DNA of 62,959 nucleotides, taken from Betaproteobacteria bacterium (GTDB taxonomy: Bacteria; Pseudomonadota; Gammaproteobacteria; Burkholderiales; JACQAP01). The translations under genes were made by a program, and so were the position numbers. Below, one piece after another: positions 1 to 62,959 of this stretch. The stretch covers positions 1-62,959 of the forward strand of contig JANXVW010000137.1 of the NCBI GenBank assembly GCA_025351455.1. Reading direction: 5' to 3'. The notes beneath the pieces are model-generated. The model did no database searches. It had not been told where the DNA came from and saw nothing but the letters and a program-made list of their open reading frames with translations. Within the stretch, counting starts at the first letter, position 1; each line of letters begins with the position of its first letter.

Positions 1-279
1 CGAGTACAGTCCGGTATCGTGACCGTCGCTGAAGACCAGCTTGACCGCATAATGACCGACCGGTTCGATCGCGGTGATTTCCACTTCCTTTTTACCCTCT
101 TGCAGGACTTCCTGCCCGGGGCCGTGGCCGCGCACTTCCGCAGACGGCGAATACACGCGCAAATACTCGCAGGAAAGACGATAGGCCTTGCCGTCGTCGA
201 AACTGATATCGAGGACGCGCGATTTCTGATGCAGATTGATTTCGACGGGATGAGGCGTCCCGGGTTGGAGTCCTGCCAT
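1..279 (-). CDS. DUF971 (gamma-butyrobetaine hydroxylase-like N-terminal domain) protein; 3' end runs off the window
   Basis: My own minus-strand translation from the ATG at 279 gives MAGLQPGTPHPVEINLHQKSRVLDISFDDGKAYRLSCEYLRVYSPSAEVRGHGPGQEVLQEGKKEVEITAIEPVGHYAVKLVFSDGHDTGLYS, open to position 1. It is absent from the ORF track because it is truncated. The pattern is DUF971-like (EYLR..SPSAE, GHYA..L.FSDGH.TGLY). Confidence 0.6.
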   Translation of the reverse strand, partial: MAGLQPGTPHPVEINLHQKSRVLDISFDDGKAYRLSCEYLRVYSPSAEVRGHGPGQEVLQEGKKEVEITAIEPVGHYAVKLVFSDGHDTGLYS

Positions 280-381
280 GATTGCTGTCGGAAACGGGTG
301 TTTTCGGAATGAACAATGCGCGGTTGCGCCAGGCGCCATCATAGCCGCCAACGAGGTTCGCCGTCCCGAGGCCGTCACGCG

Positions 382-400
382 CTTGTAACATTTGCTTCAT
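382..400 (+). promoter_or_regulatory. Candidate Pho box upstream of phoB
   Basis: CTTGTAAC-ATTT-GCTTCAT is two loosely CTGTCAT-like heptamers separated by 4 A/T-rich nt, about 40 nt upstream of the phoB ATG. The match is degenerate. Confidence 0.3.
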
Positions 401-439
401 AGTATTGCAAACGTAAAAACCAGGCGGGTAACGTCATCC

Positions 440-1126
440 ATGGCAGCAACCATCCTCGTCGTCGAAGACGAACCGGCAATCCAGGAACTGATTGCCTACA
501 ACCTGAAGCAGGCGGGGCACCAGCCGTTACGCGCCGATAACGCGGAACAGGCGCTGATCCTGGTAGCCAATGCGCTGCCCGACCTGGTGTTGCTGGACTG
601 GATGCTGCCCGGCCTTTCGGGCATCGAATTGGCAAGGCGGCTGCGCGCCGACAAGCGCACGCGCGCGATTCCGATCATCATGCTGACCGCGCGCTCCGAC
701 GAGCAGGACAAGCTGCAAGGCCTCGAAACCGGCGCGGACGACTACATCACCAAACCGTTTTCGCCGCGCGAGTTGAATGCCCGCATCAAGGCCGTACTGC
801 GCCGGCGCGCCCCGGAAATGACAGACGACATGGTGCAACTCGGCGGTCTGAAGCTCGACCCGGCCAGTCATCGCGTCACCGGCAACGGCGAGCCGGTGGA
901 CCTGGGTCCGACCGAATTCCGGTTGCTGCACTTCCTGATGACGCACGCCGAGCGCGTTCACTCGCGCACGCAGTTGCTCGATCAGATCTGGGGCGACCAC
1001 GTGTTCGTCGAAGAACGCACAGTGGACGTGCACATCCGGCGCCTGCGCAAAGCCCTGGAACCCACCGAACTCGACGCACTGGTGCAGACGGTGCGCGGCA
1101 CCGGCTACCGTTTCTCCGCCAGCTGA
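440..1126 (+). CDS. phoB: Phosphate regulon response regulator PhoB (OmpR family)
   Basis: [18 protein letters not shown]...[12 protein letters not shown]...[20 protein letters not shown], with the winged-helix C-terminus ...[12 protein letters not shown]...[12 protein letters not shown] chose the internal ATG at 440 rather than the ORF-track start at 392. Confidence 0.95.
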
Positions 1127-1189
1127 ACCGGTTTTCGCAGGTTCGCCCGCGGTGGATTCTGCGATAATTCCCGCCTGCTCATTCCGGGG

Positions 1190-2530
1190 ATGCGACGCTT
1201 GAAGTCCATTTGGGGCAGGCCCCTTTCCACTGTCATCCTGATCGGCGTCATTGGGCTGGTTTCCTGGCCGTTGCTCGGCTCGAAGGGTGCGCTGCTGTTC
1301 CTCTGCCTGATGCTGCTCGGCTTGCTGCTGCATCATCTGCGCAATCTCTCCATGCTGTACCACTGGCTGCAGAACCCGCAATCACGCGGCATGCCCATGG
1401 GCTCGGGCGCATGGGAGTATCTGTCTTCCAACATGCTGAGGATGCTCAAGCGCCAGCGCGAGACGGAACAACGGCTCGGCGAGGCCTTGTCGGGCTTTCA
1501 GCTTGCCGGGGCGGCGTTGCCGGACGCCGTCGTCATCCTCGACAGCGCGGACCGCATCGAATGGTGCAATCCGAAAGCGGAAGATTATTTCGGCCTCGAC
1601 AACCAGCGCGACCGCGGCCAGCAGATCACTTACATCCTGCGCCAGCCGCAGTTCATCGAGCATCTGTCCTCGGATCATGCCGGTGAACCGCTTGTGCTGA
1701 AAATATCGCGGCCGGCCGGCGAGATGGTGCTGGCTGTGCAACAGGTGCCTTACGGCGACAGCCGCAAGCTGATCCTCGGCCGCGACATCACCCGCTGGGA
1801 GCGCCTTGAAACGACGCGGCGCGATTTCGTCGCCAATGTCTCGCACGAACTGCGCACGCCCCTGACCGTCGTTGGCGGTTTCCTGGAAACGCTGGAAGAC
1901 ATGGAAGTGCCGGATCCGGAGATGTCGAAGCGCGCGATCGAGCTGATGCGGCAGCAGACCAGTCGCATGACGCGGCTGGTGGAAGATCTGCTGACGTTGT
2001 CCCGGCTCGAGAGCACGCAGAACCCGTTGCGCGAGGAAGACGTCAACATCCCGGAAATGCTGCGCGCACTCCACCAGGATGCGCAGGTGTTGTCCGCCGG
2101 CCGCCATCGGATTCGCGTAACGCTGGAAAGCAGCGAATGGCTCAAAGGCAATACCGAAGAACTGCGCAGCGCATTCGGCAACCTCATCAGCAACGCCGTG
2201 CGCTACACACCGGAAAGCGGGGAAATCGAAATACGCTGGGAAGTCCGTGACGGCCATCCGGCGTTTGCCGTCCGCGACACCGGCATCGGCATCGAACCGC
2301 AGCACATCGACCGGCTGACCGAACGCTTTTACCGCGTGGACCGCAGCCGTTCGCGTGAAACCGGGGGGACCGGATTGGGCCTTGCGATCGTCAAGCACGT
2401 GCTTAATCGCCATCAGGCCTACCTTGACATTCAAAGTACGCCGGGCAGCGGCAGCACCTTCTGCGTCTTGTTTCCCGACACCCGCCGCCTGGCCGCCGGC
2501 AATACGCTGGCAGCGAAGGTATCTGCCTAG
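1190..2530 (+). CDS. phoR: Phosphate regulon sensor histidine kinase PhoR
   Basis: Two N-terminal TM segments, a PAS-like region, the H-box DFVANVSHELRTPLTV, and N/G boxes (NLISNAVRYT, DTGIGI, GGTGLGLAIVKH). It lies directly downstream of phoB. Confidence 0.9.
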   Translation: MRRLKSIWGRPLSTVILIGVIGLVSWPLLGSKGALLFLCLMLLGLLLHHLRNLSMLYHWLQNPQSRGMPMGSGAWEYLSSNMLRMLKRQRETEQRLGEALSGFQLAGAALPDAVVILDSADRIEWCNPKAEDYFGLDNQRDRGQQITYILRQPQFIEHLSSDHAGEPLVLKISRPAGEMVLAVQQVPYGDSRKLILGRDITRWERLETTRRDFVANVSHELRTPLTVVGGFLETLEDMEVPDPEMSKRAIELMRQQTSRMTRLVEDLLTLSRLESTQNPLREEDVNIPEMLRALHQDAQVLSAGRHRIRVTLESSEWLKGNTEELRSAFGNLISNAVRYTPESGEIEIRWEVRDGHPAFAVRDTGIGIEPQHIDRLTERFYRVDRSRSRETGGTGLGLAIVKHVLNRHQAYLDIQSTPGSGSTFCVLFPDTRRLAAGNTLAAKVSA

Positions 2531-2734
2531 TCCGGATATTTCACCAGGCCACCCCCAGTTGCTTGCAGGTGCGTCTGTGCCGGCAATCCCAAGGCCGTTT
2601 GGTTGGCGCCAGAATTGGATTTGGGGGCTACTCGGATTCTGGCCGGATTCTGGCGGGTTCTGGCCGGCCATATTGGGCATGCCCGTCTCGCCCAGTCCGC
2701 CGCCATAATTCCGCGTCCTGGTGAAATATCCGGG

Positions 2735-3175
2735 CTAGCTTCCTGCGGTAAGCAGTTGGTCGAGCCGCTGGCGCAGCGATCGATTGAATCCTGCCGGCAC
2801 CGGGCGCGCGTTCTCGCGCGCTTTGGCCGACCAGACTGAATTCGGAAAATGGGGATCGTCGGCGAATCGCGGGATAACGTGCCAGTGCAGGTGCGGCACG
2901 ACATTGCCAAAGCTGGCGAGATTGATTTTGGCCGGTGCCAGGAATTCGCGCAGCAATCCCTCCACTGTGTAGACAATGCGCATCACCTTCGCACGATCCG
3001 CCTCGGATAAGTCCGTCATCTCCTTCGCGTGCGCATTCAGAATGACCCGGCAAAATCCGGGATGATCCGCGTCGCCGACCAGCACGACGCGGGCAAAACC
3101 GTCACCCCAGAGGACTTCGCCGCCTGGCTGCATGCAAAGCACGCAGCCGGCGGCTGGTGATTGATCATTGGTCAT
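2735..3175 (-). CDS. HIT family hydrolase
   Basis: Histidine triad HLHWHVIPR, preceded by a CVLC motif; 146 aa. Confidence 0.85.
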   Translation of the reverse strand: MTNDQSPAAGCVLCMQPGGEVLWGDGFARVVLVGDADHPGFCRVILNAHAKEMTDLSEADRAKVMRIVYTVEGLLREFLAPAKINLASFGNVVPHLHWHVIPRFADDPHFPNSVWSAKARENARPVPAGFNRSLRQRLDQLLTAGS

Positions 3176-3277
3176 TGGTGACTGGTGACTGGTGACTGGT
3201 GTTAAAAATTAGATCCTCTCTTGAGAGTTGAATCGACGTCCGATATCCGACGAAGTCGGACACCAATTACCAATCAC
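3154..3277. repeat. Heptamer-array inverted element (TGGTGAC/TGGTGAT family)
   Basis: Positions 3154-3202 hold seven consecutive 7-mers: CTGGTGA TTGATCA TTGGTCA TTGGTGA CTGGTGA CTGGTGA CTGGTGT. Positions 3261-3277 hold CACCAATTACCAATCAC in the opposite orientation, and the same 17-mer recurs at 14007-14023. The left array overlaps the first codons of the HIT gene. Confidence 0.8.
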
Positions 3278-3285
3278 GGGGTTCT

Positions 3286-6200
3286 TCAGAGAAGAACCCT
3301 TTCGATGCCGCCGTTATTGGCTTTGGCGACATAGTCCGCCATCCAGTTCTCGCCTAGCACATGTTTGGCAATCTCCACCACGATGTAGTCCGCGGTGGTA
3401 CCGGAGTCATTGTCGTAGCGCGACAGGCCCTGCAGGCAGGACGGGCAGGAAGTGAGAATCTTCACATCGCCCTTGAATCCATCCGTGCGCAGATTGTCGG
3501 CGCCTTTGCGCATTTCCTCTTCCTTGCGGAAACGCACCTGCGTGGAAATGTCGGGTCGTGTGACGGCCAGTGTGCCGGATTCTCCACAGCAACGATCGTT
3601 CAGCGTCACTTCCGTTCCCATCAGCTTGGTGACCACCTTCAGCGGCTGATAAGTCTTCATCGGCGTGTGGCAGGGATCGTGGTACATGTAGCGCACGCCG
3701 GTCACGCCTTCGAGGCGTACGTTTTTCTCCAGCAGGTATTCATGGATGTCGAGCAGCCGGCAGCCGGGGAAAATCTTGTCGAATTCGTATTTCTGCAATT
3801 GGTCCATGCAGGTTCCGCAGGACACCACCACCGTCTTGATGTCGAGGTAGTTCAGCGTATTGGCCACACGGTGAAACAGCACGCGGTTGTCGGTGCTGAT
3901 CTTCTGTCCTTTTTCCGCTTCACCAGCGGAAGTCTGCGGATAACCGCAGCACAGGTAACCGGGCGGCAACACGGTGATGGCGCCGACTTCGTACAACATG
4001 GCCTGGGTCGCGAGTCCCACCTGGCCGAACAGGCGCTCGCTGCCACAGCCCGGAAAATAGAAAACCGCGTCCGAATCTTCGTTCACTTTTTTCGGATCGC
4101 GGATCACCGGCACCATGCGGTTGTCTTCGATATCCAGCAACGCGCGCGAGGTCTTCTTCGGCAACCCGCCCGGCATCGGCTTGTTGATGATGTGGATCAC
4201 CTGCGCCTTGATCGACGGTTTGCCGAGCGTGGCCGGCGGATGCTTCACCTGCTCCTGAATCAGGCCCAGAGATTTCCCCGCGCGATAAGCCAGGCGCTGC
4301 GCGCGGAAGCCCCACTCGATCATGATTTTGCGGGTGACCTTGATGGTGTTCGGGTCGGTCGCGTTCAGGAACAGCATGGACGCGGCGGTGCCGGGATTGA
4401 ATTTCTTCTTGTTCTGGCGGCGCAGGAAATTGCGCATCGCGATCGATACGTCGCCGAAGTCGATGTCTACCGGACAGGGATTGAGGCACTTGTGGCAGAC
4501 CGTGCAATGATCGGCGACGTCGGAAAATTCGTCGAAGTGCCTGAGCGAGACCCCTCGGCGGGTCTGCTCCTCGTATAGAAAAGCCTCGATGAGCAGCGAC
4601 GTGGCGAGGATCTTGTTGCGCGGCGAATACAGCAGGTTCGCGCGCGGCACGTGGGTCGCGCACACCGGCTTGCACTTGCCGCAACGCAGGCAATCCTTGA
4701 TCGAATCGGAAATCTCGCCGATCGCGCTCTGCTCCAGGATCAGGCTCTCCAGTTCCAGCAGGTTGAAGCTGGGCGTGTAGGCGTTGTCGAGATTGGCGCC
4801 GGCCAGCAATTTACCCCGGTTGAAGCGCCCTTCGGGGTCCACGCGCTTCTTGTACCGCGCAAAGCTGTCCATTTCCTGCGGCTCGAGGTATTCCAATTTG
4901 GTAATGCCAATGCCGTGCTCGCCGGAGATCACACCGTTCAATGCCCGCGCCAGCTTCATGATGCGCGCAACGGCGACATTGGCTTCGTGCAGCATCGCGT
5001 AGTCGTCCGAATTGACCGGAATATTGGTATGCACGTTGCCGTCCCCGGCGTGCATGTGCAACGCCACGAACAACCGGCTTTTCAGGATGCGTTTGTGGAT
5101 GGCATTGATTTCAGCGCGGATCGGATCGAACGCGCGACCGTCGAAAATCTGCATCAGCGGCACGCATACCTCTGTCTTCCAGGACACACGAAGTGCATGG
5201 CTTTGAAGAGCGTGAAAAACCGTCGAGTTCGAGGTTTCTCCCTCACCCCTCGCCCCTCGCCCCTCACCCCTCGCATCGAGATCGCCAATCGGCGCATCGA
5301 GATTTTCGAGCATCCACTGCCACCGCTCTCGCGTCGAGCGCACCAGTTCGGTCGCGTTGGCCGGCCGGCCGCCGAGCACGTCGCCCTGCGGCAGCTTTTC
5401 GGCCTCCTGGTGCACGCGCAGCTCGCCTTGCAGCAATTCCTCCATCGCATCGAGCAGGCGGATCTTGTTCTTCAACGACAGTTCAATGTTGATGCGCTCG
5501 ATGCCGTCGGAGTAATCGCCGAGGCGATCGAGCGGAATGACCACGTCTTCGTTGATCTTGAAAGCGTTGGTGTGCCTGGCGATCGCGGCCGTGCGCGAGC
5601 GGTCGAGCCAGAACTGTTTGCGCGCTTCCGCCGAAACCGCAATGAAGCCCTCGCCGCCACGGGCGTTGGCAATCCGCACCACGGCGGAGGCGGCTTCGCC
5701 GACCGCCCTGTCGTCCTCGCCGACGATATCGGCGAGCAATACCATCTTCGGCCGGCCGCCGCGCTTGGCTTTGGTGGCATAGCCGACGGCCTTCACATAG
5801 CGCTCGTCGAGGTGCTCCAGTCCGGCGAGCGTCGCGCCGCCGGGACGGCGGTCGAGGAACGCCTTGATTTCCACGATCGAGGGCACGGAGTGGGCAACCT
5901 GGCCGTAGAACTCCAGGCAGACGGTGCGCGTATGCGCCGGCATCTTGTGCAGGATGAAGCGCGCCGACGTGATGATGCCGTCGCAACCTTCCTTCTGCAC
6001 GCCGGGCAGGCCGGCGAGAAATTTATCGGTGACATCCTTACCCAGGCCTTCCTTGCGAAACTGGCGTCCGGGCACTTCGAGGATTTCGGGTTCGCCTTGC
6101 GGCATCCTGCCGTCGCGGCCGAAGCGCGTGATGCGGAAGCGCGCCAGTTCCTGATCGTGGATTTTGCCGAGGTTGTGGTCGATGCGTTCGACCAGCATCC

Positions 6201-7182
6201 ACTCCGCCTGCGGCGTCACCATTCGCCACGAGGCAAGATTGTCGATCGCCGTACCCCACAGCACCGCTTTCTTGCCACCCGCGTTCATGGCGACGTTGCC
6301 GCCGATACACGACGCATCCGCCGAAGTCGGGTCGACGGCGAATACGCGGCCGGCGGCGTCTGCCGTTTCCATGACGCGGCGGGTGACCACGCCGGCGCCG
6401 CAGTGGATAGTCGGCACCGGTTCCGGCAATCCCGGCAGGGGCGTCATTTCCACGCCGCTCAGGGTTTCCAGTTTCTCGGTGTTGATGACCGCGGACAGTT
6501 TATCGAGCGGAATCGCGCCGCCGGTGTAGCCGGTACCGCCGCCGCGCGGAATGATGGTCAGCCCGAGCTCGATGCAGGCCTGCACCATGGGCTGCACTTC
6601 TTCTTCGGTGTCGGGATAGAGCACGACGAAAGGATATTCGACGCGCCAGTCGGTCGCATCGGTTACGTGCGACACGCGCGCCAGGCCGTCGAAAGCGACG
6701 TTGTCGCGGCGGGTGATGCGCGTAAACCGGCGCAAAGCCTTGCGCCGCAGCTTCGTGGTTTCCTCGAAGTCGCGCTCGAAATCGTCCACCGCCTGGTGCG
6801 CCGAGGCGAGCAACTGGGCGACTTTGTCGGTTACGTTGCCGGCCTCTTCGCCTTCGCCACTGTCCGGCCCGGTCCGGCGCAGTTCGATTTGATGCAGGCG
6901 ATGGCGCAATGCTTCGACCAGCGCGGTGCGGCGCCGTGGATTGTCCAGCATGTCGTCCTGCAGGTAGGGGTTGCGATCGACGACCCAGATGTCGCCCAGC
7001 ACTTCATAGAGCATGCGCGCCGAACGGCCGGTGCGGCGCTGGCTGCGCAGCTCGTCGAGCCTCTGCCACATCGGCGCGCCGAGCAGGCGGATCACGATTT
7101 CGCGATCGGAGAACGACGTGTAGTTGTAGGGGATCTCGCGAAGCCGGATGCCGGTGGAAGCAAAGGGGGGAATCGGTTGCAT
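3286..7182 (-). CDS. Large DUF3683 / FAD-linked oxidase (GlcD-like) / 4Fe-4S plus CCG-domain (GlcF-like) fusion oxidoreductase
   Basis: 1298 aa. The N-terminus has [17 protein letters not shown] (DUF3683-like). A FAD-binding PCMH region follows ([14 protein letters not shown]). Two ferredoxin-type clusters are present ([14 protein letters not shown]; [14 protein letters not shown]). The C-terminus has CCG-type motifs ([15 protein letters not shown]). Confidence 0.85.
5238..5274. repeat. Heptamer array (CACCCCT/CGCCCCT) inside the oxidoreductase CDS
   Basis: ctccct CACCCCT CGCCCCT CGCCCCT CACCCCT cgc on the plus strand. It encodes [11 protein letters not shown] in the minus-strand reading frame, and the gene stays open through it. 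Confidence 0.8.
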
Positions 7183-7212
7183 CTGTTTAGGACTTCAGGA
7201 CGGGAAAAGAAT

Positions 7213-7242
7213 TCTACCGCGACGCATCATTCTCTACCGCGA
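7213..7242. promoter_or_regulatory. 10-bp direct repeat (TCTACCGCGA x2, 20-bp period) upstream of the oxidoreductase gene
   Basis: Exact TCTACCGCGA at 7213-7222 and 7233-7242, in the 63-bp spacer between the yqaA stop and the oxidoreductase start. Any function is purely conjectural. Confidence 0.2.
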
Positions 7243-7245
7243 AGT

Positions 7246-7644
7246 TCACGCTACCAGCCGACCGATAAGATAGTAGCGACCGAATTTACCCAGTGCCATG
7301 AACAGCACCGACCCCCAGATACTGAGCCTCAACCACCCGGCAGCAACGCACAACGCGTCGCCGATGATCGGCACCCAGGACAGCAGCAGGACCGGGGCGC
7401 CCCAGCGCCGCGCCCATTCCAGCGCGCGCCCGCCAAGTTTGCGATCGGGCACAAGGCGGCCCACCAGATAGGAAGTCGAACCGCCGAGCGTATTGCCCAG
7501 TGTCGCTACGGCAAGCGCCGGCCAAAGACCGGCCGTGCCGCTGGAAAGCACGCCAGCGAAAACGAACTCGGAACCACCGGGAAGCAGCGTCGCCGCCAGA
7601 AAACTGCTCAGGAACAGCGCGCCAAGGCCGACGGATTCGTTCAA
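7246..7644 (-). CDS. YqaA-family (DedA/SNARE-associated-like) inner membrane protein
   Basis: 132 aa and hydrophobic: LFLSSFLAATLLPGGSEFVFAG...WGAPVLLLSWVPIIGDALCVAAGWLRL. Confidence 0.75.
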   Translation of the reverse strand: MNESVGLGALFLSSFLAATLLPGGSEFVFAGVLSSGTAGLWPALAVATLGNTLGGSTSYLVGRLVPDRKLGGRALEWARRWGAPVLLLSWVPIIGDALCVAAGWLRLSIWGSVLFMALGKFGRYYLIGRLVA

Positions 7645-8131
7645 TTGGACGGTGGAACCATCGGTTACGACGGAAGGGTGACGCGGCTAGGAGGAAGGCT
7701 TGATCCTCAAACTCACGCCTCTTGTTCAATCACTTAGCACCAACCAAAGCTACCGCCGTGAAGCACTTCAAGCGACACTAAGACGCATAATATCGAAATC
7801 CCGCATTTCGCGTGCAGCGGCGACTTGGTCACGAAACAATGCGATCGTTATACTTCAGAATCCTTGAACGTTAACGGCGTTCGAAGTTAAAGTGTTCAGA
7901 AACGGACGGATGAGGATTTGGATTTTTTCCGTAGCGCACTTATGACTGGGGTGATCGCCGCGTCCGCTTACTCTATGTGTGTGGAAGAGCCGCTCGCTAT
8001 ACGTTCGTCACAATCTCTATTCGGTCAGCGCCTGCTAGATTCCTAATACCGCTCCGCGCGCTCACGCTAACCGAGCGAAGTTCCGCGGCAATAGGCAACT
8101 TTCCCTTGTTAAAGTGCCGAGCAGGTCCAAT

Positions 8132-8140
8132 TGATATAAT
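8132..8140 (+). promoter_or_regulatory. Candidate extended -10 promoter (TGATATAAT) for the island cassette
   Basis: An exact TGnTATAAT lies 35 nt upstream of the ATG at 8176, in an A/T-rich leader. No good -35 was found. Confidence 0.35.
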
Positions 8141-8175
8141 CGCAGAATCGAGCCTGAACTGACGGCTCTGGTCTA

Positions 8176-8961
8176 ATGCGGTGGCAAACAGTGCATTACC
8201 AAAAAAACTACCTCTCCAACGTTGTGCTTCGCCTCGATTTTGAGCCAGTCCAAGCGCTGCGTCAGATCACCAAGGTAGACACTAAACCTGAATTTTCAGC
8301 CCGTGTTGCGGATATCTATCCGTTCGTCGTAGGCCAGCCGACAGCCAACCTTAGCGTTGTGATTGGTCCCACCGGAAGCGGCATCAATCAGCAAATAACT
8401 GGCGTCCAATGGAATCATCGGACCGAAGAGAACGGAACACGGGCAATTGCACTCGCATCTGATTTTCTGAGTGTCGAATACGGAAAAGAAGACTACGACC
8501 ATTTCCCGCCATTCCGAGCGGAGGTTGAGACGGCATTAAAAGCCCTTGAGGAACTGTACGACATTACCCACTTCACTAGGATTGGGCTACGCTATATCAA
8601 CGAGATTAGTATTCCGGAAGGTAATGCATTGGACTGGCAAGGAATAATTTCCGCGCCCCTCATAGCGGCAGTTATGGCAGGTAAAGAAGCCGACGCGAGT
8701 GTCGTTCGGTCAATGCATCAACTGCATGAGAGACGAGACGACTGCGACATGATCTTCAACTACGGCCTCCACAATCCAGATTTTCCGAATTCCCTTGTTC
8801 GGAGAGCCTTCATCTTAGATTACGATTGCTCAAAGTCTGCGGTAGAAGCGGGACAGGCATTACAAACAATTAACGGACTGAATAAATTTTGTGAAGGCAT
8901 GTTCGAACGCAGCATCGACGGCGAATTGCGAAACAAACTTGGAGTAATACCCAATGGCTAA
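8176..8961 (+). CDS. TIGR04255-like uncharacterised protein (island gene A)
   Basis: 261 aa. The N-terminal Y.KNYL..VVLRLDF and the central RIGLRYIN motif match my memory of the TIGR04255 family. No catalytic motif was recognised. The SD is weak. Confidence 0.7.
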   Translation: MRWQTVHYQKNYLSNVVLRLDFEPVQALRQITKVDTKPEFSARVADIYPFVVGQPTANLSVVIGPTGSGINQQITGVQWNHRTEENGTRAIALASDFLSVEYGKEDYDHFPPFRAEVETALKALEELYDITHFTRIGLRYINEISIPEGNALDWQGIISAPLIAAVMAGKEADASVVRSMHQLHERRDDCDMIFNYGLHNPDFPNSLVRRAFILDYDCSKSAVEAGQALQTINGLNKFCEGMFERSIDGELRNKLGVIPNG

Positions 8962-9190
8962 TAAAATGATAATCGCGACAACGGCAAATTCGACATCGGC
9001 GATTGCAACCCGTGACAAAGCCTACTTCACGCAATCGCCAACAAGGGAAACCGCAAATCCCCGCACTCCCACAGTTCTAGCCGCGACCAAAACTACGGTG
9101 GCCACGACGAAAACGATTGAAGCGGCTGACCCTTACCGTCAAAGCGCCCACAAGGTCGTTGTGAAACGGTATGCCGTTAATCGCGGGTAG
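8954..9190 (+). CDS. Small Thr/Ala-rich hypothetical protein (island gene B)
   Basis: 78 aa. Its ATG overlaps the gene A stop (ATGGCTAA). GGAG at 8941-8944 lies 9 nt upstream of the ATG. The 3' end overlaps gene C by 20 nt. The sequence is low-complexity, so it is uncertain whether this region is coding at all. Confidence 0.35.
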   Translation: MANKMIIATTANSTSAIATRDKAYFTQSPTRETANPRTPTVLAATKTTVATTKTIEAADPYRQSAHKVVVKRYAVNRG

Positions 9191-9758
9191 CCCCCAGTAC
9201 TTCAAATCCACCGCCAAGCGGTACGAACAAGGAGACATCCTCCGGGACGTGACGCTCATACAGTGGGCAGACGTGGAGGATGAGCGCGCCATTAATGTTG
9301 TCGAGCGTACGCTGCAGTATTGCGTTGTCGTTTCGCAGGAGTGCGACCTTGAACATGATTTCAACAACCGAGAAAAGCAAGACAAGAAGTCGGAAGACAA
9401 ATACCTCCAATCACTTCTGATCTGTCCAGCATATCAAGCCGAATCATTTCGAAAGGGCGAACATCTCAAGCAGTTGGAATTGAGAATGGAGGTCATCAAT
9501 AGCGACAACTGGAAGCGGCTGATTCAGAACAATCAGGCCCGCTATCACTACTTAGGTAGGCACGAGGATTTTCAGATCCCTGAACTGATTATTGATTTCA
9601 AGCACTACATGACAGTTCCGCGAGACATCTTATACCGTGAGAAATTTGAATCGTGCTACCTCGCCACGATCGAAATTTTGTTTCGCGATAGTCTCTCCGG
9701 ACGCTTTGCACAGTATCTTAGTCGCATTGGATTGCCTGACGAACTGACGTCTGTGTAG
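9171..9758 (+). CDS. Hypothetical protein with MazF/PemK-like motif order (island gene C)
   Basis: 195 aa. An in-frame TGA at 9162-9164 fixes the start. The motifs GDILRDV, CVVVSQECD, LLICPAY and LIIDFKHYMTVPRDIL occur in the same order as the PemK/MazF hallmarks (GDI.., RP.lVlS.d, v.v.PiTs, vl.dQirtiDk.rL), with longer linkers. This is pattern recognition only. Confidence 0.6.
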   Translation: MPLIAGSPQYFKSTAKRYEQGDILRDVTLIQWADVEDERAINVVERTLQYCVVVSQECDLEHDFNNREKQDKKSEDKYLQSLLICPAYQAESFRKGEHLKQLELRMEVINSDNWKRLIQNNQARYHYLGRHEDFQIPELIIDFKHYMTVPRDILYREKFESCYLATIEILFRDSLSGRFAQYLSRIGLPDELTSV

Positions 9759-9853
9759 TACGTATGCCACAAGACGGGCACTCACTAGCGGGAAGAACGA
9801 CCGATGCCCTCTGCAAACCAGACGTTCACGTGAGGGACGTGCGCCCAGCCACA

Positions 9854-11302
9854 CTAGTTTTGCATCTTTAAGATTTCCGCGCGGTATTCCAAAGCTTTAC
9901 CAAGTCGCGGATCATCATCTGGAAAAAGGGCCTTCATTCCGGAGCTCCTGCCATTTTCCACACCCCTCATGAAATCTCTATCGGCCACAATTTCGTTGCA
10001 ACATCGCAATATCTTCGGTCCGTCTACACCAAATAACTTCATGTACGCAGCTTCCGCTGCTTCTAGTGCGTCGTCCGATGTTGCAATCCCGCGACCTTGA
10101 ATAACCGAGTCCACTAAGCCGAACATCAGGCCCATGCTGTAGCGATCTTCCGATATGAGCCGTTTGGCTTTGTGCTCGTCCACCCCAGCATTTTCTATCT
10201 GAACGCGGAAAATCTGGAAGACAGCCTCCGCAGCTGATCCCGGAGTGTTGCCAATAACGCTTCGTATAAGAGGAAACGTAGAAACGTCAGTGCCTGACCC
10301 GGACAGTTTCGTTTCCGTCAATGCTTCCCTTTCCGCAGAAATAAGTCGCTCTGCTCGCTGCCTGATATAGAGCACCTTAGTCTGCTTGTCATCTCCGCCG
10401 CATTCCGCAAATACTCGAGTCCACAGTCCCTTGTCTGCGGTACCGTCTTCCAACTCTTTGGCTATGTCCGCATAGATACGTTCTTCGTCGACAGAAGCAT
10501 TTGTCGGAGATACAGCATGGTTTTTAGGAGGCGCTTTGTCGGAGGAATAGGATTCCATCGAAACCGCCGACATGGATGAGTTCGACGAACGAGTCGGCGT
10601 ACCCTCGGCCGGACGATCAAGCAACCGCCGCGTCAAATTACCGACCACGAGAAACCAAAGGCCCGCCACAAGGAGAGACATCGCGCATGCGGCAATCGAT
10701 CCGTAGTGCATGCCGATACTCTGATCCAGCGTGATATCGCCCCGGGAAGCACTCCTCAAGGCTTGTTTGACGATGGACCACATGAACATGTGAGCAATAA
10801 TCCAAAAAATCCACCATACAAGAAGAATTCCCGAGGAGGAAGACTTGCTCCATTCCTCCCCCCCTCCATGGTCAACAGCCCCGACTTTGTAGATTTCGTT
10901 GAGTACTTGGTATGGCTTGTATAGGTTCACTAAGGGAACTATCCAGCCCCACGCTTTCCATCCTTCGTGAACGAAACCAGTTGCCTTAAATCTTTCCTTC
11001 GCATACTCGTAGCATGCAGCCAGCCAACTAAAGAGTGCCAATCCGACACCGATAGCCGTTAGGATCAGGACATTCGCAAAGGAGTCCCAAAACTTAAGTC
11101 TGCTAACTGCAGATTCGTAGTTATCGATTTCTAAAACTCCTGAGCGGATGTCATTGAGAGCATTCACCGCCCACAAGTCAGTGCCCGCCACCAACACTGT
11201 GACGCCAATGTCGATTCCGAGCGCTATGAAAAGCAAGTCCTTGGCATTCACAAGTTTTTCCTGGGTCACTTGTTCGTCCCATGCACGCATGTCCAATGTC
11301 AT
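9854..11302 (-). CDS. DUF4328-type multi-pass membrane protein with an uncharacterised cytoplasmic C-terminal half (island gene D)
   Basis: 482 aa. There is a strong SD (AGGAG, 7-nt spacing). The N-terminal half has several TM segments and GWKAWGWIVPLVNLYKPYQVLNEIYK (DUF4328-like). A Ser-rich linker follows, then the recurrent motif DKGLWTRVFAECGGDDKQTKVLYIRQRAERL, then about 150 aa of unknown fold. Confidence 0.65.
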   Translation of the reverse strand: MTLDMRAWDEQVTQEKLVNAKDLLFIALGIDIGVTVLVAGTDLWAVNALNDIRSGVLEIDNYESAVSRLKFWDSFANVLILTAIGVGLALFSWLAACYEYAKERFKATGFVHEGWKAWGWIVPLVNLYKPYQVLNEIYKVGAVDHGGGEEWSKSSSSGILLVWWIFWIIAHMFMWSIVKQALRSASRGDITLDQSIGMHYGSIAACAMSLLVAGLWFLVVGNLTRRLLDRPAEGTPTRSSNSSMSAVSMESYSSDKAPPKNHAVSPTNASVDEERIYADIAKELEDGTADKGLWTRVFAECGGDDKQTKVLYIRQRAERLISAEREALTETKLSGSGTDVSTFPLIRSVIGNTPGSAAEAVFQIFRVQIENAGVDEHKAKRLISEDRYSMGLMFGLVDSVIQGRGIATSDDALEAAEAAYMKLFGVDGPKILRCCNEIVADRDFMRGVENGRSSGMKALFPDDDPRLGKALEYRAEILKMQN

Positions 11303-11589
11303 TTGATTCTCCTAATGCCCGCAACCTTTAGTCGGTCAGTTTGCCACCTACGCTCTTGGGAGAAAACGCGCGAGAGATTCTACTTCTAGGAAGTCTCTGG
11401 GATTCTTCACTTCGTTTTGGAGACGGTAATGTTCAAGTGAGCGGGCTGGCGCCCGACAACGCCGCGATCGGGTGTCTGTTGGCACAGAGCAAGGATTTAG
11501 CCACTGCAGGATTTGAGTAACTTAGCTCTCCCTACGATTGAGGAGTTAGCGCGGCTTCGAATTTTGCGAAGTGGAAGGGTCACACGAAT

Positions 11590-12830
11590 CTGCCCTGTGC
11601 GGCGCGTGAGCCGGCTTAATCGGGGCGGTTTCAATGACCAAGTGCAAAAAGCGAAGCATGATGCTTCTTGAAATCGAAAGCGTCCGGGGTGAACAAGTCA
11701 GCAGGGCAGCGTAAGCCCATCGACTTGCGTGGCCTGGTGTTCAGTTTCCAGGCAATGGTATCGAGCTGCGCCTGGGTGAAGCCGCTCAAGTCGCTGCCCT
11801 TGGGCAGGTACTGTCGCAACAATCCGTTAGTGTTCTCGTTGATTCCGCGCTGCCATGGACTGTGCGGATCGGCGAAGTACACCTTCACCCCGGTGGCCTC
11901 GGTCAGGCGTTGATGCTCCGTCACCTCCCGGCCTTGATCATAAGTCATCGACAGTCGCATTTGCGCCTCGATGCGATTGAGCACGTGACTGAAGCCGCTC
12001 AGCGCCGATTGCGCACTGGCGTCCCTCATCCTGGAGAGCACGGTGAACAAGGTGGTGCGCTCCACCAGCGTACCGACAGCCGAGCGATTGTGGGCCCCCT
12101 TGATCAGATCGCCCTCCCAGTGCCCGGGTATCAGCCGCTCTTCAACTTCAGGCGGCCGGTCATGAATGCTGACCATGTCAGGAATGCGTCCGCGCCGGTC
12201 TTCGCCCCGTGCGCGGGGACGGCGCTTGGCATGGCCGAATCGCAACCAGCCAATGATTTCCGTGCGCAGCTCGCCACGCGGCATGGCGTAGATCGCGGTG
12301 TAGATGGTTTCGTGAGAAACCCGCAACGAAGGCGTTTCGGAATGCACAAGCGCCAGTGTGCCGGCAATCTGCTCGGGCGAGTAGCCCGCCTTGAGGTATC
12401 GGATGACACGACCCCACAACGCGCCGCCAGGGCGCAACCGGCGCTCAACGTGCGGCGTGAGCGTGCAGGCTCGGGCGCGTTGGTGGGCGACTTCGGCTCG
12501 GTAGCCGCCCGCCACCGGGGGTCGTCCTGGACCGCGATCCTCCTTCGGGCGAACCCAGCCGTTTCGACGCAGTTCGCGAGAAAGCGTCGATGCCGACCGA
12601 TTCAACCCCAAGGCAATCGCCGCCGGTTTGACTCCCATCTCAAGTTGCGTCTGGATCATCGTTCGCTCTTCAATACCCACCGACCGTAACGTTTTCCCAT
12701 GCAACATTCTCTCCCACAAATGTTGCACTTGGTTTTTGAGCGCGCCCGGCTTTAACGGCGACATGCACGCACGAAATTCATTGATAACCTTTTAACTACT
12801 ACCTCACATGCGCCGAGGCCATCACATACG
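11590..12830 (-). mobile_element. IS30-family insertion sequence (ends approximate)
   Basis: A GC-rich block containing an IS30-type transposase sits inside A/T-richer island DNA. I could not define the terminal inverted repeats by eye. Confidence 0.55.
11631..12764 (-). CDS. IS30 family transposase
   Basis: N-terminal HTH (IALGLNRSASTLSRELRRN) and a DDE region (HWEGDLI...TYDQGRE...ADPHSPWQRGINENTNGLLRQYLPKG). An alternative start is the ATG at 12707 (MLHGKT...). Confidence 0.9.
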   Translation of the reverse strand: MSPLKPGALKNQVQHLWERMLHGKTLRSVGIEERTMIQTQLEMGVKPAAIALGLNRSASTLSRELRRNGWVRPKEDRGPGRPPVAGGYRAEVAHQRARACTLTPHVERRLRPGGALWGRVIRYLKAGYSPEQIAGTLALVHSETPSLRVSHETIYTAIYAMPRGELRTEIIGWLRFGHAKRRPRARGEDRRGRIPDMVSIHDRPPEVEERLIPGHWEGDLIKGAHNRSAVGTLVERTTLFTVLSRMRDASAQSALSGFSHVLNRIEAQMRLSMTYDQGREVTEHQRLTEATGVKVYFADPHSPWQRGINENTNGLLRQYLPKGSDLSGFTQAQLDTIAWKLNTRPRKSMGLRCPADLFTPDAFDFKKHHASLFALGH

Positions 12831-13174
12831 TAAGGGATCACATTCGCAGTCATGTTTCTCAATCGGCAGACGATCCTAGCCTCATTAAGCAAGTGTTCAG
12901 ATTTTTCACGCAACGTTTTATCGAGGGTTCGTAACGTGCCATTCTCCACCCCGTCGTCAGGACGGCCGTAAGTGTAGGCTCGAGAACCTCGCCGGGGGTT
13001 CTGTAAAGTTCGAGGAGGTCTTGCTGAATGGGCGGCGAACTACGTGGTCAAGTTTCACTTCTTTACCCACATCGAATCCTGCGGGTGCTGTGTAGCCCCG
13101 ATGAGTAGTAGACCAGAACGAGAACTTGGTTGAATCGAGCTAATTCTTTTGTGTAGAAAGCACTTAGAGGGAAT

Positions 13175-13251
13175 TGGCGCGCCCGAGACGATTCGAACGT
13201 CCGACCACTGCCTTCGGAGGGCAGTACTCTATCCAGCTGAGCTACGGGCGC
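13175..13251 (-). tRNA. tRNA-Arg (anticodon CCG)
   Basis: Folded by hand: GCGCCCGTAGCTCAGCTGGATAGAGTACTGCCCTCCGAAGGCAGTGGTCGGACGTTCGAATCGTCTCGGGCGCGCCA. It has a 7-bp acceptor stem, anticodon loop CTCCGAA, T-loop TTCGAAT and an encoded CCA. Confidence 0.9.
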
Positions 13252-13366
13252 ATCGGGTTCGAAGTTTACGGCCAAAGGGCATTCGAGTCCATTGCCCCGC
13301 TTTTTAGGGGTGGTCGAATAGCCTATAATTTGCGCCTTCCAAAGGTTTAACCGCAAAGGATTTTTC

Positions 13367-13912
13367 ATGTCCGAAGTGCATGTCGAGGACCACTCCTCGC
13401 TGATCAAGACCCCCCAGCAACTGATCGTGGTCGTCGTGCTGGCGTTTGTCATTCCCGTCGTGGGAATCGTCATGATCGCCAGCGCCATTACCGGCGGGCT
13501 GAAGACCGAAGCCGCCGGCGATGCCGGGGCCGTTGCGGAACGCCTCAAGCCGGTCGGGACCGTGGTAATCGGTGACGTCCCGGCGCCAGCCGCGGGAGCG
13601 CAACCCGCAGCCGCGGCAAGCGGGGTGAAGTCCTCGAGCGGCGAACCGATCAAGACAGCCGCGGCGGGCGGTCCGGGCGCCGGGAAAAAACTCTATGACA
13701 CGGTCTGCATGGCCTGTCATGCCGCGGGTCTCGCGGGTGCGCCGAAGACCGGCGACAAAGCAGCCTGGAAACCGCGCATCGCCACCGGCAAGGAAGCGCT
13801 CTACAACAGCGCGCTGCACGGCAAGAACGCCATGCCGCCGAAGGGTGGTTCATCGGCTGCGGATGCCGACGTCAAGGCTGCGGTGGACTACCTGGTGGGG
13901 CTCGCAAAGTGA
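13367..13912 (+). CDS. Membrane-anchored cytochrome c5-type (class I) cytochrome c
   Basis: An N-terminal TM segment, an Ala/Pro-rich linker, the haem motif CMACH, and KNAMPPKGG (Met ligand region). Confidence 0.8.
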   Translation: MSEVHVEDHSSLIKTPQQLIVVVVLAFVIPVVGIVMIASAITGGLKTEAAGDAGAVAERLKPVGTVVIGDVPAPAAGAQPAAAASGVKSSSGEPIKTAAAGGPGAGKKLYDTVCMACHAAGLAGAPKTGDKAAWKPRIATGKEALYNSALHGKNAMPPKGGSSAADADVKAAVDYLVGLAK

Positions 13913-13930
13913 GCTGCTGCGCTCGCCGTG

Positions 13931-14025
13931 AATGGTGATTGGTAATTGGTGATTGAGAGGCGCGGCGATGCCGCGCCTTTTTATTTCCTGATTACCATTC
14001 ACGAATCACCAATTACCAATCACTG
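13931..14025. repeat. Heptamer-array inverted element (TGGTGAT/TGGTAAT family) enclosing a terminator
   Basis: GTGATTGGTAATTGGTGATT at 13935-13954 is the perfect reverse complement of 14004-14023. There is also an outer pair, GAATGGT / ACCATTC. Confidence 0.85.
13958..13985 (+). terminator. Rho-independent terminator downstream of the cytochrome c gene
   Basis: AGGCGCGGCGATGCCGCGCCT stem-loop followed by TTTTTATTT. Confidence 0.75.
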
Positions 14026-14032
14026 CCCTTAA

Positions 14033-14845
14033 ATGGCTACATACGCAATAGGCGACCTGCAGGGCTGCTTCGGCTCCCTGCAGGAATTGCTCGGTGAGAT
14101 CGGTTTCAACGAATCGGCGGACCGGCTGTGGCTGGTCGGCGATCTGGTGAATCGCGGGCCGCAGTCGCTGGAAATCCTTCGCTTCGTGAAATCGCTCGGC
14201 GATCGCGCCGTCAGCGTACTCGGCAACCACGACCTGCACCTGCTGATGATCGCGGAGGGGCGCGCGAGACAGCACCGCAAGGACACGCTCGGCGCAATCC
14301 TTGCCGCGCCCGATCGCGACGAGTTGCTGACCTGGCTGCGCGGGCTGCCGCTGATGCATTCGGACGGTGAATACACGATGGTGCATGCGGGCCTGCTGCC
14401 GTCATGGGACGTCGACCAGGCACTCGACCTCGCACGCGAGACCGAGCACGTTTTACAGGGATCCGATTGGCGCGGCCTGATGGCGCAAATGTATGGCAAC
14501 CAGCCGGACCACTGGGAGGAGGCACTCTCGGGTTACGACCGTCTGCGCGTCATTATCAATGCGATGACGCGCCTGCGCATCTGCACGGCGGATGGCCGCA
14601 TGGAATTCAGCCATAAAGGCGCCATCGAAGACGTTCCCGCAGGCTACATGCCGTGGTTCGCCGTCCCCGGACGCAAGAGCGCAAAGTCGACGCTCATCTG
14701 CGGGCACTGGTCGGCGATCGGGCTGCTGGCAGAGACAAACCTGCTGGCGCTGGATTCCGGTTGCCTTTGGGGAAGGCGTCTTAGCGCAGTGCGCTTGGAG
14801 GACCGGCGGATTTACCAGGTAACGTGCCCGAAACTGGCAGATTGA
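14033..14845 (+). CDS. apaH: Bis(5'-nucleosyl)-tetraphosphatase, symmetrical (ApaH)
   Basis: MATYAIGDLQGCF...WLVGDLVNRGPQSLE...GNHDLHLL...GHW: calcineurin-like metallophosphatase motifs typical of ApaH. Confidence 0.9.
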   Translation: MATYAIGDLQGCFGSLQELLGEIGFNESADRLWLVGDLVNRGPQSLEILRFVKSLGDRAVSVLGNHDLHLLMIAEGRARQHRKDTLGAILAAPDRDELLTWLRGLPLMHSDGEYTMVHAGLLPSWDVDQALDLARETEHVLQGSDWRGLMAQMYGNQPDHWEEALSGYDRLRVIINAMTRLRICTADGRMEFSHKGAIEDVPAGYMPWFAVPGRKSAKSTLICGHWSAIGLLAETNLLALDSGCLWGRRLSAVRLEDRRIYQVTCPKLAD

Positions 14846-15599
14846 GCGCGGCCGCGATCGCGGTCTGCGTTTGCGCCGCCAGTTCCCGCCGCGTTTTCCC
14901 GGTTGCATCGATGGGCGGCAAGAAGGTCAGTTCGGCACGAATCGTCTTCTCGGCAAAAATCATCCTCAAGGATTCCGTCAACGACGTATCGCCGACGTAA
15001 CTTGCGTTGACGTTGATGTTGCCGGCTTCATCCAGATAACGCAGCGCCACCGGATACACCATCGCCCCCTCGTCAACGGCCGGCTGCAGCAATGACGCAT
15101 GGAAGCGCGTAAGTTCCATGCCGCTGCTGGTCGTGCCTTCGGGGAACACGCCGATGGCATCGCCCTCGCGGAATGCAGCCTGGATCGACTGGTTGATACG
15201 CGCCGCGTGGCGGTTCTTGCCGCGCTCGATGAACAACGTGCCCGTGTGCGCCGACAGCCAGCCAATCAACGGCCAGCGGCGCACCTCGGATTTGGCGACG
15301 AAACGCACCTGCCAGACGGAATGGATCAACTGGATGTCGAGCCAGGAAACGTGGTTCGCCACAAGCACCGCGGCGCGGTCCGCCACCGCGGGCGGCGATC
15401 CGCAGAAGTTCGGCCGCACGTTGAGGATGGCAAGCAGCCGCGCGGACCAGCGACCCACCGCGCGCTTGCGCCGCGGTTTCCCATAGAGGGGAAAGAACAG
15501 CGTGACTTCGAAGAATCCGGAAAGCAGATGCACTACCACGGTGACTGCACGATAGAGCCGGACCGGAATCGGGGTCTTCGAACTCCCGGAGCGACTCAT
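14781..15599 (-). CDS. Lysophospholipid (1-acyl-sn-glycerol-3-phosphate) acyltransferase family protein
   Basis: NHVSWLDI (HX4D block) and VFPEGTTS block; 272 aa. The 3' end overlaps apaH convergently. Confidence 0.8.
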   Translation of the reverse strand: MSRSGSSKTPIPVRLYRAVTVVVHLLSGFFEVTLFFPLYGKPRRKRAVGRWSARLLAILNVRPNFCGSPPAVADRAAVLVANHVSWLDIQLIHSVWQVRFVAKSEVRRWPLIGWLSAHTGTLFIERGKNRHAARINQSIQAAFREGDAIGVFPEGTTSSGMELTRFHASLLQPAVDEGAMVYPVALRYLDEAGNINVNASYVGDTSLTESLRMIFAEKTIRAELTFLPPIDATGKTRRELAAQTQTAIAAALNLPVSGTLPGKSAGPPSALR

Positions 15600-15627
15600 C
15601 GGGTTTCACGGCAGGCAGTGTTTGCGG

Positions 15628-16563
15628 CTACCACGGCGCCCGGCCGAAGGCTTCGCGAAACCGCTGGCTGATGTCTTCTCGCGTGAACTGGTGATTTTGC
15701 GCACCGCGCTGCGCGATCTTGATCGAGCCGAGCAATGAAGCCAGCCGCCCGGTCGTCGGCCAATCGAGGTGGTTGGTAATGCCGTACAGCAGGCCGGCAC
15801 GATAGGCGTCGCCGCAACCCGTCGGGTCCACGACTTGCGCCGGCTTGACGCTGGGAATGGTTTCCGCCTTGCCGTTGACAAATACCTGGGAACCTTTTGC
15901 CCCCTCGGTGACCACCAGCGCCTTGACCAGCCGCGACAATTCCTCGATGCTTTTTCCAGTGCGCTCCTGCAGCAGCTTGGCTTCGTAGTCGTTGGCCGCC
16001 ACGTAATCGGCGCGATTGATGAAGTCCAGCAACTCTTCGCCGTTGAACATCGGCAATCCCTGTCCCGGATCGAAAATGAACGGAATCCCGGCTTCGTGAA
16101 ACTCTCGCGCGTGCTGCTGCATGCCCTCGCGTCCGTCGGGGGCAACGATGCCCAGGCCGACGTCGCGCACGTCCGCAATATGGTTCAGGTGCGAAAAATT
16201 CATCGCGCCGGGATGGAACGCCGTGATCTGGTTGTCGTCCAGGTCGGTGGTAATGAAGGCCTGCGCCGTGAAAGAGTCGGGCACGTGGCGTACATGCGCC
16301 TGGGACAGGCGCAGTTTGTCCATGCGATAGGCGTAAGGCTGATAGTCGTCGCCCACGGTTGCCATGATCAACGGATCGCCGCCGAGCATTTTAAGCGAGT
16401 AGGCGATATTGCCGGCGCAGCCGCCAAACTCCCGGCGCATGTCGGGCACCAGGAACGCGACGTTCAGGATGTGAATCTGGTCGGGGAGAATGTGGTCCTT
16501 GAAATGCCCGCCGAACACCATGATGGTGTCGTAGGCGATGGAACCGCAGATCAGCGTGCGCAT
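15628..16563 (-). CDS. PfkB-family carbohydrate/nucleoside kinase (adenosine kinase-like)
   Basis: MRTLICGSIAYDTIM...GGCAGNIAYSL...DPTGCGDAYRAGLLYG (PfkB signature 2). Confidence 0.8.
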   Translation of the reverse strand: MRTLICGSIAYDTIMVFGGHFKDHILPDQIHILNVAFLVPDMRREFGGCAGNIAYSLKMLGGDPLIMATVGDDYQPYAYRMDKLRLSQAHVRHVPDSFTAQAFITTDLDDNQITAFHPGAMNFSHLNHIADVRDVGLGIVAPDGREGMQQHAREFHEAGIPFIFDPGQGLPMFNGEELLDFINRADYVAANDYEAKLLQERTGKSIEELSRLVKALVVTEGAKGSQVFVNGKAETIPSVKPAQVVDPTGCGDAYRAGLLYGITNHLDWPTTGRLASLLGSIKIAQRGAQNHQFTREDISQRFREAFGRAPW

Positions 16564-16584
16564 GGTTTCACCTGGATTTTGTTA

Positions 16585-17517
16585 TCAACGATCGAGCACC
16601 AGTGCCTTGAAGCCGAGTTCCTTTTGCACGCGTTGCGCGGCACGGTTCGCTTCCTCGCGGCTGGGATAGGGACCGGCATGGACCCGGTAGAGTCCGCCTT
16701 TCTTGTAGACATTCATAGAATCGGCCAGCCAGCCGAGATCCATGCGCATCTTGTGCAGGAAAGCATCGGCATTGCCGGGCGCCGAGAATGCGCCAAGCTG
16801 GATGAAGATTCCGCCAGGCTCCGCGCTGACGGCGGCCGTCGTGGCCGGCGCAGCTGCCACTGGCGCCGCGACTGCTACTGGCGCAGGAACCGACGCGGGT
16901 TCAGGCGCTGCATTCGCCGTCACCGGAGCCGGCGCATCTTCGCCGGGGATGATCGCTTCGACGTCGACCAGGCCACTGCCGCGCCCGAGCAGGCCCAGGC
17001 GCTGCGCGGCCGCGTAGGAGAGGTCGATCAGCCGGTCTTCGTGAAACGGCCCGCGATCGTTCACGCGAACGATAACCGATTTGCCCGTGGTGACATTCGT
17101 CACGCGCGCGTAGCTCGGCAGAGGCAGCAGCGTGTGCGCCGCGCTCATCGCGTACATGTCGTATATCTCGCCGGAGGAGGTTTTCTGCCCGTGATAGCGC
17201 TTGCCGTACCAGCTTGCCACGCCGCGCGCCTTGTAGGGCGTGAGCCTGGTATACGGCGTATAGGCGTGGCCGAGTACCGCATACGGCCGGCTGGTGAATT
17301 TGTTGATCGGTTCGATTTGCGGCGTCGGTTCGGGAATCGAACCCAGGTTCACCGGCGGATTGGCGCCAGGGCCATCGTCGAGATAATAGCCGCCGGGCTT
17401 TCCCGCCGACGCGGGGCGTGTCGGCGCGCTGCCGCAACCGGCGAGCGCGATGGCAACTAGCGTCGCCGCCGCGAGGACCCGGGGCGCGGGACTCAGGACT
17501 AAGTAGATGTTGCCCAT
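16585..17517 (-). CDS. rlpA: Septal ring lytic transglycosylase RlpA with C-terminal SPOR domain
   Basis: Lipoprotein signal ...IALAGC, DPBB domain GVASWYGKRYHGQKTSSGEIYDMYAMSAAHTLLPLPSYARVTNV..GKSVIVRVNDRGPF, and a C-terminal SPOR domain (IFIQLGAFS...YRVHAGPY). I preferred the start at 17517 (MGNIY...); 17562 is also possible. Confidence 0.85.
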   Translation of the reverse strand: MGNIYLVLSPAPRVLAAATLVAIALAGCGSAPTRPASAGKPGGYYLDDGPGANPPVNLGSIPEPTPQIEPINKFTSRPYAVLGHAYTPYTRLTPYKARGVASWYGKRYHGQKTSSGEIYDMYAMSAAHTLLPLPSYARVTNVTTGKSVIVRVNDRGPFHEDRLIDLSYAAAQRLGLLGRGSGLVDVEAIIPGEDAPAPVTANAAPEPASVPAPVAVAAPVAAAPATTAAVSAEPGGIFIQLGAFSAPGNADAFLHKMRMDLGWLADSMNVYKKGGLYRVHAGPYPSREEANRAAQRVQKELGFKALVLDR

Positions 17518-17626
17518 CGATACATATCGCTGAAAATTATCATTCGAGAATGGCTGCGCCACGGGATTTGCTATTCGCTTTTCACTGAGTCCTAAGCCCT
17601 ACGTCCTACGTTCTGAGTCCTACGTC
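17489..17626. repeat. Heptamer-array inverted element (GGACTCA/GAGTCCT family)
   Basis: Left arm GGACTCA GGACTAA GTAG at 17489-17506. Right arm GAGTCCT AAGCCCT ACGTCCT ACGTTCT GAGTCCT ACGTC at 17587-17626. The arms overlap the rlpA signal-peptide codons and the last codons of rodA. Confidence 0.8.
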
Positions 17627-18714
17627 TGAACCAGACGTCGATGCGTGTGAATGCTCATCAGCAACCCGATGCCGAAAAGGATCGTCACCAGCGAAGTGCC
17701 GCCGTAGCTGATCAGCGGCAAAGGCACGCCGACCACCGGCAGAATGCCGCTCACCATGCCCATGTTGACGAACGCATAGGTGAAGAAAGTCAGCGTGATC
17801 GCGCCGGCGAGCAGACGCGTAAACAAGGTCGGCGCATTAGCGGCGATGACCAGGCCGCGCCCGATGACGAGCAGGAACAGCACCATCAGCACCATGTTGC
17901 CGACCATGCCGAATTCCTCGGAGTACACCGCGAAAATGAAGTCGGTGGTGCGCTCGGGCAGAAAGTCGAGGTGCGCCTGGGTGCCGTTCAACCATCCTTT
18001 GCCGAAAAATCCGCCCGAGCCGAGCGCGATCGTCGACTGGATCGTGTGATAGCCCGCCCCGAGCGGATCCTGCGACGGATCGAGCAGGGTCAGCACGCGC
18101 TGGCGCTGGTAATCGTGCAGCATGGACCACAGGAAAGGCAGGCTGGCGCCGCCGAGCATGCCAACGCCAACCAGGATCTTCCAGGACAGTCCGGCGAGGA
18201 ACAGCACATAAAAACCGGCGGCGGTGACCAGCAGCGCGGTGCCCAGATCGGGCTGCCGCGCGATCAGCAGCACAGGCACGATGACGAGTACCGCGCCGAA
18301 GACGAAATTGCGCGGTTTCAGGATCGCTTCATAGCGGTCGAAATACCAGGCCAGCAGCAGCGGCACGGCGATTTTCATGAGCTCCGAGGGCTGGATGCGC
18401 GTGAAGCCGAGATTAAGCCAGCGGCGCGCGCCGTTGACCACTTCTCCCGCAACCGCAACGCCGACCAGCAGGACCAATCCCACGATGTAGAGTGGCAGCG
18501 CGATTCGCGACAGGTAATGCAGCGGGACGTTGGCCGCAATCCACATGACGGTCAGCGCCGCGCAGATATTGATGATCTGTCCGGTCACGCGCTCGACGCT
18601 CTCCCCCGACGCGCTGAACAGGGTGATCAGGCCCATGATCAGCAAGGCCGCGACCAGTCCCATCAAATAACGGTCAATGTGTTTGACGAGGTAGACGAGC
18701 AGCCGGTTAATCAT
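17620..18714 (-). CDS. rodA: Rod shape-determining SEDS glycosyltransferase RodA
   Basis: 364 aa, polytopic, with ...GARRWLNLGFTRIQPSELMK... and ...LPERTTDFIFAVYSEEFG.... It lies downstream of mrdA. Confidence 0.9.
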   Translation of the reverse strand: MINRLLVYLVKHIDRYLMGLVAALLIMGLITLFSASGESVERVTGQIINICAALTVMWIAANVPLHYLSRIALPLYIVGLVLLVGVAVAGEVVNGARRWLNLGFTRIQPSELMKIAVPLLLAWYFDRYEAILKPRNFVFGAVLVIVPVLLIARQPDLGTALLVTAAGFYVLFLAGLSWKILVGVGMLGGASLPFLWSMLHDYQRQRVLTLLDPSQDPLGAGYHTIQSTIALGSGGFFGKGWLNGTQAHLDFLPERTTDFIFAVYSEEFGMVGNMVLMVLFLLVIGRGLVIAANAPTLFTRLLAGAITLTFFTYAFVNMGMVSGILPVVGVPLPLISYGGTSLVTILFGIGLLMSIHTHRRLVQT

Positions 18715-20611
18715 TCTCCTCTTCCTCCTTTACCGGCGGCACCGGCTTGGGCGGCGGCGGCTCCTTGCCGAGCAGATAATAATCCAGCACCTGGCGTGCT
18801 ATCGGCGCCGCCGTCGTGCCGCCGTGGCCGCCATTCTCCACCAGGATTGCCAGCGCGATCTTCGGATCGTCGGCCGGCGCGTAGGCGATGAACAAGGCAT
18901 GATCGCGGTGGCGTTCGTTGATGTTCTTCTCGTCGTACTTCTGGCCCTTCATGCCGATGACCTGCGCCGTTCCGGTCTTGCCGGCAAACAGGTACTTCGC
19001 ATTCATGCCGGCCCACGCCGCGGTGCCACCGGGACGGGTGACGTCGATCATGGCGTCGCGCACATGCTTGACGTTTTCCTTTGACAGCGGAATTTCCGCG
19101 CGTGGCTGCGGCTCGATGACGGTAATGGCGTCCGTCTGGCTGTCCTGGATCTGCTTGACCACGTGCGGCCGGAACACGCGGCCGTCGTTGGCGAGAATCG
19201 CCGTGGCAAAGGCAAGTTGCAGCGGCGTAGTGAGCATGTAGCCCTGCCCGACGCCGATCGAAATGGTGTCGCCCACGAACCACTTCTGCTGGAAGCGTCG
19301 CTGCTTCCATTCCTGCGAAGGCAGCAGGCCGGCGACTTCGCCTTCGATGTCGATGACGGCTTTCTGGCCGAATCCAAACTGGCCGATGAACTGGTGGATG
19401 GCGTCGATGCCCAGATCCTGCGCCAGTCCGTAGAAATAGGTATCGCAGGACTGCACGATGGCCCGGTGCAGGTCCACCATGCCATGGCCTCCGGCTTTCC
19501 AGTCGCGGTAAACGTGGCCGCCGCCGCCGCTCAGGACAAAGTAACCCGGATCGCTGATGGTGAAGCCGGGCTTGCGTTTGCCCAGTTCGAGCCCGGCCAG
19601 TGCCATGAAAGGCTTGAACGTCGATCCCGGCGGATACATGCCCTGCAATGCGCGGTTGTTCAGCGGATGGTCGGGTGAGTTGTTCAGTGCATCCCAGTTC
19701 TGCGGATCGATGCCTTCGACGAAAAGGTTCGGATCGAAGCCGGGCCTGGATACCAGTGCCAGGACGCCACCGGTGGAGGGTTCGATGGCGACCAGCGAAC
19801 CGCGATGCTCGCCGAATGCCTGCTCGGCGACATGCTGCAGTTTTGCATCGAGCGCCAGCGTGAGGTTATTGCCCGACACCGGGAGAATGCTGCGCAGGGT
19901 ACGCACGGATTTTCCGTTGGCATCGGTTTCCACGTGCTCGTAACCGGTGACCCCGCGCAATTCCCTTTCGTAGCGCTGCTCGAGCCCCACCTTGCCGATG
20001 TAGTCGGATGCGCTGTAGTTAGCGTTCGTGCCCAGGTTGCGCAGGTCGTCGACGTCCTTGTCGCTGATGCGGCCGATGTAGCCGACGACATGCGAGGCAA
20101 TCTCGCCGCTCGGATAGTGGCGAAACAGGCGGGCGTTGATTTCCACCCCGGGAAAGCGGTAGTTGTTCACCGCGAAGCGCGCGACTTCCTCGTCGTTCAG
20201 GCGCGTGCGGATCGGGATGCTGGCGAAATCGTGGCCTTCCTCCAGAAGCTTCTGGAAACGCTTGCGGTCCTTCGGCGTAATCTCCACCAGGGTGGACAAG
20301 TCGGTGATGGTCCGTTCGAGGTCGCCGACCAGCGATGGCGTGATTTCCAGGGTATACGCCGCGAAGTTGTGCGCGAGCACGACCCCGTTGCGGTCAAGTA
20401 TCAGCCCGCGGTTGGGGACCACCGGCACGATGAAAATGCGATTCTGCTCCGCGAGCGTGTGATAGTACTCGTGCTGAATGACCTGGACGTAGAAGAAACG
20501 CACCAGCAGGATGAAGAACGCGAACAGTACGGCGCCGCCCACTATCGCCAGCCGCAACTGGAAGTAGTACAGCTCGCGCTGGTGATCGCGTAACTCGACG
20601 GTGCGGCTCAT
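18707..20611 (-). CDS. mrdA: Penicillin-binding protein 2 (elongasome transpeptidase)
   Basis: 634 aa, with STFKP (SxxK), SGG-type and KTGTA motifs. Its 3' end overlaps the rodA start by 8 nt. Confidence 0.92.
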   Translation of the reverse strand: MSRTVELRDHQRELYYFQLRLAIVGGAVLFAFFILLVRFFYVQVIQHEYYHTLAEQNRIFIVPVVPNRGLILDRNGVVLAHNFAAYTLEITPSLVGDLERTITDLSTLVEITPKDRKRFQKLLEEGHDFASIPIRTRLNDEEVARFAVNNYRFPGVEINARLFRHYPSGEIASHVVGYIGRISDKDVDDLRNLGTNANYSASDYIGKVGLEQRYERELRGVTGYEHVETDANGKSVRTLRSILPVSGNNLTLALDAKLQHVAEQAFGEHRGSLVAIEPSTGGVLALVSRPGFDPNLFVEGIDPQNWDALNNSPDHPLNNRALQGMYPPGSTFKPFMALAGLELGKRKPGFTISDPGYFVLSGGGGHVYRDWKAGGHGMVDLHRAIVQSCDTYFYGLAQDLGIDAIHQFIGQFGFGQKAVIDIEGEVAGLLPSQEWKQRRFQQKWFVGDTISIGVGQGYMLTTPLQLAFATAILANDGRVFRPHVVKQIQDSQTDAITVIEPQPRAEIPLSKENVKHVRDAMIDVTRPGGTAAWAGMNAKYLFAGKTGTAQVIGMKGQKYDEKNINERHRDHALFIAYAPADDPKIALAILVENGGHGGTTAAPIARQVLDYYLLGKEPPPPKPVPPVKEEEEND

Positions 20612-20651
20612 CTCCGCACGGCGGGCAGGACCGGCATGGTTGGGCGGCGGC

Positions 20652-21188
20652 TCACGCCTCGTCCGGATCGATCCGCTGGCGAAGGGGCATCTTCAGCAGC
20701 AGGTCGGTCGCCGGCCACAGCAGCGCGCCGGTGATGCTGGTCAGGAAATATCCCCACCCGGGGAATTCCCCGCCGGCCGCATGGCGCACGCCGAGCACGA
20801 TCAATTGCATCATCAACAGGATCGGAAGCACGTGCAGGATCTGGTGGCGCATGTCGAACATCGACACGCGCCGGTGCAGGAAGATCGCGGCGTACATCAT
20901 CACCGAATAGGCGAGTGCGTGCTGGCCCAGCAGGCTGCCGTCTGCTACGTCCATCGCCAGCCCCAGCAGGAAGGCCGGCAGAAAGCCGACTTTGCGCGGC
21001 TGATAGATGCCCCAGTAGAGCAGCACGAGCGCGACGAAGTCGGGGCGCAGTGCCAACACCCAGCCGGTCACCGGCAGGAGATTGATCATCATCGCCACGA
21101 ACAGCGTGATCGCAATATAGAGGGGCCTGACCGGCAGCAGGATTTCTTCGCTGCCTGTGAGCCTGCCGAATATCGGCGCGCGCATCAT
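20652..21188 (-). CDS. mreD: Rod shape-determining protein MreD
   Basis: 178-aa hydrophobic protein between mreC and mrdA; its start overlaps the mreC stop by 4 nt. Confidence 0.85.
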   Translation of the reverse strand: MMRAPIFGRLTGSEEILLPVRPLYIAITLFVAMMINLLPVTGWVLALRPDFVALVLLYWGIYQPRKVGFLPAFLLGLAMDVADGSLLGQHALAYSVMMYAAIFLHRRVSMFDMRHQILHVLPILLMMQLIVLGVRHAAGGEFPGWGYFLTSITGALLWPATDLLLKMPLRQRIDPDEA

Positions 21189-22087
21189 CCGCCTTTCCTC
21201 GGTTTTTTCGCCTTCCCCTTCTTGGCCTCGAGCGGGACCGGATAGTCGGGCAGCGGTGCCAGCCTGGACATCACCAGTACCTGACGGTTGCGGTTGGGGC
21301 CCGCGGAAGGCGTGCAGGTGATTTTGGCGAACGGGTAGGCGGCATTGCGCTCGATGTTTGACACGACCGCGACCGGCAGGCCGGGCGGATAGACGCCGTC
21401 AATGCCGGACGTCACCAGCACGTCGCCGTTCTCGATGTCGGCATTGACTGGCATGAAGCGCAGGTCGAGCGCGCCGTCGTAACCGATGCCGAACACGACG
21501 GCACGCAATCCGTTTCGCACGACCTGCGCCGGAACCACCTGCTCTCGATCGCTGATCAGTGCCACCTCGGCTGTCCACGGAAACGTCCGCGTAACCTGCC
21601 CGATGAGCCCGGTATCGTCGATCACCGCGGCGCCTTCCTCGATGCCCTGCGAGGACCCCCGGTCGATGATGACTTTGCGGCTGAAGGCATCGCGCCCGAC
21701 GTAGAGGATTTCCGCCACCGTCGAGGTCTGCTCCATGCGCTCCTGCATTTCCAGCAGTTGCCGCAAGTGCTGGTTCTCGGCGATCAGCGCCTGCTGCGAT
21801 TGCAACTGCCCGGCATGCAGGAAATTCTCATGCGACAGGCGGTCATTCTCGCGCTGCAGGTAGGACTGCGAGACGAAGAAACTGCCGATGCGCGACGCGG
21901 CCTGGCCAGGGGTATCGGCCAGTTCCTGGAAGGGATACAGGACGACTGCGATAGCCTTGCGTATCGCCTCCATGTAGTGGAAGCGGGCGTCGGCATAAAG
22001 CAGGATCAGGGATAGGATGGCGAAAAACCCGAGGCGGGCGAGGAGACTTGGGCCCCGTCTGAAGAATGGTGGCGGCGTGTATTCCAT
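21185..22087 (-). CDS. mreC: Rod shape-determining protein MreC
   Basis: 300 aa: an N-terminal TM segment, a coiled-coil (LQSQQALIAENQHLRQLLE), and beta-barrel repeats (GLIGQV..., DVLVTSGIDGVYPPGLPV). Confidence 0.9.
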   Translation of the reverse strand: MEYTPPPFFRRGPSLLARLGFFAILSLILLYADARFHYMEAIRKAIAVVLYPFQELADTPGQAASRIGSFFVSQSYLQRENDRLSHENFLHAGQLQSQQALIAENQHLRQLLEMQERMEQTSTVAEILYVGRDAFSRKVIIDRGSSQGIEEGAAVIDDTGLIGQVTRTFPWTAEVALISDREQVVPAQVVRNGLRAVVFGIGYDGALDLRFMPVNADIENGDVLVTSGIDGVYPPGLPVAVVSNIERNAAYPFAKITCTPSAGPNRNRQVLVMSRLAPLPDYPVPLEAKKGKAKKPRKGG

Positions 22088-22110
22088 TCAGGGATGGAGC
22101 GAAAACCGCA

Positions 22111-22227
22111 AGGAGCGAGGGGGGAGGGGCAAGGGGTAACCCTTAATGCGAAGCCAGGTGAGGCGTCGCTGGCTATCGGTCGTTCCTCCGGTCACCCCTT
22201 ACTCCTCACTCCTGACCCCTCACTTCA
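22111..22227. repeat. Heptamer-array inverted element (AGGGGNA / CACCCCT family)
   Basis: Left arm 22111-22141: AGGAGCG AGGGGGG AGGGGCA AGGGGTA ACCC. Right arm 22193-22227: CACCCCT TACTCCT CACTCCT GACCCCT CACTTCA. It lies between mreB and mreC. Confidence 0.8.
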
Positions 22228-22229
22228 AC

Positions 22230-23731
<1,502 letters not shown>

Positions 23732-23740
23732 GGGCGCCGG

Positions 23741-25198
23741 ATGTTCGAGAAATCAGTGGCCGACCTGGGCCGCGCCCTGGCTGCAAAGCAGGTTTCGGCA
23801 GTCGAACTGGCGAAGCTCTACCTCGAGCGCATCGAACGCCACAAGCAATTGAACGCCTTCCTGGACGTGCGCCCGGACGTCACGCTCGCGCAGGCGCGCG
23901 ATGCCGATGCCCGCATTGCCCGTGGCGACGCCACGCCGCTGACCGGCGTCCCGGTCGCGCACAAGGACATTTTCGTGACACGCGATTTCGCCTCCACTGC
24001 CTCGTCGCGCATGCTCAAAGGCTATATGAGCCCGTTCGACGCGACGGTCGTGGAGAAACTCGGGCTTGCCGGCATGGTCACGCTGGGCAAGCTCAATTGC
24101 GACGAATTCGCCATGGGCTCCTCCAACGAAAACAGCTACTACGGCAATGTGCTCAACCCGTGGGACAAAACCGCCGTCCCCGGCGGGAGTTCCGGCGGGT
24201 CGGCGGCAGCCGTCGCCGCGCGCATCGCCCCGGCCGCCACCGCCACCGATACCGGGGGGTCGATCCGCGAGCCCGCGGCATTTTCCGGCATCACGGGCAT
24301 CAAGCCTACCTATGGACGGGCGTCGCGGTGGGGCATGATCGCCTTCGCTTCCAGCCTGGACCAGGCCGGCATCATGACCGCCTCGGCGGAGGATGCGGCG
24401 CTGATCTTCAACGGCATGCTCGGCTTCGATCCGAAGGATTCAACCAGCGTTGATCGTGCCGGCGAGGACTACACGCGCAGCCTGAACCACAGCGTGAAGG
24501 GATTGCGCATCGGCGTGCCGAAGGAATTTTTCGGCGAAGGCCTGCAGCCGGACGTCGAGAAGGCGGTGCGCGAGGCATTGGCCGAGTACGTGAGGCAGGG
24601 CGCCGTGCTGGTGGACATTTCGCTGCCGAACGCGGCGCTTGGCATTCCGGTTTATTACGTCATTGCGCCGGCCGAGTGTTCCTCCAACCTGAGCCGCTTC
24701 GATGGCGTGCGCTACGGCCACCGCGCCGCGCACTACGGCGACCTGGACGACATGATCAAGAAATCGCGCGCCGAAGGCTTCGGGCCGGAACCGCGACGCC
24801 GCATCCTGATCGGCGCGTACGTGCTGTCGCACGGCTACTACGATGCCTACTATATCCAGGCGCAGAAAGTGCGTCGAATCATCGCCGATGAATTCCAGCA
24901 GGCCTTCCGCCAGTGCGACATCATCGCCGGCCCGGTGACCACGAGCGTCGCCTTCGGTTTTGGCGAGAAGGCGGCAGATCCGGTAGCCATGTATCTCTCG
25001 GACCTCTACACGATTCCCGGCAGCCTGGCCGGCATTCCCGGCATGAGCATTCCCTGCGGCTTCGGCGCAAAAAACCGTCCGGTCGGGCTGCAGCTCATGT
25101 CGAATTATTTCGAGGAAGCAAAGTTGCTCGGCGTCGCGCACCAGTACCAACAGGCAACGGACTGGCACATGCGGCTGCCGCCGGGAGCAAAATCGTGA
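23741..25198 (+). CDS. gatA: Asp/Glu-tRNA(Asn/Gln) amidotransferase subunit A
   Basis: Amidase signature [13 protein letters not shown]...[11 protein letters not shown]; 485 aa. Confidence 0.95.
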
Positions 25199-25210
25199 GG
25201 AAGAAATGCG

Positions 25211-25314
25211 TAAGGGGTCAGGAGTGAGGCGCGCCTATGTCTTGCCGGTTAAAGGCCGTTCTGCCTGCTTTACCCTCACCGCTCACCGCTCACCCCTCAC
25301 CCCTCACTCCTCGC
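25211..25314. repeat. Heptamer-array inverted element (GAGGGGT / CACCCCT family) between gatA and gatB
   Basis: Left arm TAAGGGG TCAGGAG TGAGGCG at 25211-25231. Right arm TACCCT CACCGCT CACCGCT CACCCCT CACCCCT CACTCCT CGCC at 25271-25314. GGGGTCAGGAGTGAGG is the exact reverse complement of 22205-22220. Confidence 0.85.
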
Positions 25315-25328
25315 CAAAGCGATAGCTT

Positions 25329-26762
25329 ATGAACTGGGAAGTCGTCATCGGGCTGGAAACGCACGCGCAGCTATCGACGCAGTCGAAGATCTTTTCGGGC
25401 GCTTCGACCGCATTCGGCGCCGCGCCGAACACGCAAGCCAGCGTCATCGATGTCGCGTTACCCGGCTCGCTGCCCGTGTTGAACAAGGGGGCGGTGGAAC
25501 GCGCGATCCGCTTCGGGTTGGCCATCGGCGCGACCATCAACCGCCGTTCGATCTTCGCGCGCAAGAATTATTTCTATCCGGACCTTCCCAAGGGCTACCA
25601 GATCAGCCAGTTCGAGATTCCCGTCGTGCAGGGCGGCAAAATCGCCATCGTGTCGCCGACACGCGGCGAAATCGCAATACAACTCACGCGCGCGCACCTG
25701 GAAGAAGATGCGGGCAAGTCCTTGCACGAAGATTTTCACGGCATGAGCGGCATCGACCTGAACCGGGCCGGCACGCCGCTGCTGGAAATCGTGTCGGAAC
25801 CTGAAATGAGTTCGGCCGACGAGGCGGTCGCCTATGCGAAGGCGTTGCATTCACTGGTGCGCTGGATCGACATCTGCGACGGCAACATGCAGGAAGGGTC
25901 GTTTCGCTGCGACGCCAATGTGTCCGTGCGCCGGCCCGGCGCCCCGCTCGGCACGCGCCGCGAGATCAAGAACCTGAACTCGTTCCGCTTCCTGCAGCAA
26001 GCCATCGAATACGAGATCAAATGGCAGATCGAGACCCTGGAAGACGGTGGCAAGATCCAGCAGGCCACCGTGCTGTTCGATCCGGATTCAGGGCAGACGC
26101 GCGTCATGCGCCTGAAGGAAGATGCGCACGACTATCGCTATTTTCCTGACCCTGATCTGTTGCCGCTGGAACTTTCTGACGAGTGGCTGGAAGAAGTGCA
26201 GGCCCACATGCCCTTACTTCAGGAAGAGGTAAGCGGCAAGTTCATGAACGAATATGATTTAACGCCATATCAGGCTCGAACCCTGACATCTTCCCGCGAA
26301 CTCGCCGAATATTTTGAAAGTGCAGCGCGTGATTCCGATAGTAAGGTGGCTCAGCTATGCGCGAACTGGATCAGTGGAAATTTGAGCGCGCAACTGAATG
26401 AAGAAGATCTGGACATTTCGCAAAGCCGAATTAGCGCGGTTCAGTTGCGGGGTTTAGCGGAGCGCATCGCTGACGGCACCATCTCGGGCAAGATGGCCAA
26501 GGAAGTCTTCGATGTCATGTGGGCCGGCGAAGGCAGCGCCGACGAAATCATCGAGCGCAAGGGACTGAAACAGATTTCCGACGCCGGCGCGATCGGCAAA
26601 ATAGTTGACACAGTGATCGCCGCCAACGCCCAGCAGGTCGCCGACTACAAGGCCGGAAAAGAGAAGGCCTTCAATTCCCTGGTCGGTCAGGTCATGAAGG
26701 CCAGTCAGGGCAAGGCGAACCCGGGCCAGGTCAACGAAATACTGAAAAAGAAGCTCGGCTGA
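25329..26762 (+). CDS. gatB: Asp/Glu-tRNA(Asn/Gln) amidotransferase subunit B
   Basis: [23 protein letters not shown]...[15 protein letters not shown]...; 477 aa. Confidence 0.95.
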
Positions 26763-26765
26763 GCG

Positions 26766-27374
26766 TTACTTGCTCGCCTGAGGGGCGGCGCCCTTTAATT
26801 CGCGGAAGCGCTGCTTTTCCGCCTCATATTTGGCGCGGATCGCTTCCGACTGGGCCTTGCGCTGCACGAGGTCGGCCTCCAGCGCGGCAATATTCTTCTG
26901 GGCCGCGGCGACATCGTCCAGCAGGCGCGTCGGCAGGGGCTTTTTCTGTGTCGCCAGGGTGTCGGCCTGCTTCTTGAACTCGGTCAGCTGCTGGTTGATC
27001 TTCTCGAGTTTCGCCTCACTGTTCTTTGTCCCCTGCGCGGGAATGGCCAGGCTGCGGTCGCGTGCCGCATCGATTTCTTCCTCGCTGGTATAGGTCGCCA
27101 TCAACGCGCGGTCGCGGCGTTCCTGTTCCTTTGCAGTCTTGGACGGCTCCGCCGGATCGCCTTTAGCCGGCACCCCGGGCTTGGTGACTTCCTTCTTCTT
27201 CATCTCCACGCCCTGCTTGTTGAGTTCCTTGCCCTGGCCGCAATCCGGGTTCAGCTTGTCGGAGTAGTACGCCTTTCCGGCGGCATCGACGCACTTGTAC
27301 ATGCGGTTCTGGGCCTGGGCAGGAAGGCACAGCGCAGCGGCGATCAGGCAGGCGAGAACGATCAGGGGCCTCAT
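26766..27374 (-). CDS. DUF4124 domain-containing periplasmic protein
   Basis: A signal peptide, then [15 protein letters not shown] (DUF4124 hallmark), then a Lys/Glu-rich coiled-coil. Confidence 0.7.
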
Positions 27375-28015
27375 GCATTTACTCCATATTCCTTGCGGTA
27401 TCGCTCTACCAAGCGCAACTGCTGTGCCATGTCTGCGCGTGCGCGCAGAAAGGCCACCAGATCATCCAGCGTGGCAATGCTGATGACCGGAATACCGAAA
27501 TGGCTGCGGACTTCCTGTACCGCGGACAGGGCGCCGGTTCCGCGCTCCATGCGATCCAGGGCGATCAATACCCCGGCGGGCCGAGCGCCGGCGGTCAGGA
27601 TGATCTGCACCGACTCACGCACCGACGTGCCGGCGGATATGACATCGTCAACGATCAGGACCCGCCCCTTGAGCGGCGCACCGACAGTCATCCCGCCTTC
27701 CCCGTGGTCCTTGGCTTCCTTGCGATTGAAGCAGAACGGCAGATTCCGCCCAAAGTCGGCGAGCGCGACCGCCGTCGCCGCCACCAGCGGAATGCCTTTA
27801 TAGGCCGGGCCGAACAGCAGGTCGAAGCCGGGATCCGCTGCCAGAATGGCTTTCGCGTAGAATTGCGCGAGCTGCCGCAACGTATTGCCGTCGTTGAACA
27901 GGCCGGCGTTGAAGAAGTACGGCGACAGGCGCCCTGCCTTGGTTTTGAATTCACCGAAGCATAAAACGCCGCTGGCCAGGGCGAATTCGATGAACTCCTG
28001 CCTGAAATCACTCAT
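27371..28015 (-). CDS. pyrE: Orotate phosphoribosyltransferase
   Basis: [33 protein letters not shown]... and the PRPP loop [13 protein letters not shown]. Confidence 0.92.
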
Positions 28016-28023
28016 TACTTATC

Positions 28024-28797
28024 GTGCGCATCGTCACCCTCAATCTAAACGGCATACGTTCGGCGGTCAATAAAGGCTTCCTCGGCTGGCTGGCCCAACA
28101 AGACGCGGACGTCGTCTGCGTGCAGGAACTCAAGGCCCAGGACAAGGACCTCACCGACGCAATCCGCAATCCAGACGGCTTCCACGGCTATTTCCACTGC
28201 GCCGACCGGCCCGGCTACAGCGGCGTGGGCATCTACTGCCGGAAAAACCCCGACAGCGTGATTTCCGGCATCGGCATCCCCGACATCGATGCCGAAGGCC
28301 GCTATCTCGAAGCCCGGTTCGGCAACCTGAGCATCGTATCGCTCTATGTCCCTTCGGGCTCGAGTTCTGCGGAAAGGCTGGCAATCAAGTTCAGCTTCAT
28401 GGAGCGCTGCATCGATCCGTTCCACAAGCTCGGCAGCAGCGGCCGCGAAATCATCATCTGTGGCGACTGGAATGTCGCGCACAAGGAGATCGACCTCAAG
28501 AACTGGCGCTCGAACCAGAAGAACTCCGGCTTCCTTCCCCAGGAACGCCAGTGGTTTTCCGGGATGATCGACCACCTCGGTTACGTGGACGTGTTCCGCA
28601 CGCTCGACGATCGCGCCGAGCAATATACCTGGTGGTCGAATCGCGGCCAGGCCTGGGCAAAAAACGTGGGCTGGCGCATCGACTACCAGATCGCCACGCC
28701 GGGGATCGCGGCTAAGGCGACCGCAGTGGCGATTTACAAAACCGCACGCTTTTCCGACCACGCTCCGCTTAGCATCGACTACGACTACGCTCTTTGA
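28024..28797 (+). CDS. xthA: Exodeoxyribonuclease III
   Basis: MRIVTLNLNGIRSA...DVVCVQELK...GDWNVAH..IDL...SDHAPL. Confidence 0.92.
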   Translation: MRIVTLNLNGIRSAVNKGFLGWLAQQDADVVCVQELKAQDKDLTDAIRNPDGFHGYFHCADRPGYSGVGIYCRKNPDSVISGIGIPDIDAEGRYLEARFGNLSIVSLYVPSGSSSAERLAIKFSFMERCIDPFHKLGSSGREIIICGDWNVAHKEIDLKNWRSNQKNSGFLPQERQWFSGMIDHLGYVDVFRTLDDRAEQYTWWSNRGQAWAKNVGWRIDYQIATPGIAAKATAVAIYKTARFSDHAPLSIDYDYAL

Positions 28798-28818
28798 TCG
28801 TCTCACGCGCAATTCAAT

Positions 28819-28996
28819 TCTCACCGCAGAGGCGCGAGAGGACGCCCCATCACCCCAGCCCTCTCCCCCGCAACGGGTGGAGAGGGAGAGGGAAAAGCCG
28901 GCGATCATTCGTCGCTCTCCTGCTTTTCAGCTCCTTCTCCGCTCAGGGGAGAAGGCGGGGATGAGGTGATTTCCTCCGCGTCCTTTGCGGTGAGAG
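28819..28996. repeat. Composite REP/BIME-like palindromic element between convergent xthA and ampG
   Basis: Outer arms TCTCACCGCAGAGG.../...CCTTTGCGGTGAGA. Inside are two inverted REP-like hairpins: CCCTCTCCCCCGCAACGGGTGGAGAGGG (about 28858-28886) and CCTTCTCCGCTCAGGGGAGAAGG (about 28933-28955). Confidence 0.7.
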
Positions 28997-29007
28997 TGCA
29001 TGAAAGA

Positions 29008-30312
29008 TTAAGGACGGCCGGCGTTGGTCGTGCGCGCACCGGGCAGGGGATTCATTTCGCTCCACGGCGCAACCTTGAACAGCAGCAGCATCCCGGGAAG
29101 CGCGAGCAACACGCACAGCATGAAGAAGCCGAACCAGCCGAGTTGCTCGACCAGCCATCCGGTCGTCGCATTAAGAAAGGTCCGCGGCACGGCGGCGAGG
29201 CTGGTGAACAACGCAAATTGCGTGGCGGTATAGGCCGGATGCGTGGCGCGCGCGATGTAAGCCACGAACGCGGCGGCGCCGAGGCCCACGCCGAGCGCTT
29301 CGAAGCCGATCACCAGCGCGAGCGCAGCCCGTTCCGGGGCACCGATCTGCAAAAACGGTCCGATGCGGGACAGCCACGCGAAGCCGAGAATCGATACGAC
29401 CTGGACCACGCCGAACAGCCACAGGCCGCGGTTGATGCCGAGCTTCAGCATCCACAACCCGCCCAGTAATCCGCCGATCACGCTGGGCCACAGGCCGGCG
29501 TTTTTCGCGATGAGGCCGATATCGGATTTCGAAAAACCCATGTCCAGGTAGAAGGGCGTGGCAAGCGCGGTGCACATGCTGTCGCCGAGTTTGTAGAGGA
29601 AAATGAAACCGAGCACCAGCAACGCGCTGCGCACGCCGGCGCGGCCGATAAATTCATGGAACGGTTCGACCACAGCGTCGCGCAATGTTTTCGGGCGGGT
29701 TCCCGTTATCACGGGTTCCGCCACCAGCAGCGTCATCGCCATGCCCGGAATCATGAATAGCGCTGTAACGGCGAATACGACCGGCCAGGCAAAGTGGTCC
29801 GCCATGATCAGCGACAGCGAACCCGGCACAAGGCCCGCGATCCGGTAGGCATTGACGTGCACCGCATTCCCCAGGCCAAGCTCGGCGTTCGACAGCAATT
29901 CCCGGCGGTAGGCGTCGATCGCAATGTCCTGCGTTGCGCTGAGAAAAGCGACGGCAGTGGCTGCATAAATCACCCAGGACAGTTCATCGCGCGGCGAAAG
30001 CGTGCCCATCCAGGCGATGGTTGCCATCAGCGCGAGTTGGGTGACCAGCATCCAGCCGCGGCGGCGGCCGAACATCGGCACCACGTAACGGTCCAGGAAG
30101 GGTGACCAGAGGAATTTCCAGGTGTAGGGAAACTGAATCAGCGCGAAGGCGCCGATGACCTTGAGGTTGATGCCCTCGGTGCGCAGCCAGGCCGGCAGCA
30201 GATTGAGCAGCAGGTAAAGCGGCAAGCCCGAACTGAAGCCGGTGAATACGCAGATCAGCATGCGGCGCGTGAACAGCGCCGAAACCATGGACGGTTGCGT
30301 CATGCCGCCCAA
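29008..30312 (-). CDS. ampG: AmpG-family muropeptide MFS permease
   Basis: 434 aa, 12+ TM segments, with FTGFSSGLPLYLL..LLPAWLR..G and WSPFLDRY, typical of AmpG. Confidence 0.85.
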   Translation of the reverse strand: MGGMTQPSMVSALFTRRMLICVFTGFSSGLPLYLLLNLLPAWLRTEGINLKVIGAFALIQFPYTWKFLWSPFLDRYVVPMFGRRRGWMLVTQLALMATIAWMGTLSPRDELSWVIYAATAVAFLSATQDIAIDAYRRELLSNAELGLGNAVHVNAYRIAGLVPGSLSLIMADHFAWPVVFAVTALFMIPGMAMTLLVAEPVITGTRPKTLRDAVVEPFHEFIGRAGVRSALLVLGFIFLYKLGDSMCTALATPFYLDMGFSKSDIGLIAKNAGLWPSVIGGLLGGLWMLKLGINRGLWLFGVVQVVSILGFAWLSRIGPFLQIGAPERAALALVIGFEALGVGLGAAAFVAYIARATHPAYTATQFALFTSLAAVPRTFLNATTGWLVEQLGWFGFFMLCVLLALPGMLLLFKVAPWSEMNPLPGARTTNAGRP

Positions 30313-30924
30313 TCAGGCCCGATCGAAACGATACACCGCCAGCGAGCCGCGCAGGTTGGGCATCCAGTTGACCGGACGACCGTCGACCATGACGTTTCTT
30401 TCCAGGATGCGGATGCCGTGTCCGGCGCAGAAATTCTCGAAATCGTCAATGGTGAAAAGATGGATATTGGGCGTGTCGTACCACTCGTAGGGAAGCGCCT
30501 TCGACACCGGCATGTTTCCGGCGAAGACCTGCAGGCGCGGACGCCAGTAGCCGAAATTCGGAAACGTGACGATGCCTTCGCGCCCCACGCGCAGCATTTC
30601 GTTGACGATGCGTTCGGTATGGCGGATCGCCTGCAGCGTCTGCGACAGGATCACGTAGTCGAATGAGCCGTCCTCGAACCCGGACAGTCCGGATTCCAGG
30701 TCGTACTGCAGGACGTTCACGCCGCTTTTGACGCAGGCGAGTACATTGGCGTCATCGATTTCCATGCCGTAACCCGTTACGCCGCGCGCCTCCTGCAGGT
30801 GGCGCAACAGGGAACCGTCGCCGCAACCGAGGTCGAGCACCTTTGCTTCGGGCCTGATCCATTTCGCGATCGCGACGAAGTCCGGGCGCGCCGACAGGGA
30901 GGCGGGGGTAGCGGAGGGCATCAT
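30313..30924 (-). CDS. metW: Methionine biosynthesis protein MetW
   Basis: SAM-MTase-like fold motif [12 protein letters not shown]. Its start overlaps the metX stop by 4 nt. C-terminus ...[15 protein letters not shown]. Confidence 0.9.
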
Positions 30925-32063
30925 GAGGCGGACACTTCCCGGGCAATGTTGTCGAAGTACGCGCGAATCAGCTTGTGGTAACGCGGATCTTCCATCAGGA
31001 AGGCATCGTGGCCATGCGGCGCATCGATTTCCGCATAACTCACGCTCAGGCGGTTGTCGAGCAACGCCTTGACGATTTCGTGCGAGCGCGCCGGCGAAAA
31101 CCGCCAGTCGGACGTAAACGAAACCACCAGGAACCTCGCCTCCGCCGATGCGAGCGCCGCGGACAAATGGCCGCCGCTGGCCGCGGCCGGATCGAAATAA
31201 TCGAGCGCCTTGGTGATGCGCAGGTACGTATTGGCGTCGAAGCGCTCCGCGAACTTGTCGGCCTGATAGCGCAGGTAGGATTCGATCTGGAACTCGACGT
31301 CGAAATTGAACTTCAGTTCGACGCCGCGCCGTTCGCGGCCGAATTTTTCGGCCATCGCGTCATCGGAAAGATAAGTGATGTGGCCGATCATGCGCGCGAT
31401 GCGCAAACCGCGCTTCGGTACGACACCCTGCGAATAGTAATTGCCGCCGTGAAAATCCGGATCAGTGGTGATCGCCTGGCGCGCGACCTCGTTGAAGGCG
31501 ATGTTCTGCGCCGACAGTTTCGGCGCCGCCGCGATCACGATGGAGTGCGCCACGCGCTGCGGCTGACTGATCGCCCATTGCATCGCCTGCATCGCGCCCA
31601 AGCTCCCCCCCATGATGGCGGCGAACCGGACGATCCCGAGAAAAGTCGCCAGGCGCGACTGGGCTTCCACCCAATCCTCGACGGTGACCACGGGAAAATC
31701 GGCGCCCCACTGCCGGCCGGTCGCGGGATTGATGCTGGCAGGTCCGGTCGACCCGTGGCAGCCGCCGATGTTGTTGACGCCGACCACGAAGAAACGATTA
31801 GTGTCGAGCGGTTTTCCCGGCCCGATCAGGTTGTCCCACCAGCCGATATTTTCGGGATCATCGGCATAGACCCCGGCTACATGGTGCGAAGCGTTGAGCG
31901 CGTGGCAGACCAGCACCGCGTTGCTGCGTGCCGCATTCAGGGTCCCATAGGTTTCATAGGCGAGTTCGTACGCATCGAGCCGGGCGCCGCTTTTGAGCGC
32001 GATCGGATCCTCGAAACGGGCGAGTTTGGCGTTGACGACGCCGACTGAACCTTCGGGTGGCAT
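30921..32063 (-). CDS. metX: Homoserine O-acetyltransferase (MetX)
   Basis: ...[16 protein letters not shown]...[34 protein letters not shown]...GGSLGAMQA.... Confidence 0.93.
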
Positions 32064-32126
32064 GGGTAAATCCGGATTATCGTTGCGCGGATTATATCGT
32101 CCGCGCCGCCGGTTTACGGGATGGTG

Positions 32127-32621
32127 TTACGCGAGCGGTTTGGCCACCGAAAGCCGGCGCAGCATCTGCTGCACCGCGTCCGCTTTCATGTCCCGAAACA
32201 ACAGGAGTTGTTCCGATTCCTTGGCGAGCACCTCGGTATCGTCGTAGGTCATGTCGCGGTGCAGGTCGATCGTGCCGGGTTGCGCCAGATCGACCCCCGC
32301 GCGATCCGTCAGCCGATAGGTCACCCGGTAGCGAAGATCGAATTCACGCACCTTGCCGCCCGAAGACAGGGAAAGAATACGGTTCTCCTGCAGCTCGCCC
32401 GTTATCTTGAGCACCGCCTCCGCCTCATCCCGTCTGGACACGACTTTGGTCTGGCTGCCGGAACGGATCGCCCGCTCCAGGTCGCTGGCGAACTGTGAAT
32501 AACCGGCGGTTTCGATGAATATGGTCTTGTAAGGAATCGCCGCCTGGCCACGCAGCTGGAAGCCGCAGGAGGAGAGGCTCATTGCGACAAGAAAGAGCGC
32601 GATGAGCAGGACTGAGGACAT
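32127..32621 (-). CDS. lptE: LPS-assembly lipoprotein LptE
   Basis: MSSVLLIALFLVAMSLSSCGFQLRG (lipobox), 164 aa, downstream of leuS as usual. The ORF-track extension to 32894 runs through a repeat element and overlaps leuS, so I rejected it. Confidence 0.85.
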   Translation of the reverse strand: MSSVLLIALFLVAMSLSSCGFQLRGQAAIPYKTIFIETAGYSQFASDLERAIRSGSQTKVVSRRDEAEAVLKITGELQENRILSLSSGGKVREFDLRYRVTYRLTDRAGVDLAQPGTIDLHRDMTYDDTEVLAKESEQLLLFRDMKADAVQQMLRRLSVAKPLA

Positions 32622-32721
32622 CCCGCTGACAAGGCGTTCGCGGAGCGATCCGGGGCGGGAAGCGGGATTAGGGCGCGCTTCCCGCAGACGGCCGACTTCG
32701 TCGGTAACGAGTCCGCGCGCC

Positions 32722-32851
32722 GGACTCAGGACTAAGTGAAAAGCGGGCAAATGCACGCGAAGCGTCGAAAGACCCGCTGATCCAGCTTTCCGGTTCACTT
32801 GTTCGACCTCCAAACTTTTACCTGAGTCCCGAGTCCTAAGTCCCGAGTCCT
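32722..32851. repeat. Heptamer-array inverted element (GGACTCA/GAGTCCT family) between leuS and lptE
   Basis: Left arm GGACTCA GGACTAA GTG at 32722-32738, which shares GGACTCAGGACTAAGT with 17489-17504. Right arm GAGTCCC GAGTCCT AAGTCCC GAGTCCT at 32824-32851. GGACTCAGG can pair with CCTGAGTCC. Confidence 0.85.
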
Positions 32852-32856
32852 GTTTT

Positions 32857-35475
<2,619 letters not shown>

Positions 35476-35555
35476 TTATACCGTCGTGCCCCTGCATCCG
35501 TTCAGCACTTGCTGACGTATCTTCGATCGCAGACACCAATGAAAGGGATCACACC

Positions 35556-36428
35556 ATGTTGTTGCGCACCGGACTTTTCGTCCTTTTACTTTTTGCGGCC
35601 GATCTTTTGCTCGCTGCGCCCGATGCCGTGGTCGAAGGCATCCAGCTCCCGGCCTGGGTCACCCGCGACGGAAAACGCCAACCGCTCGCCATCGGCACCG
35701 AATTGCAGAACAGCGACGAAGTGTCGACCGGCGGCAATTCGCGCCTTCTCCTGCGCCTGGGCGACGGCAGCGTGGTCAAGCTCGGCGAAAACGGCAGGCT
35801 GCAACTATCCGATCTCGTGCAAAAGCGCAAGCAAGGATTCCTCGCCGCCACACTGAAAGTGCTCGAAGGCGCATTCCGTTTCACCACTGACGTGGCGGTG
35901 AAGGCTCGTGGCAGCCGCGATATCAAAGTGCACTTTCCGACGATCACCGCCGGCATCCGCGGCACCGACATCTGGGGAAAGAATCTCGGCGACAAGGAAG
36001 TCGTCGTGCTGATCGAAGGCAAGATAATCGTGGCCCGCACAGGCGACCAGCCCGTGGAGATGAAAGACCCGCTGACTTACCTGCAGGCGCCGAAGACGGG
36101 CGCCGCGACGGTCGAGGCGGTTCCCATGGAACAACTGAAGGCCTGGGCAGCGGAAACCGAGATAAGTGACGGCGCAGGCGCGCTGCGCAAAGGCGGTCAC
36201 TGGAAACTCTATCTCGGCAGCTACCAGCAGCAGCTCGAAGCCTTGTCCCTTTACGATCGCCTGCGCCGTGAAGGTTACCCGGTGCGCATCCAGCCCGGAC
36301 AAGCGGACGGCGGCCAGATTTATCGTCTGCGTCTCGCCGGCTTTTCCAGCGAACAGGAAGCCAACGCGCTGGGCGCGCGCCTGAAGCAGGGCAACCCCCG
36401 GCTCGAACCGATGGCCTCGCTGCAATAG
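35556..36428 (+). CDS. FecR-domain protein with C-terminal SPOR domain
   Basis: A signal peptide, a FecR-like beta region (GGNSRLLLRLGDGSVVKLGENGRLQL), and a C-terminal SPOR domain (WKLYLGSYQQQLEALSLYDRL...YRLRLAGFSSEQEANAL). Confidence 0.65.
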   Translation: MLLRTGLFVLLLFAADLLLAAPDAVVEGIQLPAWVTRDGKRQPLAIGTELQNSDEVSTGGNSRLLLRLGDGSVVKLGENGRLQLSDLVQKRKQGFLAATLKVLEGAFRFTTDVAVKARGSRDIKVHFPTITAGIRGTDIWGKNLGDKEVVVLIEGKIIVARTGDQPVEMKDPLTYLQAPKTGAATVEAVPMEQLKAWAAETEISDGAGALRKGGHWKLYLGSYQQQLEALSLYDRLRREGYPVRIQPGQADGGQIYRLRLAGFSSEQEANALGARLKQGNPRLEPMASLQ

Positions 36429-36536
36429 TCCCCACGCTTCCCTGCTTTCGGCGCGTTGTCGCCGAAAGCAGTTTTCGTTGTACCATCGCCGGGCAGCCGA
36501 GCTATTCGAAAATCGTGTCCCTCCACCCGGCCCATC

Positions 36537-37424
36537 ATGTCGCGCAAGCATCCCATCATCGCCGTTACCGGTTCCTCCGGCGCCGGGACCACGTCGGTGC
36601 GCAAGACCTTCGAGAACATCTTCCACCTCGAACAGATCGACGCGGCGCTGATCGAAGGCGACAGTTTCCATCGTTATGAACGCGATGACATGCGCCGGCT
36701 GATCGACGCCTATGAACAGATCGGCGGCCAGGCCATCAGTCACTTCGGGCCGGAAGCAAACCTGTTCGAGGAACTCGAGGCCTTGTTCGGAGAATACAGC
36801 CAGCATGGCGGTGGCAATGCGCGGATCTATCTGCACAACGAGGAACGCGCTGCCCGTTATGGCCGCAAAGCCGGCACCTTCACGCCATGGGAGAAGCTGG
36901 CGGCGAACACCGACCTGCTGTTCTATGAAGGCCTGCATGGCGGCATCGTCACCGACAAGGTCGACGTGGCCCGCCACGTCGACCTGCTGATCGGCGTGAC
37001 TCCGACGGTCAATCTGGAGTGGATCCAGAAGATCAACCGCGACATGCAGGCGCGCGGTTACTCGATAGACGTGGTGACGCAGACCATCCTGCGGCGCATG
37101 TACGACTATGTGCACTACATCACGCCGCAGTTCTCACGCACCCATGTCAATTTCCAGCGCGTGCCGACGGTCGATACGTCCAATCCCTTCGTCGTGCGCG
37201 AGGTGCCGCGGCCGGAGGAAAGTTTCGTCGTCATCAGGCTATCGAATGCGGAGTACCTGAACGTGCCTTATCTGCTGGCCATGATCGAGGATTCCTTCCT
37301 GTCGCGGCCGGACACCATCGTCGTGCCCGGAACGAAAATGGAATATGCGATGCAGCTCATCCTGACGCCGATGATCCGCGATCTGGTCAATGAAAGCAGA
37401 AAGGCGCGCGAAACCAGGTCTTGA
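36537..37424 (+). CDS. prk: Phosphoribulokinase
   Basis: MSRKHPIIAVTGSSGAGTTSV (P-loop) ...IEGDSFHRY.R..M...; 295 aa from the internal ATG at 36537. Confidence 0.88.
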   Translation: MSRKHPIIAVTGSSGAGTTSVRKTFENIFHLEQIDAALIEGDSFHRYERDDMRRLIDAYEQIGGQAISHFGPEANLFEELEALFGEYSQHGGGNARIYLHNEERAARYGRKAGTFTPWEKLAANTDLLFYEGLHGGIVTDKVDVARHVDLLIGVTPTVNLEWIQKINRDMQARGYSIDVVTQTILRRMYDYVHYITPQFSRTHVNFQRVPTVDTSNPFVVREVPRPEESFVVIRLSNAEYLNVPYLLAMIEDSFLSRPDTIVVPGTKMEYAMQLILTPMIRDLVNESRKARETRS

Positions 37425-37590
37425 ACCACGGAGGGCACGGAGGAGAACCGGAAGAAAAAAGATGGAAAAAATGGCCGCGGTTCACTCATGGCGCCGGCCG
37501 GTAACCACCATCCATTGTGGTCCTTCAAATACGCGCCAAGTTTCTCACTTCCCCGGTTATTGTTCTTCTCCGTGTCCTCCGTGGTTCAAG
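37421..37590. repeat. Long imperfect inverted repeat (CACGGAG heptamer family) between prk and uvrD
   Basis: TTGAACCACGGAGGGCACGGAGGAGAAC at 37421-37448 pairs with GTTCTTCTCCGTGTCCTCCGTGGTTCAAG at 37562-37590. The core is about 113 nt. The right arm is followed by GTTTTG, so it may act as the prk terminator. Confidence 0.8.
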
Positions 37591-37651
37591 GTTTTGTCCT
37601 GTCGTTAACTTATAATCCGGGATCGCAACCGCAATCCGCTCCGTATCCCGA

Positions 37652-39838
37652 ATGTCGCTTCTTGAAGGCCTCAATCCGCAGCAACTCGAAGCCGTCACGC
37701 TTCCGCACCAGTCGGCGCTGATCCTCGCCGGCGCCGGCTCCGGCAAGACCCGCGTGCTCACCACGCGCATCGCCTGGCTGATCCAGACCGGGCAGATCAG
37801 TCCGCAAGGCCTGCTGGCCGTAACATTCACCAACAAGGCTTCGCGCGAAATGCTGCTGCGCATCTCCGCCATGCTGCCGATCAACACGCGTGGCATGTGG
37901 GTGGGCACTTTCCACGGACTGTGCAACCGCATCCTGCGCGCGCACTTCCGCGATGCCGGATTACCGCAGACCTTCCAGATCCTGGATTCGGCCGACCAGC
38001 TGGCCATGGTCAAGCGCGTCATGAAGTCGATGAACATCGACGACGAGAAATATCCGCCGAAGCAGGCGCAGTATTTCATCAACAACGCCAAGGAACAGGG
38101 CCTGCGCGCGGCGAAGGTCGAAGCCTTAGATGATTTTTCTCGCAAGCTGGTGAGCGTTTACGAAACTTACGATGCGCAGTGCAACCGCGAAGGCGTGGTG
38201 GATTTCGCCGAGCTCCTGCTGCGCTGCTTCGAACTGCTGTCGAAGAACGAGATCCTGCGCGAGCACTATCGCGCGCGTTTCAAACATATCCTGGTTGACG
38301 AGTTCCAGGATACCAACCGCCTGCAATACTTCTGGCTCAAACTGCTGGCGGGCCCGAAGAACACCATTTTTGCCGTCGGCGACGACGACCAGTCGATTTA
38401 TGCCTTCCGCGGCGCGCGCGCCGGCAACATGCTCGATTTCGAGAAGGACTTCCATGTCGAGAAGGTCATCAAGCTCGAACAGAATTATCGCAGCCAGGGC
38501 AGCATCCTGGATGCGGCCAACGCGCTGATCCGCCACAACCACACGCGGCTGGGCAAGAACCTGTGGACGGCGCAGGGCAGCGGCGAGCCCCTGCGTTTAT
38601 ACGAAGCGATGACCGACTTCGAGGAGGCCGGTTATATCCTCGAAGAAGTGAAGCAATTGAAGAACGAGGGCACCGCGCTTTCGGAAATCGCGCTGCTGTA
38701 TCGCTCCAATGCCCAGTCGCGGGTACTCGAGCACGCGCTGTTCAATGCGGGAATTTCCTATCGCGTCTACGGTGGGTTGCGTTTTTTTGAGCGCCAGGAA
38801 ATCAAACATGCGCTGGCTTACCTGCGCCTCGTGGCGAACGCCGACGATGACGGCGCGTTCCTGCGCGTCGTCAATTTCCCGACGCGCGGCATCGGCAACC
38901 GCAGCATCGAACAACTGCAGGAAGTTTCCGCCGGACGCGGCATCTCGCTGTGGCAGTCGGCATGCGCCAATACCCTGGGCGGCAAGGCCGGCACCAGCAT
39001 CGCCGGCTTCGTCAGGCTGATCGAATCGATGCGCTCGGCATGTGAAAACCTGCCGCTGCCGGAAATCATCGACCACGTCGTCGAATTGAGCGGATTGATC
39101 ACGCACTACCAGAGTGAACGCGAAGGCGAAGACCGCCTCGAGAACCTGGGCGAACTGACCAATGCCGCGGCGTCCTTCGCCTCCGCCGACGGACCGATCG
39201 CGCAAGTCACCGAGGAAGGCGAAATCCAGGCACAGGGCTTCCCCGCGCTGGCGACTTTCCTGGCGCACGCGTCGCTGGAAGCAGGGGAACACCAAGCGGC
39301 GGCGGGATCCGATGCGTTGCAGTTGATGACCGTACATTCCGCCAAGGGTTTGGAATTCCATGCCGTGTTCATAACGGGCCTGGAAGAAGGCCTGTTCCCG
39401 CACGAGAACAGCATTTCCGAACAGGACGGGCTGGAGGAAGAAAGGCGGCTGATGTACGTGGCGCTGACGCGCGCGCGCCGGCGGCTCTACCTCACCCACA
39501 CGCAGACTCGCATGCTGCACGGGCAGACGCGCTACAACATCGCGTCGCGCTTCCTCGAGGAAATCCCGGAGGAACTGATCAAGCGGGTCAACACGACCAA
39601 GTACTCTGCATTCGTCAGCGCCAAGGGCTTCGATCCGGCCTACGAGGCAAAGGCGCCGAAAATGCAAACCACGGTATCAGGCTGGCGCATCGGGCAAAAC
39701 GTGGTGCATGCGAAATTCGGCACCGGTGTCATCGTCAGCGCCGAAGGGCGCGGCGCGGATGCGCGCGTCCAGGTCAATTTTCGCGAAGCCGGCATGAAGT
39801 GGCTCGCGCTCGAATACGCCAAACTGGTGCCCGCCTGA
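37652..39838 (+). CDS. uvrD: DNA helicase II (UvrD)
   Basis: LNPQQLEAV......LILAGAGSGKTRVLT...VDEFQDTN... and other SF1 motifs; 728 aa. Confidence 0.95.
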   Translation: MSLLEGLNPQQLEAVTLPHQSALILAGAGSGKTRVLTTRIAWLIQTGQISPQGLLAVTFTNKASREMLLRISAMLPINTRGMWVGTFHGLCNRILRAHFRDAGLPQTFQILDSADQLAMVKRVMKSMNIDDEKYPPKQAQYFINNAKEQGLRAAKVEALDDFSRKLVSVYETYDAQCNREGVVDFAELLLRCFELLSKNEILREHYRARFKHILVDEFQDTNRLQYFWLKLLAGPKNTIFAVGDDDQSIYAFRGARAGNMLDFEKDFHVEKVIKLEQNYRSQGSILDAANALIRHNHTRLGKNLWTAQGSGEPLRLYEAMTDFEEAGYILEEVKQLKNEGTALSEIALLYRSNAQSRVLEHALFNAGISYRVYGGLRFFERQEIKHALAYLRLVANADDDGAFLRVVNFPTRGIGNRSIEQLQEVSAGRGISLWQSACANTLGGKAGTSIAGFVRLIESMRSACENLPLPEIIDHVVELSGLITHYQSEREGEDRLENLGELTNAAASFASADGPIAQVTEEGEIQAQGFPALATFLAHASLEAGEHQAAAGSDALQLMTVHSAKGLEFHAVFITGLEEGLFPHENSISEQDGLEEERRLMYVALTRARRRLYLTHTQTRMLHGQTRYNIASRFLEEIPEELIKRVNTTKYSAFVSAKGFDPAYEAKAPKMQTTVSGWRIGQNVVHAKFGTGVIVSAEGRGADARVQVNFREAGMKWLALEYAKLVPA

Positions 39839-39842
39839 GTCC

Positions 39843-40595
39843 CTATTGCGCGGCAGGCGGCGCCGGCTCGTCGCGGAACAGGTCGCGGTAGCTCGTGTAA
39901 ATCGACGGCAGGATCAGCAGCATGACGATCCACAGGCCGGGATTGCGCTCGATGCGGGTCAGGTCGAAGGGCAGCATGAGCAGGACGAGCGGGACCAGGA
40001 TGATCAATCCGTAGACCAGGAAGGCCAGCATGTTCCTCTGGCAGGCAATGAAACTGGAACGCAGCGCGAGTGCCGGCTTCTCGTTTCTGAACACCACGAG
40101 CAACGGCGCAAACCACAGCGCCATGGTCAGCGGCAGCGAAAGCGCCAATCCGAGCAGCAAGGCCATCACGGCCGGTCCCAATGCCTGGATCAGGACCTCC
40201 GGATCGACGTTCTGCGCCTGGCCCGAAACCACCTGCTGAATCGCTTCGCCGCCGATCCCGTACATCAGGACCGCGATGATGATGTTGCCGATCAGGTAGA
40301 AGCCGCCAAGCGTGATCAGGTTGAGGGTATTGGTGCGGAAGCCGACAAAAAAATGTGCGATCTGGAGTTGGTCGCCTTTCTCCAGCGCCCGGCAGCCGAC
40401 CATGAGCCCGCCGATGAGCACCGGGGTGCACAGGGCCAGCAGCAATCCGGCGAACGGTATCCACGCGGCGACAAACACCAGGACCCACAGCATCAGCACG
40501 AACAACACCCAGACGAAAAAATTCCTGCGCAACAGGACCAGCCCCTGCATCAGCCACTTCAGGCCATGGGAGGCCGGCGCTTTTTCGATATTCAT
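39843..40595 (-). CDS. BPSS1780-like inner membrane protein
   Basis: MNIEKAPASHGLKWLMQGLVLLRRNFFVWV...; 250 aa with about 6 TM segments. The ORF-track N-terminal extension to 41258 is antisense to thrB, so I rejected it. Confidence 0.7.
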   Translation of the reverse strand: MNIEKAPASHGLKWLMQGLVLLRRNFFVWVLFVLMLWVLVFVAAWIPFAGLLLALCTPVLIGGLMVGCRALEKGDQLQIAHFFVGFRTNTLNLITLGGFYLIGNIIIAVLMYGIGGEAIQQVVSGQAQNVDPEVLIQALGPAVMALLLGLALSLPLTMALWFAPLLVVFRNEKPALALRSSFIACQRNMLAFLVYGLIILVPLVLLMLPFDLTRIERNPGLWIVMLLILPSIYTSYRDLFRDEPAPPAAQ

Positions 40596-40615
40596 GTCGG
40601 TGTTTCCTTCGGGCG

Positions 40616-41563
40616 TCAGGCCCTGCCCTGGAGCACGGGAGCGGCGGCGCGGTAATTGAAAAGGATCCGGCGAAAGCGCTCCGGGTCGTGCTTGTGGGTG
40701 AGTTCTCCCGGACGTGGAAGATGGAAATCGTACAGGCGCGAAACCCAGAAGCGCAGTGCGCCAGCGCGCACCATCCACGGCCACGCCGCCTGTTCCTGGC
40801 CGGTGAACGGCCGCACCGACATGTAGGCATTCAGCAATGCGTCCGCGCGCTCGCGGTCGAGCCTGGCGTCGGCATCCATGCACCAGTCGTTCACGGTGAT
40901 GGCCACATCGTAGACAAAACAATCGACGCAGGCGAAATAGAAATCGATGAAACCGCCCACCCGGTCGCCGTCGAACAGCACGTTGTCGCGGAACAAGTCC
41001 GCGTGCACCACGCCGCGCGGCAATCCTTCGCGATGCTGTCGGGCCTGGAAGCGAATTTCCGATTCGAGCAAAGCGGCATCGTCGGCTTTCAGGAATGGAT
41101 AGATCTCCGGCGCGCAGGCCGTCCACCATTTTGCACCGCGCAGGTTCTCCAGCTGCCCGGGATAAGTACGGCCGGCCAGGTGCATTTCCGCGAGGATTTC
41201 GCCGACGCGCGCGCAGTGCTCGGGTCCCGGCGCGGTGACCGGCTGGCCTTCCAGGCACGAGACGATGGCCGCCGGCTTGCCGTTGAGCTCGCCAAGCAAT
41301 TCATTCTGCAGATTGGCGATCGGCTTCGGGCAGGGCAGGCCGTGGCTCGACAGATGGGCCATGAGGTTCAGGTAGAACGGAAGCTCTTTGCTGGTCAGCT
41401 TCTCGAACAGCGTCAGCACATAGCGGCCGTGCGTGGTCGTGACAAAATAATTGGTGTTCTCGATTCCGGAGAGGATCCCGTCCAGCGCATTCGGTACGCC
41501 AATCGAGTAGTTCCTGAGCCAGGCCGAAAGCTGCTCGCGGGTAACGGTGGTAAAAACGGACAT
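40616..41563 (-). CDS. thrB: Homoserine kinase (ThrB, aminoglycoside-phosphotransferase-fold type)
   Basis: MSVFTTVTREQLSAWLRNYSIG......GI.GIENTNYFVTT..GRYVLTLFE... and ...VVHADLFRDNVLF. Confidence 0.9.
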   Translation of the reverse strand: MSVFTTVTREQLSAWLRNYSIGVPNALDGILSGIENTNYFVTTTHGRYVLTLFEKLTSKELPFYLNLMAHLSSHGLPCPKPIANLQNELLGELNGKPAAIVSCLEGQPVTAPGPEHCARVGEILAEMHLAGRTYPGQLENLRGAKWWTACAPEIYPFLKADDAALLESEIRFQARQHREGLPRGVVHADLFRDNVLFDGDRVGGFIDFYFACVDCFVYDVAITVNDWCMDADARLDRERADALLNAYMSVRPFTGQEQAAWPWMVRAGALRFWVSRLYDFHLPRPGELTHKHDPERFRRILFNYRAAAPVLQGRA

Positions 41564-41573
41564 CGGGCGGTTT

Positions 41574-42302
41574 CTAGAGATTCAATTGTGCTTCGCGCTC
41601 GGCGGCGGTGGGCTCGAAACCGCGTTTTTCGTAGTGGTCGAATATTGCAGCGACCACTTTCTCCGGGTCGTCGATCAATTTGATCAGGTCCATGTCGGTG
41701 TCACCGATCATGCCCTCACTCACCATCCGATCCTGGATCCAGTCGATTAGCCCACGCCAATACGAAGATTGCATGAGGATGATGGGGAACCGGCGAATCT
41801 TCCCGGTCTGCACCAGGGTCAGCGCCTCCATCAATTCATCCATGGTGCCGAAGCCGCCCGGCACCACGACGTACGCACAGGCAAACTTGACGAACATGAC
41901 CTTGCGCACGAAAAACCGCGAGAAGGTCTGGCTAATGTCCTGATACTGGTTGGATGACTGCTCGTGCGGCAGTTGGATGTTCAGTCCTACCGAGGGCGAT
42001 CGGCCGGCAAAGGCGCCCTTGTTTGCGGCTTCCATTGCGCCAGGGCCGCCACCTGAGATCACGCTGAATCCCGCGTCGGACAACCGCCGCGACACGTCTT
42101 CGGTCAGCTGATAATACGGATGTCCGCGCGCAATGCGAGCGCTACCGAAGATGCTTACCGCGGGCTGTATGTGAGCCAGGCGTTCGGTTGCTTCTACGAA
42201 CTCTGACATAATTCCGAATACCCGCCAGGATTCCCGCGCCGCCCATGTCTTCTCGACCAGTTCGGGAGCAAGCGGAACAGGGAGCTTCTGCTTTTCGTTC
42301 AT
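41574..42302 (-). CDS. LOG-family (TIGR00730) nucleotide phosphoribohydrolase
   Basis: GGGPGAMEAANKGA and PGGFGTMDEL motifs; 242 aa. Confidence 0.85.
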   Translation of the reverse strand: MNEKQKLPVPLAPELVEKTWAARESWRVFGIMSEFVEATERLAHIQPAVSIFGSARIARGHPYYQLTEDVSRRLSDAGFSVISGGGPGAMEAANKGAFAGRSPSVGLNIQLPHEQSSNQYQDISQTFSRFFVRKVMFVKFACAYVVVPGGFGTMDELMEALTLVQTGKIRRFPIILMQSSYWRGLIDWIQDRMVSEGMIGDTDMDLIKLIDDPEKVVAAIFDHYEKRGFEPTAAEREAQLNL

Positions 42303-42327
42303 ATTGGATTTTCGACGCTGATCGTCA

Positions 42328-45054
42328 ATGAAAACGCTCGTGCTGGTGGATGGTTCTTCCTACCTATATCGCGCATTCCACGCGCTGCCCGACCTGCGCA
42401 ACCGGCACGGCGAACCGACCGGCGCCATCAAGGGCGTGCTGAGCATGCTGGAAAAGCTGCGCAGGGAAACGTCCGCGGATTATATAGCCTGTGTATTCGA
42501 CGCAAAAGGAAAGACCTTCCGCGACGACTGGTATCCGCAGTACAAGGCCACCCGCTCGCCGATGCCGGATGACCTGATGAAGCAGATCGAGCCCCTGCAC
42601 GAGAGCGTCCGGGCGATGGGCTGGCCGTTGCTGATGGTCGAGGGTGTCGAAGCCGACGACGTCATCGGCACCCTGGCGAAACAGGCCGAAGCCGCGGGCG
42701 TGCAGACCATTATTTCCACCGGCGACAAGGACATCACCCAGCTCGTCAACCCGATGGTGAGGCTGGTGAATACCATGTCCAACGAATCCCTCGACGAAAA
42801 AGGCGTGAAAGAGAAATTCGGCGTCGAACCGGCGCAGATCGTCGACTACCTGACCTTGATCGGAGATTCCGTGGACAACGTTCCCGGTGTCGCCAAGGTA
42901 GGCCCGAAGACCGCGGTGAAATGGCTGTCGCAATATGGCACGCTCGACGAAGTCGTTGCCCATGCCGGGGAAATCACCGGCGCGGTCGGCGAGAACCTGC
43001 GCAAGGCGCTGCCATGGCTGCCGACCGCAAAGAAACTGCTGAGCATCAAATGCGACGTACCTTTGCCCGTGGGGGTCGGCGGACTCGAGCCGCAGCCGCG
43101 CAACATCGGCGAACTCACGCGGTTGTTCGAGAGGTTCGAGTTCAAAACCTGGCTGCGGGAACTCGAGGGACAAGGCAGCGCGCCAACGGCGGATGCGCGC
43201 CCTTCATCTCCGGAGGGCGAAAGCCAATACGAGCGCACGCCTCGTGCCCCGACCCAGTACGAAGCCGTCATCGCGGATGATCGGCTGAACGTCTGGATCG
43301 AGAAAATTAAATCAGCCGGGCTGGTATCCATCGACACCGAAACGACCAGCCTGGATCCGCTGACCGCACAACTGGTCGGCATCTCGCTTTGCGTAGAAGC
43401 CAATCAGGCTGCCTACATTCCGGTCGGCCACAACTACAACAGCGCGCCCGCGCAACTGTCCCGCGACCATGTCCTGGCAGCGCTGAAGGACTGGCTGGAA
43501 CACCCACACTTCCGCAAAGTCGGGCAGAACCTCAAATACGACAAGCACGTATTCGCCAATTGCGGAATCCTGCTGGGCGGAATTGAGCACGACACCCTTC
43601 TGCAGTCCTACGTGCTGGAAAGCCATCGCCCGCACGACATGGACAGCCTCGCCGAGCGCCATCTCGACATCACCACCATCACTTACGACGACGTGACCGG
43701 CAAGGGAGCAGGCCGCATACCCTTCGAGCAGGTCGAGGTCGGCCGCGCCACCGAATATGCCGCGGAGGATGCCGATGTGACGTTGCAACTGCACCAGGCG
43801 CTGTATCCGCAGATCGAACAGGATGCGAAGCTGCTGAACATTTACCGCACCATAGAAATACCGGTGATGGAAGTGCTGTTCACCATGGAGCGCAATGGCG
43901 TACTGCTCGACATCCAGCTCCTCGAGCAGCAAAGCCGGGAGCTCGGCATCAAGATGCTGGGGCTCGAGCAGGCGGTGCACATGCAGGCGGGGCAGCCCTT
44001 CAACCTGAATTCGCCGAAGCAACTGCAGGAAATCCTGTTTGAGCGCCATAAGCTTCCGGTGAAGAAGAAAACGCCCGGCGGCCTGCCTTCGACGGACGAG
44101 GACGTGCTGCAGGAACTTGCCCTCGATCATCCGCTTCCCAAGCTCATTCTCGAGTACAGAAGCCTGTCCAAGCTGAAGTCGACTTATACCGACAAGCTCC
44201 CGCGCATGGTGAACGCGCGAACGGGGCGCGTGCATACGAATTATGCGCAGGCGGTCGCGATCACCGGCCGGCTGTCGAGCAACGATCCGAACCTGCAGAA
44301 CATCCCGGTGCGCACCGCGGAAGGCCGCCGTATTCGTGAGGCATTCATCGCGCCGCCGGGTTCGGTCATCATTTCCGCGGACTATTCGCAGATCGAGTTG
44401 CGCATCATGGCGCACCTGTCGCAGGACAAGGGACTGCTCAAGGCGTTCGCCGCCGGCGAAGACGTCCACCGGCATACCGCATCGGAAATCTTCGGCGCCG
44501 AATCGGCGGCGGTGACCAGCGAGCAGCGACGCTACGCCAAAGTCATCAATTTCGGGCTGATATACGGCATGTCCGCCTTTGGACTGGCGTCGCAACTCGG
44601 CATCGAGCGCTCAGCGGCGCAGCAATACATGGAGCGTTATTTCCTGCGGTATCCCGGCGTGAAAGATTACATGGAGCGCACCCGCGAGAGCGCGCGCAAC
44701 CTCGGTTACGTGGAAACCGTGTTCGGGCGCAGGCTCTACCTGCCGGAGATCAAAGCGAGCAATCCCGCGCGACGCCAGGGCTCGGAGCGCGCCGCCATCA
44801 ATGCGCCGATGCAGGGAACCGCGGCCGACCTGATCAAGCTGGCGATGATTGCCGTGCAGGGCTGGATTGCGAAATCGCGCATGAAGAGCCGGCTGATCAT
44901 GCAGGTGCATGACGAACTTGTTCTGGAAGTACCGGAGTCGGAGATCGATTCCGTAAAAACCGAGCTACCGAGACTGATGAACAGCGTCGCGACGCTGGAC
45001 GTGCCGCTCGCGGTGGATCTCGGCGTGGGCCCGAATTGGGAAAAGGCGCACTGA
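42328..45054 (+). CDS. polA: DNA polymerase I
   Basis: 908 aa: a 5'-3' exonuclease N-terminus (LVDGSSYLYRAFHA), a 3'-5' exonuclease domain (SIDTETTSLD) and polymerase motifs (DYSQIELR, QVHDELV). Confidence 0.97.
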   Translation: MKTLVLVDGSSYLYRAFHALPDLRNRHGEPTGAIKGVLSMLEKLRRETSADYIACVFDAKGKTFRDDWYPQYKATRSPMPDDLMKQIEPLHESVRAMGWPLLMVEGVEADDVIGTLAKQAEAAGVQTIISTGDKDITQLVNPMVRLVNTMSNESLDEKGVKEKFGVEPAQIVDYLTLIGDSVDNVPGVAKVGPKTAVKWLSQYGTLDEVVAHAGEITGAVGENLRKALPWLPTAKKLLSIKCDVPLPVGVGGLEPQPRNIGELTRLFERFEFKTWLRELEGQGSAPTADARPSSPEGESQYERTPRAPTQYEAVIADDRLNVWIEKIKSAGLVSIDTETTSLDPLTAQLVGISLCVEANQAAYIPVGHNYNSAPAQLSRDHVLAALKDWLEHPHFRKVGQNLKYDKHVFANCGILLGGIEHDTLLQSYVLESHRPHDMDSLAERHLDITTITYDDVTGKGAGRIPFEQVEVGRATEYAAEDADVTLQLHQALYPQIEQDAKLLNIYRTIEIPVMEVLFTMERNGVLLDIQLLEQQSRELGIKMLGLEQAVHMQAGQPFNLNSPKQLQEILFERHKLPVKKKTPGGLPSTDEDVLQELALDHPLPKLILEYRSLSKLKSTYTDKLPRMVNARTGRVHTNYAQAVAITGRLSSNDPNLQNIPVRTAEGRRIREAFIAPPGSVIISADYSQIELRIMAHLSQDKGLLKAFAAGEDVHRHTASEIFGAESAAVTSEQRRYAKVINFGLIYGMSAFGLASQLGIERSAAQQYMERYFLRYPGVKDYMERTRESARNLGYVETVFGRRLYLPEIKASNPARRQGSERAAINAPMQGTAADLIKLAMIAVQGWIAKSRMKSRLIMQVHDELVLEVPESEIDSVKTELPRLMNSVATLDVPLAVDLGVGPNWEKAH

Positions 45055-45092
45055 CCGGCAAATGCCGGCGACCATCAGCCACCCGGGAGGAG

Positions 45093-45386
45093 TCATTGCA
45101 GGCTGGCCGAACCTGGCCCCATGGTTGGCATCACGTTGCGCGCGCCCAGCGGCAATTTATGGAAAACAAACACAACCGATCCTTTACGCATAGCTGCGAG
45201 GTCGCATGCGTAGGAAAGGGCGGCTTGCGGTGCCTTAAACAGCGCCAGCACACCGCGGATGCCTTCTTCCACGACTTCCCAAAGGCCCGACGCGCCGCGA
45301 ACGATGCGATATGACGGCGGGTAAGGGGTTTGATTGGTTTGCATTGTGGTCCTCCTCGAAGCCTGGTGATGTTTGTAGAAAATCAT
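45093..45386 (-). CDS. Small hypothetical protein (possibly DUF2188-like); start uncertain (45386 or 45344)
   Basis: YRIVRGASGLWEVVEEG......FK.PQAALSYACDLA faintly resembles the DUF2188 pattern. No other support. Confidence 0.3.
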   Translation of the reverse strand: MIFYKHHQASRRTTMQTNQTPYPPSYRIVRGASGLWEVVEEGIRGVLALFKAPQAALSYACDLAAMRKGSVVFVFHKLPLGARNVMPTMGPGSASLQ

Positions 45387-45731
45387 CCCGCATTCGGGTC
45401 AACCATTGCAATCGATGTGCCACCGCGCCATCTCCGCGTCATCGCAAATTTACATGCTGACGCGCCAACGAGTTAGCCATTCGTGCTCCTGCCTGTCGCT
45501 GGCGGAAAACGCTGGCGCGACTGTATGGCTTACAGTCCGGGTGCAATTTTTACTGGTGAACATTTCTGTAATTGTCAGTGCGAATCCGGACTGTTGCGCC
45601 GGACTTGCGCGGGCGGCGTGGCATTCGTTCCCGACACGAGGGCTCGGTTTCAAAATACGAGGCCATGTCGCTAAACACCTTACTTCTTGACCGATCTCCT
45701 TCGCGGTGACAGAAGTTTTTGAACGCGCGAA

Positions 45732-46022
45732 TCAGGAGCGGCTCAGCGTGATGGCTTTTTCCGGACAGGCGACGACGCAGAGTCCACAGGCATGGCAGGC
45801 GTCGGCGTTCGAGGCGAATGCCTGTTGCCAACGGTGAGCGAAGCCTTTAAGTTTTCCGCGCAGGCTTAACCCGCGGCGCAATTCGGCTTCGACGGTTCCC
45901 ATCGTGAATACGTCATAAGGACAGACCGCGACGCATTCCTTCGCGCCTTCGCAGCGATTGCGATCGATGACCGGGTGGAAAACGCCGGGCGGCTGTTTGC
46001 AGTCCTTTTGCTCGCTGTCCAT
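45732..46022 (-). CDS. 2x[4Fe-4S] ferredoxin-family protein
   Basis: The CEGAKECVAVCP and CHACGLCVVACP cluster motifs in 96 aa. Confidence 0.8.
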   Translation of the reverse strand: MDSEQKDCKQPPGVFHPVIDRNRCEGAKECVAVCPYDVFTMGTVEAELRRGLSLRGKLKGFAHRWQQAFASNADACHACGLCVVACPEKAITLSRS

Positions 46023-46049
46023 TGGCGCCGTTCCTTCAGTAAGGCCGCA

Positions 46050-47828
46050 TCAGCCGGCCGGCTGAAGTGCGCGAACCGGTTCGCTGCCGCCAAGCGAATA
46101 CTGGATGCCGTGAAGATTGGCGTAAATGCCGCCCTTGGCCAGCAACTCCCTGTGTGTCCCGATTTCCGCGATCTCGCCCTGGTCGAGCACGACGATACGA
46201 TCCGCATTCTCGATGGTGGACAGCCTGTGTGCGATGACGATCGTCGTTCGACCCTGCATGAGCTCTTCGAGCGCCGCCTGGACATGCTTCTCCGATTCCG
46301 AATCCAGGGCCGAGGTCGCCTCGTCCAGGATCAGGATCGGGGCGTCTTTCAAAATCGTGCGCGCAATCGCCAGGCGCTGACGCTGGCCGCCTGACAGGCG
46401 GACGCCGTTTTCACCGATCAGCGTGTTGAAACCCTGCGGCATGGCACGAATGAATTCCAGTGCATGCGCTCCTTCGGCTGCACTTTCGATCGCCTCCCGA
46501 CTTGCTCCCGCGGCCTGGCCATACGCGATGTTCGCCGCCACGGTATCGTTGAACAGCGCGACTTCCTGGCTCACCAGCGCGATATTCCTGCGCAAGCTCG
46601 CCAGCGAAAGTGCTTCGATGTCATGGCCGTCTATCGTGATGGTTCCCGCATCGGGGTGGTAGAAGCGCGGCACCAGATTCGCGAACGTCGTTTTCCCGCC
46701 GCCCGACGAACCGACCAGGGCGATGGTCTCCCCGGACCGGATCGACAGCGTGACATTTTTCAGTGCCGGCACGTCGGCACGCGGATAACGGAAGCCGACA
46801 TTGTTAAAACTGATGTCCCCATGCGCGCGTTCGAGCGATGTGGTTCCTTCGTCCTTCTCCGGCTTCTCGTCCAACAGGGCGAACACACTCTCCGCTGCTG
46901 CAAGGCCCCGCTGCAAATGCTCGGCTACGCCGGTCAGCCGTTTCAAGGGCGAGGTCAACAACAGCATGGCAGCGAGGAAGGAAACGAATCCACCGACTGT
47001 CGTCGCATCGGACTGTGCCTGCTTGGTTGCATAATAGACAACGACGGCGACGGCTATCGCCGCAAGCAATTGCACGATCGGCACGTTGCCGGCAGCGGCC
47101 GCCGTCTGTTTCATGCTGAAGCTGCGCAGCCGGTTGCTGGTCGCGGCGAAACGCTGCGCTTCGTATTCCTGTCCGCCGAAAATCTTCACCACTTTGTTGC
47201 ACTCGACCGTTTCCTGCAGGACCTGGGTGATGTCGCCCATCGCATCCTGGGTTTTGCGGCTCACGTTGCGCAACCGAACATTGAAGTAGCGCACCACCAC
47301 CGCGATCGGCGGAACCATGATCAGCGACAACAGGGTCAGTTTCCAGTCTAGATAGAGCAGGTAAGCCAGCAGGCCGATCAGCGTCACGGAATCCTTGATC
47401 AGCACCGTAACCACGTTGGTGGCCGCGCCGGTAACCTGGGCTGCATCGAAAGTAAATCGTGAAATCAGATTGCCCGTGGTGTTGTCATGAAAATAGCCGA
47501 GCGGCAGGGCGAGCATCCGGCGGAACATCATGTCGCGCAGGTCCATCACCACCTTGTTGCCGACCCATGCACTGGCATAAGTTCCGAGGTACGCGCCCGC
47601 ACCGCGCACGATGTAGAGGAGCACCATGAACACCGGCACCCAGGTGATCAGGAAAGGATCCTTGTTGACAAAGGTGCCGTCGAGGAAAGGCTTCACCGCA
47701 ACCGGCAATGCAACTTCGGTGGCCGCCGTGATCAGCATGCCGACGATCGACAGCGCGAATACGCCCCAGTACGGCTTGACGTAGCGGAGCAGGCGGAAAT
47801 AGAGCTGGGTACTGGTCATCTGTAGCAT
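46050..47828 (-). CDS. msbA: Lipid A export ATP-binding/permease protein MsbA
   Basis: 592 aa: a 6-TM ABC exporter domain plus an NBD with Walker A GSSGGGKTT, signature LSGGQRQR and Walker B ILILDEATSALD. Confidence 0.9.
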   Translation of the reverse strand: MLQMTSTQLYFRLLRYVKPYWGVFALSIVGMLITAATEVALPVAVKPFLDGTFVNKDPFLITWVPVFMVLLYIVRGAGAYLGTYASAWVGNKVVMDLRDMMFRRMLALPLGYFHDNTTGNLISRFTFDAAQVTGAATNVVTVLIKDSVTLIGLLAYLLYLDWKLTLLSLIMVPPIAVVVRYFNVRLRNVSRKTQDAMGDITQVLQETVECNKVVKIFGGQEYEAQRFAATSNRLRSFSMKQTAAAAGNVPIVQLLAAIAVAVVVYYATKQAQSDATTVGGFVSFLAAMLLLTSPLKRLTGVAEHLQRGLAAAESVFALLDEKPEKDEGTTSLERAHGDISFNNVGFRYPRADVPALKNVTLSIRSGETIALVGSSGGGKTTFANLVPRFYHPDAGTITIDGHDIEALSLASLRRNIALVSQEVALFNDTVAANIAYGQAAGASREAIESAAEGAHALEFIRAMPQGFNTLIGENGVRLSGGQRQRLAIARTILKDAPILILDEATSALDSESEKHVQAALEELMQGRTTIVIAHRLSTIENADRIVVLDQGEIAEIGTHRELLAKGGIYANLHGIQYSLGGSEPVRALQPAG

Positions 47829-47873
47829 GGCCGCACAATAGCAAAACTACAGGGGTAGCGGACACGACAGGGA

Positions 47874-47898
47874 CAAAAAGGCCCGGCAGGGCCGGGCC
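47874..47898 (-). terminator. Rho-independent terminator after the TonB-dependent receptor gene
   Basis: On the minus strand, GGCCCGGC-CCT-GCCGGGCC followed by TTTTTG, about 20 nt after the stop at 47920. Confidence 0.7.
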
Positions 47899-47919
47899 GT
47901 GAACAGTGAGGTTCAGCGC

Positions 47920-49917
47920 TTATTTGCCGAAACGATACTGCACCGAGACAAGGAAATTACGCTCGGGGGACGGATAGGCGATGAACGTGTTGGTGGGGAA
48001 GGTAATCGCCAGTGCATAGGTGGAATACTTTTCGTCGAACAGGTTTCTTACCGACGCGCCGAAAGTCCAGGCGTCGATCGTGTGGAAAACGCCCAGGTCT
48101 GCCGTCCAATAGGACGGCATTTCCCTTCCAAAGGTATTCAATTCATCGCCGTCGTAGAGCTGGCTTCCGACATAGTTTGCGGCGGCATTCAACCGCGTGC
48201 GTTCCCATATGGACCAGTCGATCCCGACGTTGGCCATGTGGCGCGGGACTAAGGGAATGCGATTGCCGGATACATCTATTCCTCCGAGGGAGGCCGAACG
48301 GAATTTCGCCTCGGTGTACGTGTAATTCGCGAACAGCAGTGCACTTATGGTCAGCGTCCATTTGCCCTCCAGTGTCACGCCCGACCGTTTGGTCGGCGGC
48401 AGATTGACGTTTGCAAACGCGTTGGAATCGAAATGGATCTCGTTTTTGAGGTCGGAACGATAGACGGCTATCCGGTATCGGCCCGGGCCAAATTGCGTCT
48501 CGAGGCCGAGTTCCGCGTCGTGCGAAGTCTGCGGCTCGATGAATGTCACCGTCGGTGGAATAAAAAAGGCACCAAGGCCGGGAGAATATATTTCGTCCAG
48601 GGTCGCAATGCGGAAACTGTATCCGTATTTTCCGTAGATTGCCGCGCTGCCATTGAACTGGTGGCGTGCGCCGATTTCATAAGCGGAAAGATTGCGCGTC
48701 TGTTCTCCCGACGCGCCACCCGCGGGAACGGTGGAGTCGCTTGCATCGAACTCGATTCTTTGCAATCGCCCGCCGAGCGACATCGTTGTTCCTGGCAGCA
48801 GGGTAGAGACATTTTGGAGATACACCGCGGAATTTTTTTGCTTCGCGGTAGCAGAGGCGGGATTGTTGCGCACCGAGGTGTAATCCCAATCTTCCCAATC
48901 CGCTCCGAAAACAAGGCTGTTGTTCACGCCGAATGCAGCGTAGGGAAGCTTGGCTCTCGGCGAAAAACTCCATGTCTCCACTTTAGTGTTGCCGTCCAGG
49001 GTCAATCCCGAGAACGCTGCATGAAAGTCGTTTTTCTTTTCGCGATAACCCAGGTCTGCGATCAGCTCGGCATCGCCCAGCCTGAATTTTCCGGAAAGAT
49101 TGGCGAAACCGCCACTGCGATTGGAAAAGTCCTCGGGCGTTCTCGTGCCGCGGCGATCGGTATCCAATTCCGCCTCGGTGCGGGTACCGGGCAAACGCAG
49201 GTCCTGCTTGTCGTAGCCGAGCTTGAGGTTGAGAGTGTGATTGGGATCGAAATTGCGCAGGTCGGCGACAAAGTTATCCTGCACGACACGATTATTTTCC
49301 CGGAAATTATCCGAAGTGTAGTGACCCCCATTCAATCCAAGTCCGACCGTCTCGCTTGCGATCTGTCCGCCCACTCGGTAGTCCCGGGTGTTGTAGCTGC
49401 CGCCGCCGGCGTAGGTGTCGAATGATTTGCTCGCGGAAACAGGGCCTTTGGTGATGACATTGATCACGCCGCCGGTCGCACCCCCGCCATAGAGGACAGC
49501 GCCGCTGCCGCGAACTATTTCGATGCGGTCGATGGATTCGAGGGGGATGGAGGACCAGCGTGCGGTAGTAAGTTCGTACTCGCTCAAGCGCCGGCCATCT
49601 AGGAGGACCAGCGTGTTCTGATCGCCGGTAACGCCAAATCCCCGCAAATCCACCTGCATGTCCGGGCTGCCGCTGTTATCGCGCACGAACACACCGGGCT
49701 GGCGGGAAAGCAACCTGGGCAGCGAAGTTTCCCCGCTATTGCGAATTTCTTCGCCGGTGATAACGGTCACGCCGATTGGCTGGTCGCCGGGCTTTTCCTC
49801 GAAACGCGAAGCCGTAACCACGACTTCATCCGCAACCAGATCCGGATTTTTTTGCGCATGGGCGCTGATGCTGGCCAGACAACCGGCCAGCAGGACGTAC
49901 ATCTGATTTTTGTTCAT
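47920..49917 (-). CDS. TonB-dependent outer-membrane receptor under cobalamin-riboswitch control (BtuB-like)
   Basis: A signal peptide from the ATG at 49917 (SD GGGGAG), TonB box-like DEVVVTASR, plug motifs, and a terminal ...VQYRFGK. A cobalamin riboswitch lies in the leader. Confidence 0.88.
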   Translation of the reverse strand: MNKNQMYVLLAGCLASISAHAQKNPDLVADEVVVTASRFEEKPGDQPIGVTVITGEEIRNSGETSLPRLLSRQPGVFVRDNSGSPDMQVDLRGFGVTGDQNTLVLLDGRRLSEYELTTARWSSIPLESIDRIEIVRGSGAVLYGGGATGGVINVITKGPVSASKSFDTYAGGGSYNTRDYRVGGQIASETVGLGLNGGHYTSDNFRENNRVVQDNFVADLRNFDPNHTLNLKLGYDKQDLRLPGTRTEAELDTDRRGTRTPEDFSNRSGGFANLSGKFRLGDAELIADLGYREKKNDFHAAFSGLTLDGNTKVETWSFSPRAKLPYAAFGVNNSLVFGADWEDWDYTSVRNNPASATAKQKNSAVYLQNVSTLLPGTTMSLGGRLQRIEFDASDSTVPAGGASGEQTRNLSAYEIGARHQFNGSAAIYGKYGYSFRIATLDEIYSPGLGAFFIPPTVTFIEPQTSHDAELGLETQFGPGRYRIAVYRSDLKNEIHFDSNAFANVNLPPTKRSGVTLEGKWTLTISALLFANYTYTEAKFRSASLGGIDVSGNRIPLVPRHMANVGIDWSIWERTRLNAAANYVGSQLYDGDELNTFGREMPSYWTADLGVFHTIDAWTFGASVRNLFDEKYSTYALAITFPTNTFIAYPSPERNFLVSVQYRFGK

Positions 49918-50029
49918 TACAGCTCCCCTGATGCACAAGCCCGCCGCATGCGCGAATGTTAGAAAGGGAGTTCAGCAAGGAACAAGGCTGGTGAAGGGGA
50001 TACCCACACCGGATGCCCGCCCCGCGCGG

Positions 50030-50260
50030 AATCTCCGTTCGCGTCCAATGGGCCGGTATCCGGGCTTGCGCTTCGGGCGTGCCGCCTTCCCATGAGGGTT
50101 CACCGTTGTTCCGGCCAGCCTTCACAGTGGCATCGTGACACGCCCCAATAGTCGCCTACCGTTGCGGGGGCAGCACAGGAATAGCGCCGCTGGGAGCATA
50201 CAGCCCCGGCAAACGCGCACCTGTTTCCCGTTTGACCCCTCCAAAGAAAATTGGGCGGGG
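50030..50260 (-). promoter_or_regulatory. Cobalamin (B12) riboswitch
   Basis: The minus strand reads ...GGGAAACAGGTGCG...GCTGCCCCCGCAACGGTA...GCCACTG...GGGAAGGC...AAGCCCGGATACCGGCC. These are the conserved core blocks plus a B12-box-like element at 50051-50067. The limits are approximate. Confidence 0.8.
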
Positions 50261-50447
50261 CACCCGAGAACGTGCGGCGATTCTAACCTATTGGCATGTG
50301 TGGCCGGCAAACGGGTTTGCCTCGTTGGGGCAAGTGGTCGGTTGTTGAGCCGCTCCAAGGTGGTCGAGAAGGGGCGTCACTACATATGCCAAAGCACATT
50401 CAAAAAAATCCGTTAGCAGTTGACTTGTCACGCTTTTCATAACTATA

Positions 50448-50657
50448 GTGGAACCCATGGAAGCCGAGCTTACCGCCCTCGACGACAAGATAAGTCAACT
50501 CGTGCAGCTGACGCTGAAACTCCGCCAGGACAATTCCCAACTGCGGCAGAATCTGGCATCCGCACAAGGCGAGAACAAGCGTCTTGCGGAGAAAGTGAAT
50601 ACGGCCGCGGTTAGACTCGAAACCCTGCTTGCGCAGATTCCGGACGGCGCGGAATGA
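50448..50657 (+). CDS. ZapB-like coiled-coil protein (TIGR02449-type) upstream of zapA
   Basis: A 69-aa heptad-rich coiled coil (LDDKISQLVQLTLKLRQDNSQLRQNLA...). Its stop overlaps the zapA start by 4 nt. Confidence 0.65.
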   Translation: MEPMEAELTALDDKISQLVQLTLKLRQDNSQLRQNLASAQGENKRLAEKVNTAAVRLETLLAQIPDGAE

Positions 50658-50968
50658 GCACCCAGACCAAAGGCGGCCTCGATGTAAGCATCATGGGCCG
50701 CGAATTCCGCATCGCCTGCGCCGAGGAAGAACAGAGGGACCTGCTCAAGGCAACCGAATACCTCAACAACAAGATGCGCGAAATACGCGATGCCGGAAAG
50801 GTCATCGGCGTCGAGCGCATTGCCATCATGGCGGCGCTGAACATCACGCACGAATTCCTTTCCACGCGGGTGGAAGGCGGATTTGATGTCGGCGAGTTTA
50901 AGCGTAGAATCTCCAGCATGCAGGCAGCCATCGACCAGGCCCTGAACGGTCAGGATGAGTTGTTCTGA
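50654..50968 (+). CDS. zapA: Cell division protein ZapA
   Basis: VSIMGREFRIACAEEEQRDLLKATEYLNNKMREIRD.GKVIGVERIAIMAALNITHEF. Confidence 0.88.
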   Translation: MSTQTKGGLDVSIMGREFRIACAEEEQRDLLKATEYLNNKMREIRDAGKVIGVERIAIMAALNITHEFLSTRVEGGFDVGEFKRRISSMQAAIDQALNGQDELF

Positions 50969-50978
50969 CACCAGTCAA

Positions 50979-51156
50979 TGTCCCCTGCGGCGTTCGTCAG
51001 GCTGTAATTCTTTGAACCAATGTTAATCACCTTGGTTGCTGCCTAAAGTAGCGCTGTTGTGCGCGTCCCATCGGGAAGCGCCTGATGTGCTCGGAAAGCG
51101 ACCGCCTTGAACCCTAGGTTCAAGATGCCGGCCTGACGGGAATCGCGGGGGGCACC
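50979..51156 (+). ncRNA. ssrS: 6S RNA (SsrS)
   Basis: It is in the conserved position just after zapA. The 5' TCCCCTGCGGCGTTCGTCAGGC pairs with the 3' GCCTGACGGGAATCGCGGGGGG. The internal hairpin CCTTGAACCCTAGGTTCAAG matches E. coli CCUUGAACCAAGGGUUCAAG. The ends are accurate to about +/-5 nt. Confidence 0.8.
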
Positions 51157-51220
51157 CTTTTCCATAGCGAGAAAAGCGGGATGCGGGCGGCTTTGCTTTT
51201 GCTAAAGTCCGGCATCCGAT

Positions 51221-51251
51221 AGAGTTCCGGTATTCCGGAACTCTTTTTTTT
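51221..51251 (+). terminator. Rho-independent terminator downstream of ssrS
   Basis: AGAGTTCCGG-TATT-CCGGAACTCT followed by TTTTTTT. Confidence 0.75.
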
Positions 51252-51264
51252 GCGCGGCAGAATC

Positions 51265-51720
51265 ATGAATTACTGGCTGATGAAGTCCGAACCGGGCGTG
51301 TTCGGTGTCGACGATCTGGCGAAATCGCCCGGGAAGACCGCCGCCTGGTGGGGAGTCCGCAACTATCAGGCACGCAATTTCATGCGCGACCAGATGCTGG
51401 TTGGCGATCGCGTTTTCTTCTACCACTCGAGTTGCCCGGAACCTGGCATCGCGGGAATCGCCAAGGTGTCGAAGCTCGCCTATCCGGACGAAACGCAGTT
51501 CGATCACAAGAGCGAATATTTCGACCCCAAGGCTTCGCGCGACGCCCCGCGTTGGTTCAATGTCGACGTCACCCTGGTCAGGAAAACCCGCCTGCTGAGC
51601 CTGCCGGAAATGCACAAGCATGCGGAACTCGCCTCGATGCGCGTGCTCCAGCGCGGCAACCGGCTGTCGATTACCCCGGTGGAACCGCATGAAGCAGAGT
51701 TCATTCTGAAACTGCTATAG
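51265..51720 (+). CDS. EVE (PUA-like) domain protein
   Basis: MNYWLMKSEPGVFGVDDL......W.GVRNYQARNFMRD.M.VGDRVFFYHS: the canonical EVE N-terminus. Confidence 0.85.
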   Translation: MNYWLMKSEPGVFGVDDLAKSPGKTAAWWGVRNYQARNFMRDQMLVGDRVFFYHSSCPEPGIAGIAKVSKLAYPDETQFDHKSEYFDPKASRDAPRWFNVDVTLVRKTRLLSLPEMHKHAELASMRVLQRGNRLSITPVEPHEAEFILKLL

Positions 51721-51727
51721 CCGGGCT

Positions 51728-52528
51728 TTGCTCATGGAATGGTGGATCGTTTATCTGTTGATGGGTTTGTTCGTCGGTTTCTTTGCCGGACTGCTCGGCA
51801 TCGGCGGCGGATTGATTCTCGTGACCCTGATGGTGTACATGTTCACCGTACAGGAATTCCCGGCCGATCGCCTGCTGCACCTCGCACTCGGCACTTCCAT
51901 TGCCAGTATTGTCTTCACCTCGATTTCCAGTTTGCGCGCTCATCACAAACACGGTGCCGTGCGCTGGGACATCCTGCGTATTGCGGTGCCGGGACTGATC
52001 GCAGGCACCTTGTTCGGCACGTTCGTTGCCGACCAGATGAAATCGAAGTACCTGGCGATTTTTTTCGTCGTCTTCGTCTATTACTCGGCGGTGCAGATGT
52101 TCGCCAATGTGAAGCCGAAGCCGACGCGGCAGCTCCCCGGAAAAACCGGCATGACGGCGGTGGCGATAATCGTCGGCATAGTCTCGAGTCTAGTGGGCGT
52201 CGGAGGCGGTGTGATGACCATCCCGCTGATGAGTCTGTGCAACGTGCCCATGCGCCAGACCATAGGCACCTCGGCCGCGCTAGGCCTGCCGATTGCCCTC
52301 GCCGGTACGGTCGGCTTCATTGTTACCGGCCTGGGCAAGGACCATCTGCCGCCGCTCACCGTTGGTTACGTCTATCTGCCGGCGCTGGTCGGGATCGTGA
52401 TCGGCACTTTCGTCACGGTGCCGTGGGGAGCCAAGGCGGCCCATACCCTGCCGGTGACGACGTTAAAAAAGATTTTCGCGGTGATCCTGTTCATCCTCGC
52501 GACCAAAATGCTCTGGTCGCTGTTCTGA
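51728..52528 (+). CDS. TauE/SafE-family anion (sulfite) exporter membrane protein
   Basis: 266 aa, 7-8 TM segments, with the duplicated GxGGG motif (AGLLGIGGGLILV; LVGVGGGVMTIPLM). Confidence 0.8.
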   Translation: MLMEWWIVYLLMGLFVGFFAGLLGIGGGLILVTLMVYMFTVQEFPADRLLHLALGTSIASIVFTSISSLRAHHKHGAVRWDILRIAVPGLIAGTLFGTFVADQMKSKYLAIFFVVFVYYSAVQMFANVKPKPTRQLPGKTGMTAVAIIVGIVSSLVGVGGGVMTIPLMSLCNVPMRQTIGTSAALGLPIALAGTVGFIVTGLGKDHLPPLTVGYVYLPALVGIVIGTFVTVPWGAKAAHTLPVTTLKKIFAVILFILATKMLWSLF

Positions 52529-53146
52529 TCAGCGCGTCCTGAACCAACCGGCGATGCTCATGCGTTCGCGCGTCGCCGGCAGCACTTCGTGGGCGAATTG
52601 CGCGCTCAGAAAAGCCACCAGCCTGCCGCCCTGCGGCAACACGTCTGCGAATTCCGCGCAGTCTCCGTTGAGGTAAACGCGCAGCGCACCGCCCTCTTCC
52701 GCGAGCCAGTTTTCGTTCAGATAAAGCACGCAAGACAACTTGCGGTGGTCGTCGCCACGAAGCTGATCGACATGCCGGGTATAAAACGCACCCCGCGGAT
52801 AACAGGCGAAATGACATTCGAAGTCGAGCAAGCCCAGTTGCAATGTTCGGTTCAGCAAGAGCCGCAGCTTTTCGAAGCGCTCGAGGCAGTCGCGCTGCGC
52901 ATCGCCCGATCCGGGTGGCTGCATCCACAGGATTTCGTCGCTACGGATCTGCGGAAGCGTGCGGCGGCCTTTGCCGCGTCCGACCGCAGCATGATGGAAA
53001 TCCCCGCGCTTCTTCGATGCCCGGCATTCGCCGATGAGCGCGGCGGTCAACGCCGGCTCGATAAAATCATCGACCACCATCCAACCCTGCAGTGCGAGGC
53101 TGTCGGCGATCCGGTCGAGATTCTCCCGTTCGGTGAATCCGGCCAA
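52529..53146 (-). CDS. 2OG-Fe(II) oxygenase (prolyl 4-hydroxylase-like) protein
   Basis: YTRHVD...(HxD)...LSCVLYLN..W....GG.LR......RLVAFLS...HEVLPA. I infer a TTG start at 53146, because the long ORF-track version overlaps the upstream gene. Confidence 0.65.
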   Translation of the reverse strand: MAGFTERENLDRIADSLALQGWMVVDDFIEPALTAALIGECRASKKRGDFHHAAVGRGKGRRTLPQIRSDEILWMQPPGSGDAQRDCLERFEKLRLLLNRTLQLGLLDFECHFACYPRGAFYTRHVDQLRGDDHRKLSCVLYLNENWLAEEGGALRVYLNGDCAEFADVLPQGGRLVAFLSAQFAHEVLPATRERMSIAGWFRTR

Positions 53147-53159
53147 TGTGCGGCGGCGT

Positions 53160-54011
53160 CTAGACGCGCCCTGCCTTGAAGGTATCGCACGCCGGCAACT
53201 CGCCGGATTCCAGACCGCGCCGGAACCATTGAACGCGTTGTGCTGAGCTGCCGTGGGTGAAGCTTTCCGGGGCGACATAACCCTGCGCCTGCTTCTGCAG
53301 GCGATCATCCCCGATGGCGGCAGCAGCATTCAATCCGGATTCCACGTCACCAGCCTCAAGGATATGCCGCGAGCGGTTGGCATGGTTCGCCCAGATGCCC
53401 GCATAACAGTCGGCCTGCAACTCCTGGCGCACAGACAATTGGTTTGCGCGCTCCCCGCTCGCTCGTTCCATTGCCGCATGCACTTTGCCGGAAATGCCGA
53501 GCAGGTTTTGCACATGGTGGCCAATCTCGTGGGCCACGACATAGGCCTTGGCGAATTCACCCGGCGCGCCAAAGCGTTTCTCCAGCATTTTGTAGAAATC
53601 GAGATCGATGTAGACCTTGCGGTCTCCGGGACAGTAGAACGGCCCGACCGCGGATTGGGCGAGGCCGCAGGCAGAACGCACGGCACCCGTAAACAACACC
53701 AGTTTCGGCTTTTCGTAAGTGGACCCGCCGCGCTGGAATATTTCCCCCCAGGTATCTTCGGTATCCGCCAGGACGACTGACACAAAATCCTTGAGTTTGT
53801 CCTGCACCGGATCGACCGGAACAGCCTGCTGTTGACCGGAGGGCGCCGGCCCCTGGCCGGCATCCTGCAAGATTACGCGCGGATCGACACCAAAGAACAT
53901 GGCGATGAGGGCCATGACCACGACCCCCACGCCCCCACCGGCGATTCCGCCGATCCCTATTCCGCGCCGGTCTTCGACGTTCTCGCTACGCCTGCCGTTT
54001 TCCCAAAGCAT
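53160..54011 (-). CDS. ypfJ: YpfJ-type neutral zinc metallopeptidase
   Basis: MLWENGRRSENVEDRRG..., a TM segment, GPFYCPGD.KVYIDL.F, HEIGHHVQ (HExxH), and a C-terminal GSSAQRV.WF..G. Confidence 0.85.
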   Translation of the reverse strand: MLWENGRRSENVEDRRGIGIGGIAGGGVGVVVMALIAMFFGVDPRVILQDAGQGPAPSGQQQAVPVDPVQDKLKDFVSVVLADTEDTWGEIFQRGGSTYEKPKLVLFTGAVRSACGLAQSAVGPFYCPGDRKVYIDLDFYKMLEKRFGAPGEFAKAYVVAHEIGHHVQNLLGISGKVHAAMERASGERANQLSVRQELQADCYAGIWANHANRSRHILEAGDVESGLNAAAAIGDDRLQKQAQGYVAPESFTHGSSAQRVQWFRRGLESGELPACDTFKAGRV

Positions 54012-54037
54012 TGGCCCCTCCAGGATGTGCAACGCGG

Positions 54038-55537
54038 TTACTTGCCATAGCGCTCACGCAATAACGCTTTTTGCACCTTGCCCATTGCGTTGCGCGGCAA
54101 ATCTTCGACAACATGCACCTGCTTCGGCACCTTGTAGTTGGCAAAGTTCTTTTTCAGTTCGGCAATCATGGCAGCCGGATCGAGCTTGGCGTCTTTTCTC
54201 GCGACCACCACCGCGGCGACGGTTTCGCCAAAATCCGGATGCGGGACGCCGATGACCGCGGACTCCGCCACCCCGGGCAGTGCATCGAGCGCCAATTCGA
54301 TTTCTTTCGGATAGACGTTGTAGCCGCCGCTGATAATCAGATCCTTGGCGCGACCTACGATGGAAACATATCCGTCGGCATCGATCGTACCGACGTCGCC
54401 GGTCCGGAAATAACCGTCCGCGGTGAACTCCTCGCGGGTCTTCTCGGGCATGTGCCAGTATCCGGCAAACACGTTTTCACCCTTGATCTGAATGCCGCCG
54501 ACGTCACCGCGGGGCAGGGGCCGGTCCTGTTCGTTCGCCACTCTGACCGATACGCCTGTAAGCGGAAAGCCGACACTGCCGCCACGGCGTTGCGCATCGA
54601 GCGGGTTCGAGCAGATCATGCCCGCTTCCGACATGCCGTATCGCTCGAGGATGGTTTGCCCGCTGCGCGCCCGGAAATCCTCGAATGTCTCGAGCAGCAG
54701 CGGCGCAGATCCAGAAATGAAGAGGCGCATGTTGCGACACACTTCGCGATCGAACTGCGGCTGGGCCAGCAATCTCGTATAGAACGTCGGCACACCCATC
54801 ATCACAGTCGCACGCGGAAGATCGCGCAACACGAGCGCCGGATCGAACTTCCTGTGCCAGAGCACCCGCGCGCCGGACAACAACGCGCAATGATTGGCGA
54901 CGAACAGACCGTGGATGTGGAATACCGGCAGCGCATGCAGGAGCACATCGCGCTCGCTGAATCCCCAGCAATCGATCAGTGCGCGTGCATTGGACAGCAG
55001 ATTGCGATGCGTCACCATCGCGCCTTTGGAGCGCCCGGTTGTCCCCGACGTATACAGGATCACGGCGACATCGTCCGGTGCGGAGTCGACTGTCACGAAC
55101 TCACTGGGCAAGGCAGCGGCGGCGTCTGCCAGCGAACCGCGACCTTCCCCATCCAATGTCAGGACCCGCGTAGCGACAGCCGAGAGTTCGCGCATCAGGT
55201 CGAGTGACTCGGGCTTGCATACGACAATACGGGGCTGCGCATCCTGCAGGAAATACGTCAGTTCGCTGCGCTGATAGGCTGTGTTGAGGGGAAGGTAAAC
55301 CAGTCCTGCCCGCAGGCAGCCGAGATAGAGAAACAGGCTGGCGGGTGATTTTTCGACCTGCACGGCGACGCGATCGCCGCGCACTGCACCCGCTTCGATT
55401 AACAGGCGGGCAAACCGCGCGGATTCACGCGCGAGGTCGGCGCGCAGATGCGTTTTCCCGTCGTCTGTTTCGAGGAACACCCGCTCCGGGCCGGCATCAA
55501 TCGAGGCCGCAACCGCTGAATAGAAATTTGCCGTCAT
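54038..55537 (-). CDS. matB: Malonyl-CoA synthetase (malonate--CoA ligase, MatB-type adenylate-forming enzyme)
   Basis: The AMP-binding motif ILYTSGTTGRSKGAM, ...SGSAPL..., GYWHMPEKT...F..DGYFRTGD..., and a terminal GKVQK. Overall N-terminal similarity to rhizobial MatB, from memory. Confidence 0.75.
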   Translation of the reverse strand: MTANFYSAVAASIDAGPERVFLETDDGKTHLRADLARESARFARLLIEAGAVRGDRVAVQVEKSPASLFLYLGCLRAGLVYLPLNTAYQRSELTYFLQDAQPRIVVCKPESLDLMRELSAVATRVLTLDGEGRGSLADAAAALPSEFVTVDSAPDDVAVILYTSGTTGRSKGAMVTHRNLLSNARALIDCWGFSERDVLLHALPVFHIHGLFVANHCALLSGARVLWHRKFDPALVLRDLPRATVMMGVPTFYTRLLAQPQFDREVCRNMRLFISGSAPLLLETFEDFRARSGQTILERYGMSEAGMICSNPLDAQRRGGSVGFPLTGVSVRVANEQDRPLPRGDVGGIQIKGENVFAGYWHMPEKTREEFTADGYFRTGDVGTIDADGYVSIVGRAKDLIISGGYNVYPKEIELALDALPGVAESAVIGVPHPDFGETVAAVVVARKDAKLDPAAMIAELKKNFANYKVPKQVHVVEDLPRNAMGKVQKALLRERYGK

Positions 55538-55544
55538 CGACGAT

Positions 55545-56810
55545 TCAAATCAGCGTGTCGATTACGCCGGCGCGCATGTAATCTTCCACGCCGCCCGGCT
55601 CGCTGCGCCGGCGCAGGACGCGCGCCATGGCGGCGGGCGGCAGCACTTGCACGTTTGCGCCTGGCAAAGCGACGACGCGTGCAGCCGGCGCAGCCAGTGC
55701 GACATAAATCCCGCCGGCTGCATCGCCGAGGACTTGCAAGGTTACCCGGTGTCCGTTCAGGCGCAACGACGACAGCACCAGGGCGAGGTGCGCGATATAT
55801 TCAGAAAGCATGACTCGTTCGTCGCGCACGGTCGGTGCCTGCCCGGGAGAATCGAGGAAAACCGTCACAGGCTCGCCGGGTCGTTCCCCGGCCATGGCCA
55901 GGCATTCGCCGGCCAGCGTCCACGCCGCCAGCGCTCCCACCGGATTACCGTCGATAAATCCGAAAAACGCGTTCGACGAGGTTTTACTGCTGCGGCCGAA
56001 CAACACCCCATCCATCCGGTGCAGTTCTACGCCCTCGGGAATGATCTCGTGGAGCATCGCCGGCAGGTTGCCCGACGCACTGCGCGGCGGTGAGGGCGCC
56101 ATCCCCTGTGCGAGCAGACGCGTGCCGAGCCGAGTGTGCTGCTCGCGCAGGTTGGGTGGCACGGCTGTCGCGCAACCTGCAATCCAGTCGCGCGCCGCGT
56201 TGCGATAAGCATCCAACGAGTCTTCGCACAAGCGATCTGCCGGCAGCAGTTGCGAACGCGCCGCGCCGCCCATCAACGCGGTCACTGCGCCCGCATCGGT
56301 TGCATCGAGTTCGGCGATGCCGCCCAATGCCTGGATGACGGCCGGACCCGACATCGCCAAGCGCGAAGACTCGCTGTAGACACGTTGCGCGCAGGTGGCG
56401 GCAAGCATGCTCGCGCCGCCGAAGCAGTCGCGCCCGATCAGGCCGAGCATTTGCAATCCGGCCAGCCGCAGGTCGAGCACATGCCGGTAGAGCTGGCGAA
56501 ACGCACCCAAGGCGGCCAACCCCTCGTCGAGCCGCGCGCCCGCGGAATCCAGGCAAAAAATAAACGCCCGGCCCGCGGCATGGCTTTGCTCCAGCAAAGT
56601 GGACAACGCCTGGGCCTCGGCAACACCGAGCGATCCGCCGGCGACGTGCCTGTCGGTCGCGATCAGCGTTACTTCGCAGCCGCCGATCATGCCGATGCGG
56701 GCGATCATCGAGCCATGCGCCTGCGCCTGGCCGCGCTCCGGCGTGCCGCTGTCGAGCAGCGCCGTAATACGCTGCGCCGGCGGACTTGCCGAAAATAGAT
56801 CTCCCGGCAT
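55545..56810 (-). CDS. Fused malonate-decarboxylase beta/gamma (MdcD-MdcE-like) carboxyltransferase
   Basis: The N-terminal half has MdcD-like blocks (GGSLGVAEA, DSAGARLDEGLAALG, CFGGASMLAA, LAMSGPAVIQALGG). The C-terminal half has MdcE-like blocks (VFLDSPGQAP.VRDE, GGIYVALAAPA). The ATG at 56810 overlaps the upstream stop (TGATG). Confidence 0.7.
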   Translation of the reverse strand: MPGDLFSASPPAQRITALLDSGTPERGQAQAHGSMIARIGMIGGCEVTLIATDRHVAGGSLGVAEAQALSTLLEQSHAAGRAFIFCLDSAGARLDEGLAALGAFRQLYRHVLDLRLAGLQMLGLIGRDCFGGASMLAATCAQRVYSESSRLAMSGPAVIQALGGIAELDATDAGAVTALMGGAARSQLLPADRLCEDSLDAYRNAARDWIAGCATAVPPNLREQHTRLGTRLLAQGMAPSPPRSASGNLPAMLHEIIPEGVELHRMDGVLFGRSSKTSSNAFFGFIDGNPVGALAAWTLAGECLAMAGERPGEPVTVFLDSPGQAPTVRDERVMLSEYIAHLALVLSSLRLNGHRVTLQVLGDAAGGIYVALAAPAARVVALPGANVQVLPPAAMARVLRRRSEPGGVEDYMRAGVIDTLI

Positions 56811-57940
56811 CAGACGCCGCACCAGCGCCGCGCGATTTCCTCGTACGCGGCTACCGATTCCGTTACGCGATCGACGACGCAATACTCATTGGTCTGGTGC
56901 GCCATCTGCGCTTCGCCCGGCCCGAGAATGACCGTAGGAGGCGTGTTGTAGGCAACGTTCAGCGCCGCGGCGTCAGTGAAGTAAGTTGCCACCCGCGGCT
57001 CCGGACGATTGCCCAGAAATGGTTGCATGACTTCGAAAACTTCCTGGACCCACGGATGAGCTGGCGCCGTGTACACGCTCTCCAGGTCGAGGAAAGCCTC
57101 GAGCTCGACTTCCGGACCAAGCTGGCGCATCAGTTCGGCTTTCAACTCCGAATGCTTGATGCCGGGGATCGTTCGGATATCAATGCCGATCACCGCCTCG
57201 TCGGGCACGGAGTTGATGTTGAGCCCGCCGCGGATCGTGCCAACATTCAGTGTTGCCTGGCCCATAAGGGGGTGCGGCGGATTGGTGAAGCGGAAGTTCT
57301 CCAGGATCGAAACGGCGCGCGCCGCCTTGAACACCGCGTTCACGCCTTTTTCCGGCATCGACCCGTGCGCGGTGACGCCGCGGGTGCGTGCATTCAGCCA
57401 GAACGCGCCACGATGGCCAACGAAGGGATAATTCGATGATGGCTCGCCGACCACGACCGCGCCGGCGCGGCCAAGCGCGCCGGTCTTATGCGTGAGATGG
57501 AAGGCGCCTTCACAACCTGTTTCCTCGCCTGCGGTGATCACCAGTTCCAGGCCGGGGGATCGCGCCAATTTGTCAGCGAGGTTCAGCGAAGCGACGACGA
57601 AAGCCGCTACACCGCCTTTCATGTCGCTGGATCCCCGCCCGTAGAGCTTGCCGCCCTCCGTGTCTGCGGCGAACGGATCCATCTTCCACTGCGCCGCGCC
57701 GAGCGGCACGGTGTCGATGTGCCCGGTGAAGCACAGTGGCGCCTTGTCAGCGGAACCGCCGATGGTCGCCACCAGGCTCGCGCGTTGCGGTGACAGTTCG
57801 TGATACTTGATCGAAAAACCGGCTTTCTCCAGCAAGATGCCAAGGTGACGGGCGCATTGCGTTTCCTGGCCCGGGGGATTAATGGTATTCATGCGCACGA
57901 TCTGTTTGGTGAGTTCAATCGCGTCGGGATAGGCCGCCAT
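56810..57940 (-). CDS. M20-family (ArgE/DapE-like) amidohydrolase/deacylase
   Basis: IVRMNTINPPGQE...FTGHIDTVP...LYGRGSSDMKGG...AGEETG...; 376 aa from the ATG at 57940. Confidence 0.8.
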   Translation of the reverse strand: MAAYPDAIELTKQIVRMNTINPPGQETQCARHLGILLEKAGFSIKYHELSPQRASLVATIGGSADKAPLCFTGHIDTVPLGAAQWKMDPFAADTEGGKLYGRGSSDMKGGVAAFVVASLNLADKLARSPGLELVITAGEETGCEGAFHLTHKTGALGRAGAVVVGEPSSNYPFVGHRGAFWLNARTRGVTAHGSMPEKGVNAVFKAARAVSILENFRFTNPPHPLMGQATLNVGTIRGGLNINSVPDEAVIGIDIRTIPGIKHSELKAELMRQLGPEVELEAFLDLESVYTAPAHPWVQEVFEVMQPFLGNRPEPRVATYFTDAAALNVAYNTPPTVILGPGEAQMAHQTNEYCVVDRVTESVAAYEEIARRWCGV

Positions 57941-57953
57941 GTTCTCTGTCTCC

Positions 57954-58330
57954 TCAGTTCCTTTCGAAGTACGCGGCCCGCACTTCGGCGTTTTCACGCA
58001 ATGCCGCAGCATCGGCCTCGGCAACCACCTTGCCTTGCGTCAGCACATAGGCGTGATGCGCAATGGCCAGTGGCTGTTTCAAATTCTGTTCGACCAGCAA
58101 TATTGTGACGCCAGTTTCATTTTGCCAGACATGGTACCCGCAAGCGGGCGGAGGCGCTCTTTGAGCCGCGGCAAAGTGTCGAATACCCCGGCACGCGTGG
58201 TGGTGGTATCGGCGGTGGCATTTGCGCAGGCGCTTATCAGCAGGTTTTCCCGCACGGTCATTCTCGGAAAGACTTCGCGGCCTCCGGATAGAGAAAGGAG
58301 GGTATTGAGCGCATCCGGCATAGGTAACGC
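57954..58330 (-). pseudogene. Decayed LivF-type branched-chain amino-acid ABC transporter ATPase remnant
   Basis: One frame gives ...GGREVFPRMTVRENLL...VFDTLPRLKERLRPLAGTMSG. A second frame then continues GVTILLVEQNLKQPLAIAHHAYVLTQGKVVAEADAAALRENAEVRAAYFERN*. Walker A, the signature motif and Walker B are missing. Confidence 0.7.
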
Positions 58331-58343
58331 GCCGGACCAGGGC

Positions 58344-58375
58344 AAAAAAAGAGCGGCACGCGGCCGCTCTTTTTT
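58344..58375 (-). terminator. Rho-independent (bidirectional-type) terminator after atpC
   Basis: AGAGCGGC-ACGCG-GCCGCTCT is flanked by an A7 run and a T5 run. On the minus strand the stem is followed by TTTTTTT. Confidence 0.8.
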
Positions 58376-58389
58376 CAAAACGCGATTTT

Positions 58390-58809
58390 CTACTTCTTGC
58401 GCAATCGGCGGATGGCAGCCAGTTGCGCCGCCATCATCGAGAATTCCGCTTGTAACGTGGCGATTTCCTGTTTGTCTGTCGCATTCCTCAGGGCTTCCTC
58501 GGCGCGTTCTTGGGCTTCGAGCGCCTTGGCCTCGTCGAGGTCATGCCCGCGAATTGCTGTATCGGCCAGTACGGTGACCATGGAGGGCTGGACTTCGAGA
58601 ATGCCGCCCGCTACGAAAATCAGGTTCTCTTCACCGCCGCCCGCGGGCTTGATCCTCACCGCGCCCGGCTTGATTCGCGTGATCAGTGGCGTATGCCGGG
58701 GATAGATGCCGAGTTTGCCGGCTTCTCCCGGCAGGACGACGAATTCCGCTTCGCCGGAGAAAATCTGCTGTTCGGCGCTGACGACGTCTACGTGAATGGT
58801 GTTGGCCAT
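58390..58809 (-). CDS. atpC: F0F1 ATP synthase subunit epsilon
   Basis: [44 protein letters not shown]...; 139 aa from the internal ATG at 58809. Confidence 0.92.
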
Positions 58810-58823
58810 TATTGACTTTCGCC

Positions 58824-60257
<1,434 letters not shown>

Positions 60258-60306
60258 CTAAAACGTAATTCGAATTCGTTGAGGGTGTTTAATCAGACCG
60301 CCTGGG

Positions 60307-60490
60307 CACCTGGACGATTTGGTCTCCCCATCACATTCGCACAGTGAACAAGGGTGTCGCCCATCGTTGCCCGGCGCAGCGCATTCATACTGCCGCCGCA
60401 CCTGGAAGATTTGGTCTCCCCATCACGCTCGCACAGCGAGCATGAGTGTCGCCCATCGTAGCCCGGCGCGGCGTCTTCATACTGCCGCCG
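60307..60490. repeat. Two-copy 92-bp tandem duplication spanning the atpG stop codon and the atpG-atpD spacer
   Basis: CACCTGGA(C/A)GATTTGGTCTCCCCATCAC...GTGTCGCCCATCGT.GCCCGGCGC.GCG...TTCATACTGCCGCCG occurs at 60307-60398 and again at 60399-60490. Each copy ends with TCATACTGCCGCC, which is the atpG stop codon plus its last codons. Confidence 0.8.
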
Positions 60491-61340
60491 CTCCGCCGAC
60501 GATCTCTGACAATTCTTTCGTGATGGCTGCCTGGCGGCTCTTGTTGTAAACCAGGGTCAGCTCGTCGATCAGCGTCGCGGCATTGTCGGACGCGGATTTC
60601 ATCGCCACCATGCGCGCCGATTGTTCCGACGCCATGTTTTCCGACACGCCCTGATAAACCACGGCCTCAATGTATCGCGTGAGCACCTGGTCCAAAACAA
60701 CCTTGGCTTCCGGCTCGTAGATGTAATCCCAGTTGCCTTCCGGCGTGCCAATCCGCTCACCGGTAAGTGGCAGCAATTGTTCCATCACCGCTTCCTGCTT
60801 CATGGTGTTGATGAAGCGGGTATAGAAAATGATCACGCGGTCGAAACGGTCTTTCGTGTAACCATCGAGCATGATCTTGACGGCTCCGATCAGATCTTCA
60901 AGCTTCGGCCGGTCACCCAGGGCAATCGACTGCGAAATGATGTTCGCGCCGAGACGCTGCATGAAACCGAGGCCCTTGCCGCCGATGCAACAGACATCGA
61001 TCTCTTCGCCCTCAGCCTGCCATTGCTTGTACTGGTTCAGCGCCATGCGCAGGATGTTGGTGTTCAGTGCGCCGCACAGGCCTTTGTCTGTGGTCACGAC
61101 GATGATGCCGACGCGCTTTACCGTATCGCGCTCGACAAGGAACGGATGGCGATACTCGGGATTGGCGTGCGAAATATGCGCCGCGACGTTGCGGATTTTC
61201 TCGGCATACGGACGCGCCGCACGCATGCGCTCCTGCGCCCTGCGCATTTTCGAAGCAGCGACCATTTCCATCGCCTTGGTGATCTTGCGAGTGTTCTGCA
61301 CACTCTTGATCTTGGTGCGTATTTCTTTTGTGCCCGCCAT
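60477..61340 (-). CDS. atpG: F0F1 ATP synthase subunit gamma
   Basis: [36 protein letters not shown]......[15 protein letters not shown]. Confidence 0.97.
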
Positions 61341-61395
61341 CGATTCTCAGTCCGGATTACAGGGTTGTCGTTGCAGCGTTGCCGCTCGCTGCCCG

Positions 61396-62937
61396 TCAAT
61401 AGCTGCCGTTTTTCTTCCAGTCCTTAATCGCTTCGTTCAGTGCCTTCTCATCGTCGCCAGTCAATTCCTTGTCCATGCGACCGGCAAGCGCCGCGTACTT
61501 CGTTTTCGTGTAGTCACGCAGGGACTTTTCTGCGGAAAGCGCCTTCTTCACGTCGATATCATCGAAATAGCCATTGTTCACCGCGAACAAGGTCAACGCC
61601 ATTTCCCAAACCTGCAGCGGCTGGTACTGCTGCTGTTTCATCAGTTCGGTGACCATGCGGCCGCGTTCGAGTTGTTTGCGTGTGGATTCGTCGAGGTCAG
61701 AGGCAAACTGCGCAAAGGCGGCGAGTTCGCGATATTGGGCCAACGCCAGACGTGCACCACCACCCGTATCCTTGCGCTTCATGATCTTGGTCTGCGCAGC
61801 GCCCCCTACCCGGGACACCGATACACCAGCATTTATTGCGGGCCGGATGCCGGCGTTGAACAAGTCGGTCTCCAGGAAGATCTGACCGTCGGTAATTGAA
61901 ATCACGTTCGTCGGCACGAATGCGGACACGTCGCCGGCCTGTGTTTCGATGATCGGCAATGCGGTCAGCGATCCGGTCTTGCCTTTGACCGCGCCTTTGG
62001 TAAAGCGCTCGACCCAGGCTTCGCTTACGCGTGCAGCGCGCTCCAGCAAGCGTGAGTGCAAATAGAACACGTCGCCGGGATACGCCTCACGGCCCGGCGG
62101 ACGACGCAACAGCAGCGATACCTGGCGATAGGCCCAGGCTTGCTTGGTCAAGTCATCATAAATAATCAGCGCGTCCTGGCCGCGATCACGGAAGTACTCC
62201 CCCATCGTGCAACCGGAATAAGGTGCGATGTATTGCAAGGCCGCGGATTCGGACGCCGTTGCGGCAACGATGATGGTATAGGCCATCGCACCGTGCTCTT
62301 CGAGCTTGCGCACTACGTTTGCGACGGTCGATGCCTTCTGGCCGATGGCGACGTAAACGCAGAATATATCCTTGCCCTTCTGGTTGATGATGGTGTCCAC
62401 CGCCACCGCGGTCTTGCCGGTCTGGCGGTCGCCGATGATCAGTTCGCGCTGTCCGCGTCCGATCGGCACCATTGCATCGATTGCCTTCAGACCGGTCTGG
62501 ACCGGCTGCGAAACCGATTTGCGCCAGATCACACCCGGCGCAACTTTTTCGATGACGTCTGTTTCCTTGGCGTTGATCGGGCCCTTGCCGTCGATCGGCT
62601 GTCCCAGCGCATTTACCACGCGACCGAGCAGTTCGGGACCGATCGGCACTTCCAGAATGCGGCCCGTGCTCTTGACCGGATCGCCTTCGGAAATGTGTTC
62701 GTATTCACCCAGCACCACCGCACCCACCGAGTCGCGCTCGAGGTTTAGTGCGAGGCCGAACGTGTTGCCCGGAAATTCCAGCATTTCCCCCTGCATCACA
62801 TCGGCGAGGCCGTGAATGCGGCAGATGCCATCGGTAACGGAAACGACGGTGCCTTGGGTGCGCACCTCGGAAGACGACGCGAGATTCTGGATCTTGCTCT
62901 TGATCAGCTCGCTGATTTCGGACGGATTCAACTGCAT
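61396..62937 (-). CDS. atpA: F0F1 ATP synthase subunit alpha
   Basis: GDRQTGKTA (P-loop) and the rest of the alpha-subunit pattern; 513 aa. Confidence 0.98.
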
Positions 62938-62959
62938 GGGTCAAAACTCCTATTTCGTG

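Follow-up and report, generated by a model that had tools for sequence, protein, structure and literature searches.

Toxin-antitoxin systems of the MazEF, PemIK and Kis-Kid type are mobile and patchily distributed, and pair a toxin of about 110 aa with a small protein that carries an AbrB or RHH DNA-binding domain and is encoded directly upstream of, and overlapping, the toxin gene. Tripartite toxin-antitoxin systems, such as the TAC arrangement of HigBA with a SecB chaperone, or CmdTAC, consist of three co-transcribed genes, and they are carried by mobile elements and turn up in defence contexts. In type III systems (ToxIN and CptIN), the antitoxin position is occupied by an RNA of tandem repeats upstream of the toxin gene. 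On a larger scale, genomic islands with P4-type integrases occupy tRNA 3' ends, are low in GC, are absent from relatives and combine accessory cargo with insertion sequences. The MazF-like barrel has also been found in a much-diverged form in type II Gabija, where the effector that the system requires is a MazF-like domain split by a helical insertion (PMC13069673).

The locus described here shares features with each of these systems. The window, a stretch of 62,959 nt from an uncultured Burkholderiales-type betaproteobacterium, carries between yqaA and tRNA-Arg(CCG) a block of about 5.5 kb (Table 1) that is accessory, horizontally acquired DNA, as judged by its low GC and GC3, by the absence of its genes from 80 related loci searched with tblastn, and by the synteny of the closest relative, which lacks the block genes. 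Within the block lies a cassette of three overlapping genes (8176-9758) that encode a TIGR04255-family protein, a small variable protein, and a protein with a predicted MazF fold.

Table 1. Features of the variable block and its immediate flanks (coordinates in the window)
Feature	Coordinates	Strand or position	Basis
yqaA-like VTT-domain membrane protein, left core flank	7246..7644	-	Pfam VTT_dom E=1.4e-8
Variable horizontally acquired block	7645..13166	between yqaA start and tRNA-Arg(CCG)	Homology breaks against relatives; GC
Left junction, low GC, without supported gene	7645..8105		Alignment with L081 non-homologous until 8106
Extended -10-like box TGATATAAT	8132..8140	+	Read directly; ~35 nt upstream of cassette start
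Cassette gene 1, TIGR04255-family protein, 261 aa	8176..8961	+	NCBIfam TIGR04255 E=5.3e-32
Cassette gene 2, small variable protein, 78 aa	8954..9190	+	Overlapping ORF kept in other loci
Cassette gene 3, 195 aa, predicted MazF fold, putative effector/toxin	9171..9758	+	AlphaFold2 and Foldseek
DUF4328 membrane protein with C-terminal extension, 482 aa	9854..11302	-	Pfam DUF4328 E=5.4e-19
IS30-family insertion sequence, ends approximate	11609..12761	-	NF033563 E=3.9e-86
Low-GC non-coding remnant between IS30 and tRNA	12762..13174		GC 0.493; stops in six frames
tRNA-Arg(CCG), 3' end toward block	13175..13251	-	ARAGORN; Rfam tRNA 62.5 bits

The GC content of the window falls from 0.62-0.66 to 0.47-0.54 at about 7.6-11.7 kb and again at 12.75-13.2 kb, and is below 0.55 nowhere else in the 63 kb. 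Without its insertion sequence, the block has a GC of 0.505 over 4300 nt, as compared with 0.609 for the remaining window, a difference of more than 5 sd when measured against 218 outside windows of 1.5 kb (mean 0.609, sd 0.020, minimum 0.561). The low values are shared by the left junction (7740-8105, 0.516), the cassette with its margins (8106-9777, 0.493), the DUF4328 piece (9778-11617, 0.516) and the remnant (12753-13174, 0.493), and GC3 is 0.51-0.60 in the block genes versus 0.73-0.80 in the flanking genes. The initial annotation had seen an A/T-richer island with shifted codon usage here, and both the compositional contrast and the codon shift hold, with two corrections: the block lies near 50% GC rather than in the mid-40s, and the IS30 copy inside it is host-like (GC 0.612, GC3 0.71).

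The borders of the block were set by the points at which homology to relatives breaks and resumes. On the left, homology to the closest relative (L001) ends at 7643, at the start of the yqaA-like gene, which is 74% identical to its L001 counterpart at the amino acid level and has a GC3 of 0.73. On the right, homology restarts at 13167 with L001 and at 13166 with the core sequence of a second, metagenomic relative (L081), 8-9 bp outside the 3' end of tRNA-Arg(CCG), a tRNA with syntenic counterparts in L001, L002, L005 and L081. The gene order in L001, which shows 86% amino acid identity to the window in the flanking gene, is apaH-cytochrome c5-tRNA-Arg-methyltransferase-yqaA-1298-aa gene. The site in this relative is thus occupied rather than empty, by a PmtA-like methyltransferase gene of native GC that is missing from the window. 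An accessory insertion had been proposed for this position, and the horizontal acquisition is borne out, but not as a simple event at an empty site.

The position beside a tRNA 3' end, the low GC, the absence from relatives, and the mixture of accessory cargo and an insertion sequence all recall the tRNA-linked islands with P4-type integrases. Unlike those islands, the block is a 5.5-kb mosaic in which an integrase, an att direct repeat and excision functions are all missing, and its closest relative carries another native gene in this position. The sole recombinase in the block is the DDE transposase of IS30, with no tyrosine or serine recombinase found, and six-frame inspection of the remnants revealed no integrase fragments. 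No second copy of the tRNA 3' end was found at up to 3 mismatches, a repeat finder likewise returned none, and blastn-short gave chance 7-10-mers only. The tRNA 3' end had been taken as the integration point; the block does abut it, but because the block lacks an integrase and a directly repeated copy of the tRNA 3' end, classical integration is not demonstrable. Any integrase and att site that the islet once possessed would since have been lost. The site between yqaA and the tRNA 3' end is best explained as a variable spot.

At least three pieces with separate histories make up the block: the cassette, the segment with the DUF4328 gene, and the IS30 of host-like GC. The DUF4328 gene is convergent to the cassette and is missing from L081, where the cassette adjoins the tRNA. 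Its homologues vary in their C-termini, which carry, for instance, ankyrin or Sel1 repeats, and the segment is best explained as separate accessory cargo between cassette and tRNA. The convergent intergenic region (9755-9860) shows no unusual structure (z=0.76). The IS30 copy noted in the initial annotation is indeed present, as a single copy in the window, with a transposase ORF (11631-12764) that matches NF033563 over its full length (positions 1-267 of 267) and carries HTH_38 and rve domains, and with imperfect 30-nt inverted repeats (11618-11647 and 12723-12752, 77% complementary). The host-GC IS30 most likely inserted after the block had been acquired; a Logan contig of the same strain (L092) breaks about 45 bp into the element. 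A gene interrupted by IS30 was considered, but removing the element in silico at a grid of trial junctions yielded no convincing ORF.

Four further ORFs of the island had been described as lacking any assignable function. Two of these belong to named families, TIGR04255 and DUF4328, and the 61-aa ORF (7977-8162) and 65-aa ORF (12752-12949) have no family match and are not supported as genes; the 78-aa overlapping gene does belong to the set. Nor does the block contain other recognizable elements: a permissive Rfam search of 7000-14000 returned the tRNA as its sole match, Tandem Repeats Finder found no tandem repeats in 7600-13300, and promoter and terminator scans gave sites no more numerous than in shuffled sequence. 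An extended -10-like box, missed by the consensus scan on account of a poor -35, lies upstream of the cassette, and the same position holds TGGTATAAT in L081 and TATAAT in L083; on this sequence likeness, the box may serve as the cassette promoter.

The three genes are joined as a single operon, gene 2 sharing 8 nt with gene 1 and 20 nt with gene 3, and the arrangement is retained well beyond this locus. The trio, or the pair of larger genes, recurs in unrelated loci: in 30 of 34 that were fetched, the homologue of the 195-aa protein is preceded at 200-300 bp by a TIGR04255 homologue, and two of the remainder have no upstream DNA. The TIGR04255 HMM confirms seven partners from other loci at 82-122 bits. 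In every examined locus with gene calls and with DNA upstream, an overlapping ORF of 53-78 aa separates the two larger genes, with the exception of one locus (L093). Cassette copies occur on a Methylocystis plasmid, where a recombinase and a gene of the abortive-infection family are neighbours; elsewhere they occur beside a type III restriction-modification system, flanked by a tyrosine integrase, between the terminase and portal genes of a Mu-like phage contig, and on a contig recorded as that of an uncultured archaeon, with other loci adjoining tRNAs Met and Gln and several surrounded by housekeeping genes and lacking mobile or defence neighbours. The cassette travels as one unit between bacteria, archaea, plasmids and phages.

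The comparison with L081 dates one such movement. DNA identity between the window and this relative is 93.1% in the cassette versus 78.0% in the adjacent core, and identity at third codon positions is 0.84-0.90 for the cassette versus 0.58-0.60 for core genes, so that the transfer was a recent one; the left junction is unrelated to the DNA left of L081's cassette copy. These data also bear on a more trivial account of the block, as an ancestral region that is fast-evolving or poorly constrained, or as a chimera of metagenome assembly. The window probably derives from a MAG-type contig, and its insertion is unmarked by an integrase or att site, as such an account would have it. However, an independent Logan assembly of other runs, from 5 samples, contains the junction between cassette and DUF4328 gene at 100% protein identity, the cassette is found next to this tRNA in a second organism as well, it is far more similar between the two organisms than is the core, and all three of its genes are intact and conserved. 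This account is largely refuted and may be regarded as highly improbable.

The first gene product matches TIGR04255 at 111.6 bits (cutoff 30), spanning positions 2-252 of a 252-position model. This curated family has no known function, and a search for literature on TIGR04255 or CHP04255 returned zero papers. Twenty-one residues, chiefly Arg, His, Asp and Glu, are invariant in the family. Although the AlphaFold2 model is confident (pLDDT 92.0), fold searches against the PDB and BFVD gave no convincing match: an AdoMetDC proenzyme was returned with a probability of 0.9 but a TM of 0.24, and was set aside as unusable together with weak matches to TBP- and CYTH-like proteins. A sequence-profile search of the PDB with the family found nothing.

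Conservation of the second gene product is restricted to a C-terminal motif, Y...K-V-V-x-K/R-x-Y, and a Pfam search gave no match, AbrB and RHH DNA-binding domains included. Identity of the gene to its L081 counterpart is 0.968 at codon positions 1 and 2 and 0.899 at position 3, a pattern expected for coding sequence. Some members of the 195-aa family carry N-terminal extensions that might have been fusions to the small protein; these extensions look like miscalled starts.

The third gene product belongs to a family of at least 281 homologues, and of 2,113 clusters at 50% identity (E<=1e-3), that has thousands of members and no Pfam entry, name or literature; the protein matches nothing in Pfam, NCBIfam or PADLOC. 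Its AlphaFold2 model (pLDDT 91.5) points to an SH3-like barrel of the CcdB/MazF superfamily. All of Foldseek ranks 1-49 against the PDB are MazF, PemK or Kid entries (E 1e-3 to 4e-2, probability 0.90-1.00, target-normalised TM 0.51-0.68), with the first different fold, CptN, at rank 50; the E-values go no lower than about 1e-3, with an rmsd of 5-9 A. A GDI...VVVSQxCD pattern in the family resembles, as read from the alignment, the MazF beta1 and beta3 motifs. In contrast, sequence methods detect no relationship. Pfam PemK (PF02452) matches 0 of the 69 members searched, even with the threshold relaxed to E<=10, at which Pfam as a whole returns scattered noise for all members; hhalign of the family against a MazF/Kid alignment validated on PDB MazF entries gives a probability of 0.09%, that is, no similarity; and a sequence-profile search of the PDB found nothing. 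The invariant residues are R17, Q20, G21, Q56, C58, D59, L60, D63, D76, K77, L83, A87, G96, H98, R124, D142, F143, K144, R172, S176, R178, R185 and L188, along with H126. Because C58, D59, D63, D76, K77, H98, H126, D142 and K144 do not obviously match the catalytic Arg/Thr pair of MazF, the chemistry may differ or be absent.

Taken with the operon structure, the predicted fold invites comparison with MazEF, PemIK and Kis-Kid, which the cassette resembles in the modelled barrel of its 195-aa protein, in the small gene directly upstream of and overlapping the putative toxin gene, and in its mobility and patchy distribution. The cassette differs from these pairs in that its toxin candidate has no detectable sequence or profile homology to them and has its own invariant residues, is 195 aa long with helical insertions, is preceded by a small protein with no AbrB or RHH domain, and is nearly always attached to a larger third gene. 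Three co-transcribed genes are likewise found in the tripartite systems, and the short, poorly conserved middle protein could similarly need a partner for stability; the gene order and toxin class differ from those systems, however, and Foldseek gives the TIGR04255 protein no SecB-like fold. GajC of type II Gabija, an anti-phage effector with a much-diverged MazF-like barrel broken by helices (PMC13069673), offers a precedent, but its partner is the UvrD-like helicase GajB, whereas the cassette has no helicase or ATPase. Likeness to type III systems is limited to the CptN match, as the cassette has a protein-coding small gene at the position of the antitoxin RNA and lacks upstream tandem RNA repeats or an Rfam match.

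The reading towards which we lean, by a modest degree, is that the cassette is a tripartite toxin-antitoxin or abortive-infection-like module carried within a degenerate mosaic islet. The 195-aa protein, a MazF/Kid-type barrel with helical insertions, would be an effector that arrests growth, probably as a ribonuclease; the 78-aa protein would neutralise it in the way MazE acts on MazF, with its conserved C-terminal strand docking on the effector; and the TIGR04255 protein would be a third component, acting as sensor, regulator, stabiliser or enzyme. The operon is self-contained and translationally coupled, and the module would act as an addiction or abortive-infection element. What the data show is the foreign composition, the absence from relatives, the unity and mobility of the cassette and the predicted fold, whereas toxicity, neutralisation and a role in phage defence are inferred from these. 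The suggestion in the initial annotation that the island carries toxin-antitoxin or anti-phage cargo gains real, if indirect, backing from a MazF-fold protein in a conserved mobile operon of three genes, but not from PADLOC-DB v2.0.0, in which the block proteins have no significant system match (best, PDC-S39, E=0.047 over 80 residues).

The absence of a match in that defence database would suit a different view, which we consider unlikely, that the cassette is a housekeeping or regulatory operon for RNA processing or for small-molecule or nucleotide handling, with TIGR04255 as an enzyme and the MazF-like barrel as a scaffold for binding nucleic acids or ligands. The invariant Arg, His, Asp and Glu residues of TIGR04255 suit an enzyme or ligand pocket, the invariant residues of the 195-aa protein appear unlike the catalytic ones of MazF, to which homology is undetectable in sequence, and some cassette copies lie among ribosomal-protein and metabolic genes. 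This view is hard to reconcile with a patchy spread that tracks horizontal transfer, with copies on plasmid and viral contigs and beside integrases, or with a cassette 93% identical to that of L081 when the core is 78% identical, and a fast-evolving small middle gene together with translational coupling is typical of selfish two- or three-gene modules.

A second variant shifts the emphasis within the operon, and is to be held tentatively: TIGR04255 would be the key conserved sensor or a promiscuous antitoxin-like partner, and the MazF-fold protein one of several interchangeable effectors. TIGR04255 is the 5' gene of small operons on one plasmid each from Rhizobium, Thermus and P. putida and in a Methanobacteriales virus, in which the downstream genes are unlike the 195-aa family (hhalign probability at most 2.2%, no Pfam match), and neighbours there include a ubiquitin-like set (multiubiquitin/ThiF/DUF6527), VapBC, Cas6 and a RES toxin. 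The variant draws on these four contexts, whose partners are themselves uncharacterised, and it overlaps with the tripartite module proposed above rather than competing with it.

The islet itself is ordinary, and it is the cargo that is absent from every catalogue. Two blank families joined in one mobile operon, one of them with a predicted MazF-type fold, make for a concrete hypothesis that is testable at the level of toxicity, neutralisation, RNA cleavage and phage protection. In its broadest form, which is possible and at present rather doubtful, the cassette would represent a new tripartite toxin-antitoxin or abortive-infection system, widespread in the sense of about 2,100 clusters at 50% identity from Bacteria, Archaea, plasmids and phages, with a MazF barrel diverged past recognition by sequence, a new active site, and TIGR04255 as a promiscuous sensor or neutraliser that pairs with other, unrelated effectors too. 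If TIGR04255 is a reusable partner of several effector types, it would constitute a new modular component of toxin-antitoxin or defence systems in both Bacteria and Archaea.

The low-GC block is real and far beyond chance, given its contrast with the flanks in GC and GC3 and the presence at its edge of tRNA-Arg(CCG), the sole tRNA of the window, whose 3' end faces the block. In a sliding profile GC falls from 0.62-0.66 to 0.47-0.54 at 7.5-8.0 kb, is back at 0.62-0.65 at 11.75-12.75 kb, dips a second time at 12.75-13.25 kb before settling at the host level from the tRNA onward, while 1.5-kb windows outside the block (n = 218) have a standard deviation of 0.020 and a minimum of 0.561. GC3 is 0.51-0.60 in the cassette and DUF4328 genes versus 0.73-0.80 in flanking genes and 0.71 in the IS30 transposase. 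The shift in GC and codon usage described in the initial annotation was thus borne out, but its estimate of GC in the mid-40s was too low (the measured value is about 50%), and within the block the cassette, DUF4328 segment and remnant are low in GC whereas IS30 is compositionally native. Outside the block just one 1-kb stretch, 48001-49000, falls below 0.56 GC; it is a mild dip (0.555) within or near a 672-aa minus-strand ORF. The flanks, at 61% GC, also show many overlapping ORFs, and there are long ORFs antisense to real genes, such as one of 1028 aa opposite the gene for the 1298-aa FAD/Fe-S protein; these are a common product of high GC and do not represent genes.

Features of the block and its surroundings (window coordinates)
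Feature	Position	Strand	GC	Remark
1028-aa ORF	4651-7737	+		antisense to 1298-aa gene
Junction	7740-8105		0.516	
Cassette segment	8106-9777		0.493	
Extended -10-like box TGATATAAT	8132-8140			about 35 nt upstream of gene 1
Gene 1 (TIGR04255)	8176-8961	+		
Gene 2 (78 aa)	8954-9190	+		8-nt overlap with gene 1, 20-nt overlap with gene 3
Gene 3 (195 aa)	9171-9758	+		
DUF4328 segment	9778-11617		0.516	
DUF4328 membrane-domain protein (482 aa)	9854-11302	-		Pfam
IS30	11618-12752		0.612	
Remnant	12753-13174		0.493	
tRNA-Arg(CCG)	13175-13251	-		
Rest of window			0.609	

The same locus was compared in 80 loci from GTDB representative genomes, retrieved with the first 600 residues of the 1298-aa protein in the flank. 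The closest, L001, from a Burkholderiales MAG (86% amino acid identity), reads apaH, cytochrome c5, tRNA-Arg(CCG), a 212-aa gene, yqaA and the 1298-aa gene, with uniform GC (0.59-0.69) across this stretch. The 212-aa gene (L001 8773-9411), of native GC and apparently in an operon with yqaA, encodes a PmtA-like SAM methyltransferase (phospholipid N-methyltransferase) that occurs nowhere in the 63-kb window, nor at the corresponding place in the other loci, so that either the island replaced this gene or L001 gained it. DNA homology between the window and L001 stops at 7643, the start of yqaA, and restarts at 13167. Two further loci, L002 and L005, retain both the tRNA and the flanks, and 4.6-6.3 kb lies between them; GC is native in L002, the one of the two that was profiled. 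Because L001, L002, L005 and the window differ in content here, the tRNA-yqaA interval is a variable spot, and the window's content is unique among the 80 loci, in which tblastn with each island protein gave no match. The proposed insertion between yqaA and the tRNA therefore holds insofar as the genes have no counterpart in these relatives, but in comparison with L001 the block replaces other sequence and is not simply inserted; L001 offers synteny without the island genes, yet its site is occupied by the methyltransferase and is not an empty one. Use of the tRNA 3' end as a classical integration point is not supported, as the block has neither an integrase nor a repeat of the tRNA 3' end.

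The core of the block is a mobile, tightly linked three-gene operon, and that the cassette forms a single unit is practically certain. Gene 1 belongs to the TIGR04255 family (E=5.3e-32), as does its counterpart in 7/7 other loci tested. The 195-aa product of gene 3 matches nothing in Pfam, NCBIfam or PADLOC, and its one PHROG match (unannotated phrog_4575, E=2.5e-4) is weak. It has at least 281 homologues in a 90%-identity clustered collection; an exhaustive HMM search of 50%-identity clusters returned 2,113 (E<=1e-3), 1,089 (1e-10) or 313 (1e-30). In every neighbourhood examined that had called genes and upstream DNA, L093 excepted, the homologue comes last in a trio of overlapping genes (233-261, 53-78 and 179-217 aa, in this order), and tblastn places a TIGR04255 homologue directly upstream in 30 of the 34 fetched loci, two of the other four having no upstream DNA. 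The 78-aa protein is weakly conserved save for a C-terminal Y...K-V-V-x-K/R-x-Y segment, and its substitutions against L081, a metagenomic contig with the same cassette, follow the pattern of coding sequence. Its overlap with both neighbours marks it as a real gene, of a kind that simple ORF lists leave out. The -10-like box TGATATAAT, inside a stretch conserved with L081, is a putative promoter.

L081 shares the downstream core genes of the window (tRNA-Arg(CCG), cytochrome c5, apaH, acyltransferase and PfkB); its cassette lies 72 bp away from the 3' end of the tRNA, and both the DUF4328 gene and IS30 are absent. Cassette DNA is 93.1% identical versus 78.0% for the 4 kb of core next to it. 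At third codon positions, identity reaches 0.84-0.90 in the cassette genes versus 0.58-0.60 in apaH and the acyltransferase, and the L081 cassette is also low in GC (0.497 versus 0.608). Such excess identity requires that the cassette recently moved horizontally between two lineages that diverged much earlier, and horizontal acquisition of the block is hardly in doubt. Elsewhere the cassette adjoins a type III restriction-modification system or an RHS/HNH toxin, or is flanked by a full tyrosine integrase and an integrase fragment. Two Sulfuriflexus MAG contigs (L084:1516-4906 and L085:118-3910) share an identical cassette and, after it, an 89-aa integrase fragment, but their left flanks differ: a full P4-type integrase by a Metallophos gene versus an RHS/HNH toxin and DUF4262. 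A Methylocystis iwaonis plasmid has a copy next to an abortive-infection-family gene and a recombinase. Others are on seven viral contigs of IMG/VR and on a contig deposited under the name uncultured archaeon; the GenBank phage collection gave no match to the 195-aa protein. On one of the seven IMG/VR contigs, from a Mu-like phage (L101:4974-6561), the TIGR04255 and 195-aa pair is a moron between the large terminase (3433-4701) and Mu portal (6807-7949) genes; the small-protein region is there in frame with the 195-aa homologue in one 243-aa ORF, either a fusion or an artefact of longest-ORF reporting. In other metagenomic or viral loci (L118:9004-9760/L119:2495-3251 and L096:4650-4723) the cassette is at most about 0.3-0.5 kb from tRNA-Met (a divergent pair) or tRNA-Gln, which suggests that it often rides tRNA-targeting elements with no specificity for tRNA-Arg.

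TIGR04255 genes also head small operons on Rhizobium, Thermus and P. putida plasmids (pCB3060_2, pTB1 and p716811-VIM; L102-L104) and in Methanobacteriales virus vir080 (L105), near a multiubiquitin/ThiF/DUF6527 set, VapBC, Cas6 and a RES toxin. None of the genes downstream is related to the 195-aa family or has a Pfam domain, and these four contexts hint that TIGR04255 is a conserved partner of interchangeable downstream genes. No literature on TIGR04255 was found in the library searched.

The DUF4328 gene is cargo separate from the cassette, as it is unlinked to it in any other locus and missing from L081. Homologues share the first ~65% of the protein and vary at the C-terminus (e.g. ankyrin or Sel1 repeats), and a short segment at about residues 275-325 (12-27% of the protein) has 41-72% identity with otherwise unrelated DUF2569, DUF805 and ankyrin membrane proteins, and looks like a small mobile domain or motif. 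Two homologues (L106:2063-3608, L107:2132-3628) lie in accessory neighbourhoods with SMODS, DUF6602, TIR-domain and BrnT/CopG genes. The IS30 copy noted initially was confirmed; its transposase is intact, its 30-nt inverted repeats are imperfect and its GC is host-like. No gene was recognised in the IS flanks or in the 410-bp remnant next to the tRNA. Speaking against chimerism, a same-strain Logan contig (5 samples) repeats the cassette and DUF4328 gene at 100% identity; it breaks just inside the IS, suggesting that IS30 is multicopy. The block is foreign, mosaic and tRNA-adjacent.

A MazF-type fold for the 195-aa protein had been predicted from the pattern QGDI...(about 30 residues)...VVVSQxCD, which recalls the beta1 and beta3 motifs of MazF. 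In a Foldseek search of the PDB with an AlphaFold2 model built on 69 homologues (mean pLDDT 91.5), ranks 1-49 were MazF/PemK/Kid/EndoA toxins (E 1.1e-3 to 3.9e-2, probability 0.90-1.00, target-normalised TM 0.51-0.68, identity 4-11%) and rank 50 was CptN. The protein thus very probably adopts a MazF-type barrel, as modelled. The predicted link to MazF is one of fold only: the family never matched Pfam PemK, a PDB profile search returned nothing, and hhalign gave a probability of 0.09% against an alignment of E. coli MazF, B. subtilis EndoA, S. aureus MazF and Kid (sequences validated against PDB entries, E 1e-43 to 1e-52). Invariant residues (R17, Q20, G21, Q56, C58, D59, L60, D63, D76, K77, L83, A87, G96, H98, R124, D142, F143, K144, R172, S176, R178, R185 and L188) suggest a real active or binding site, not necessarily that of MazF. 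The TIGR04255 model (pLDDT 92.0) has two similar halves, each a beta-sheet and a long helix, with 21 invariant residues rich in Arg, His, Asp and Glu. Its fold search gave no usable structural neighbour; the AdoMetDC proenzyme scored a probability of 0.9 yet a TM of 0.24, and TBP- and CYTH-like matches were scattered and weak.

In the mechanism that we propose, the barrel protein would be an effector that arrests growth, probably as a ribonuclease; the small protein overlapping it would neutralise it, as the MazE-like gene order and short conserved docking motif suggest; and TIGR04255 would be a third component, whether sensor, stabiliser, regulator or enzyme. Precedents exist in tripartite toxin-antitoxin systems and in type II Gabija, with its split MazF-like effector (PMC13069673). 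The cassette falls outside the PemK/MazF sequence family, every PADLOC system and, having no RNA repeats, type III toxin-antitoxin systems, so we describe it as MazEF-like in its working, not as a true MazEF-type module. The toxin-antitoxin or anti-phage cargo foreseen from the sequence thus has a candidate module with a predicted MazF-type barrel, though one that matched no PADLOC system, and we hold a toxin-antitoxin or defence-type function with middling confidence. There is nothing unusual about the block as an island, small and degenerate as it is. What it carries is a candidate tripartite toxin-antitoxin or abortive-infection module that is widespread and so far in no catalogue.

Follow-up and report, generated by a model that had tools for sequence, protein, structure and literature searches.

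Background

In the toxin-antitoxin (TA) systems MazEF, Kis-Kid (PemIK) and CcdAB, a short and fast-evolving gene lies just upstream of, and overlaps, a gene for a protein of the MazF/CcdB-type fold, and the cassettes are small, mobile and sporadic. The MazF fold is known mainly from toxins, those of MazF itself being RNA-binding and not acidic, and a Kid/MazF-related fold is also that of the type III ToxIN and AbiQ toxins, which are about 170-190 aa long and act in abortive infection. Other systems include a third component, as omega-epsilon-zeta and PaaR2-PaaA2-ParE2, in which it is followed by a small antitoxin without DNA-binding domain and then by the toxin; the antitoxin PaaA2, for example, is small and intrinsically disordered. 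In the toxin-antitoxin-chaperone (TAC) systems, the bridging element is a disordered segment. These systems, represented by HigBA-SecB TAC and CmdTAC, have three protein components (PMC11618068; bioRxiv 10.1101/2024.02.24.581848).

The locus described here is a cassette of about 1.7 kb with three open reading frames (ORFs) on one strand, named A, B and C, found in a stretch of 62,959 nucleotides from a Betaproteobacteria bacterium (the window, referring to this whole stretch). It resembles MazEF, Kis-Kid and CcdAB by the position of the short, fast-evolving B just upstream of, and overlapping, C, whose predicted fold is of the MazF/CcdB type, as well as by its small size, mobility and sporadic occurrence. 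It departs from them in that C is about 80 aa longer than MazF, is acidic, has its own invariant motifs and matches no PemK/MazF profile, while B lacks an AbrB or RHH domain and the locus always includes a third gene, the larger A. The succession of a third component, a small protein without DNA-binding domain and a putative toxin is shared with omega-epsilon-zeta and PaaR2-PaaA2-ParE2, but A has 256 aa, is acidic, contains no HTH or RHH and displays enzyme-like invariant residues, and the toxin belongs to another family. With its two motifs, B has a layout that would suit the bridge role known from TAC systems, whereas A matches no SecB or other Pfam family and is the first gene, not the last, the predicted fold of C differs from those of HigB and of the CmdT ADP-ribosyltransferase, and a sensing role of A is one that we only infer. 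Finally, C (195 aa) is similar in size and in MazF-type predicted fold to the ToxIN and AbiQ toxins; unlike in these systems, C is accompanied not by a tandem-repeat RNA antitoxin but by the protein-coding B.

Results and discussion

Architecture and boundaries of the cassette

The initial annotation had described three same-strand ORFs stitched together by overlaps, and the elements on which it relied, TGATATAAT included, are all located as claimed (Table 1). From the reading of the sequence, A and B overlap by 8 nt and B and C by 20 nt. The stop codon of A is TAA (8959-8961), and the ATG of B (8954) lies within ATGGCTAA (8954-8961), with GGAG 9 nt upstream of it. B ends with TAG (9188-9190), the ATG of C lying 20 nt inside it, and the start of C is fixed at 9171 because a TGA in its frame (9162-9164) stands just upstream, 9 nt before the ATG. 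The survey of neighbours found no conserved fourth gene beside the triad, and the adjoining DUF4328 gene is present only in the window and in one other locus (L006). The interval of 7.9-11.4 kb earlier put forward as the unit to test is too long, since homology ends at 8106-9777 and DUF4328 falls outside the cassette.

The nonamer TGATATAAT, 35 nt upstream of ATG 8176, is a candidate extended -10 promoter element. TGNTATAAT occurs once in the whole window versus 0.23 expected occurrences, and the aligned position reads TGGTATAAT in the loci L092 and L093 and TATAAT in L094, so that TATAAT is retained in relatives of 93% and 70% nucleotide identity. The site was not reported by a standard two-hexamer promoter scan, which we read as the lack of a usable -35. 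Translation of A could begin at ATG 8176 (261 aa) or at GTG 8191 (256 aa). Its homologues start with MHY and are 256-257 aa long according to gene callers, and the position matching 8176 is not an ATG in L094, from which we infer that GTG 8191, and not ATG 8176, is the conserved start. The spacing of 35 nt between the extended -10 and A, as first annotated, thus holds from ATG 8176 but not from the probable GTG start, which sets the element 50 nt upstream of A.

Table 1. Coordinates of the cassette and its elements in the window
Feature	Position	Strand	Basis
Whole cassette (promoter region, A, B and C)	8106..9777	+	Conserved block moving as a unit
Extended -10 promoter-like element TGATATAAT	8132..8140	+	Sole TGNTATAAT in the window
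Gene A, TIGR04255-family, 256 aa	8191..8961	+	TIGR04255.1 match; GTG start from homologues
GGAG, putative Shine-Dalgarno for B, within the 3' end of A	8941..8944	+	Sequence reading
Gene B, 78-aa low-complexity basic protein	8954..9190	+	Small ORF in the A-C gap, motifs, dN/dS
Gene C, 195-aa acidic protein, putative effector	9171..9758	+	Homologues, predicted MazF/CcdB-type fold, Q-x-C-D-L

Gene A and the TIGR04255 family

The protein encoded by A matches TIGR04255.1 with 111.6 bits (E=5e-32, for an NCBIfam cutoff of 30) and over the full model, its residues 8-256 aligning with positions 2-252 of 252, which identifies it as a member of this family and bears out the TIGR04255-like character first attributed to it. 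NCBIfam describes TIGR04255 as a "sporadically distributed" uncharacterised family, and the superfamily amounts to 4,569 clusters at 50% identity. A full-text literature search on TIGR04255, CHP04255 and IPR026349 returned no paper, and the constant link of this family to a small ORF and a MazF-fold protein is absent from the papers found by full-text search. No match to A was obtained in Pfam at E<=1, SecB, HTH and RHH included, and sequence searches of the PDB, with the single sequence or a profile, gave nothing relevant; the sole match in PADLOC-DB v2, PDC-S39, is at the level of noise (E=0.047, 10.4 bits). A is an acidic (pI 5.2) alpha/beta protein with the invariant motifs R-x-G-L-R-Y and L-D-x-D, and its invariant Arg/His/Asp cluster looks more like a ligand or catalytic site. 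Its dN/dS is 0.14 and it is more conserved than B.

The AF2 model of A (pLDDT 92, pTM 0.88) has no Foldseek match in the PDB at E<1e-3, with TM values of at most 0.27, and SecB is absent among the 50 listed matches. Likeness to the AdoMetDC proenzyme or to CYTH-type proteins was considered and discarded, the Foldseek PDB matches being too weak to use. Against BFVD, the best match (E=1e-6, TM 0.51) is to a 202-aa protein without a name, and the matches also include a TBP of Marseillevirus (E=4e-3). The order of secondary-structure elements in the model resembles a TBP-type repeat; this TBP-like reading is only a lead, because the Foldseek matches are weak or uninformative. Comparison of the two halves of A with hhalign detected no internal duplication at the sequence level.

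Gene B

A small ORF fills the gap between A and C in nearly all loci, with a length of 38-119 aa (median 64). Across this gap the forward strand keeps an open frame in 59 of 75 non-redundant loci, versus 19 for the reverse strand and 6.5 for shuffled sequences. Two motifs are conserved, [D/E]-Y-F..S.T at the N-terminus and Y..[S/G]K.[K/R].V.[K/R] at the C-terminus, and the centre between them is hypervariable, of low complexity and rich in Ser/Thr. Together with a dN/dS of 0.27-0.41 and the calling of the Methylocystis equivalent by the NCBI pipeline, these patterns indicate that B is a real gene. Its product in the window (pI 10.5) was earlier presented as a small disordered protein, and its low-complexity sequence does look disordered; the basic tail (pI 10.6) stands against the acidic A and C. 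B has no match in Pfam, NCBIfam, PADLOC or PHROGs and contains no AbrB, RHH, HTH or Phd/YefM DNA-binding domain of the kind by which type II antitoxins autoregulate.

Gene C

Homology searches retrieved 281 homologues of C, and the 120 that were listed are all unnamed, "hypothetical" or "uncharacterised". C matches nothing in Pfam (E<=1) or PADLOC; in PHROGs there is a weak match to phrog_4575 (E=2.5e-4), whose function is not described. Among PDB chains, phmmer found no match and the family profile none that is relevant. When C was compared by hhalign to five MazF/Kid/ChpBK sequences, only QGDI/RGDI was aligned, with a probability of 0.1. The AF2 model (pLDDT 88.4) was in turn compared to the PDB with Foldseek, and the best 50 matches are all MazF (E about 1e-3, the best 1.5e-3; probability 0.87-1.0; target-normalised TM 0.53-0.68; RMSD around 7 A). 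C is thus predicted, with modest E-values, to have a MazF/CcdB-type fold, an SH3-like barrel with a C-terminal helix. The description of C as a MazF-pattern protein in the initial annotation agrees with this predicted fold but finds no counterpart in any sequence or profile match to PemK, MazF or CcdB.

A polar cluster is strictly conserved in C (Q56, C58, D59, D63, D76, K77, H98, R124, D142 and K144), with the invariant motifs Q-x-C-D-L, D-K, H, R-Y-H and D-F-K-H. The protein is acidic (pI 5.5), which fits a MazF-type RNase poorly, and has a dN/dS of 0.06. For the three proteins taken together, Pfam, NCBIfam, PADLOC and PHROGs yield TIGR04255 for A and the weak phrog_4575 match for C only, in line with the first impression that no component is part of a described defence or TA system.

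Conservation, distribution and mobility

In 82 of 86 sequences A immediately precedes C, and contig ends interrupt the remaining 4. The order A, small ORF, C is the same in distant bacteria and archaea, and the same triad comes from independent gene-calling pipelines. The co-occurrence of the three genes, proposed at the outset as a check, was therefore recovered, with overlapping ends wherever assessable. From this order and from the excess of open frames over shuffled sequences in the A-C gap, the arrangement is judged to be far beyond chance. Among over-long homologues, candidate A-B or B-C fusions were rejected as they look like upstream start-codon extensions.

The cassette is sporadic, with 158 matches in a collection of 185,579 species genomes, from which 80 loci were kept; these span Proteobacteria, Acidobacteriota, Planctomycetota, Bacteroidota, CPR and methanogenic/ANME archaea. 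By blastn, L092 and L093 share 93% identity with the window over exactly 8106-9777 while their flanks are unrelated to it, and L094 shares 70% over 8170-9757; close relatives carry different genes beside the cassette. This pattern indicates that the cassette is a self-contained, horizontally mobile unit. In the window, it belongs to a stretch of low GC content that also carries an IS30 element and a tRNA-Arg gene; a search around this island for att-type direct repeats of the tRNA gave none. The tRNA is the only Rfam match in 7000-13500, and 7500-10000 contains no tandem repeats. Plasmid records with the cassette are limited to one out of 72,556; it is absent from the phage collection and was found once in IMG/VR. 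One copy, from a viral contig, is preceded by lysis-like genes.

Neighbouring genes include tyrosine integrases, serine recombinases, restriction-modification systems (EcoRI, type IIG, type III and type I), SNase, NYN, SoFic and capP, and a neighbour of the Methylocystis locus is annotated as "abortive infection family protein". A count of 130 immediate neighbours gave several genes for restriction-modification, nucleases, SoFic, capP and recombinases, but also many housekeeping genes; because of the latter, the enrichment in defence islands seen from raw neighbour counts is only suggestive.

Distant TIGR04255 operons

Six distant TIGR04255 members were sampled and their contig neighbourhoods inspected. 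The TIGR04255 gene likewise heads three-gene overlapping operons. The last gene clearly belongs to the C family in three of the six, and in another two it encodes a larger protein with GD..[S/T]Q.CDL retained. In one variant (L096), the middle protein is much larger, with an HTH_23 match of 22.2 bits, below the cutoff. A broad reading of these operons, which is possible though doubtful at this stage, is that modular conflict cassettes of three genes, headed in common by TIGR04255 proteins (about 4,570 clusters at 50% identity), form a large superfamily in bacteria, CPR and archaea that has gone unrecognised. A would then be a sensor or stabiliser of a new type, and the two genes after it would be exchangeable: the middle one would encode the neutraliser, here a disordered peptide of 60 aa and in other cassettes HTH-like proteins of about 250 aa, and the last one an effector with a divergent MazF/CcdB-type core carrying a Q-x-C-D-L site. 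This site may have a biochemical activity other than the RNA cleavage of MazF or the gyrase poisoning of CcdB.

A putative tripartite module and its alternatives

As the literature search gave no published description, the cassette is a good candidate for a toxin-antitoxin or anti-phage module of a new kind, with three parts. Our leading reading, to which we give an even chance, is that of a mobile three-gene operon acting as a tripartite toxin-antitoxin or abortive-infection-type module. The dN/dS values of C, A and B increase in this order, as is usual in TA systems, where the toxin is conserved and its partner evolves fast. C would be the growth-arresting effector and B a labile neutraliser or adaptor, which would keep C inactive by docking its basic, strand-like C-terminal motif on the acidic C, while the N-terminal Y-F motif of B would contact A; the identity of the binding partner of B in the cassette is, however, a guess. 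A protein partner of C is to be expected since tandem repeats and Rfam RNAs are lacking nearby, and the target of C may be a protein or a small molecule rather than RNA, given its acidity. As third component, A would either sense a trigger, such as phage infection, or stabilise B in a chaperone-like manner, and the loss or displacement of B would free C. The overlapping stop and start codons could set the A:B:C ratio through translational coupling.

That the arrangement is due to chance or to an annotation artefact, B not being a gene, could be imagined from the low complexity of B and its lack of any family; it has next to no probability and is already contradicted by the small ORF with two common motifs in the A-C gap of nearly all loci, by the 59 open frames in 75 loci where shuffles give 6.5, and by a dN/dS below 0.5 in a gene called by independent pipelines. 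Once B is taken as a gene, its variable length (38-119 aa, median 64) and hypervariable Ser/Thr-rich middle between conserved termini evoke a ribosomal precursor peptide with recognition ends and a variable core, which A and C would modify or cleave, the enzyme-like invariant polar residues of both proteins, including Cys and His in C, and a sporadic distribution that would also suit natural-product clusters pointing in the same direction. We regard such a peptide-processing system as quite improbable: the genes conserved next to each other do not extend to a transporter, a protease, an immunity protein or other tailoring functions, the fold that C resembles is mainly one of toxins, the cassette moves alone with just 1.7 kb, and purifying selection runs along the length of B with no clear split between leader and core.

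Two other explanations, each rather unlikely in our opinion, bear on A and on the cassette as a whole. B and C could form an ordinary toxin-antitoxin pair for which A is only a dedicated transcriptional regulator that neither senses nor neutralises, on the model of omega-epsilon-zeta or PaaR2-PaaA2-ParE2. The succession of a large gene, a small labile protein and a toxin-like gene does mirror regulator, antitoxin and toxin, a separate regulator would make sense for a B without DNA-binding domain, and the TBP-repeat-like secondary structure of A, with its weak Foldseek match to a viral TBP (E=4e-3), could fit such a role. Against this, A is an acidic protein of 256 aa (pI 5.2) that lacks any HTH or RHH signature and is better conserved than B; its invariant Arg/His/Asp cluster looks more like a ligand or catalytic site, and members of its superfamily (4,569 clusters) are followed by differing middle and third genes. 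The cassette might also be a non-toxic accessory of mobile elements (exclusion, anti-defence or helper of DNA transactions) or encode a three-subunit housekeeping-like complex. It often adjoins integrases or recombinases, one viral-contig copy comes after lysis-like genes, and the acidity of C argues against a classical RNase toxin; yet the flanks are unrelated, many of them without recognisable mobile-element neighbour, the cassette is almost missing from phage and plasmid collections, and a MazF-type predicted fold preceded by a small disordered partner is a TA hallmark.

Conclusions

With 1.7 kb and its own promoter-like element, the cassette is directly testable by cloning. If it is a working toxin-antitoxin or defence module, the TIGR04255 fold would be a new type of third component without solved relative, B a new kind of antitoxin or adaptor, very short, disordered and built on two motifs, and C a MazF-fold effector invisible to sequence methods and with a different conserved site. 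Thousands of proteins of one family, now without any function, would thereby gain one, in a module that occurs in CPR as well as in methanogenic and ANME archaea, groups in which tests of immunity or TA systems have been few.

Organization of the three-gene cassette

Genes A, B and C lie on the same strand, and their positions in the initial annotation were matched on reading the sequence of the window. They are joined by overlaps, as ATGGCTAA contains both the stop codon of A and the ATG of B, which has a GGAG 9 nt upstream, and the ATG of C, fixed by a TGA in its own frame, is found 20 nt within B. The TGATATAAT element is the sole TGNTATAAT of the 63-kb window (0.23 expected) and is promoter-like, representing a candidate promoter of the extended -10 type; since it is absent from the output of a standard -35/-10 scan, it was read as having no usable -35. 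A homologues start with MHY..., gene callers give A a length of 256-257 aa, and L094, a 70%-identical relative, keeps the GTG of A and lacks the upstream ATG, so that the conserved start of A is the GTG. The overlaps, GGAG, in-frame TGA and -10 element of the layout first described were thus retained, and its ATG start for A was replaced.

Coordinates of the cassette, its surroundings and homologous operons
Feature	Sequence	Position	Strand	Length	Remarks
Extended -10 element	window	8132-8140
Gene A	window	8176 (ATG) or 8191 (GTG) to 8961	+	261 or 256 aa
GGAG	window	8941-8944
Gene B	window	8954-9190	+	78 aa
TGA in C frame	window	9162-9164
Gene C	window	9171-9758	+	195 aa
1298-aa ORF	window	3286-7182	-	1298 aa
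1028-aa ORF	window	4651-7737	opposite to 1298-aa ORF	1028 aa
DUF4328 membrane protein	window	9854-11302	-	482 aa	domain at residues 79-224, E=5e-19
IS30-family insertion sequence	window	11618-12752			imperfect 30-nt inverted repeats, 11618-11647 and 12723-12752
IS30-family transposase	window	11631-12764	-		NF033563, 289 bits
tRNA-Arg(CCG)	window	13175-13251	-		borders the low-GC stretch (about 7700-11500)
Full triad	L086 (IMGVR_UViG_3300016722_000157)	7155-8570			A 242 aa, B 59 aa, C 186 aa
C-family ORF	L087 (Nitrospirota)	6173-6754			downstream of a distant TIGR04255 gene; missed by the record's gene caller
Distant operons	L087, L088, L097				middle gene about 130-170 aa; third a clear C-family gene
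Distant operon	L096	3116-5515			overlapping middle gene 244 aa; third 280 aa, N-terminal GD..[S/T]Q.CDL kept
Distant operon	L098	579-3054			overlapping middle gene 274 aa; third 289 aa, N-terminal GD..[S/T]Q.CDL kept
Distant operon	L089				middle gene 240 aa; third 179 aa, without similarity to C

B has no family match in the libraries searched. It is a real gene, called independently by NCBI's pipeline and by metagenome gene callers, and an annotation artefact is excluded. The gap between A and C holds a small ORF in nearly all loci (38-119 aa, median 64), usually overlapping both neighbours. Of 75 non-redundant loci, 59 have a forward reading frame that stays open from one end of the gap to the other; the corresponding figures are 19 for the reverse strand and 6.5 for shuffles. 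For the non-overlapping part of B, dN/dS is 0.27-0.41; A has a ratio of 0.14 and C one of 0.06. A variable, Ser-, Thr- and Lys-rich middle separates a conserved motif near the N-terminus, [D/E]-Y-F-x-x-S-x-T, from a conserved C-terminal one, Y-x-x-[S/G]-K-x-[K/R]-x-V-x-[K/R], the latter showing a beta-strand-like alternation of basic and hydrophobic residues (median pI 10.6). The N-terminus of C, encoded in the other frame under this C-terminal motif, is variable and modelled with low confidence, and the constraint on the overlap therefore belongs to B.

Distribution and mobility

With one genome scanned per species (185,579 species genomes), 158 matches to C were obtained, from which 80 loci were fetched. 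Five metagenome loci and the window bring the total to 86 sequences, of which 82 have an A homologue immediately 5' of C, in the same orientation and 45-341 nt away; in the remaining four, C lies no more than about 220 nt from where the contig ends. With the small ORF of the gaps, co-occurrence of the triad in other genomes is thereby established. No conserved fourth gene was found in the fetched loci. The hosts are distributed among Beta-, Gamma-, Alpha- and Deltaproteobacteria, Acidobacteriota, Planctomycetota, Verrucomicrobiota, Bacteroidota, Nitrospirota, Chloroflexota and many Patescibacteria (CPR), as well as among the archaeal Methanoperedens, ANME-2, Methanosarcinales, Methanotrichaceae, Methanobacteriota and Nanoarchaeota.

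Relatives with 93% nucleotide identity share exactly positions 8106-9777 of the window and neither flank, and the part shared with 70% relatives is 8170-9757. These limits define a mobile unit of about 1.67 kb, composed of the candidate promoter and A, B and C, and leave the DUF4328 gene outside of it. This gene, convergent with C and encoding a protein with a long soluble C-terminal extension, is found beside the cassette in the window and the identical contig L006 and in none of the other loci. It shares with the cassette, an IS30 transposase and a tRNA-Arg(CCG) a stretch of low GC content (~0.47-0.52 at 8000-11500, against ~0.60-0.66 for the bulk of the flanks), the IS30 element being placed between this stretch and the tRNA gene; no att-type direct repeats of the tRNA 3' end were found around it. 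The window also has a very long 1298-aa ORF which, by eye, looks like a fusion of FAD-linked oxidase, Fe-S and cysteine-rich (CCG-type) parts of the glycolate/D-lactate dehydrogenase type, and the 1028-aa ORF opposite to it is probably spurious, a shadow ORF due to high GC.

Large serine recombinases are found within 8 kb in 10 loci, and the mobile-element neighbours of the cassette also include transposases and tyrosine integrases of the P4 and XerC types. Among the defence-related neighbours are EcoRI, restriction-modification genes of type IIG/ISP, type III and type I, SNase, NYN, SoFic and capP; housekeeping genes are likewise common in these raw counts. On a Methylocystis plasmid the triad is preceded by a recombinase gene and one for an "abortive infection family protein"; plasmids otherwise rarely carry the cassette (1 of 72,556 records). 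The cassette is absent from the phage collection, and IMG/VR holds one copy (L086), the sole full triad on a viral contig, just downstream of lysis-module-like genes (membrane proteins, a peptidase-like ORF), a position typical of phage accessory genes.

Proteins A and C

A is a full-length member of TIGR04255 (111.6 bits, cutoff 30) without match in Pfam, PADLOC or PDB sequences. AF2 modelled A with confidence (pLDDT 92, pTM 0.88), and the structural neighbours of the model appear too weak for naming a fold: those in PDB reach TM <=0.27, the matches to AdoMetDC proenzyme and CYTH being too weak for use. The best BFVD match, an unnamed 202-aa viral protein (A0A515MGR4, E=1e-6, TM 0.51 on target), suggests that phages may encode a relative or mimic of A. 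TBP is also among the BFVD matches (E=4e-3), and the modelled secondary structure runs S1-H1-S2-S3-S4-S5-H2 roughly twice; because comparison of the two halves gave no sequence repeat, likeness to a TBP-type repeat is only a lead.

An exhaustive profile search retrieved 4,569 superfamily representatives (50% clusters) with a cutoff of E<=1e-3; the number falls to 1,569 for E<=1e-10 and to 475 for E<=1e-30. R-x-G-L-R-Y and L-D-x-D are invariant across the superfamily. All six distant members sampled by contig look-up head an overlapping three-gene operon, so that A appears to be the fixed leading gene of a modular cassette. In L096 and L098 the third protein is larger than C and retains its GD/GS..[S/T]Q.CDL motif, which suggests modular exchange of middle and effector genes; a weak HTH match below threshold (HTH_23, E=1e-4) was obtained for the middle gene of L096. 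The C-family ORF of L087 keeps QGEI...SQDCDLLQD...ERYHFL...IDFKRYFSVP...RIGLPED. ParE/antitoxin and BrnT/BrnA pairs are also present at this locus.

C matches no curated family in Pfam, NCBIfam or PADLOC, its sole and weak family match being a PHROG of unknown function, and all 120 listed among its 281 homologues are unnamed or only "hypothetical" or "uncharacterised". Invariant polar residues of the family are R17, Q20, Q56, C58, D59, D63, D76, K77, H98, R124, D142, K144, R172, S176, R178 and R185. The MazF pattern initially attributed to C is recovered in its predicted fold: the AF2 model (pLDDT 88.4, pTM 0.83) has MazF toxins as 50 of its 50 top PDB matches by Foldseek (best E=1.5e-3, probability up to 1.0, target-normalised TM 0.53-0.68, identity ~7%), and in our reading its strand order and long C-terminal helix fit the MazF/Kid topology. 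The link does not extend to sequence, as in a profile-profile comparison with MazF, Kid and ChpBK sequences the alignment was limited to QGDI against RGDI, and it would thus concern the fold only.

Comparison with known systems and possible function

MazEF, Kis-Kid and CcdAB resemble the cassette in layout and predicted fold, whereas C shows no match to their toxins in sequence and B is without an antitoxin DNA-binding domain. TAC and CmdTAC have in common with it a disordered neutraliser. A third protein is likewise present in these systems (PMC11618068; 10.1101/2024.02.24.581848), but the gene order of the cassette differs and A matches no Pfam family, SecB included. Omega-epsilon-zeta and PaaR2-PaaA2-ParE2 are similar in gene order, but A does not have the look of a small repressor. 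RNA repeats were sought near C and none was found, thus type III (ToxIN) identity was rejected.

The reading ranked first, to which we give about an even chance, is a tripartite toxin-antitoxin or abortive-infection-type module, because the anatomy matches that of a toxin-antitoxin-type conflict module: a predicted MazF/CcdB-fold protein is encoded behind a partner that is small, evolves fast and is coupled to it in translation, and the cassette is autonomous and sporadically distributed. We infer its activity, binding partners and trigger as follows: C would be the putative effector and B, acting via its two motifs, a labile neutraliser or adaptor; the role of A would be that of sensor, stabiliser or regulator. 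Caution comes from the link to MazF being one of modelled fold, from the acidity of C (pI 5.5; family median 5.8), unlike RNA-binding MazF toxins, and from the uninformative fold of A. Rival readings are a peptide-processing system with B as its substrate, a plain B-C pair in which A is merely a regulator, and a non-toxic accessory module of mobile elements.

The observation of a three-gene cassette is confirmed and strengthened, and its interpretation as a toxin-antitoxin or defence module is plausible but unproven. PADLOC models gave no match to A, B or C, and TIGR04255, CHP04255 and IPR026349 have no mention in the literature searched, supplementary tables and subscription journals being outside its scope; both searches agree with the initial annotation, which recognised no component of a described system. 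The components of this putative tripartite toxin-antitoxin-like module are undescribed.

Follow-up and report, generated by a model that had tools for sequence, protein, structure and literature searches.

Introduction

Tandem heptamers in the intergenic regions of cyanobacteria were reportedly described in 1990 by Mazel and colleagues, who are said to have presented the STRR words CCCCAGT, TTGGTCA and CAACAGT as direct arrays. S23p (PF05635) is a small four-helix-bundle protein. We know of no explanation, in more than 30 years, for either the STRR/Xanthomonas heptamer repeats or the S23p genes of rRNA intervening sequences (IVS).

Convergent arrays of GGGAATC/GGGGAYT heptamers have been described in Xanthomonas campestris, X. 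axonopodis and Nostoc PCC 7120 (Rehm et al. 2015, PMC4692102). Each genome has about 185 of these tandem arrays in its intergenic regions, 70–75 as close convergent pairs, and their G-rich strand is found less than 50 bp after a stop codon or antisense just upstream of an ORF. These arrays are under-represented between divergent genes, and the number of units varies among close species (PMC4692102). In Geobacter metallireducens, tandem heptanucleotide sites are found mostly as opposite-strand pairs (Aklujkar et al. 2009, PMC2700814). The TAACTGA repeats of Beggiatoaceae are multicopy and intergenic, almost all of them direct and located upstream of start codons (MacGregor 2015, PMC4679880). 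Both are multicopy intergenic tandem heptamers like those reported here, but they have been interpreted as regulator binding sites.

IVS with an S23p ORF are found in the 23S rRNA genes of Coxiella burnetii, Leptospira, Salmonella and others (Warrier et al. 2016, PMC4990558). The inverted ends of an IVS form a long stem that is excised by RNase III, and the loop may carry a PF05635 gene; the ORF decays, and the IVS is regarded as selfish. In Coxiella, two to three copies of the tandem heptamer GACAGAT, variable among strains, lie ahead of the S23p ORF (PMC4990558).

The window analysed here (the whole stretch of 62,959 nt) belongs to a member of an uncultured Burkholderiales genus and carries dispersed intergenic elements built from inverted tandem arrays. 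The first-pass annotation had found no repeat family in which to place them. That view has to be revised, as the class corresponds to the convergent arrays known from Xanthomonas and Nostoc (PMC4692102) and also to the stem design of the S23p IVS (PMC4990558). The placement rule, G-rich after the stop codon and C-rich before the start codon, is common to the Xanthomonas/Nostoc arrays and the elements in this genome. In contrast to those arrays, many words are used in one genome, the units are 7–11 nt long and mostly without G-runs (the GGGNATC-type G-tracts are absent from most words), and the elements show a link to S23p that is absent from the earlier report (PMC4692102). The class itself is already described.

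Results and Discussion

Paired elements in the window

Each element consists of a G/T-rich tandem array, a non-repetitive core and a complementary array, with the same word inverted in both arms. The TGGTGAY element at 3154..3277 has a G/T-rich arm at about 3154–3203, an A/C-rich arm at about 3259–3277 and a unique core. At 13928..14025, between an unnamed 181-aa ORF and apaH, GGTGATT/GGTAATT arms (13928–13955 and 13994–14023) enclose a core with a terminator-like hairpin, GGCGCGGCGATGCCGCGCC, at 13959–13977 (also delimited as 13959–13986), followed by a T-run. The CAGGACT/GGACTCA element at 17489..17629 (arms 17489–17504 and 17585–17629) separates rodA from rlpA, the GAGGGGN element at 22108..22227 (arms 22108–22137 and 22192–22224) separates mreB from mreC, and the GAGGGGT/GAGTGAG element at 25211..25314 (arms 25213–25229 and 25273–25312) separates gatA from gatB. 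Between leuS and lptE, at 32722..32851, GGACTCA/GGACTAA arms (32722–32737 and 32821–32851) surround another unique core. Three of the window cores were unique within the genome. The proposed location in operon spacers was borne out, the flanking products being confirmed as MreB/MreC, GatA/GatB, RodA/RlpA and LeuS/LptE.

All nine proposed sites are present, two of which had been given as single arms. The single GAGGGGY array at 5238..5274 is read in frame on the minus strand as part of a hypervariable linker in a GlcD-like/Fe-S fusion protein (1298-aa ORF), and the corresponding position in relatives has an element translated with its two arms. The site at 7189..7203, a short way upstream of where the 1298-aa gene starts, consists of two imperfect units (AGGACTTC AGGACGG), which have no partner arm and are inseparable from chance. 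The proposal of four heptamer flavours held in part: the CTCCGTG site at 37421..37590 is a 9-mer-family element with CACGGAGRA units, the TTGAAC cap that is conserved in this family and a 115-nt core, and the units range from 7 to 11 nt rather than being 7 nt only.

Long identical strings at distant copies were found in all three cases reported. CACCAATTACCAATCAC is present at 3261 and 14007 and, in reverse complement, at 13935; GGACTCAGGACTAAGT is shared by 17489 and 32722; and GGGGTCAGGAGTGAGG, which starts at 25214 and not at 25215, is the reverse complement of 22204–22219. Two tandem copies of TGGTGAY, with up to two mismatches allowed, gave 12 matches in the window against 0.98 expected from dinucleotide shuffles, and two copies of GAGGGGT gave 12 against 0.30. 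Heptamer words in the window were 12- to 40-fold above chance.

In the six window elements that were folded, the arms paired as predicted. The minimum free energies were −37.8 kcal/mol (z −3.8) for 3154..3277, −52.6 kcal/mol (z −9.8) for 13928..14025, −59 kcal/mol (z −3.5) for 22108..22227 and −53.3 kcal/mol (z −3.7) for 32722..32851. At the gathering score, Rfam matches in the window were just a cobalamin riboswitch, a tRNA and 6S RNA, and the elements were unmatched. The core at 3154..3277 contains a GAA-loop hairpin (3235–3261) resembling a small insert of 36–39 nt that occurs in C-rich arms.

Census across the genome

The genome-wide census gave 263 paired elements, 0.9% of the 3.94 Mb genome, with unit lengths of 7, 8, 9, 10 and 11 nt. 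The window elements are members of one dispersed family of inverted tandem arrays around unrelated cores, as had been suggested. Period-7 arrays numbered 252, compared with 33–90 at equal score for periods 5, 8, 10, 11 and 13. Gene cores make up 74% of the genome, and 216 of the 252 arrays lay outside them. An inverted partner of the same word was found within 300 nt for 160 of the 252, a direct partner for 23 and a partner of another word for 24. Same-word inverted pairs were also present at periods 8 (34 arrays), 9 (183), 10 (33) and 11 (7). The lengths of the left and right arms were uncorrelated among the 263 elements (rho 0.05), and no 10-mer was common to the cores of more than 4 of 99 elements.

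G-runs are found in GAGGGGN and GGGGATT. Most words contain no run of three G (GGTGATT, CAGGACT, GGTGAAC, CGTGACTGT, CGTGAATGT and CACGGAGRA), and their architecture, polarity and placement are the same as those of the G-run words. Each of the STRR words is within one base of a word in this genome: TTGGTCA itself is present at 3167–3180, GAACAGT corresponds to CAACAGT and CCCAAGT to CCCCAGT. The paired inverted design, the polarity and the gene-bearing copies are not known to be part of the STRR description.

The elements resemble REP, BIME and REPIN sequences in being short, hairpin-forming, intergenic and abundant, and a RAYT homologue is encoded in the genome. They differ in that the arms are made of tandem short words instead of an imperfect palindrome of 20–40 nt with a GTAG/CGTC head; the ends of the RAYT gene are also different, and RAYT distribution does not follow the arrays. 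Unlike MITEs, they have no conserved body, as seen from the unique cores and the lack of shared 10-mers, and no target duplication was seen at 9-mer-family ends. CRISPRs have direct repeats of 24–48 nt with unique spacers, whereas the units here are 7–11 nt long and contiguous and form two inverted blocks. The view of the first-pass annotation, that they do not look like REPs, MITEs or CRISPRs, is upheld for REP/BIME, classical MITE and CRISPR on the basis of the unrelated cores and the short contiguous units in inverted blocks. Neither of the outcomes named there as refuting was obtained: spacers are strongly enriched in the words, and the elements fit none of the REP or MITE families described with a known enzyme.

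Polarity and placement in spacers

In about 250 of the 263 elements the left arm is the G/T-rich one, whichever strand is read, with two clear reversals only. Of the 13 elements scored as exceptions, most have CGTGACT-family arms that are oriented in the usual way. The polarity was kept in convergent (39:1) and divergent (23:1) spacers; for the heptamer arrays it was 157:1.

Elements span the spacers from stop codon to start codon. The arm starts at a median of 6.5 nt after the stop codon, and the C-rich arm is followed at 0–24 nt by a start codon (ATG in most) in 43 cases. An SD-like motif was seen in 3 of these 43 genes, compared with 31% of background genes. Elements were distributed among co-directional, convergent and divergent spacers in the ratio 70/18/11%, roughly in proportion to the abundance of such spacers (70/15/15%).

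Two sources of the polarity were considered and rejected. Avoidance of exposed C-rich RNA (Rho loading) is not indicated by the unpaired arrays, which are split 20:20 with no mRNA-strand bias, and constraints from start codons do not explain a polarity that is equally strict in convergent spacers. A resemblance of the G-rich words to an extended Shine-Dalgarno sequence was also set aside, being a post hoc idea that was not significant for a single word.

Variation among relatives

Comparison of orthologous spacers revealed differences in presence and in unit number between relatives. Arm words and cores are swapped between close relatives. The rodA–rlpA spacer carries GGACTCA, GTGCTGA/GGACTGA, GAGGGAC or GTGCTGN in different species, both arms always having the same word, and its core is partly conserved genus-wide. 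The gatA–gatB spacer is empty in two species and is occupied elsewhere by 7-mer or 8-mer families with different cores. At the site of 37421..37590, the closest relative (G004) has a plain 48-nt hairpin with the same cap. A double-hairpin insert of 36–39 nt is present inside the C-rich arms at mreC–mreB in G004 and not in G045.

A small set of words is found again and again, at dozens of loci, and which words are used differs genome-wide between species. GTGCTGN has 155 matches in G042 and one in the present genome. GGTGATT has 57 matches here and 92 in G004; of the 25 genus genomes searched, 15 lack it.

Association with S23p genes

Three lines tie the arrays to S23p cassettes, namely position, co-occurrence and a single allelic site. 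Each of the six PF05635 genes in this genome lies inside a complementary arm pair, and three of the six are broken. Most of 29 S23p cassettes retrieved from the genus are likewise bracketed by arm pairs. The likeness to the S23p IVS extends from these six cassettes, which are of IVS design, to the long-stem inverted ends of the window elements. In contrast to the IVS, the elements are located between or inside protein-coding genes and not in rRNA (the 23S gene is unassembled here), and they are mostly gene-less.

GGGGATT-type S23p is present in exactly five genomes, four of which are the richest in GGGGATT arrays (51, 37, 13 and 12); the fifth has 3 array matches, and genomes without the subtype have at most 10 (Mann-Whitney p 9e-5, uncorrected for kinship). 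The three genomes richest in CGTGAATGT arrays all have the matching S23p subtype (p 0.004, likewise uncorrected for kinship; both comparisons rest on fragmented metagenome assemblies that break at arrays). G045, G052, G014 and G046 are rich in CGTGAATGT and are without the matching subtype, and the array-rich, 100% complete G004 gave zero PF05635 matches. Each species thus has its own repertoire of words, which tends to follow the S23p subtypes it carries.

At one site of this genome (G000:C53), a truncated S23p cassette of 485 nt has 9-mer arms. The orthologous site of G004, with flanks 92–94% identical, is occupied by a gene-less GGTGATT/GGTGACT element of 157 nt, and S23p is retained there in five other species. 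An S23p cassette and a gene-less element can thus be alleles of one site.

No S23p gene was found in the window elements, and some major words (CAGGACT, GGTGAAC, CACGGAGRA and GCGAAGGAC) have no gene-bearing copy in this assembly. Decay of S23p genes as the source of the gene-less cores was examined by tblastn with 202 cores, and nothing rose above the reversed-sequence control. No S23p remnant is detectable in these cores. Outside the single allelic site, the case for derivation from S23p cassettes is made by co-occurrence and by the arms that both have in common. The S23p tree agrees with the arm words largely because the cassettes are orthologous, and this agreement does not in itself demonstrate recognition.

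Origin and maintenance of the elements

On balance, these are probably fold-back elements of the Xanthomonas/Nostoc/cyanobacterial heptamer-array class, present here as gene-less relatives of S23p cassettes and consisting of selfish or near-neutral DNA. We read them as selfish or near-neutral and not as dedicated regulators. Drosophila Foldback (FB) transposons also have long inverted arms of short tandem repeats, variable arm length and heterogeneous loops; they differ in being eukaryotic, of kilobase scale and mobilised by transposase, and homology is not implied. The arms would evolve at the level of DNA. Slipped-strand mispairing could alter the unit number, and quasi-palindrome template switching or inter-locus conversion may keep the arms matched and spread a word. 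The fixed polarity may have been inherited from gene-bearing cassettes, in which the purine-rich arm would be ahead of the gene whichever way the core flips. Elements may be tolerated precisely in the gap from stop to start codon if, as in rRNA, the stem in the transcript is cut or bypassed harmlessly. The folding of the stems, which is as predicted, and the presence of an RNase III gene are in keeping with this reading.

Other origins can be set against this reading. The elements might be selected RNA structures that punctuate operons, serving as an RNase III site, a 3′ stabiliser, a terminator or a stop-to-start bridge for SD-free re-initiation. The short distance between stop codon and arm, the low frequency of SD-like motifs behind the C-rich arm and the pairing of the arms in minimum-energy folds (z down to −9.8) are in line with such a function. 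RNase III is encoded in the genome and cuts IVS stems of like design (PMC4990558), and the Xanthomonas arrays are transcribed (PMC4692102). We nevertheless regard it as unlikely. The sense RNA has no stability advantage over its antisense counterpart (mean +1.55 kcal/mol, p 0.017, opposite to the direction expected), and mismatches compatible with G.U pairing show no bias towards the sense strand (91 in sense, 123 in antisense), which fits maintenance at the DNA level and not at the mRNA level. Arm lengths are uncorrelated, spacer types are occupied roughly by abundance, and words and cores are replaced between close relatives. Plain simple-sequence repeats arising in place by slippage and quasi-palindrome template switching, unrelated to S23p or mobile units, appear improbable. 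Independent origins should yield both polarities, and two clear reversals are seen among 263 elements; the recurrence of a few words at dozens of loci, the genome-wide shifts of repertoire between species and the location of all six S23p genes inside arm pairs are also contrary to them. Such repeats would agree with the differences in unit number between orthologues, with the plain 48-nt hairpin of G004 in place of expanded 9-mer arms and a 115-nt core, with cores that may hold local signals (the terminator-like hairpin of 13928..14025 and the conserved rodA–rlpA core), and with the array-rich G004 lacking a PF05635 match.

Movement in trans by a transposase, as for MITE- or REPIN-like non-autonomous elements, was raised by the RAYT search that had been proposed. 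A homologue was found (NF047646, 85.7 bits; cut-off 80), but the arrays do not follow its distribution: eight genus genomes have no RAYT at E≤1e-10, at least five of these carry arrays (G045, G023, G010, G016 and G024), and arrays are absent near 8 of 10 RAYT loci. The inverted ends of the RAYT itself, 22 nt long (GTCAGGTCTTGCAATATAGCAT), are of another kind and have only a handful of loose matches in the genome. No target duplication was evident at the ends of the 9-mer family, and the uniqueness of the cores speaks against any copying of entire elements. This origin is accordingly quite improbable, even though one spacer is empty in some species and holds other families elsewhere, the 9-mer family has a conserved cap, and the double-hairpin insert at mreC–mreB is present in G004 and absent from G045. 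The only published structural hypothesis is that of G-quadruplex/i-motif regulatory repeats, as proposed for the Xanthomonas GGGAATC arrays. GAGGGGN and GGGGATT have G-runs, and such repeats form quadruplexes in vitro (PMC4692102). The hypothesis could still hold for these words; most words are unable to form quadruplexes and yet share the architecture, polarity and placement, which removes it as a general explanation and makes it very improbable for the class.

Two further mechanisms were rejected. Telomerase-like repeat addition by a reverse transcriptase is opposed by the lack of a PF00078 gene in the 98.8%-complete genome. Chi-like arrays that shield the flanks from RecBCD after breakage of the core would fit the geometry, but a single recognition sequence is not compatible with such a diversity of words.

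Within the reading as fold-back relatives of S23p cassettes, S23p might act as a partner in trans, each subtype recognising its own word as DNA or RNA and promoting maintenance, expansion or copying of the arrays. We put this forward as a tentative and rather doubtful suggestion. If true, it would explain the genome-wide turnover of words, the switching of both arms to a new word together and the fixed polarity, and both the S23p/Avd-like proteins of rRNA IVS and the heptamer repeats known since 1990 would acquire a function. The question can be addressed in a culturable carrier, as Xanthomonas campestris has both arrays and a solved S23p structure (2GSC).

At about 1% of the genome, the elements break short-read assemblies (34 of 706 contig ends were at arrays), shift start and stop codons and may be translated as protein linkers. 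For these reasons, they ought to be recognised by annotation pipelines.

Census of inverted arrays in the source genome

The window belongs to a genome of 3.94 Mb (353 contigs, 61% G+C), which by GatA comparison falls in an uncultured Burkholderiales lineage; its best matches are metagenome bins at 89-90% identity, with Derxia at 73%. The nine sites claimed in the window by the first-pass annotation were all present as read, and Tandem Repeats Finder detected period-7 arrays at each of them. The three long strings said to be shared between distant copies were also confirmed, one of them 1 nt from its given position, and the named flanking genes (MreB/MreC, GatA/GatB, RodA/RlpA, LeuS/LptE) were all recovered. 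ApaH is encoded after the element at 13931. Two heptamer words gave 12 matches each in the window, compared with 0.98 and 0.30 expected from dinucleotide shuffles, and no Rfam family covers the elements. The supposed fourth heptamer type at 37421-37590 is instead a nonamer family, CACGGAGRA, with a TTGAAC cap.

At a single score threshold for all periods, 252 period-7 arrays were found in the genome, and 34, 90, 74, 41 and 33 arrays of periods 5, 8, 10, 11 and 13. Our own crude gene calling gave 3634 genes, with 74% of the genome in gene cores; 216 of the 252 arrays fall outside these. For 160 of the 252, the same word recurs in inverted orientation no more than 300 nt away (up to 2 mismatches allowed in 14); just 23 have a partner in direct orientation, and 24 one built from a different word. 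Inverted same-word partners were also obtained for 34, 183, 33 and 7 arrays of periods 8, 9, 10 and 11, and were not beyond chance for periods 5, 6, 12 and 13 in the same whole-genome test. The architecture thus extends beyond heptamers to periods 8-11. Merging gave 263 paired elements (98 heptamer, 27 octamer, 119 nonamer, 17 decamer, 2 undecamer) with a median length of 132 nt, together 0.9% of the genome; since an array is found no more than 120 nt from 34 of the 706 contig ends, these and the array counts are lower bounds.

Polarity and placement of the elements

In 250 of the 263 elements the left arm is the G-rich one (strictly, G/T-rich), a rule true on both strands because the design is strand-symmetric. 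Most apparent exceptions have words of the CGTGACT type, which are balanced in composition and oriented as usual; clear reversals number two. Polarity is just as strict in convergent (39:1) and divergent (23:1) spacers as in co-directional ones, and elements are distributed among the three kinds roughly in proportion to spacer numbers. Lengths of the left and right arms are uncorrelated (rho 0.05). No 10-mer is common to more than 4 of 99 cores, and three window cores occur once each in the genome.

The median distance from the neighbouring stop codon to the beginning of the arm is 6.5 nt, and in 43 instances the C-rich arm is followed, at 0-24 nt, by a start codon. A Shine-Dalgarno-like motif precedes 3 of these 43 starts, compared with 31% of background genes. 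By rough calls, a 4-nt motif of this kind at -17 to -5 was seen in only 31% of the genes with an unambiguous start; the low frequency suggests weak Shine-Dalgarno use in the lineage or errors in start calls.

Orthologous spacers in relatives

The GTDB genus comprises 37 species genomes, the relatives being fragmented metagenome bins. When a 13.5-kb stretch was compared by BLAST, alignments were broken at the elements in almost all relatives. At rodA-rlpA, seven of the eight relatives examined have a pair with the G-rich arm left and the C-rich arm right, and G016 has a single arm. The word varies by species (GGACTCA; alternating GTGCTGA/GGACTGA; GAGGGAC; GTGCTGN), both arms always share one word, and the core is partly conserved. 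At mreC-mreB all ten genomes examined have GAGGGGN-type arms around differing cores, even in comparison with the closest relative, G004 (94-96% coding-sequence identity). At gatA-gatB, the two genes overlap (ATGA) in G016 and are 26 nt apart in G045. A lone C-rich array is found in three genomes, and G004 and G010 have a GGTGAWY-type array that contains a small insert. An 8-mer pair is on a second G004 contig, and the source genome and two others have GAGGGGN pairs with different cores. At the 37421 site G004 has only a plain hairpin of 48 nt with the same TTGAAC cap.

The array words are species-specific. Tandem triples of GGTGATT gave 57 matches in the source genome, 92 in G004 and none in 15 of 25 genus genomes searched; those of GTGCTGN gave 155 in G042, 145 in G045 and 1 in the source genome. 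Outside the genus, no arrays were seen at 80 Burkholderiales gatA loci. Of 400 further genomes from the class, 7 contain the GGTGATT triple, with the same G-left design where paired.

The rlpA start codon (ATG or GTG) of five relatives is GCG in the source genome (window 17440-17562). The sole in-frame start there is an ATG at 17562, within the element core; its use would lengthen the protein by about 28 residues, read from the core and the C-rich arm. The array at 5238-5274 is translated in frame as part of a 1298-aa fusion protein resembling GlcD/GlcF (gene at 3286-7182, minus strand), where it forms a hypervariable Gly/Arg/Glu-rich linker joining the FAD-oxidase half to the Fe-S half. In the linkers of G004, G016 and G042 both arms seem to be translated, e.g. 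GREALGARHEALG...PLTPHPLPLT.

Association of the arrays with S23p genes

S23p (PF05635) is known from 23S rRNA intervening sequences. In Coxiella this sequence has a 28-bp stem, is excised by RNase III and contains a decaying S23p ORF, ahead of which lie 2-3 strain-variable GACAGAT heptamers (PMC4990558). No paper in the literature collection that was searched ties PF05635 to genome-wide heptamer arrays. The 23S rRNA gene is absent from the source assembly. The assembly has six PF05635 genes, three of them broken, and each of the six is preceded by a G-rich array and followed by the complementary one. The bracketing words are GAGGGGC, AGTGATTA/CCAATCAC, GCGATTR, GAGGGGT, CGTGAATGT and AATCGGA. 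One of the proteins matches Xanthomonas campestris XCC0516, of solved structure (2GSC; E 3e-27). Across the genus, 32 of 37 genomes carry 1-7 PF05635 genes each; most of the 29 fetched cassettes show the same bracket of arms, and in most the S23p gene begins 2-60 nt downstream of the G-rich arm.

On the S23p tree the arm word takes 12 changes, the minimum possible, compared with 22.6 for shuffled labels. Clade members occupy orthologous loci (flanks 75-90% identical), and the agreement therefore reflects co-inheritance and not recognition. Co-occurrence across genomes is more telling. The GGGGATT-type S23p is found in exactly five genomes, four of which are the four richest in GGGGATT arrays (51, 37, 13 and 12 matches; the fifth has 3), and every genome lacking this type has at most 10 (p 9e-5, uncorrected for kinship and based on fragmented bins). 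For CGTGAATGT arrays, the three richest genomes (219, 106 and 104 matches) all carry the matching subtype and four other rich genomes lack it (p 0.004, likewise uncorrected).

The most direct result on this link is an allelic pair. On contig C53 of the source genome lies a cassette of 485 nt in which 9-mer arms flank a truncated S23p gene; at the orthologous G004 site (flanks 92-94% identical) there is a gene-less element of 157 nt with GGTGATT/GGTGACT arms and a 23-nt core. Because five other species keep S23p at this locus, loss of the gene is simpler to assume than its gain. Evidence against a derivation of the elements in general from S23p cassettes is that no S23p remnants were found in 202 gene-less cores and that G004 has many arrays and zero PF05635 matches.

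A G011 cassette (L138, contig C193) is inverted relative to its orthologous flanks (L133, L135, L137, L140), as expected from recombination between inverted arms. Polarity is reversed in a G046 cassette (L157, contig C18), with a CCACGAG array upstream and a CGTGGTA array downstream.

Probable mobile sequences in and near the arrays

A RAYT homologue, which the first-pass annotation had proposed to look for, is encoded in the source genome, but its distribution and ends do not match the arrays. This Y1 transposase gene (contig C90, 2-802; L103/L111), with copies in G041 (L112) and G009 (L113), has 22-nt inverted ends of its own (GTCAGGTCTTGCAATATAGCAT), with few occurrences in the genome. It has no match at E ≤ 1e-10 in eight genomes of the genus, and arrays are present in at least five of those eight. 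Two of the three orthologous copies are nested within arrays, which fits cores serving as landing sites. In G041 the whole unit lies between G-rich and C-rich tandem arrays; in the source genome it is followed by a CCTATTTGTT tandem array. The gene adjoins a HigB/HigA-like pair. No reverse transcriptase gene was found in the source genome.

A 36-39-nt sequence with two GAA-loop hairpins (TTATGGGCGAAGCCCGGTATCCAGCGAAGTCGGGCA) lies inside C-rich arms at about nine loci. Copies are on contigs C5, C84, C309, C123, C125, C192, C18 and C174 of the source genome, and weaker ones at 3241-3261 and 32683-32703 of the window. In the mreC-mreB spacer it is present in G004 and missing in G045, and it is therefore probably a separate small mobile insert. 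Elhai et al. reportedly described very small mobile repeats in cyanobacteria in 2008, and the insert resembles them. Another repeat of about 50-100 nt (32600-32725) adjoins the leuS-lptE element, with copies on contigs C174, C275 and C102 and several in G004 (about 80% identity).

Possible origin of the elements and relation to described repeats

The arms change length independently, yet both keep one word while the word at a fixed locus changes between species; repertoires differ by species under a fixed polarity, and some cores hold S23p genes. Unit number may be set by slippage. Template switching within quasi-palindromes is a known mutational route in E. coli, and such switching, or conversion between loci, could keep the arms matched and spread words. 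Polarity may have been passed down from gene-bearing cassettes, in which the purine-rich arm would precede the gene in either orientation of the core. The transcript stem would render an insertion between stop and start codon harmless. Predicted RNA folds of six window elements have the arms paired, with energies of -33 to -59 kcal/mol and z scores of -1.3 to -9.8. RNase III is encoded in the genome. A selected role of the elements as RNA was also considered. Among 161 co-directional elements, sense RNA showed no excess of stability over antisense, and mismatches compatible with G.U pairing did not favour the sense strand (91 versus 123 antisense). The test for selection at the RNA level is thus negative, and this explanation is ranked second.

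Elements of this kind are already known. Xanthomonas genomes have about 185 GGGAATC arrays each, 89-93% of them intergenic and 70-75 in closely spaced convergent pairs; their G-rich strand is found within 50 bp past a stop codon, or antisense ahead of an ORF (Rehm et al., PMC4692102). Those arrays are under-represented between divergent genes, vary by species and are transcribed, their function is not known, and quadruplex formation was favoured for them (PMC4692102). Tandem heptanucleotide sites occur in pairs in Geobacter metallireducens (PMC2700814), and direct repeats of TAACTGA in Beggiatoaceae (PMC4679880). For most words found here, among them GGTGATT, CAGGACT and CGTGACTGT, quadruplex formation is not possible, a point against it as a general explanation. 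The original observation is confirmed and extended, and the elements belong to a described, so far unexplained class. The source genome contributes to this class variants that differ in unit length and use many words, together with evidence for a link to S23p.

Rfam also placed a cobalamin riboswitch (50033-50282, minus strand), 6S RNA (50979-51155, plus strand) and a tRNA (13178-13251, minus strand) in the window. A 92-nt unit in two tandem copies (88% match) at 60306-60491 is unrelated to the short-word arrays.
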